Under the pieces are notes generated by a model. That model ran no database searches, had not been told where the DNA came from, and saw only the letters and a program-made list of their open reading frames with translations. Shown one piece after another: positions 1 through 24,000 of a stretch of 24,000 nucleotides of DNA. The DNA comes from Erysipelothrix sp. GTDB lineage: Bacteria; Bacillota_I; Bacilli_A; Erysipelotrichales; Erysipelotrichaceae. The DNA is taken from assembly GCA_036637915.1 (NCBI GenBank), contig JAVWLP010000005.1:5793-29792 (forward strand), in the 5' to 3' direction. Position numbers and translations under genes: made by a program. Within the stretch, counting starts at the first letter, position 1. Every line of letters starts with the position of its first letter.

Positions 1-156
1 ATAATACACCTCTTCTTGTCAGTTATTCTAACATAATCATATGTAACTTAAAAGCCAATTCTATAATAAATACCAAAACACGTTTCAAGCCGCTTCATTA
101 ATGGCATTAACTCTTGATCATCAACCGATTGTATCATTTGAAAGCAATATAACAAA

Positions 157-184
157 CTCCGCAATATCATACGATATTACGGAG
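157..184 (-). terminator. Rho-independent terminator downstream of lysS
   Basis: On the minus strand: 12-bp stem ctccgtaatatc / gatattgcggag (one G-U pair), loop gtat, followed by tttgtt. It begins about 20 nt after the lysS stop codon. Confidence 0.6.
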
Positions 185-205
185 CATTTTATTAAAGTAA
201 ACGGA

Positions 206-1708
<1,503 letters not shown>

Positions 1709-1788
1709 CTACCTTGCTTTTTATTTGCAAGTACTTTCCCTAAAGCGCACTTGCGTTAATATACTTATTAATTCTAACACATTTTAAA

Positions 1789-1814
1789 TCTTTGAATGAG
1801 ATTTCTTTCAAAGA
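1789..1814 (-). terminator. Weak hairpin downstream of hslO (possible terminator)
   Basis: 8-bp stem tctttgaa / ttcaaaga with a 10-nt loop, followed on the minus strand by tttaaaat. Short stem and large loop, so support is weak. Confidence 0.3.
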
Positions 1815-1826
1815 ATCTTATCAAGA

Positions 1827-2702
1827 CTAATTTTTGGAACGTTCTTCCAACAGCTCTTTCAACTCTTCTTCCTTAAATGTGTATTTAGTATGACAGTAGT
1901 GACACTCAAGTGTTGCACCATGATCGTTATTAATTAAATCATTCAAATCTTCAGCATTTAACGTTCTTAGAACATCCTTCATTTGTGTACGATTGCAACC
2001 ACAGAAGTAAGCGACATCCGTTTCTCCCAATATCTCCACATCATCAAAGAGTGCCTCACAAAGATCTTTAGCCTCATAATCTATCATTAACTCAGAAACA
2101 GGTTTTAAGTTATTTACAACGTTTTCAACCATTGAAAGTTCCACATCCGTTGCCGATGGTAGCAATTGAATTAAAATTGCACCAGCAGATTTAATCGTTA
2201 AGTCTTCATTCACTAGGACTCCAACAGACAATGCCGTAGGAATCTGCTCTGATTGAACATAGTAATATGCAAAATCGTCACCTATTTCTCCCGTTTGCAA
2301 TTCCACTTGGGAACTGAAAGTTGCTGTATCATCATATTTTTGTGTTACGCGTAAATATCCGTTTCCAACAGCACCACCAACATCCAGTTTTGGACTGTCT
2401 TTTTTTATCATTAAGACATTTGGATTATCAATTAAACCTCTCACAAAACCTTTATTATCTGCGTTAACGAGAATGTGTTTAATATCTCCATCACTTTTGA
2501 TTTCCACAACCATTTTTTCTCTTTCATCTTTTAGAGTTGCACCCATTATTGTTACAACACTCATAACACGTCCCAATGCAGCAGATGATGTTGGAAATGT
2601 TTGATGTATTTCTTGAGCTCTTGTTACCATATCGGTTGTTTTCGCTACAATAACGCGGACATTTCCGCCCAGAGCAAGTGCTCTAACTACTTTATCGCTC
2701 AT
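1827..2702 (-). CDS. hslO: Hsp33 redox-regulated chaperone
   Basis: 291-aa ORF with the C-terminal zinc/redox switch CxC...CxxC (FCGCNRT ... ECHYCHTKY) typical of Hsp33. Located just downstream of ftsH in the transcription direction. Confidence 0.9.
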   Translation of the reverse strand: MSDKVVRALALGGNVRVIVAKTTDMVTRAQEIHQTFPTSSAALGRVMSVVTIMGATLKDEREKMVVEIKSDGDIKHILVNADNKGFVRGLIDNPNVLMIKKDSPKLDVGGAVGNGYLRVTQKYDDTATFSSQVELQTGEIGDDFAYYYVQSEQIPTALSVGVLVNEDLTIKSAGAILIQLLPSATDVELSMVENVVNNLKPVSELMIDYEAKDLCEALFDDVEILGETDVAYFCGCNRTQMKDVLRTLNAEDLNDLINNDHGATLECHYCHTKYTFKEEELKELLEERSKN

Positions 2703-2727
2703 CTAAATTCTCCTTCAATATTTAACT

Positions 2728-2752
2728 AAAGCCCCAACAGTGTTGGGGCTTT
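2728..2752 (-). terminator. Rho-independent terminator downstream of ftsH
   Basis: GC-rich stem aaagccccaac / gttggggcttt with a 3-nt loop, 4 nt after the ftsH stop codon. The U residues are partly inside the stem, followed by agtt. Confidence 0.6.
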
Positions 2753-2756
2753 GAAA

Positions 2757-4631
2757 TTAAGCTTCAGTACTTTCTGATTCTGATGTGACTGTGTCTACAC
2801 CAAAATCGTTTGCGTCTCTGCCTTCAACGATATTATTAATTTGTTCGGCAGTAATTGTTTCATACTCAAGTAGAGCATCCACAATCTTATCCATAAGTTC
2901 TTTATTTTGTTCAACGATATGAAGCGCTTCTTCTTTCGCTTCATCAATAATTCGACGAACTTCTTTGTCAATTTCGTATGCAATTTCACCAGAGTAGTTT
3001 TGTCCTGATGAATAATCACGACCTAAGAATACATTGTCAGATCCGACATCATATTGAATTGGACCTAAGTTACTCATTCCGAATGTTGTAACCATAGCAC
3101 GCGCAATCTTAGTTGCTCTTTGAATATCATTTGAAGCACCTGTTGAAATTTCATTAAAGTAAACTTCTTCAGCGACACGTCCACCTAGTAAGCCAGTAAT
3201 ACGCGCTTTAAGATCCGTTTCACTTTGTGTAAATGTTTCAACTTCAGGTGTCATCAAGTTATATCCACCGGCATCACCACGCGGTATGATTGTAACTTTT
3301 TGTACTTTATCAGCAGCTGCGAGACGAATACCAACAATAGCATGTCCAGTTTCGTGGACTGCAACCATGTGGCGTTCTTTTTCTGTATACTTCTTAGATT
3401 TCTTAGCAGGTCCCATCATTACACGGTCAATTGCTTCATCTAGAAGGTCCATATTGATTGAATCTTTCTTTTCACGAACCGATAGAATAGCAGCTTCATT
3501 CAAGACGTTCTCTAAGTCAGCACCCGAGAATCCTGGAGTACGACGAGCAATGTTTTCAAGTTCAACATCTGGTGCAATATGTTTATTACGAGCATGAACA
3601 CCAAGAATCGCTGTTCTACCTTTGACATCAGGTAATCCGACAGTAATGGTACGGTCGAAACGACCTGGTCGAAGTAATGCAGGGTCAAGTACATCTGCAC
3701 GGTTAGTTGCCGCTAATACAACAACACCTGAGTTTTCTTGAATACCATCCATTTCAACAAGCATTTGGTTAAGTGTTTGTTCACGTTCATCGTGACCACC
3801 ACCTAGTCCCGCTCCACGTTGACGACCTACTGCATCAATTTCATCAATGAAAATAACACAAGGCGCAGTTGCTTTCGCTTCTTTAAACATATCACGAACA
3901 CGGCTCGCTCCAACCCCTACAAACATCTCTACGAAATCCGAACCAGAAATTGCGTAGAATGGTACATCAGCTTCTCCAGCTGCTGCTTTTGCAAGTAATG
4001 TTTTACCAGTTCCCGGAGGCCCAACTAATAACATTCCTTTAGGAATACGAGCTCCCATTTCTTCATATTTTTTAGGATGACGAAGATAATCAATTAATTC
4101 AGTCATTTCTTCTTTTTCTTCATCCGCTCCGGCTACGTCCTTAAAGCGAACTTTAATGTCGCCTTGGATCTTAGCACGGGATTTACTGAACTCAAAGGCT
4201 TTATTAGTTCCGCCTCCGCCCATTTTCGAAAACAGGAAGAACATGAGTCCACCCAATAGTGCATAAGGGACGATAACCATAAGTCCTTCGACGATTGGAT
4301 TAACGTAATTCGGGTCAATCGTTTCATAAGGGATATTTTTATCATTTAACTTTGTAATTGTTTCATTTAAAAGTTGTTCTGATTTTGGCATACGAACAGA
4401 GAAACCTTTTTTACGGCCCTCTTTTTCATATGTACCCTCTACTTCAATCACCGCACTTTTTGCAGTAACTTTAGCTTCAGTTATTGTTTCAGTTTCAATT
4501 AATTCGTTATACTGATTTACTGTTAATTTGTTATTTGGTTGATTCGTAAGTAATTGAAGCAGTGTAATTGCCATTAACAGTGTTAAAACGGTTAGAATTA
4601 AACTATTTTTTTTGCTGTTCTTGTTTTTCAA
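2757..4631 (-). CDS. ftsH: ATP-dependent zinc metalloprotease FtsH
   Basis: 624-aa ORF with N-terminal TM segments. Walker A GPPGTGKT, Walker [10 protein letters not shown], and the zinc protease motif HETGHA (HEXXH) are all present. Confidence 0.95.
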
Positions 4632-4644
4632 TTGAAATCACTCC

Positions 4645-5190
4645 TTACTGATATAGTTCATCTTTTAAAATTCCAATATAAGGCAAGTGACGATAACGTT
4701 CATTAAAATCCAACCCGAATCCCACTACAAATTCATTCGGAATTTCAAATCCTATAAAGTCAGCGTAAACCTCAACCTCGCGACGTGATGGTTTATCTAA
4801 TAGAGAGACTACCTTCACATCACTTGCACCTTTGTTAGCAAGCAACTTAATAATTGCTTGAATTGTGTGCCCTGTATCCACAATATCTTCTACAAGTAGG
4901 ATATTTGTGTCTTTAATTGAACGATCTAAATCTTTTAATATCTTGATATCGCGAGACGTTTCAGTACCTGCATAGCTTGATACATCCATGAAATCATATT
5001 CAATATCTAAATCCATATGTTTAATTAATTCTGCAAGGAATGGTACCGACCCTTTAAGTAGTGCAACCAAAACGATAGGTCCCTCTACATCTTTGTAATA
5101 TTCGGTTAAGGTTTTACCGAGTTCCTTACTTTTTTCGACGATCTCAGCTTCTGAAATCAATATTTCCTTTATATCTGCGTGCATACTCAA
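4645..5190 (-). CDS. hpt: Hypoxanthine(-guanine) phosphoribosyltransferase
   Basis: 181-aa ORF with PRPP-binding motif LLVEDIVDTGHT. It sits in the conserved tilS-hpt-ftsH arrangement. Confidence 0.9.
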   Translation of the reverse strand: MSMHADIKEILISEAEIVEKSKELGKTLTEYYKDVEGPIVLVALLKGSVPFLAELIKHMDLDIEYDFMDVSSYAGTETSRDIKILKDLDRSIKDTNILLVEDIVDTGHTIQAIIKLLANKGASDVKVVSLLDKPSRREVEVYADFIGFEIPNEFVVGFGLDFNERYRHLPYIGILKDELYQ

Positions 5191-5210
5191 AAATAGTCCT
5201 CCTGCGATAC

Positions 5211-6413
5211 CTATAATTCTATCATAAATAAATTCATATTGTTAGAGTAATGATGTGTATCACACCCTAATCCCACAACAAACACAACATTACCTTTTTG
5301 ATTTTCTATCACAAGCCAATTTATACGTTTACGGCTGGGAATTTTTCGATCTATGAAGAAGCGATTCAGCGATTTTTTACCAAATCTCATTTCTATTTGG
5401 TCGCCGTCTCTAACATTTCTTACAGTGATTGGAAAATCAGATTCAGTTAAGAAAACTCCTTCAATTTTTCGCCCCTCTTTTTTAAATCCATAATATTCTG
5501 TTTTTAGATACGCCAAAGAATTGTATGTATCTTTTACTATATTTCTTTTTGATATAGCCAATTCTCCATAGCTACAACTCAAAATAAGATTACCAAACTC
5601 AAACCACGCTTTTTCACTCAAGATTGCACTATCAATTTGATCAATGAATCGCGCGGATATTTTGTGAGTTTCAATTCCATTATCCGACATCCATTTTCTA
5701 AGAACATCTTTTCTAAGAAGTGGACTGTGTTTTTTATAATCCACTAACGAATTCACCAACTCCATTTCGTTAGTGGCTTCTCTAACTTGATATTGATAAG
5801 TTGCGAAGTCTTTTTTGTCTTGACGCATGGACTCTAACAAAATTTCTTTTTCCTTTGGATCCATTTGTTTTAGTTCATGTCTTATTTTATTCCGCGCATA
5901 TTTCAAACTCGCATTACTCTCATCAACTCCGTATGCGACATTATTATCATGACAGTAATCAATTAGTTCTTGTTTCGTGTAGTCGAGTAAGGGTCGAACA
6001 ACTAAAATATTCTTAATGATAGTTTGGTTGGCAATTCCTTTCGTATCACTCGATATACCTCTTTGTTTTTGAAAAACATATGTTTCTAAGTCATCATCTA
6101 AATGATGGGCGATTGCAACCCCTTGTGCACCATATTGCATAACTAACTCTTCGAAAAACTCATAACGAAAATCTCGAGCAAGAGCTTGAAAATTTCTTCC
6201 CAACACTTCTTGTTCAAAGTTTTTTACACGAATTTCAATTTTATGTTTTTTACAAAAGGCAACAACTATGTCTTCATCTCTTTGACTTGTTTCTCTTTGA
6301 TGATAATTAACATGTGCTGCAATGCATTTTTTCCCTTGTTTAGAGTAAATATCCAATAAAGCCATCGAATCTGGCCCACCCGAAACTCCAACAATCCAAA
6401 TTTCGTTATCCAT
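5211..6413 (-). CDS. tilS: tRNA(Ile)-lysidine synthase
   Basis: 400-aa ORF with an N-terminal PP-loop (VGVSGGPDSMALL). Synteny with hpt and ftsH supports the call. Confidence 0.85.
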   Translation of the reverse strand: MDNEIWIVGVSGGPDSMALLDIYSKQGKKCIAAHVNYHQRETSQRDEDIVVAFCKKHKIEIRVKNFEQEVLGRNFQALARDFRYEFFEELVMQYGAQGVAIAHHLDDDLETYVFQKQRGISSDTKGIANQTIIKNILVVRPLLDYTKQELIDYCHDNNVAYGVDESNASLKYARNKIRHELKQMDPKEKEILLESMRQDKKDFATYQYQVREATNEMELVNSLVDYKKHSPLLRKDVLRKWMSDNGIETHKISARFIDQIDSAILSEKAWFEFGNLILSCSYGELAISKRNIVKDTYNSLAYLKTEYYGFKKEGRKIEGVFLTESDFPITVRNVRDGDQIEMRFGKKSLNRFFIDRKIPSRKRINWLVIENQKGNVVFVVGLGCDTHHYSNNMNLFMIEL

Positions 6414-6431
6414 ACTTAAATCACCTTGAAA

Positions 6432-6995
6432 TTATTTTACCACAGCTCCTGAAGATATTCCCTCTTTTAAACAGTGACAAATTTCTTTGAACATTCTCGA
6501 CCGTGGCGAGATATGTCCATTAACCGAAATAATTCGGCATGAGTTTATAAATTTACAATCATTCAAAAATAGCACCGATGGTTTATTCAAACCTTCTACT
6601 TTACCAATATAATACAAATGTTCTTTGCCTTCATCAATAACATTTCTAGCCTGCTTGACTGCCTCATCATTAGATGTCATCGGCACAACAAGTAACTTAT
6701 GGTTGAACTGAGATACCACAAGTCCAAAATGTTGATAGCCAGCTTCATTAATAAAAACTTGTCCATACTCAATAAAGCATATATCGCCGACTTCAACAGA
6801 AATGTTCAAAGCATCACATGACCAGTATTTTACCCGTTTCATTCTATTGTAGCCACTAACGCATTCTTTCCTTTGCTGCCCTTTCGACAAAGACAATAGG
6901 TATTTCTTGTAGTCATCAAAATAAGATTCTAAAAGATCACGATGTTTATCTTGGTCATATTCTGACAACCATTTTTCTTCAACACGATAACCCAT
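6432..6995 (-). CDS. MazF/PemK-fold protein with ~60-aa N-terminal extension, function unknown
   Basis: 187-aa ORF. By-eye alignment to MazF/EndoA: GDICFIEYGQ..EAGYQHFGLVVSQ...LLVVPMTSN matches GD.y.adl.p..GSEQgG.RP.lV....... .v..iT. Also SVLFLNDCKFINSCRI matches DSVILLEQIRTIDKQRL. It lies 18 nt upstream of tilS, and no antitoxin-sized ORF is adjacent. Confidence 0.45.
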   Translation of the reverse strand: MGYRVEEKWLSEYDQDKHRDLLESYFDDYKKYLLSLSKGQQRKECVSGYNRMKRVKYWSCDALNISVEVGDICFIEYGQVFINEAGYQHFGLVVSQFNHKLLVVPMTSNDEAVKQARNVIDEGKEHLYYIGKVEGLNKPSVLFLNDCKFINSCRIISVNGHISPRSRMFKEICHCLKEGISSGAVVK

Positions 6996-7046
6996 TCTTT
7001 ACACCCCCAACATTAACTACATGTTAGAAGCATAAACTCCTAATAA

Positions 7047-7081
7047 AAACTCAAGAAGTCACATGAGCGGTTCTTGAGTTT
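7047..7081 (-). terminator. Rho-independent terminator downstream of mreB-like gene
   Basis: 11-bp stem aaactcaagaa / ttcttgagttt with a 13-nt loop, followed on the minus strand by tttttatta. Confidence 0.65.
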
Positions 7082-7088
7082 CATTTTA

Positions 7089-8087
7089 TTATCCAATAAG
7101 TTCTAAGTTTTCTAACATGATTCCTGTTCCTTCAGCAACACATGTTAATGCGTTTTCAGCAACGTATACAGGAATGCTTAATTCATTAGAAATTAATGAA
7201 TCGAGACCGTGAAGTAATGCTCCACCACCTGTTAAGACAATTCCACGAGTTACGATATCTGCTGATAACTCAGGAGGTGTTTGTTCAAGCACTGTACGAC
7301 AGGCACGAACAACATCTTGAAGACTTTCATGCATTGCATGAGCTGTTTCTTCTGCCTTTAAAGTAATTGTGTTAGGAAGTCCGGTAACAAGGTCACGACC
7401 ACTTACTGAGTAAGAAGTAACTTCCATGTCAGCGATTCCTTCAACTGTTGCAGTACCAATGTTTGTTTTGATTGCTTCAGCTGTACGATCACCAATTAAA
7501 AGTTTATAAGTTTCTTTTACATATTTAATGATATCTTGATCCAAACGGTCACCCGCTACTTTTAGTGAAGTACTTGTAACGATTTCTCCTAATGAAAGAA
7601 TAGCAACGTCAGTAGTACCACCACCTATATCAAGAACCATTGAACCTGTAGGCTTGGAAATGTCCAAGTTTGCGCCAACTGCAGCTACTTTAGGTTCTTC
7701 TTCGATATAAACACGTTTTGCTCCAGCACGGTATGCAGCATCACTGATAGCCTTGCGTTCAACAGATGTGATATTCGATGGACAACAGATTAATATTGTA
7801 GGTCTCGAGAATGCACCTTTTAATTTTAATTTACGCATAAAATATTGAAGCATCATTTCTGTTACTTCAAAATCCGCAATAACACCATCACGTAAAGGTC
7901 TAATTGCTGAAACCCTCACTGGTGTTCTTCCTAACATTTCTTTTGCTTCTTGTCCAACTGCTAAACATTTCTTTGTTTCTGCATCAATGGATACTACTGA
8001 TGGTTCATCAAGAACAACACCTTCTCCACGTACATAAATAAGAATATTGGCCGTCCCTAAGTCAATACCGACTGCTTTTGAAAACAT
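7089..8087 (-). CDS. mreB: Rod-shape-determining actin homologue (MreB/Mbl family)
   Basis: 332-aa ORF with actin-fold motifs GIDLGTAN, LDIGGGTTD and LTGGGALL. It is not followed by mreC/mreD, so it may be an Mbl/MreBH-type paralogue. RBS ggagga lies upstream. Confidence 0.9.
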   Translation of the reverse strand: MFSKAVGIDLGTANILIYVRGEGVVLDEPSVVSIDAETKKCLAVGQEAKEMLGRTPVRVSAIRPLRDGVIADFEVTEMMLQYFMRKLKLKGAFSRPTILICCPSNITSVERKAISDAAYRAGAKRVYIEEEPKVAAVGANLDISKPTGSMVLDIGGGTTDVAILSLGEIVTSTSLKVAGDRLDQDIIKYVKETYKLLIGDRTAEAIKTNIGTATVEGIADMEVTSYSVSGRDLVTGLPNTITLKAEETAHAMHESLQDVVRACRTVLEQTPPELSADIVTRGIVLTGGGALLHGLDSLISNELSIPVYVAENALTCVAEGTGIMLENLELIG

Positions 8088-8137
8088 ATTTATTCCTCCA
8101 ATTTCAATTTTCTACATGATATAATTCAACGATAATC

Positions 8138-8341
8138 CTAAAATGAATTGTGCCACAAGGTATCCAATTGTGCCACAAGGTATCCAATTCCCATTGATAA
8201 CAAGAGATAAAGAATTTGAATATGAACCGTATGACCGCGTTTCATAATCTTTTCAAAATCAATGCCACTCAATGCATAACCCGCTAATAAAAAGCATACT
8301 AAATAGATTACTATCCTTATGATGTCAATCATTGTTATCAC
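8138..8341 (-). CDS. Small two-TM membrane protein (possibly DUF1146/YwzB-like), C-terminus altered by a 20-bp duplication
   Basis: 67-aa ORF with two hydrophobic helices (IIRIVIYLVCFLLAGYALSGI; IQILYLLLSMGIGYLVAQ). The family assignment rests on a remembered pattern only. The last 9 codons are created by the tandem repeat at 8146-8189. Confidence 0.5.
   Translation of the reverse strand: MITMIDIIRIVIYLVCFLLAGYALSGIDFEKIMKRGHTVHIQILYLLLSMGIGYLVAQLDTLWHNSF
8146..8189. repeat. Perfect 20-bp tandem duplication (2.2 copies of aattgtgccacaaggtatcc)
   Basis: Positions 8146-8165 are identical to 8166-8185, and 8186-8189 repeat the first 4 nt. The flanking bases 8145/8165 and 8170/8190 differ. Confidence 0.95.
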
Positions 8342-8440
8342 CTATATTACTATATCAAAAATAATTGTCGATTTCTACGATAATATTAATGTTTCATTGC
8401 ATCACATATTAACACTTATTTTGTTTATTCCTAATTAAAA

Positions 8441-8458
8441 TAGAGAGACTTCTCTCTA
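8441..8458 (-). terminator. Terminator hairpin overlapping the stop codon of the transglutaminase-like gene
   Basis: tagagag-actt-ctctcta, flanked by aaaa on one side and tttt on the other. On the minus strand it is followed by ttttaatt. Confidence 0.55.
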
Positions 8459-10750
8459 TTTTAAGATTTCACCAAGATTTTCGTTGTCTACAAATCCAAC
8501 TTGATATCCACAACTGCTGAGTAATGTCTTCCCGTTCTTAACAATAACTACAAACGGATAAACCTTCGGTTCTCTAAAATGTCTTCGAACCATCATTTCC
8601 TCGATATCCTTACGCCAGGTATCAACAAACAGAACATTATCAAAGGCATTTGAGAGTAATTGCAACATCGGATGATTCATTTCTCCCCCGTTGAAAAAGA
8701 CAATTTCCGAACCCGATTTTTGGATGGTTTCTTTTTTTATAATAAGTTCATTAATGACATGTTGTGTCGGTTCTTCATCCGGATTACCTATCACAATAAA
8801 GCCTTTTAAAAGATTGATATCTAAGGATTTCATTAAATCGCTGATTTCAATGTTTTCAAGTAAATCCTCAATAGACACATGTTTTACATTGATATCTAAG
8901 CTGCAATCGCCCACAATACTTTTCATGACTGTCGTTCCTATGATTGTCCCATTTGGGAGTCTATTCGAAGCAATCGCTAAATAACGACCTTCTACTTTTT
9001 TCGCAGTATTTTGAATAATGAAATCTCCGGTATCTTGAAATGGATTGCTCGGTGTCAAACTGACAGTATATTTAGCCATATCTTCCGTAAGCTTAACGTT
9101 AAACTCCGGTTTTCTTTCAATATTCAGATAGTTACCATCGACATATATTTCCACAACATTATTAACATCATTGAATCGTGCAGGAATCCCTTTACTCCGA
9201 CATATGGCAACGATAGTAAGTTGTTTATCAAAATAAGTGCCGACATTATTAGAAATCACTTTTGTAAACGGAATGATTGTATCTTCAACAAAATATTCAG
9301 ATTCTTCGCTCACACCATTCATAACGCTATTATATATTTCTATAGGATTGTCTTCGCAATAAGTTTCAAATTCTTTGGCATAGGCAACCATGTTTTCATA
9401 TGCTACACGTGGATTGAGTATGCTTTCTCTAAAAATTCGAATTGGGAATTTTCCTCTATGTTTTTCTACAATATCACAGTGTTCAACCAACATATTGGCA
9501 TCAAAATCATACCGGTCTTTTTCTGACAACAAGCTGAGCACTTCTTCTGTTCGAAGATTTCCAATTCTTGTTCTTAGTTCTTGAATATTTTGTGGTTCTT
9601 CCTTAGTTCGATTTTCTTCAAGTGTAGCAATTCTTTCACGATAACGCTTCAAGCCTTCATTTTTACGTTTCACTTTTCGATGTGCTTCAATTTCAGTGCT
9701 CGACTTCGGTTTCAAGTGAAGATCCTGTGCCTTTTGAACTAAATCGATATTTTCATCTTTAATGAGAGAATGGTTATTCAAAATAACACTTTGAGTACTC
9801 TCATTGATAGATTCTATATAATGCTTTTCTCCTACTTGAGCATATACAAACGCATCACCACCACCTAACGTAAATAAGGCTTTTCCATTAAGTACGGGTT
9901 GGGTTACCACTTTCTTTAAGTTTCCATAATTGACCACGCAAACACTCACAACTTTAATTGTTTCTACATCTATTTCCACCACTACCTCATGAGCACGATT
10001 ATATCTTTGTATCACATTAATTTTCTTATAAATTCCATGGTCTTCTAAAACTGGTTCAGAAGTCGGTAAGTTAGAGAATTGGTTCGATTGCACAACCAGC
10101 GCCCTTGATGCTGCAAGTGTGAACCATGCAGTATCAAAGGTTTCTTCTGCATCACCCGCTCCAAGATAATGCCACTCGCCATCAATATAAACCTCAACCC
10201 AAGCATGTCTATCATCACTATGTGTCCACCACGGTGCATAGATTTGGCGTGCAGGAATACCGTTGGCTCTCAAAACTTGAACTAGAAATGTAGATTTTTC
10301 TCCACAACGCCCTGTACCGTTTTTATAAGTTAGTGACGCATACTGTGTACGAGCATCTGTACTTCGGTACTGAACAATACCTATCATCCAATAATTCAAC
10401 GCAAAAATAGTTTCTTTCAAATCATCCACAATAATCGCTTCAGTGATACTTCTAAAATATTGTCGACATGCATCAAGTTTTTCATTATTAACTTTTGGTT
10501 GTAATACATAATCGAAAAATACTTGATCCGGTATATTTTGGTGATAAGCATTTTTCACCGCATAGGTGTTTTCTACGAAATCATTCAGTTCTGTTTGGGT
10601 AATTAGAACATCTGCTTCCGAGAGGTAGGCAAGAATATATTTAGCATATAAACTTCTTTCTCCATCATATTTTTTTATATCAATATGCTCGTAAAGACCC
10701 TTTCGCAGCTCATAATCTCTATTAATGATTGATTCTATTTGTTTATCCAT
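8456..10750 (-). CDS. Transglutaminase-core (PNGase-like) protein, 764 aa, cytoplasmic
   Basis: Cys-His-Asp core GTGRCGEKSTF...GIPARQIY...DDRHAWVEVYIDGEWHYLGAGD (Cys codon at 10304-10306). Start placed at ATG 10750, preceded by RBS aagagagga. The 15 upstream codons in the ORF track are a translation of the cutC terminator hairpin. No signal peptide. Confidence 0.75.
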   Translation of the reverse strand: MDKQIESIINRDYELRKGLYEHIDIKKYDGERSLYAKYILAYLSEADVLITQTELNDFVENTYAVKNAYHQNIPDQVFFDYVLQPKVNNEKLDACRQYFRSITEAIIVDDLKETIFALNYWMIGIVQYRSTDARTQYASLTYKNGTGRCGEKSTFLVQVLRANGIPARQIYAPWWTHSDDRHAWVEVYIDGEWHYLGAGDAEETFDTAWFTLAASRALVVQSNQFSNLPTSEPVLEDHGIYKKINVIQRYNRAHEVVVEIDVETIKVVSVCVVNYGNLKKVVTQPVLNGKALFTLGGGDAFVYAQVGEKHYIESINESTQSVILNNHSLIKDENIDLVQKAQDLHLKPKSSTEIEAHRKVKRKNEGLKRYRERIATLEENRTKEEPQNIQELRTRIGNLRTEEVLSLLSEKDRYDFDANMLVEHCDIVEKHRGKFPIRIFRESILNPRVAYENMVAYAKEFETYCEDNPIEIYNSVMNGVSEESEYFVEDTIIPFTKVISNNVGTYFDKQLTIVAICRSKGIPARFNDVNNVVEIYVDGNYLNIERKPEFNVKLTEDMAKYTVSLTPSNPFQDTGDFIIQNTAKKVEGRYLAIASNRLPNGTIIGTTVMKSIVGDCSLDINVKHVSIEDLLENIEISDLMKSLDINLLKGFIVIGNPDEEPTQHVINELIIKKETIQKSGSEIVFFNGGEMNHPMLQLLSNAFDNVLFVDTWRKDIEEMMVRRHFREPKVYPFVVIVKNGKTLLSSCGYQVGFVDNENLGEILK

Positions 10751-10772
10751 AATATCCTCTCTTAATAATATA

Positions 10773-10803
10773 AAACACAGATGTACTGAGGACATCTGTG
10801 TTT
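10773..10803 (-). terminator. Rho-independent terminator at the end of the PTS/peptidase operon
   Basis: Perfect 12-bp stem aaacacagatgt / acatctgtgttt with a 7-nt loop. It starts 3 nt after the cutC stop codon and is followed on the minus strand by ttttatattatt. Confidence 0.7.
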
Positions 10804-10806
10804 CTT

Positions 10807-11547
10807 TTAGATTTGATTGACTGTATCCAGCATCTTCTTAAGTTTTACAGGATCAACACCATCGTAATCGCCAAGTTCACTGTATCCGTAAGATACATCA
10901 TTCCCTTTAGTAGTAGGGTCTTGGTACCAACCTTTAAACGAGCCGTGAAGTTGTGTAACACCACTTCGTTCGATTAATTCTTTAGCATTCTCAGCATTAA
11001 CTCCAGCACCGAGACACAATTCAATTTTATCGCCATATTTACTTTGGAGTTCTCCCAATAAATCTAACCCTTCTTGTGCAGTGCTCTTAAGACCACTGGT
11101 AAGAATTCGATCAACTTTACAATCAATGAGCGCCTCAATAGCACTATAAGGATTATCAACACGATCAAACGCACGATGGAATACTGCTTCGACATTACTT
11201 TCGTGACATAGATCCACAAATCGTTTTGTCGTCTCAATGTCGACAGAACTGTCTGCGTTTAAAAAACCAAACACGAGTGCATCCGTACCGTGTTTAATCA
11301 AATGTTTCGCATCTTCATACATTGTTTCAATTTCAAGAGGTGTGTAATGAAACCCTCCTGGACGAACACGAACCATACTAACAATAGGTAATCTCGTAAC
11401 CTCTTTTGCTTTTATCAATGTCGCAATACTTGGTGTCAATCCACCAAGATGCACACCGTTATTTAGTTCAATACGATGTGCACCACATTCTTGTGCTATT
11501 TCACAGTCACGAACCGACCCTGCACATACCTCAATACAATATTTCAT
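10807..11547 (-). CDS. cutC: CutC-family TIM-barrel protein
   Basis: 246-aa ORF colinear with my recollection of E. coli CutC (GGLTPS, FHRAFD, RILTSG, GAGV..EN motifs). Confidence 0.8.
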   Translation of the reverse strand: MKYCIEVCAGSVRDCEIAQECGAHRIELNNGVHLGGLTPSIATLIKAKEVTRLPIVSMVRVRPGGFHYTPLEIETMYEDAKHLIKHGTDALVFGFLNADSSVDIETTKRFVDLCHESNVEAVFHRAFDRVDNPYSAIEALIDCKVDRILTSGLKSTAQEGLDLLGELQSKYGDKIELCLGAGVNAENAKELIERSGVTQLHGSFKGWYQDPTTKGNDVSYGYSELGDYDGVDPVKLKKMLDTVNQI

Positions 11548-11557
11548 GTAAATCTCC

Positions 11558-12952
11558 TTATCTTGGATGAATCATTGCTTCTGGTCTTAACGCTTCATCA
11601 ACTTCTGCTTCCGTCATAAGCTTTTGTTCTAATACGATTGCTCTTAATGATTTGTTTTCTTTTAGAGCTTGCTTGGTAATTTCCGATACTTTAGAGTACC
11701 CTAAGTATTTAACAAGCGCTGTTGCCATAGCTAATGAGTGTTCCACATAATCATGAACACGATGTTCATTCACTTTAATATCTTGGATTGCATGAACTCT
11801 TAAAGTCATACATGCATGTCTTAATATTTCTAATGACTCAAATAAGTTATAGAATAGAACAGGTTCAAATACATTAAGTTCCATTTGGCCTGCCTCTGCC
11901 GCCATACTTACGGTCGCATCGTTACCAATTACTTGGAAACAAACTTGGTTAACAACCTCTGGGATAACAGGATTTACTTTTCCTGGCATAATTGAACTTC
12001 CCGGTTGTTTTTCCGGTAGAAAGATTTCATTAAAACCAACTTTTGGACCGGATGCCATCATTCGAATATCATTACATATTCTCGAAAGACCAATCGCAAA
12101 GGTTTTTAGTGACGCATGAACATGTGCAAATCCGTCAATATGCTTGGTTGCATCAATTAAATCTTCAGCACTTACAAACGACTTCCCAGTGATTCGAGAA
12201 AGATTCGTAACAGCATGTTCACGATACCCTGGTACTGAGTTAATTCCCGTACCAACAGCGGTCGCACCTAAGTTTACGATTTGCATTTCACTTAGAGCGC
12301 GTTGAACACGCGATATATCACGACGCATAACGGATTCATAACTGTGGAATACTTGTCCCATAGAAATTAAAACTGCATCTTGAAGGTGAGTTCTCCCTAC
12401 TTTAATAATAGGCTCAAACTCGAGTGCTTTCGCATGGAATGTTTCAGCAAGAAATTCCATTTCTTCAAGTAAGAGTTCCCCTAGATTTAGGACTGTTAGT
12501 TTTCCTGCAGTAGGAATAATATCATTGGTTGATTGTGCACGGTTAACGTGATCATTTGGATGGATGAAATCATATACACCAATCGGTTTCTCCACAATTT
12601 GCGCAGCGCGATTCGCAATGATTTCATTCACATTCATATTCATTGAAGTTCCGGCACCACCTTGAATTGCATCCGTAACAAATTCGTCTTTGAATTTACC
12701 ACTAATGATTTCATCACAGGCAATCACGATAGCATCCTTACGAACTTGATCCAGTTCGTCCACTTCAAAGTTTGCTAGAGCACAAGCCTTCTTAACTTGT
12801 GCTAAAGAAATATACATCATATCATTCACATGACGTCCAGTAATTTGAAAGTTTTGCATCGCACGTACGGTTTGAGCACCATACAATGCGTGACTTGGAA
12901 CTTTCACTTCACCAAGTGAATCATGTTCAATTCTGTATTCGCTGTCTCTCAT
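11558..12952 (-). CDS. aspA: Aspartate ammonia-lyase (aspartase)
   Basis: 464-aa ORF in the fumarase/aspartase superfamily. The signature GSSIMPGKVNPVIPEVVNQVCFQVIGND is aspartase-type (V-I-P-E rather than the fumarase T-Q-C-E). QSTNDIIPTA is also present. Confidence 0.85.
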   Translation of the reverse strand: MRDSEYRIEHDSLGEVKVPSHALYGAQTVRAMQNFQITGRHVNDMMYISLAQVKKACALANFEVDELDQVRKDAIVIACDEIISGKFKDEFVTDAIQGGAGTSMNMNVNEIIANRAAQIVEKPIGVYDFIHPNDHVNRAQSTNDIIPTAGKLTVLNLGELLLEEMEFLAETFHAKALEFEPIIKVGRTHLQDAVLISMGQVFHSYESVMRRDISRVQRALSEMQIVNLGATAVGTGINSVPGYREHAVTNLSRITGKSFVSAEDLIDATKHIDGFAHVHASLKTFAIGLSRICNDIRMMASGPKVGFNEIFLPEKQPGSSIMPGKVNPVIPEVVNQVCFQVIGNDATVSMAAEAGQMELNVFEPVLFYNLFESLEILRHACMTLRVHAIQDIKVNEHRVHDYVEHSLAMATALVKYLGYSKVSEITKQALKENKSLRAIVLEQKLMTEAEVDEALRPEAMIHPR

Positions 12953-12964
12953 TTTGATCTCCTC

Positions 12965-14074
12965 TTATAGATTTCTCAACTTGTAGAGTGCACTACTATA
13001 TATTTTACCATTATTCAAAATATCATCAAGATTCATCCACTCATCTGGTAAGTGAGCAATGTCTTTTTGGCCTGGGAAACTTGGTCCAAATGCAATAATA
13101 TTTGGAATTATTTTTGCATAAGTTCCACCTGTTGTGGTTACTGGAGCTAAACGTTCTCCCATTACTTCTTCATATGCATCTGTAAGTAATGTAATTTCGT
13201 CTGATTCCTTGTCATAGAATACAGGATCCCAGTTATGAGCACATACAACTTCAATACTTTCTGGAGTTACGTTACGAATCATATCAATCAATTCATCCAC
13301 ATTTTTCACTTTTGGGTAACTTAACGAAATTTGGAAAAATAAGTTGTCATCTGACATACCCAATTTATACCCACGCATAATCATCTCACCAAAGTCTTCA
13401 TCTTTAACGTTAATACCAAGTTTCACACCATTATTTGGACTTGAAAGAATGTATTCATTTACGAAATTGTTGAAAACCTCTTGGGAACCGTGATTTACAA
13501 ATTGGATTAATGCACGACCTCTTTCACCATATACCGCTGGCCATTTACAATCGGGTGTCCATCCAAACACGGGTGGATTTTCTTTTGTAAGGTAGTGTTT
13601 AACACAACCAAATCCCGATTCTTCGTTAGTACCGAATACAATTCGTACCGGTTTATTGAATGTTACACCAAGTTCTTTAAGTGCATAGAGCGCATAAAGG
13701 TTTGTAAGAATCGGTCCTTTATTATCGAGGACACCACGCCCCCAAATACGGTCTTTATCAATTGTTCCACCTAGCGGAGGATATGACCAACCTTCACCTA
13801 AAGGCACGACATCAACGTGACCAAAGATTCCGATATAATCACCATCTCCTTCACCGTATTGCGCATAACCAATAATATTATCAATATTTTTTGTTTTAAA
13901 TCCTAGTTCTTCAGCAATTGCGAGAACTTCTAGAAGCGCTTTTTTGGGCATTTCACCATAAGGTGCATCCTCTGTATGCACACCTTCAACTGATTCAATT
14001 GCCACAAGACGTTGGATTGATTTTAAGAGATCAGGCATTAACTCATCCATTTTCGCGTAAATTTGATCGAGCAT
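12965..14074 (-). CDS. M20-family dipeptidase (PepV/Sapep-like, short lid domain)
   Basis: 369-aa ORF with metal and catalytic motifs HVDVVP, GRGVLDNKGP, GTNEESG, GWTPDCKWPAVYGERG and HLPDEW. It is about 100 aa shorter than the typical PepV length I recall. Confidence 0.75.
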   Translation of the reverse strand: MLDQIYAKMDELMPDLLKSIQRLVAIESVEGVHTEDAPYGEMPKKALLEVLAIAEELGFKTKNIDNIIGYAQYGEGDGDYIGIFGHVDVVPLGEGWSYPPLGGTIDKDRIWGRGVLDNKGPILTNLYALYALKELGVTFNKPVRIVFGTNEESGFGCVKHYLTKENPPVFGWTPDCKWPAVYGERGRALIQFVNHGSQEVFNNFVNEYILSSPNNGVKLGINVKDEDFGEMIMRGYKLGMSDDNLFFQISLSYPKVKNVDELIDMIRNVTPESIEVVCAHNWDPVFYDKESDEITLLTDAYEEVMGERLAPVTTTGGTYAKIIPNIIAFGPSFPGQKDIAHLPDEWMNLDDILNNGKIYSSALYKLRNL

Positions 14075-14075
14075 A

Positions 14076-15032
14076 CTATTTTTCCTCCAAAGGTTTCATT
14101 CGGTCACTTAAATATTTATCTAACCATTCTTGAGACGCAACTTCATGAATCATATGATCACCTTCGCGTCTCGTAACATAAACTGTATTTTCTTTTTTTT
14201 CTGTCGCTACAGCAAATGAGAAGTTTTCAATGTTTGACGCAACACCCCACTCACCATTTTTGTTCATCGCAACAATAGAAATGTCTCCAGCTTCGCCACG
14301 ACGTGCAATTAATTCACGATCAAGATCAAATGTTACTTTTTCTACTGCTTCTTGTGGAGAAAATCCTTCTTTCATAAGACGAACGACTTCATAAGAAACA
14401 ACGCCCTTCATGAGGTCTTCTCCCAATCCAGTTGCGGAAGCACCACCGACTTGACTGTCTGCATAAAGTCCTGAACCAATGATTGGAGAATCCCCAACAC
14501 GGCCTTTTTTCTTCATAAACAAGCCGCTGGTTGACGTACCTGCAACGACATTATGTTCGCTATCTACTGATACCATTCCTACTGTATCATGTCCAGAGTA
14601 TGGTGAAATCTCGATTTCGCGCATATCTTTCACGCGGTTTTTATAGTGAATCTTTGCGCGATCGGTTAGCATGTTTTTACGTTCAAATCCTTCTTTGTGA
14701 GCGTAAGCTTCAGCTCCAGCACCAACCAACAAATTATTCACTTTATATTGACTTAAGGAACGTGCAATTGAAATTGGATTTGCAAAATCTTTGATGGCTG
14801 CTATGGCACCTATATTGAATGTTGTTCCATCCATGTATGCTGCATCCAACTCAACTTCCATTTCCTCATTTGGAAGACCTCCATACCCTACAGATTTGTA
14901 GAATGGAAAATCCTCCACTGCTTTAATTGCGGTTTCGATAGCATCTCCAGCACATCCTTTTTCACTCAGGATTTCTGCAGCACTGTCAATTCCTTCTTTA
15001 GCCATGCGCCATGTTGCAATTATGCCCCACAT
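14076..15032 (-). CDS. Glycosylasparaginase-type Ntn hydrolase (N4-(beta-N-acetylglucosaminyl)-L-asparaginase-like)
   Basis: 318-aa ORF with autoprocessing site GHD|T150VGM, plus GRVGDSPIIGSG and ATGLGED. The N-terminus ATW... and SVGYGGLPNEE..LDAAYMDGTT are colinear with remembered human AGA. No signal peptide. Confidence 0.75.
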   Translation of the reverse strand: MWGIIATWRMAKEGIDSAAEILSEKGCAGDAIETAIKAVEDFPFYKSVGYGGLPNEEMEVELDAAYMDGTTFNIGAIAAIKDFANPISIARSLSQYKVNNLLVGAGAEAYAHKEGFERKNMLTDRAKIHYKNRVKDMREIEISPYSGHDTVGMVSVDSEHNVVAGTSTSGLFMKKKGRVGDSPIIGSGLYADSQVGGASATGLGEDLMKGVVSYEVVRLMKEGFSPQEAVEKVTFDLDRELIARRGEAGDISIVAMNKNGEWGVASNIENFSFAVATEKKENTVYVTRREGDHMIHEVASQEWLDKYLSDRMKPLEEK

Positions 15033-15042
15033 ACTAATACCT

Positions 15043-16125
15043 CTACTCTCTATAATTGTAATTCTGACTTAGTATTTTTTCGTATTTTTCAGTTGTTAAA
15101 TCTCTGACGATATATTCAACCAATCGTAATGTTTCTTGGATATCGAATTTATGAACCACGCCACGATGTGTATGCATATATCTCATAGGAATTGATAGGA
15201 TAATTGATGGAATTCCTTCACGTGATTTATGAATGTTTCCGGCATCAGTTCCTCCATCTAGAAAACAACCTAACTGATATTGAATCTTGTTTTCTTTACA
15301 AATTCCTTCAAGATAATTAAGAAGTCCTCGATTTAAGATAGTCATCGAATCAATCACACTAATTGTTACTCCACCACCTAATTTAACAATATTTTGATCT
15401 TCGGGTGTATCACCGGCCACAGTTGTATCAATTGCGATAGCAAGATCGGGATAGATTAAATCTGCCGTTGTTCGAGCACCTCGAAGTCCGACTTCTTCTT
15501 GGACAGTTGCCGCAAGAGTCACTTCATTATTCGTTGGGTTTTTAAGAAGTGATTGCATTAACCACATTCCAACTGCCACACTAGCACGATCATCAAAGGC
15601 CTTACCACAGATATAATTTTCATCATTCATGATACGACTCTTCGATACGAATGCGACCATATCGCCTTCTTTAATACCCATGTTTAGAATTGCTTCTTTA
15701 GTATTTACTCCCATATCTACGTAAACACGATCCATAGGGATCGTTTTACTGCGCTCTTCCATCGTCATTCCATGCATTGCTTTACTACCGATTATACCGA
15801 AGAACTCCTCGTCTTTATCGTTAATAACAACCACGTCTTGACTCATAATGACATGTGGCCAAATACCACCCACAGGCTGTAGGAAAAGATAACCATTAGA
15901 ATCAATTTTTTTCACGTAGAATCCAACTTCATCCATATGTGTTGCCATCATAATTCTTAATCCATTTCCTTCTTGCGTAAATAATGCAGAGCCTATTCCG
16001 TCTTGCTCAAGGGGTAGATTAATTTTTTCTTGTAGGTATCTCACAACTCGATGTTCCATTCCCGAAACACCAAAAATATCAGACAGTTCTAACAAATCAT
16101 CCCAATTGATGTCATGGCTACTCAT
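15043..16125 (-). CDS. M42-family (TET/FrvX/YsdC-like) aminopeptidase, catalytic residues intact
   Basis: 360-aa ORF. All canonical motifs are present: THMDEVGF, KAFDDRA, VQEEVGLRGA, IAIDTTVAGDTP, GGTDAGNIH and RYMHTH. Confidence 0.85.
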   Translation of the reverse strand: MSSHDINWDDLLELSDIFGVSGMEHRVVRYLQEKINLPLEQDGIGSALFTQEGNGLRIMMATHMDEVGFYVKKIDSNGYLFLQPVGGIWPHVIMSQDVVVINDKDEEFFGIIGSKAMHGMTMEERSKTIPMDRVYVDMGVNTKEAILNMGIKEGDMVAFVSKSRIMNDENYICGKAFDDRASVAVGMWLMQSLLKNPTNNEVTLAATVQEEVGLRGARTTADLIYPDLAIAIDTTVAGDTPEDQNIVKLGGGVTISVIDSMTILNRGLLNYLEGICKENKIQYQLGCFLDGGTDAGNIHKSREGIPSIILSIPMRYMHTHRGVVHKFDIQETLRLVEYIVRDLTTEKYEKILSQNYNYRE

Positions 16126-17113
16126 ATCGAGTGCCTCTACAGTTTTGAGTTTCTACAATATGATTTGCATCAAGGGATACCAAATAATGATTTAAGACTT
16201 TGGTAATGTTATCAAGATACTTTGTATCGATAACATTATGAATCGTTTCTTTATATTTTACTGGAATCACCACAACCACTGTAGGGGTTCCAGACAAAGA
16301 TTTATGAATGAATGCCCCATCGGTAGGAAGGTCTGTAAGATGGGCTTGTGGGTTGAAACCACAGCTTCTCGCAGCCTCGTAAAGATCATGTTTGAGAGTT
16401 TGACTTGGTAGAAGAGATTTATCAAAGCTTCTTATAAAAATATCCTTGTCTTCCCAAGCTTCCACATATGCTACATCAATGACGATTGCGATATCAGGGG
16501 TTACCGCTGTTGTGGCAGTAATCGCACCACGTTGTCCAACCACCGAATGAGAAATACCACCTACATTTAAGTTGAAATCAAGCTCATTTACTTCTAGAGA
16601 TTCAAGTAATTTTAAACCAACTTCAATACCGGCTCTATTTGATAAGTTATTAGCTGCTACACTCTCATTTAAGGATTCAAATCGTGGTGTAACTACCACA
16701 AAGTTTCCAACGAGAATTCCCGCTTCTTCTGCTTCCACTTTTGTTTTAAAGCCAGCATCAATAACAAAGTCATCACCTTTTCTCAAAACGATTCCCGATC
16801 TTTTATTATGATGTCTATCAAGAAGTGTTATAAACTGATCATTTAACCATGATTTCTTATAGAGACCAACAATAATGAACTCTAGGCTTCCGTCATCATT
16901 AATTTTAGAAATCATCATGCCACTTTCATCCATATTTGAACTAATCATAACATTGTAGTCAGAATTTCCTTTTTTAACGCCAAAAACAGATCCCAGACGA
17001 TCCTCAATAATTCCTAAACCTTTACTTTTATATAAATCATAAAGATAATCACGAATTTCTTTCTCATCACCAGAAACAGCTGGTAATGCACATAACTCCT
17101 GCAAACGATTCAT
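16118..17113 (-). CDS. M42-like paralogue with degenerate active site (probable pseudo-peptidase)
   Basis: 331-aa ORF colinear with the neighbouring M42. Substitutions are SNMDESGM (His->Asn60), NLSNRAG (Asp->Ser158) and HSVVGQRGA (Glu-Glu->Ser190-Val191). Its 3' end overlaps the downstream M42 start by 8 nt (ATGAGTAG). Confidence 0.7.
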   Translation of the reverse strand: MNRLQELCALPAVSGDEKEIRDYLYDLYKSKGLGIIEDRLGSVFGVKKGNSDYNVMISSNMDESGMMISKINDDGSLEFIIVGLYKKSWLNDQFITLLDRHHNKRSGIVLRKGDDFVIDAGFKTKVEAEEAGILVGNFVVVTPRFESLNESVAANNLSNRAGIEVGLKLLESLEVNELDFNLNVGGISHSVVGQRGAITATTAVTPDIAIVIDVAYVEAWEDKDIFIRSFDKSLLPSQTLKHDLYEAARSCGFNPQAHLTDLPTDGAFIHKSLSGTPTVVVVIPVKYKETIHNVIDTKYLDNITKVLNHYLVSLDANHIVETQNCRGTRYE

Positions 17114-17122
17114 AGTTACTCC

Positions 17123-17641
17123 TTAATATAAGAACGATTCGTAAGTTGATTTTGGTTCGTTCTCAACAACTGCTTTCAGTACTTTTGACATATTTTCTAA
17201 TGAGTCATTTAACCCTGTTCCACCTTTACGTGGCATCTTAATTATTTTCACTGTATCTTTGTATTGTTCAATCACTTCAGCATTCTCTTTCGAGAACATC
17301 GCTACAGCTTTTGTTTCTGTATTTTCTTCAATATATTGTGCAAGAATCGCTGACATTTTCGAATAGTCAGGATAATCAAAACAAGGTCCACAGAGTACAA
17401 CATCTGCTTTTAATTTTGTAGCAAGACCCGCAACTTTACGCTTAACTTCATCCTCATTATCGAAGAAATAGCCGTTACCACAATACATTGTTGCAAGAAC
17501 AACGCCACCTTCTTGTTTAATAAACTTTTCAAACATATGATAAGAACCAATGCCACCTTTTTCAACTGCTAATTCAACATTAGGTCTTTCTTTTCCACCA
17601 GCTCCTGCTTGTGTTTGATCAAAAAATAGTAATACTCTCAT
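17123..17641 (-). CDS. Small protein resembling the N-terminal domain of glycine/sarcosine/betaine reductase protein B (GrdB), function unknown
   Basis: 172-aa ORF. MRVLLFFDQTQAGAGGKERPNVE...GGIGS resembles the GrdB N-terminus as I recall it (VVHY.NQFF.GIGGEEKAD...G.G). No in-frame TGA or selenocysteine, and strong RBS aggagg. The family call is tentative. Confidence 0.4.
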   Translation of the reverse strand: MRVLLFFDQTQAGAGGKERPNVELAVEKGGIGSYHMFEKFIKQEGGVVLATMYCGNGYFFDNEDEVKRKVAGLATKLKADVVLCGPCFDYPDYSKMSAILAQYIEENTETKAVAMFSKENAEVIEQYKDTVKIIKMPRKGGTGLNDSLENMSKVLKAVVENEPKSTYESFLY

Positions 17642-17660
17642 AATGTTCCTCCTAAAATGA

Positions 17661-17709
17661 AACGAAGCAAACTCATGAAGTCCTTATCGGTCTTTCACAA
17701 GTCGCTTCG
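17661..17709 (-). other. Long imperfect intercistronic stem-loop between EIIC and the enzyme genes
   Basis: Outer stem acgaagc / gcttcgt encloses a further ~8 pairs with G-U pairs and a bulge. On the minus strand it is followed by ttcatttt and then the RBS aggagg of the next gene. Confidence 0.4.
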
Positions 17710-17728
17710 TGTTTAATTACATTAATTC

Positions 17729-19081
17729 TTATAGATCATCAAATGAAATATCGTCAAGTGAGATATCATCTAATTCATCAACCACTGTATCTTGTGGTTT
17801 CATTTCATCTTCAAGATATTGTTTGTCCAAGATTCTGAAGAATGGGTAGTAAACTAAGCAACCTAATGCTAGAAGACCTAATTGGAATACTCCAGCAAAG
17901 AGACTACCTGTTGATAACCATCCCGAGAAGAAGATTGGTGTTGTCCATGGTAGCGCAATTCCTGTTGTATAAGGAATAATACCCGTAATTGTAGCTGCTG
18001 TAGCTAAAGCGATATTCATAACTGGTACAAGTAGGAATGGAATAAGAATGATTGGGTTCAACACGATTGGAAGACCAAAGATAATCATTTCGTTGATTCC
18101 GAAGATACCAGGAACAATTGACAAGCGACCAAGTTGTTTCATACGTTGGGATTTACCCATTGTCATCATCAAGATTACAAGTGAGAGGGTACTTCCTCCA
18201 CCACCATAGTTACCAAAGAAGTCTGAGAATGGTCCTGTAAAGATGTATGGTAATGTTTCACCTGCAATATAAGCTGCTTGGTTAGCATATGTCATTGTGT
18301 TGTGAATTGGTGAGAATACAGTATTGGTAATAGCTGGTCCATTAATACCAAAGAACCAGAATAGGTTTGATAAGAATTGGTAAATTGCTTCAAAGAAGTT
18401 ATTCGTTCCAAGACCCATCAACGGCGTTTGCAGTACTGTAAAGATAAAGTTTTGAGCATTTCCAAATGATGTATTAACGAATACTAAACGTACTAAGAAG
18501 AAAGTAATCATTACGAACATACTTGGAACTAAAGCAGCGAAGGATCCCATAACTGCAGGTGGAACACCTTCAGGAAGTTTAATAACCCAACCTTTTTTAG
18601 TTACAAATGCAAAGATTTGAACTGCAACAATAGCAGTAATCATAGCAAGGAATAAACCTTGTGAGTTTAAGTTTGAGAAAGCAAACCCTCTAAATGGTTT
18701 ACCTGCTTCATTTAAGAATAGATCGTGTGTTTGTGGTGTAATGATAAGATATGATACAAGAGCAACCACACCACCTGCAATAGGTTCAACTTTTAATTGT
18801 TTTGCGTATGAGTAAGCAATACCTAATACGTTAAGCAATGCAATCATATTAATTGTAGCATTTGATACTACTAATAGGTGGCTGTCCCACCCTGCCCCAA
18901 AGATTCCTTCCATAAATTCTGGATATCCAGTAATAGGGAAGTTTGCAATCAATAAGAATATTGATGCAACAATAATTAATGGCGTACTGATTAAGAAACC
19001 ATCACGGATTGCAACAAGAACTTTATTCGTACTTAGTTTTTCCGCGATTGGCGCCATCGTATTTTCTAGCCAATCAAACAT
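17729..19081 (-). CDS. PTS lactose/cellobiose-family EIIC permease
   Basis: 450-aa polytopic membrane protein with the typical EIIC(Lac/Cel) N-terminus (PIAEKLSTNKVLVAIRDGF). It has an unusual acidic C-terminal tail. It lies 3 nt downstream of the EIIB gene. Confidence 0.9.
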   Translation of the reverse strand: MFDWLENTMAPIAEKLSTNKVLVAIRDGFLISTPLIIVASIFLLIANFPITGYPEFMEGIFGAGWDSHLLVVSNATINMIALLNVLGIAYSYAKQLKVEPIAGGVVALVSYLIITPQTHDLFLNEAGKPFRGFAFSNLNSQGLFLAMITAIVAVQIFAFVTKKGWVIKLPEGVPPAVMGSFAALVPSMFVMITFFLVRLVFVNTSFGNAQNFIFTVLQTPLMGLGTNNFFEAIYQFLSNLFWFFGINGPAITNTVFSPIHNTMTYANQAAYIAGETLPYIFTGPFSDFFGNYGGGGSTLSLVILMMTMGKSQRMKQLGRLSIVPGIFGINEMIIFGLPIVLNPIILIPFLLVPVMNIALATAATITGIIPYTTGIALPWTTPIFFSGWLSTGSLFAGVFQLGLLALGCLVYYPFFRILDKQYLEDEMKPQDTVVDELDDISLDDISFDDL

Positions 19082-19084
19082 ATG

Positions 19085-19408
19085 TTATTCTCCTCTTCCT
19101 TTAATAAGCATAATCGCTTTCTTTAATACACGTTCTCCATCGACTTTCCCATAATCTTCTAAATCGATTACTTCGATAGGAACACCTGTATCTCCATATT
19201 TCGCTTTTGTTTCTTCAAATTTATATTTAATTTGTGGACCTAGCAAAATAACATCTGGATGAAATTCCTGAACAATGGCATCCATCTTTGAATCAGAGAA
19301 TGCTTTCACTTCAATCGGTAAATTATGAGTGTCGGCAACTGTTTGCATTTTACTTGCTAACAAGCTTGTTGACATCCCTGCATTACAGAATAAATATACA
19401 CGTTTCAT
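19085..19408 (-). CDS. PTS lactose/cellobiose-family EIIB
   Basis: 107-aa ORF with the phospho-cysteine loop LFC8NAGMSTS at the N-terminus. RBS aaggaggga lies upstream. Confidence 0.9.
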   Translation of the reverse strand: MKRVYLFCNAGMSTSLLASKMQTVADTHNLPIEVKAFSDSKMDAIVQEFHPDVILLGPQIKYKFEETKAKYGDTGVPIEVIDLEDYGKVDGERVLKKAIMLIKGRGE

Positions 19409-19450
19409 AGGATATTCTCCCTCCTTATTGTAACTATATTATAACTTCCT

Positions 19451-19465
19451 ATGTAATCGCTTGCT
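19451..19465. promoter_or_regulatory. Candidate catabolite-responsive element (cre, CcpA site) upstream of the EIIB operon
   Basis: atgtaatcgcttgct fits the relaxed cre consensus WTGNAANCGNWNNCW at all constrained positions. It lies 43-57 nt upstream of the EIIB start codon. Confidence 0.45.
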
Positions 19466-19490
19466 TATATTTATATTTCCTAAGACAACG

Positions 19491-19507
19491 GAACGTTCTT
19501 ACGTAAG
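19491..19507. promoter_or_regulatory. Two abutting perfect palindromes (GAACGTTC and CTTACGTAAG), candidate activator/operator site
   Basis: The palindromes are read directly from the sequence. They lie in the divergent control region, about 55-75 nt upstream of a possible minus-strand -10 box (TATAGT, 19432-19437). Confidence 0.3.
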
Positions 19508-19584
19508 CTTTAATCATGATAGTGAAATAATTATGAAAGATTGATGATATTATCTGGTTGTTAAAGGTATAGTGATTGTGAAAT

Positions 19585-19593
19585 TGTTAGAAT
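19585..19593 (+). promoter_or_regulatory. Possible extended -10 promoter element for the plus-strand two-gene module
   Basis: TGTTAGAAT matches the TGnTAnAAT form, 21 nt upstream of the GTG at 19614. No good -35 element was found. Confidence 0.3.
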
Positions 19594-19613
19594 AGAATAA
19601 TAAATAAGAAAGC

Positions 19614-20165
19614 GTGGTACTTAATATGGATTCAAACATGTTACTTTATGTTGGTGGTTTCGCATTTGTTGCAATCATCTTTGTTTTTGGAATGATGAAA
19701 TCGAAACAATCAGCAGCTAAAATGACTCAAAAGATATCGGAGATGTCTAACATTAAAGACACACACCCTGATGTTTCTAAAATTTATGTCTTTTCTAAAT
19801 CAGATAAAACTGGATTCGGATCTGATATATCGATTGGAGTTTTAAAAATAAATAACGACCCTGTTCGCATACTTGATGAAAAAACAGGCTCTTACTCAAC
19901 AGAAATGAACTTTGAAGGTCACAACTGGCAAGCTATAATGGATGAAACAAATAAGTATAACTTCATGGCTTTTTATGTTGTACCTGGAAAAAATACTATC
20001 ACGGCACAATATTTCAACCAGCGAGAGGGCTTAAAGTACGACACAGTCACAAAATATACTGATCCTATTACTTTCGATATTAATCCCGAACCAAATAAAT
20101 CTTACTTGCTAAATTTTGACAAAGACCTTGTAGAATTTACACTTGAAGAATGGCATGCAAACTAA
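19614..20165 (+). CDS. Membrane-anchored hypothetical protein (one N-terminal TM helix plus beta-rich domain, DUF2846-like pattern)
   Basis: 183-aa ORF from GTG 19614 (alternative ATG at 19626). TM helix LLYVGGFAFVAIIFVFGMM. The pattern IYVFSK...ISIGVLKINNDPV..L...GSY....VVPGKNTI resembles DUF2846-type proteins from memory only. Confidence 0.5.
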   Translation: MVLNMDSNMLLYVGGFAFVAIIFVFGMMKSKQSAAKMTQKISEMSNIKDTHPDVSKIYVFSKSDKTGFGSDISIGVLKINNDPVRILDEKTGSYSTEMNFEGHNWQAIMDETNKYNFMAFYVVPGKNTITAQYFNQREGLKYDTVTKYTDPITFDINPEPNKSYLLNFDKDLVEFTLEEWHAN

Positions 20166-20730
20166 TAAATATCGACAAAGTATTGGTATTTCAATACTTT
20201 ATCTAGTGCGATCTATCATACTTATTGCATTAACACTTTTAGGGATCATCACCATACAATATTTCATAGGAAAGGAATATGGAAGCACCATTTTAGTAAA
20301 TTATCCTAGACTTTTATCCAATGACTTCGCTGCAATAAGTTCAGTGATTATAGGAATCCTATATTGGTGGGGAGCAACCAATATCTCTGTTAAAATCAGT
20401 GATGATGAATTAATAGTAAAGCGTTTCTTTATTAAAAGATGCCAAGTTGATCTTTGGACTACTCGCGTCAAGGTTATCCAGACTACAACACATTCTATTA
20501 GCTTTAATGGTTTTGGAAACGTCTTCACGAATATTCTAACTCCCAAAAGAATCAAGATTGTAGTGGTTAATTCCGATTCATCAAAAACCAAAATTAACGC
20601 AACCGGCCTCGGTATAAACAATGCAGATGCACTTCGAGAACATATCCAAATGTACTCAGGTAGTAATCCCGATTTAACAATTCTACACAGTACTCAAGTA
20701 TCTAGCAAGCCTAAGAACTTGGTCCACTAA
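20143..20730 (+). CDS. Two-TM hypothetical membrane protein with possible bacterial PH-like (bPH/DUF304-like) domain
   Basis: 195-aa ORF from TTG 20143 (alternative ATG at 20155), overlapping the upstream ORF by 23 or 11 nt. TM helices are ISILYLVRSIILIALTLLGIITI and FAAISSVIIGILYWW. These are followed by ISVKISDDELIVKRFFIKRCQVDL... Confidence 0.45.
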   Translation: MKNGMQTNKYRQSIGISILYLVRSIILIALTLLGIITIQYFIGKEYGSTILVNYPRLLSNDFAAISSVIIGILYWWGATNISVKISDDELIVKRFFIKRCQVDLWTTRVKVIQTTTHSISFNGFGNVFTNILTPKRIKIVVVNSDSSKTKINATGLGINNADALREHIQMYSGSNPDLTILHSTQVSSKPKNLVH

Positions 20731-20732
20731 AA

Positions 20733-20761
20733 AAGATACCTTCCAAGTTGGGAGGTATCTT
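20733..20761. terminator. Bidirectional terminator between convergent genes
   Basis: 12-bp stem aagataccttcc / gggaggtatctt (one G-U pair on the plus strand, a mismatch on the minus strand), loop aagtt. It is flanked by aaaa and tttt, between the plus-strand ORF stop (20730) and the EIIA stop (20766). Confidence 0.6.
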
Positions 20762-20765
20762 TTAA

Positions 20766-21095
20766 TTATTTAATTTTTTGTGCAAGTTCATTGATTGTTT
20801 CATAACTCTTAATGAGTTGTTCTGCTAAAATTTTAATAGTTTCAGCCGACATCAATTGGTCTTCTGCATGCATTAAGATTAAGTTAATATCTGTTCTTTC
20901 GCCACTTGCTTCTTTTTGGATTAATTCAAAGTGCGCTTCATGTCCTTGAACACGATGGCTTTCACCTTCTTCAATTAATTCATGTGCTTTTACGAAATCA
21001 TTCTGTTGAGCATATGTCATTGCTTCCATAAAGAGTGATTTCGCAGCACCTACTGCACTAATAATTTTAAAACTAACTAATTCTAATTCTTCCAT
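20766..21095 (-). CDS. PTS lactose/cellobiose-family EIIA
   Basis: 109-aa helical protein with the phospho-histidine motif LMH76AEDQLM. RBS aggagg lies 9 nt after the regulator stop codon. Confidence 0.85.
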   Translation of the reverse strand: MEELELVSFKIISAVGAAKSLFMEAMTYAQQNDFVKAHELIEEGESHRVQGHEAHFELIQKEASGERTDINLILMHAEDQLMSAETIKILAEQLIKSYETINELAQKIK

Positions 21096-21104
21096 AGTTT
21101 CCTC

Positions 21105-23012
21105 CTAGTCGTTCATCATCCAATGAACAAATTCATTTCTGTTTTTAGATTGTAATAACTTTGACATCTTCGATGCATTTGTAATCGTCTCTGACAACCA
21201 ATCAAAGAATAACCACATTGTTGCACTGTCTTCCTCAGTAATAGCAAGCATCATCACTAGTTTTACATTGTAGCTTCCCCATTGTATTGGTTTCTTAAGT
21301 AGCGCTACCGCAACTTTTGATTGCTGACTTTCAAGATCCAATGGATGAGGAATTGCAATTGAATAAATAAATGACGTTGAGGACATTGCCTCTCTATCAA
21401 AGATAGATTCTTTAAAGTGCTTCGATACGATGCCATTTTCATATAATTCTTGACTCATATAATCAATTACTTCTTCAGGTGTTTCCTTATCAAGATCCTT
21501 GAAGAAGAAACGTTCATCAATTAAGGTACCAAATTGGTTCCCAAATTCGAGGTTAAACTGTTCCTTGTCCAACTCGTTTAACACTCTAAATATCTTACTT
21601 TCATCTTCATGGTTTACAAACATCGATATCTGTACTGTCTCAATTTCAAGACTATGGTCAATTGGCAACGTCGTTATGATCAAATCAATATTCATGTTGA
21701 TAACTTCTTTTTCAACATAATATTCGGAAATCTCCGCAATTTCCAATCGCTCTTTGAACATATTCGTAATTTTACCTTTAGTAAGTTTGGAGAGACTTCG
21801 ATTATTCGGAGCAATCAAGAGTACTTGATGTTTTTTCTTCACGGAGAGACGATCATAAGCTGCACCAATATGTAGCGAGATAAAACCCACTTCAGATTCC
21901 GATAATTCAAACCCAAAGGCGTTACCAATTAAGCGTCCAATAACCAATCCCATCTCAAAAATTAAAGGGTATGATTTCTTCACTTCTTGAAGGTGAGCAT
22001 TAGGAATAATGGATTCATTTTTCATTCTTAGAACAAGTGATTGAATATGAAGATGAAGTCCGCTCTTGAAATCGTTGTCTTGAGAGAAATCCAAGTCAAA
22101 TGTATCAAGTAGAACATCTGTCACATCATCCAACAACTTCGCTACATCGACAGTCTTACCTTTATACTCTATGGTTTCACTTAAATGATAAGCATTTTGG
22201 TATCCCATAAGAATATTCGCAAGGCCTCGTGCTTCAGCTTCAGAGTATTCAACTGGCACCATCTTAGTTATTTTCTCAAAGAAGCACTTTGTAATTTCAA
22301 ACTCAACACCATCACCGGCTTGTTTGTTTACAGATTCCAAGCTTACATAGTGGCCACTCAACATACGTTCAATGGTAATTCCAATATGAACCACAATCAT
22401 AGGGATTGCAGTTTCTCTTACAGAATAATTAAATTCCACTAAGGTATCTTCGAATACTTTTGTAACTTGTACCAAATCGAAGCGACTGTATAAAAGAGCC
22501 GTTCGATTGATGTTCAAGAAGTTATCTTTAATTTCGTTTGTTAGTAAATCACGATAAATTTTACGTTTAACGTGTTCATTTCCTTGGAAATAAATACTAT
22601 TATCTTCACGTATTAGCTTTAGACCAACATAAGGTTTGATTAATTCACGAATCCGTTTTATATCACCTTCGATGGTATGTTCACTTACATAAAGCTCTCC
22701 TTGTAAATCCATGATTTTTTGACGTTTCTTAGAAAACAGAAGAATTTTAATAATATGAATACTCCGTTCATCTGGTGTTTGCGGAATTACATCAACATCT
22801 GCATAACTGAGTGATTGGTATTTACTAATATCTAATTGATAGCCTTCTCGTGTACTCGATTCAACAATTCCAGGATGTTCTTGATTTAATGAATCAATGT
22901 CGGAACGGATTGTCCGGTCTGTTACCCCCACAATGCGCGAGAGTTCTTTTCCTTTAATCCATGTTTTCTGATCCGAGAGATATTCTAATATTTTTCGTTG
23001 TCTCGAATTCAT
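21105..23012 (-). CDS. PRD-domain transcriptional regulator with C-terminal EIIB-like and EIIA(Mtl/Fru-type) domains (LicR/MtlR class)
   Basis: 635-aa ORF with an N-terminal HTH (KELSRIVGVTDRTIRSDI). Two PRD-like regions carry conserved His residues (VVHIGITIER; LHLHIQSL / ISLHIGAAYDR). A C-terminal EIIA-2 domain contains IAIPHPL. Confidence 0.85.
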   Translation of the reverse strand: MNSRQRKILEYLSDQKTWIKGKELSRIVGVTDRTIRSDIDSLNQEHPGIVESSTREGYQLDISKYQSLSYADVDVIPQTPDERSIHIIKILLFSKKRQKIMDLQGELYVSEHTIEGDIKRIRELIKPYVGLKLIREDNSIYFQGNEHVKRKIYRDLLTNEIKDNFLNINRTALLYSRFDLVQVTKVFEDTLVEFNYSVRETAIPMIVVHIGITIERMLSGHYVSLESVNKQAGDGVEFEITKCFFEKITKMVPVEYSEAEARGLANILMGYQNAYHLSETIEYKGKTVDVAKLLDDVTDVLLDTFDLDFSQDNDFKSGLHLHIQSLVLRMKNESIIPNAHLQEVKKSYPLIFEMGLVIGRLIGNAFGFELSESEVGFISLHIGAAYDRLSVKKKHQVLLIAPNNRSLSKLTKGKITNMFKERLEIAEISEYYVEKEVINMNIDLIITTLPIDHSLEIETVQISMFVNHEDESKIFRVLNELDKEQFNLEFGNQFGTLIDERFFFKDLDKETPEEVIDYMSQELYENGIVSKHFKESIFDREAMSSTSFIYSIAIPHPLDLESQQSKVAVALLKKPIQWGSYNVKLVMMLAITEEDSATMWLFFDWLSETITNASKMSKLLQSKNRNEFVHWMMND

Positions 23013-23026
23013 CGTATCACCTCTCT

Positions 23027-24000
23027 TTATTCGGGCTTAATCATCTTTTGATAATCAAAGAATACATCAAATTCTTCCGAAGTCATAAGGTCATGCCCAA
23101 CAACTACATCTTTAATACTTAAGCCTTCTTGGTGAGCTTCTTTCACAATTTTCGCTGTTTCATCATAACCAAATCTTTGGTTTAAAAATGTCGCGGTCAT
23201 AAGTGACGTTGTAAGGTTGGTTTCCATTTTATCTTCATTAACAGTAATACCACTCAAGCACCGTTCGTTAAATGAATTGAGAGCATCTGATAATAGCACA
23301 ACAGATTGCCATGTATTATAGATAATTAATGGCATATATACATTCAATTCAAAATTCCCTTGAGAAGATCCAATCACAACCGCTTGGTTATTGGCCATAA
23401 CTTGAACACAAGTCATCGTCAGTGCCTCACACTGAGTCGGGTTTACTTTCCCTGGCATAATCGAGCTTCCAGCTTCATTTGCAGGCAGATTAATTTCTCC
23501 CAATCCACATCGCGGACCACTCGCTAACCAACGGATATCATTCGCCATTTTCATCGAGTTACTTGCAATAGCATTCAAAGCACCATGATTGAATACGAAG
23601 GCATCCTTTGTACTCATCGCGTGGAATTTATTAGGGGTCGGTTTAAAACTTTCGTCCAGATATTTATTGAGAATGTTACAAACTTCTAAGTCAAATCCTT
23701 CGTAAGTATTTAGTCCCGTTCCTACAGCTGTAGAACCTATTGATAGATTTCGTAAATAAACAAGTGCATCTTCAATTTGTTTATTGCCCTCAACATACAT
23801 ATATTGCCAGCCACTGATTTCTTGTCCAAAAGAAATTGGTGTTGCATCTTGAAGGTGTGTTCTTCCCGTTTTGAGGACTGAACCGTACTTTTCACCTAGA
23901 ATGGAGAATGTATTATCCATTGAATTCATACTTGGTATAAGTCTTTTTTTCAGTATCTCTACGGTGCAAATATGCATCGCAGTTGGGAATACATCGTTTG
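23027..24000 (-). CDS. fumC: Fumarate hydratase class II (C-terminal ~324 codons; 5' end lies beyond the window)
   Basis: The signature GSSIMPGKVNPTQCEALTM is fumarase-type, with GRTHLQDATPISFGQEISGW. The frame stays open to position 24000 (..NDVFPTAMH..), so the ATG at 23977 is internal. Confidence 0.85.
   Translation of the reverse strand, partial: NDVFPTAMHICTVEILKKRLIPSMNSMDNTFSILGEKYGSVLKTGRTHLQDATPISFGQEISGWQYMYVEGNKQIEDALVYLRNLSIGSTAVGTGLNTYEGFDLEVCNILNKYLDESFKPTPNKFHAMSTKDAFVFNHGALNAIASNSMKMANDIRWLASGPRCGLGEINLPANEAGSSIMPGKVNPTQCEALTMTCVQVMANNQAVVIGSSQGNFELNVYMPLIIYNTWQSVVLLSDALNSFNERCLSGITVNEDKMETNLTTSLMTATFLNQRFGYDETAKIVKEAHQEGLSIKDVVVGHDLMTSEEFDVFFDYQKMIKPE

Follow-up and report, generated by a model that had tools for sequence, protein, structure and literature searches.

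A CutC-paired transglutaminase-fold protein of Erysipelothrix as a candidate N-glycosyl-asparagine amidase

The window, which is the whole 24,000-nucleotide stretch of Erysipelothrix DNA analysed here, carries on its minus strand a glyco-asparagine operon, cutC and the gene of a transglutaminase-fold (TG-fold) protein. The relevant features, with the evidence that defines them, are as follows.

8456..10750, minus strand: TG-fold protein gene (P0001), 764 aa, stop codon at 8456-8458
8459..8872, minus strand: thioredoxin-like C-terminal domain (aa 627-764) without CxxC; Foldseek, profile, alignment
8915..9106, minus strand: second beta domain (aa 549-612); AlphaFold model
9116..9283, minus strand: degenerate second transglutaminase core (aa about 490-545); hhalign, Pfam
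9311..9694, minus strand: helical middle domain (aa 353-480); alignment, AlphaFold model
9731..10093, minus strand: beta-sandwich, Big_1-like domain (aa 220-340); profile against the PDB, DSSP
10106..10378, minus strand: catalytic transglutaminase core (aa 125-215); Pfam, alignment, model, profiles
10376..10750, minus strand: all-helical N-terminal domain (aa 1-125); alignment, AlphaFold model
10772..10804, minus strand: 13-bp hairpin, then UUUUAUAUUAUU; separates the cutC stop from the ribosome-binding site and ATG of the TG-fold gene
10807..11547, minus strand: cutC, immediately upstream of the TG-fold gene; Pfam CutC, E 3.2e-51
11558..12952, minus strand: aspartate ammonia-lyase (aspartase, AspA) gene, signature GSSIMPGKVNPVIPE; a clade triad with CutC and the TG-fold protein
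12965..19408, minus strand: rest of the glyco-asparagine operon; context, not a constant partner of the TG-fold protein

The minus-strand frame spans 8456..10795 and gives 779 aa from its first ATG. The database gene call starts the protein at the ATG at 10750 (764 aa), which is matched by the close homologues, all of 760-764 aa, so that the 764-aa reading frame of the first-pass annotation stands. The upstream ATG at 10795 falls within the hairpin distal to cutC, and the ribosome-binding site AAGAGAGGA precedes the ATG at 10750. The hairpin (-16.1 kcal/mol, z -2.6) resembles a terminator. Hence, the TG-fold gene may be expressed by read-through from the cutC side. The genes downstream are housekeeping ones, with mreB adjacent, and an 89%-identical relative has the same downstream synteny. 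The N-terminus is charged and helical, and the hydrophobicity of a 19-residue segment within the first 50 aa reaches at most 0.88. This agrees with the earlier claim that a signal peptide is lacking. The earlier reading of the product as a cytoplasmic transglutaminase-core protein, the Cys and His of which are intact, is supported as well.

The AF2 model of the 764-aa protein has a pLDDT of 87.9 and a pTM of 0.89. Its seven parts and their invariant motifs are colinear over the full length in an alignment of 28 sequences. In Pfam, Transglut_core is the sole match of the protein, with neither PUB nor PAW found, and NCBIfam holds no model for the family. The N-terminal domain has no Pfam match; D47, N88, E90 (of a PRVNNE motif), N119 and W121 are invariant in it. 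The beta-sandwich domain is homologous to PDB 3e8v (profile against the PDB, E 2.5e-25), a fragment deposited under the title ‘possible transglutaminase-family protein’. In the middle domain K411, D412, D415 and E452 are invariant and R448 is nearly so. The second beta domain is modelled with low confidence at the loop 570-580. The thioredoxin-like domain matches ResA/TlpA-type proteins in Foldseek and 2m72 by profile, and a conserved E660-P661-x-x-H664 occupies the position of the redox motif.

The catalytic segment with GRCGE and the downstream His was confirmed where it had been placed earlier: nt 10151-10318 of the minus strand translate exactly as GTGRCGEKSTFLVQVLRANGIPARQIYAPWWTHSDDRHAWVEVYIDGEWHYLGAGD. 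The residue numbers given then, C164 and H197, count from the first ATG of the longer, 779-aa frame; they correspond to C149 and H182 of the 764-aa protein that was named. Pfam Transglut_core (PF01841) matches with E 8.2e-21 and a score of 74.8 bits (cut-off 23). In the AlphaFold model C149 (codon 10304-10306) starts the helix 149-162 and H182 (codon 10205-10207) lies on the following strand, 182-189, as in a Transglut_core member. G147-R148-C149-G150-E151 and D180, H182, A183, W184 and E186 are invariant in 28 of 28 family members, and thus the motif has not arisen by chance. The residue after GRCGE is E, K or Q in the family, not W. The Cys-His-Asp triad is incomplete, as G197 takes the place of the canonical Asp (H+15), where 27 of the 28 members have Gly. 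Acidic residues are found instead at 200 and 202, +3 and +5 from G197; position 200 (E in 24 members, D in three, S in one) is not strictly conserved. Judged by its sequence, the TG-fold protein is a member of a cysteine-hydrolase-type enzyme family.

A second, dead copy of the core had also been proposed, and this reading is well supported. The minus strand at nt 9116-9253 reads SNNVGTYFDKQLTIVAICRSKGIPARFNDVNNVVEIYVDGNYLNIE, where both the Cys and the His are replaced. Profile-profile comparison of the two core regions of the family alignment (hhalign) gives a probability of 96.7% and E 3.6e-10 over 57 columns, and the second core by itself matches Pfam Transglut_core with E 0.0012. The AlphaFold model shows it as a helix plus three strands, arranged as in a core.

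The PNGase-like character of GRCGE noted in the first-pass annotation holds at the level of the motif, which is invariant in all 28 members and common to mouse PNGase. The kinship with PNGase that was claimed along with it does not hold. In whole-protein Foldseek, multidomain FXIII/TG2 and ResA matches crowded the list and PNGase could not be ranked; therefore, the search was rerun with a model of the catalytic domain only. Bacterial proteins then come first, with S. pyogenes TglA (9crn, E 1.7e-4) and C. hutchinsonii 3isr (E 2e-4) followed by P. distasonis BDI_1141 (3kd4) and P. aeruginosa TgpA (6g49), while mouse PNGase 2f4m is at rank 12 (E 0.019) and yeast PNGase 3esw at rank 46 (E 0.095). 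Further matches of the domain are CPR-C4, LapG, TG2/TG3 and arylamine N-acetyltransferases. Sequence profiles against the PDB agree, with E 0.0068 for 3isr versus 0.28 for 2f4m and 0.28-0.64 for the PNGase matches overall. The bacterial proteins match with E values of 1.7e-4 to 1e-2 and TM-scores of only 0.3-0.46, and 3isr superposes with an rmsd of 3.4 A over 133 columns. In contrast to the TG-fold family, their motifs are of the G.C..FA type and they retain the Asp at H+15. The architecture of the TG-fold protein occurs in none of them, nor does any show pairing with CutC in the data examined.

The TG-fold protein shares with the eukaryotic cytosolic PNGases (yeast Png1, mouse and human NGLY1) the Transglut_core superfamily, the cytoplasmic location and, in HMM alignments with the mouse enzyme, the GRCGE nucleophile motif, the His in H.W.E.Y and the A-C-E trailing the third strand. 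The proposed chemistry, a Cys attack on the glycosyl-Asn amide, would also be alike. However, the catalytic Asp of PNGase aligns with Gly197, and PUB, PAW and the Rad23-binding parts are missing. The zinc-binding domain of Png1/NGLY1 has two CxxC pairs in the yeast and mouse structures; there is no CxxC in all 764 residues of the TG-fold protein, and only two Cys occur in the first 225. The seven-part architecture, which includes a catalytically dead second core and ends in a thioredoxin-like domain, is also very unlike that of PNGase. As bacterial TG-like proteins outrank PNGase, the zinc site is absent and the triad Asp is Gly, we conclude that the protein is not a Png1/NGLY1 member. Literature searches found no relevant characterised bacterial transglutaminase-type PNGase and no relevant work on TglA.

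By sequence comparison the TG-fold protein belongs to a large unnamed bacterial family that spans no fewer than 595 species; 1,493 representative clusters match it end to end at E <= 1e-30. The conserved partner of this family is CutC. It is encoded within 10 kb in 43 of 80 GTDB family loci, in most of them just upstream and in the same orientation, as in the window, and is the -1 neighbour in 29 of 74. Among 151 Lachnospiraceae-family genomes, CutC is found in all 22 family-positive ones versus 21 of the 129 family-negative ones. The order cutC-then-TG-fold gene is a signature of the family in three phyla, with overlaps and fusions. Two fusions of CutC to TG-fold family proteins were found with a mutual identity of only 31%; the first is cytoplasmic, and in the second a hydrophobic, membrane-spanning-like linker joins the two halves. 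In Bacteroidales the TG-fold protein is a lipoprotein, whereas a signal peptide is lacking in the neighbouring CutC, so the two cannot share one labile intermediate in one compartment. We considered CutC as the hydrolase of a labile glycosylamine and downgraded this idea because of the Bacteroidales compartments and the fusion linker.

The aspartase is the next element. The AspA-CutC-TG-fold triad occurs in three lineages of this clade at 29-38% identity, and in one locus (L127) the stop and start codons overlap. This conservation suggests that free Asp is a product. A GH29 fucosidase is encoded in 22 of the 80 family loci, often adjacent, and GH92, GH18, LacI, ROK kinase and sugar ABC transporter genes are found near family loci; one family protein is fused to CBM9. 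The source genome (91% complete) has no fucosidase anywhere. Peptidase neighbours are M42/M20 in the window, M28 in other loci and MlrC in E. larvae. The glycan setting assumed earlier for the gene is therefore borne out, its genomic company being that of glycoprotein-remnant catabolism. A proven pathway that offers a parallel is the L. casei alf-2 one for fucosyl-alpha-1,6-GlcNAc-Asn, in which GH29, an ROK kinase, an M20 peptidase, a transporter and an enzyme that consumes Asp work with the glycosylasparaginase AsnA2 (PMC6960285). Family neighbourhoods supply every one of these functions except the glycosylasparaginase. In alf-2, CutC and a transglutaminase-fold protein are both missing, and neither word occurs in that paper.

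The rest of the window's operon encodes an M20 peptidase, the glycosylasparaginase AGA (14076-15032), two M42 peptidases, a GRDB-like protein, PTS IIC and PTS IIB. The first-pass annotation had attached the TG-fold gene to this operon and asked for a test of their co-occurrence in other genomes; the attachment is not general. AGA is present in 41 of 100 related genomes and the TG-fold protein in none, and neither AGA nor a PTS lies near the TG-fold gene in any of the 80 family loci. The 16 AGA loci of the related genomes read reg-IIA-IIB-IIC-GRDB-AGA-M20-CutC without a TG-fold gene, which is hence not a regular member of ega-type GlcNAc-Asn PTS loci (E. faecalis, Combret et al. 2023). CutC is a standard last gene of AGA loci: the AGA-(M20)-CutC order occurs in 12 of the 16, and CutC is present in 5 of 5 AGA-positive Lachnospiraceae genomes. 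Across the family the TG-fold protein is paired with CutC and not with the AGA-PTS operon. That CutC partners either AGA or the TG-fold protein is as expected if both enzymes do the same kind of step. Five family-positive genomes, the complete one of Erysipelothrix larvae among them, have no Asparaginase_2 gene anywhere, and the PTS IIB-IIC-GRDB locus of E. larvae holds the TG-fold protein, AspA and CutC. A test for anticorrelation of the TG-fold protein and AGA across genomes is uninformative, as AGA is rare in both the family-positive (2/22) and the family-negative (3/129) genomes of the Lachnospiraceae sample. Literature searches returned nothing relevant linking CutC with glycosylasparaginase, fucosidase or GlcNAc-Asn.

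We suggest that the TG-fold protein is a Cys-His amidase for the cleavage of N-glycosyl-Asn, whether free or part of a short peptide; its function would thus parallel that of AGA or extend it. We give this proposal about an even chance. It is our best hypothesis because of analogy and context, not because of PNGase membership: of the earlier amidase reading, glyco-asparagine cleavage is retained, and the PNGase kinship and operon attachment are given up. The neighbours CutC, aspartase and fucosidase suggest that the substrates are sugar-Asn stubs of digested glycoproteins. The reaction would be that of glycosylasparaginases (E. faecalis ega, L. casei AsnA2), GlcNAc-Asn to Asp and glycosylamine, and the gene company is alike, with CutC, M20 peptidase, an Asp-consuming enzyme and a GlcNAc-Asn-type PTS or fucosidase and ROK kinase nearby. 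However, glycosylasparaginases are Ntn hydrolases of another fold with an autoprocessed N-terminal Thr instead of Cys-His. Both enzymes are encoded in this window, whereas in other genomes one takes the place of the other.

In the proposed mechanism a cytoplasmic multidomain hydrolase would cut the amide between Asn and the innermost GlcNAc of glycoprotein remnants. Cys149 at the helix N-terminus, activated by His182, would attack the N4-amide of GlcNAc-Asn, free or ending a short PTS-imported peptide. With the formation of a beta-aspartyl thioester the glycosylamine would be released, and water would then free Asp, or an Asp-peptide to be finished by the operon M42/M20 peptidases. The aspartase would turn Asp into fumarate, and CutC presumably acts after either amidase, in a needed step. 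AGA requires free alpha-amino and alpha-carboxyl groups. In the window the TG-fold protein would work beside AGA, probably on substrates that AGA cannot take, and in AGA-less relatives it would fill the AGA slot.

Several observations count against an amidase. The window already holds AGA, with which the pathway is closed without a second amidase. The triad Asp is Gly, and the core is nearer to protease-type proteins than to PNGase. The terminator-like hairpin splits the gene from cutC, and the compartments of CutC and the lipoprotein differ in Bacteroidales. The gene is also rare in its own taxonomic family (0/100). Literature searches found no biochemical or genetic datum on any member of the TG-fold family.

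The nearest fold neighbours 3isr, 3kd4, CPR-C4 and LapG are annotated as cysteine-protease-type, and M42, M20, M28 and MlrC peptidases are frequent beside family genes. The TG-fold protein might hence be a glycopeptide-trimming cysteine peptidase that cuts peptide bonds beside the glycosylated Asn and not the sugar-Asn bond; it would yield GlcNAc-Asn for AGA, which in the window is available for the final step, or merely release peptides and fucose. We consider this rather unlikely: AGA-less carriers would stop at GlcNAc-Asn, yet the gene is tightly linked to aspartase, an enzyme that requires free Asp, and the alternation of CutC between AGA and the TG-fold protein is easier to reconcile with equivalent steps than with successive ones. 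Deamidases and acyl-transferases also occur in the transglutaminase superfamily, and the fold matches include TG2/TG3, arylamine N-acetyltransferases and TgpA. An amidase, deamidase or transamidase for another substrate, such as beta-aspartyl/isoaspartyl compounds, free asparagine derivatives or gamma-glutamyl compounds, would satisfy the aspartase link, which demands Asp production only. It would be connected to glycan genes only by way of CutC, which is not restricted to this pathway, as 18 of the 43 CutC-positive Lachnospiraceae genomes have neither the TG-fold protein nor AGA. This seems improbable to us, because fucosidase, GH92 and GH18 neighbours and the CBM9 fusion recur across two phyla and the Erysipelothrix gene sits in a GlcNAc-Asn-type PTS locus.

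Catalysis itself may be questioned: the canonical Asp is missing family-wide, one core is dead and the thioredoxin fold is redox-dead, so that the remaining core might only bind glycopeptides or serve as a scaffold. However, Cys149, His182 and their surroundings are invariant among sequences only 22-29% identical, which argues for catalysis, and Cys-His dyads suffice in many papain-like hydrolases; we think a non-catalytic role quite improbable. Still less probable is an unrelated neighbour with some other cytoplasmic function next to mreB. The hairpin with its U-rich tail, the housekeeping genes downstream and their synteny in the close relative fit such a separation from the operon, yet the cutC-then-TG-fold order, with its overlaps and fusions, typifies the family in three phyla. 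We give hardly any credence to a genuine bacterial Png1/NGLY1 orthologue that de-N-glycosylates whole glycopeptides with full glycans. It would account for the aligned GRCGE, H.W.E.Y and ACE, but the PNGase matches are not significant in sequence or fold, and the zinc CxxC pair, the catalytic Asp and PUB/PAW are absent. Moreover, the PTS importer of the window belongs to a type for which transport of the small GlcNAc-Asn has been shown.

If the TG-fold protein is a glyco-asparagine amidase, it would be a new enzyme class for the deglycosylation toolbox. It would also account for the way in which many gut Lachnospiraceae, Oscillospiraceae, Coriobacteriia and Bacteroidales complete the breakdown of host N-glycoprotein cores without AGA. 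The known bacterial routes for breaking the N-glycan-Asn bond are PNGase F/A-type enzymes and Ntn glycosylasparaginases. We tentatively propose, at well under even likelihood, that the TG-fold protein together with CutC could be a third one, hitherto unrecognised and used in hundreds of AGA-less gut Clostridia and Bacteroidales species. In this window a classical AGA and the candidate amidase are found in one operon, which allows a direct comparison of their substrate ranges. CutC has a human homologue, CUTC, and glyco-asparagine catabolism would give this orphan family, the human protein included, its first functional anchor. The copper phenotype of E. coli CutC, from which the name comes, is due to the sRNA MicL (PMC4102768).

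P0001, the 764-aa transglutaminase-fold protein of the window, belongs to a large family. Searching by word index turned up 28 full-length relatives of 24-89% identity. In an exhaustive profile search, 1,493 of 1.84 billion representatives matched end to end at E ≤ 1e-30, and among GTDB species, each represented by one genome, at least 595 carry the family. Among the GTDB matches listed, members span Lachnospiraceae, Oscillospiraceae, Atopobiaceae and many Bacteroidales; lipoprotein signal peptides are found on Bacteroidales members and on none from Firmicutes. The Bacteroidota members form a single clade in the tree, and P0001 groups with P0004 of E. larvae, P0003, the tandem paralogue of P0003 and P0005 (support 99) in a clade nested among Lachnospiraceae sequences. 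The tandem pair (760 and 777 aa; L124:6461-11086, from an uncultured relative) is divergent from a PRD/EIIA regulator, and both copies have GRCGEK and DD.HAWVE. In the literature we found no paper characterising the family.

The ORF of P0001 spans 8456..10795 on the minus strand. The start at ATG 10750 gives 764 aa, the same as the database gene call, and the nearest homologues have 760-764 aa; ATG 10795, the first of the long ORF, sits within a terminator-like hairpin (region 10745-10815). Hence the first-pass annotation was right to set the gene at 8456-10750, and longest-ORF automatic callers would append 15 spurious residues. Its residue numbers, C164 and H197, hold in a 779-aa frame and become C149 and H182 in the 764-aa protein; both peptides that it quoted are encoded exactly where it placed them. 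Charged and helical, the N-terminus lacks any hydrophobic stretch, in agreement with the earlier call of no signal peptide, and P0001 is therefore cytoplasmic. The sole Pfam match is Transglut_core (E 8.2e-21), and no NCBIfam model was found. The AlphaFold2 model, built on 28 homologues (pLDDT 87.9, pTM 0.89), has seven parts.

Parts of P0001 (gene 8456..10750, minus strand), with the evidence for each
aa 1-125: helical domain (AlphaFold2 model)
aa 125-215: catalytic core, with C149 at the N-terminal end of a helix and H182 on the strand that follows (AlphaFold2 model)
aa 220-340: beta-sandwich, homologue of PDB 3e8v, a 'possible transglutaminase-family protein' (profile E 2.5e-25)
aa 353-480: second helical domain (AlphaFold2 model)
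aa about 490-545: degenerate second core (profile-profile comparison and Pfam)
aa 549-612: second beta domain (AlphaFold2 model)
aa 627-764, window 8459-8872: thioredoxin-like domain, E-P-x-x-H in place of CxxC (alignment, profile, fold search)

Compared profile to profile, the two core regions match with 96.7% probability (E 3.6e-10), and the second, searched alone, matches Transglut_core at E 0.0012. It has neither the Cys nor the His. The dead second copy noticed at first pass is borne out and is a true internal duplicate. Cysteines are absent from the C-terminal thioredoxin fold; the near-invariant E-P-x-x-H at its CxxC position suggests a conserved non-redox site.

The likeness to peptide:N-glycanase (PNGase) is genuine but slight. 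Every one of the 28 members has GRCGE, and HMM alignments with mouse PNGase align GRCGE, H.W.E.Y and the trailing A-C-E. The PNGase profile matches are non-significant (E 0.64 and 0.28), and those to 3isr, a Cytophaga putative cysteine protease, are stronger (E 0.023 and 0.0068). When the first 225 residues were modelled alone (pLDDT 89.7) and searched against the PDB, TglA (1.7e-4) and 3isr (2e-4, rmsd 3.4 A) came first, then 3kd4, 4xz7 and TgpA; mouse PNGase placed 12th (E 0.019), and the yeast enzyme 46th (E 0.095). Such searches had been named in the first-pass annotation as one part of the refuting test, and their outcome goes against kinship: the motif alignment behind its PNGase-like label stands, but cysteine-protease-type proteins score better. 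Where PNGase has its catalytic Asp, the alignment puts Gly197; its distance from the His, H+15, equals that of the Asp in 3isr, and 27/28 members have Gly here; nearby, position 200 is E in 24, D in 3 and S in 1 of the 28, and position 202 is acidic in 26. No CxxC pair of the PNGase zinc-site type was found in the P0001 sequence. P0001 thus shares GRCGE with Png1/NGLY1 but has neither the triad Asp nor the zinc pair. These features and the weak scores exclude it from Png1/NGLY1, leaving a true Png1 orthologue a nearly negligible chance, and point to a separate, deep branch of the transglutaminase superfamily. For this fold, a paper listing PNGase classes gives only Png1/NGLY1 (PMC13728245, November 2026).

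In the window, the gene is preceded on the same strand, in order, by genes for a fumarase-type lyase, a PRD/EIIA regulator, PTS IIA, IIB and IIC, a GRDB-like protein, two M42 peptidases, the Asparaginase_2 enzyme (glycosylasparaginase, AGA; 14076-15032), an M20 peptidase, aspartase (AspA) and CutC (10807-11547). Passages of PMC11976118 and PMC12502629 cite a GlcNAc-L-Asn PTS/glycosylasparaginase locus of E. faecalis. Sixteen AGA loci from related genomes usually read regulator-IIA-IIB-IIC-GRDB-AGA-M20-CutC, and CutC follows as AGA-(M20)-CutC in 12 of them (L108-L123 and L093 among the loci examined); this taxonomic family thus has AGA-M20-CutC as its standard arrangement. None of the 16 holds a transglutaminase-fold gene, and AGA occurs in 41 of 100 other genomes of the family while the P0001 gene occurs in none. 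The earlier view of a protein attached to the glycosylasparaginase operon therefore does not hold in general: the gene is an add-on to this AGA operon, placed behind cutC after the hairpin. The window is the only case seen with AGA and the candidate in one operon. Newly contributed here are this shared operon, the standard arrangement, the counts across genomes and another CutC fusion, the second and independent of the first.

Elsewhere, AGA is near the family gene in none of the 80 GTDB family loci. Asparaginase_2 is absent genome-wide in five carriers, namely E. larvae (complete), Blautia fusiformis, Robinsoniella peoriensis, Phocaeicola massiliensis and Thermophilibacter provencensis, and AGA is dispensable for carriers of the family protein. 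GH29 alpha-L-fucosidase lies in 22/80 loci, often adjacent; further neighbours are GH92, GH18, GH97, LacI, ROK kinase, sugar ABC transporters and M28 peptidases. Aspartase is a neighbour within the window's own clade. The window order AspA-CutC-gene is also that of a metagenomic relative (29% identity), with overlapping codons; in E. larvae it is gene-AspA-CutC, flanked by genes for PTS IIB-IIC-GRDB, fumarase and malic enzyme. One member of 1,175 aa (L092:3899-7426, minus strand) has an N-terminal CBM9-like carbohydrate-binding module, with a GH29 fucosidase gene as its immediate upstream neighbour.

The neighbour sets cover all functions of L. casei alf-2, the proven pathway for Fuc-alpha1,6-GlcNAc-Asn (PMC6960285), except glycosylasparaginase: fucosidase, ROK kinase, M20 peptidase, an Asp-consuming enzyme and a transporter are common to both. 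The simplest reading is that P0001 fills the missing step. Hence, we suggest, with about an even chance of being right, that the family are Cys-His amidases cutting glycosyl-asparagine, where we infer both substrate and bond; what the data show directly is the fold, the conserved residues, how large the family is, its gene neighbourhoods, the CutC fusions and the lack of AGA. His182 would activate Cys149, which would attack the N4-amide of glycosyl-asparagine; a beta-aspartyl thioester would form with release of the glycosylamine, and hydrolysis would free Asp, to be taken by aspartase. AGA requires free alpha-amino and alpha-carboxyl groups (PMC6960285), and the window has AGA together with two M42 peptidases and an M20 peptidase, so P0001 may here handle peptide-bound or otherwise AGA-resistant forms.

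A glycopeptide-trimming cysteine peptidase is favoured by the nearest structural neighbours but would give carriers lacking AGA no way to make the free Asp needed by the coupled aspartase, and we consider it unlikely. An amidase or transamidase with a non-glycan substrate is distinctly unlikely. The Cys and His are invariant, which argues against a non-catalytic binder, a slender prospect. A 13-bp hairpin (-16.1 kcal/mol, U-rich tail) lies between cutC and the gene, whose own RBS is 6 nt ahead of the ATG; that the gene is an unrelated neighbour behind a terminator is highly improbable.

CutC lies at most 10 kb away in 43/80 GTDB family loci, in most of these just ahead of the family gene and on its strand, and by Pfam is the immediate upstream neighbour in 29/74; stop/start overlaps between cutC and the family gene occur. 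In 151 Lachnospiraceae-family genomes, mutually related and compared with no formal test, CutC is present in 22/22 carriers and 21/129 non-carriers. All five AGA-positive genomes of this sample have CutC, one in an IIC-GRDB-AGA-M20-CutC operon; thus CutC accompanies either enzyme. Two CutC-family fusions, of 1,066 aa (a Lachnospiraceae genome, L091:5140-8340, plus strand) and 1,088 aa (P0088, representative library), share only 31% identity. The halves of P0088 are joined by a hydrophobic, membrane-span-like linker, LMEVLAALLILLLTPALQAG, which would keep CutC within the cell and put the hydrolase outside it. As Bacteroidales CutC is cytoplasmic while its partner is exported, CutC presumably must act on a stable, transported compound, not on a fleeting same-compartment intermediate. 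Since the copper phenotype of E. coli CutC is due to the sRNA MicL (PMC4102768), its links to AGA, of whose loci it is the regular last gene, are a lead to its real function.

GH29 fucosidase and GH85 are absent from the window's own, 91%-complete genome; its one GH18 gene (C9:53767-54954, 644-aa frame) could encode an endoglycosidase making GlcNAc-Asn stubs. The fumarase-type lyase ahead of the regulator (23027-24000) and the fumarase and malic enzyme of E. larvae (L002:2037-4576) suggest a drain coupled to the locus, running from Asp through fumarate and malate to pyruvate. Last, a 172-aa protein (17123-17641) matches glycine reductase GrdB, but only the N-terminal half of it, and such a protein is encoded after PTS IIC in each of the GlcNAc-Asn-type loci examined (the window, L002, L093, L109, L113, L115, L118 and L123).
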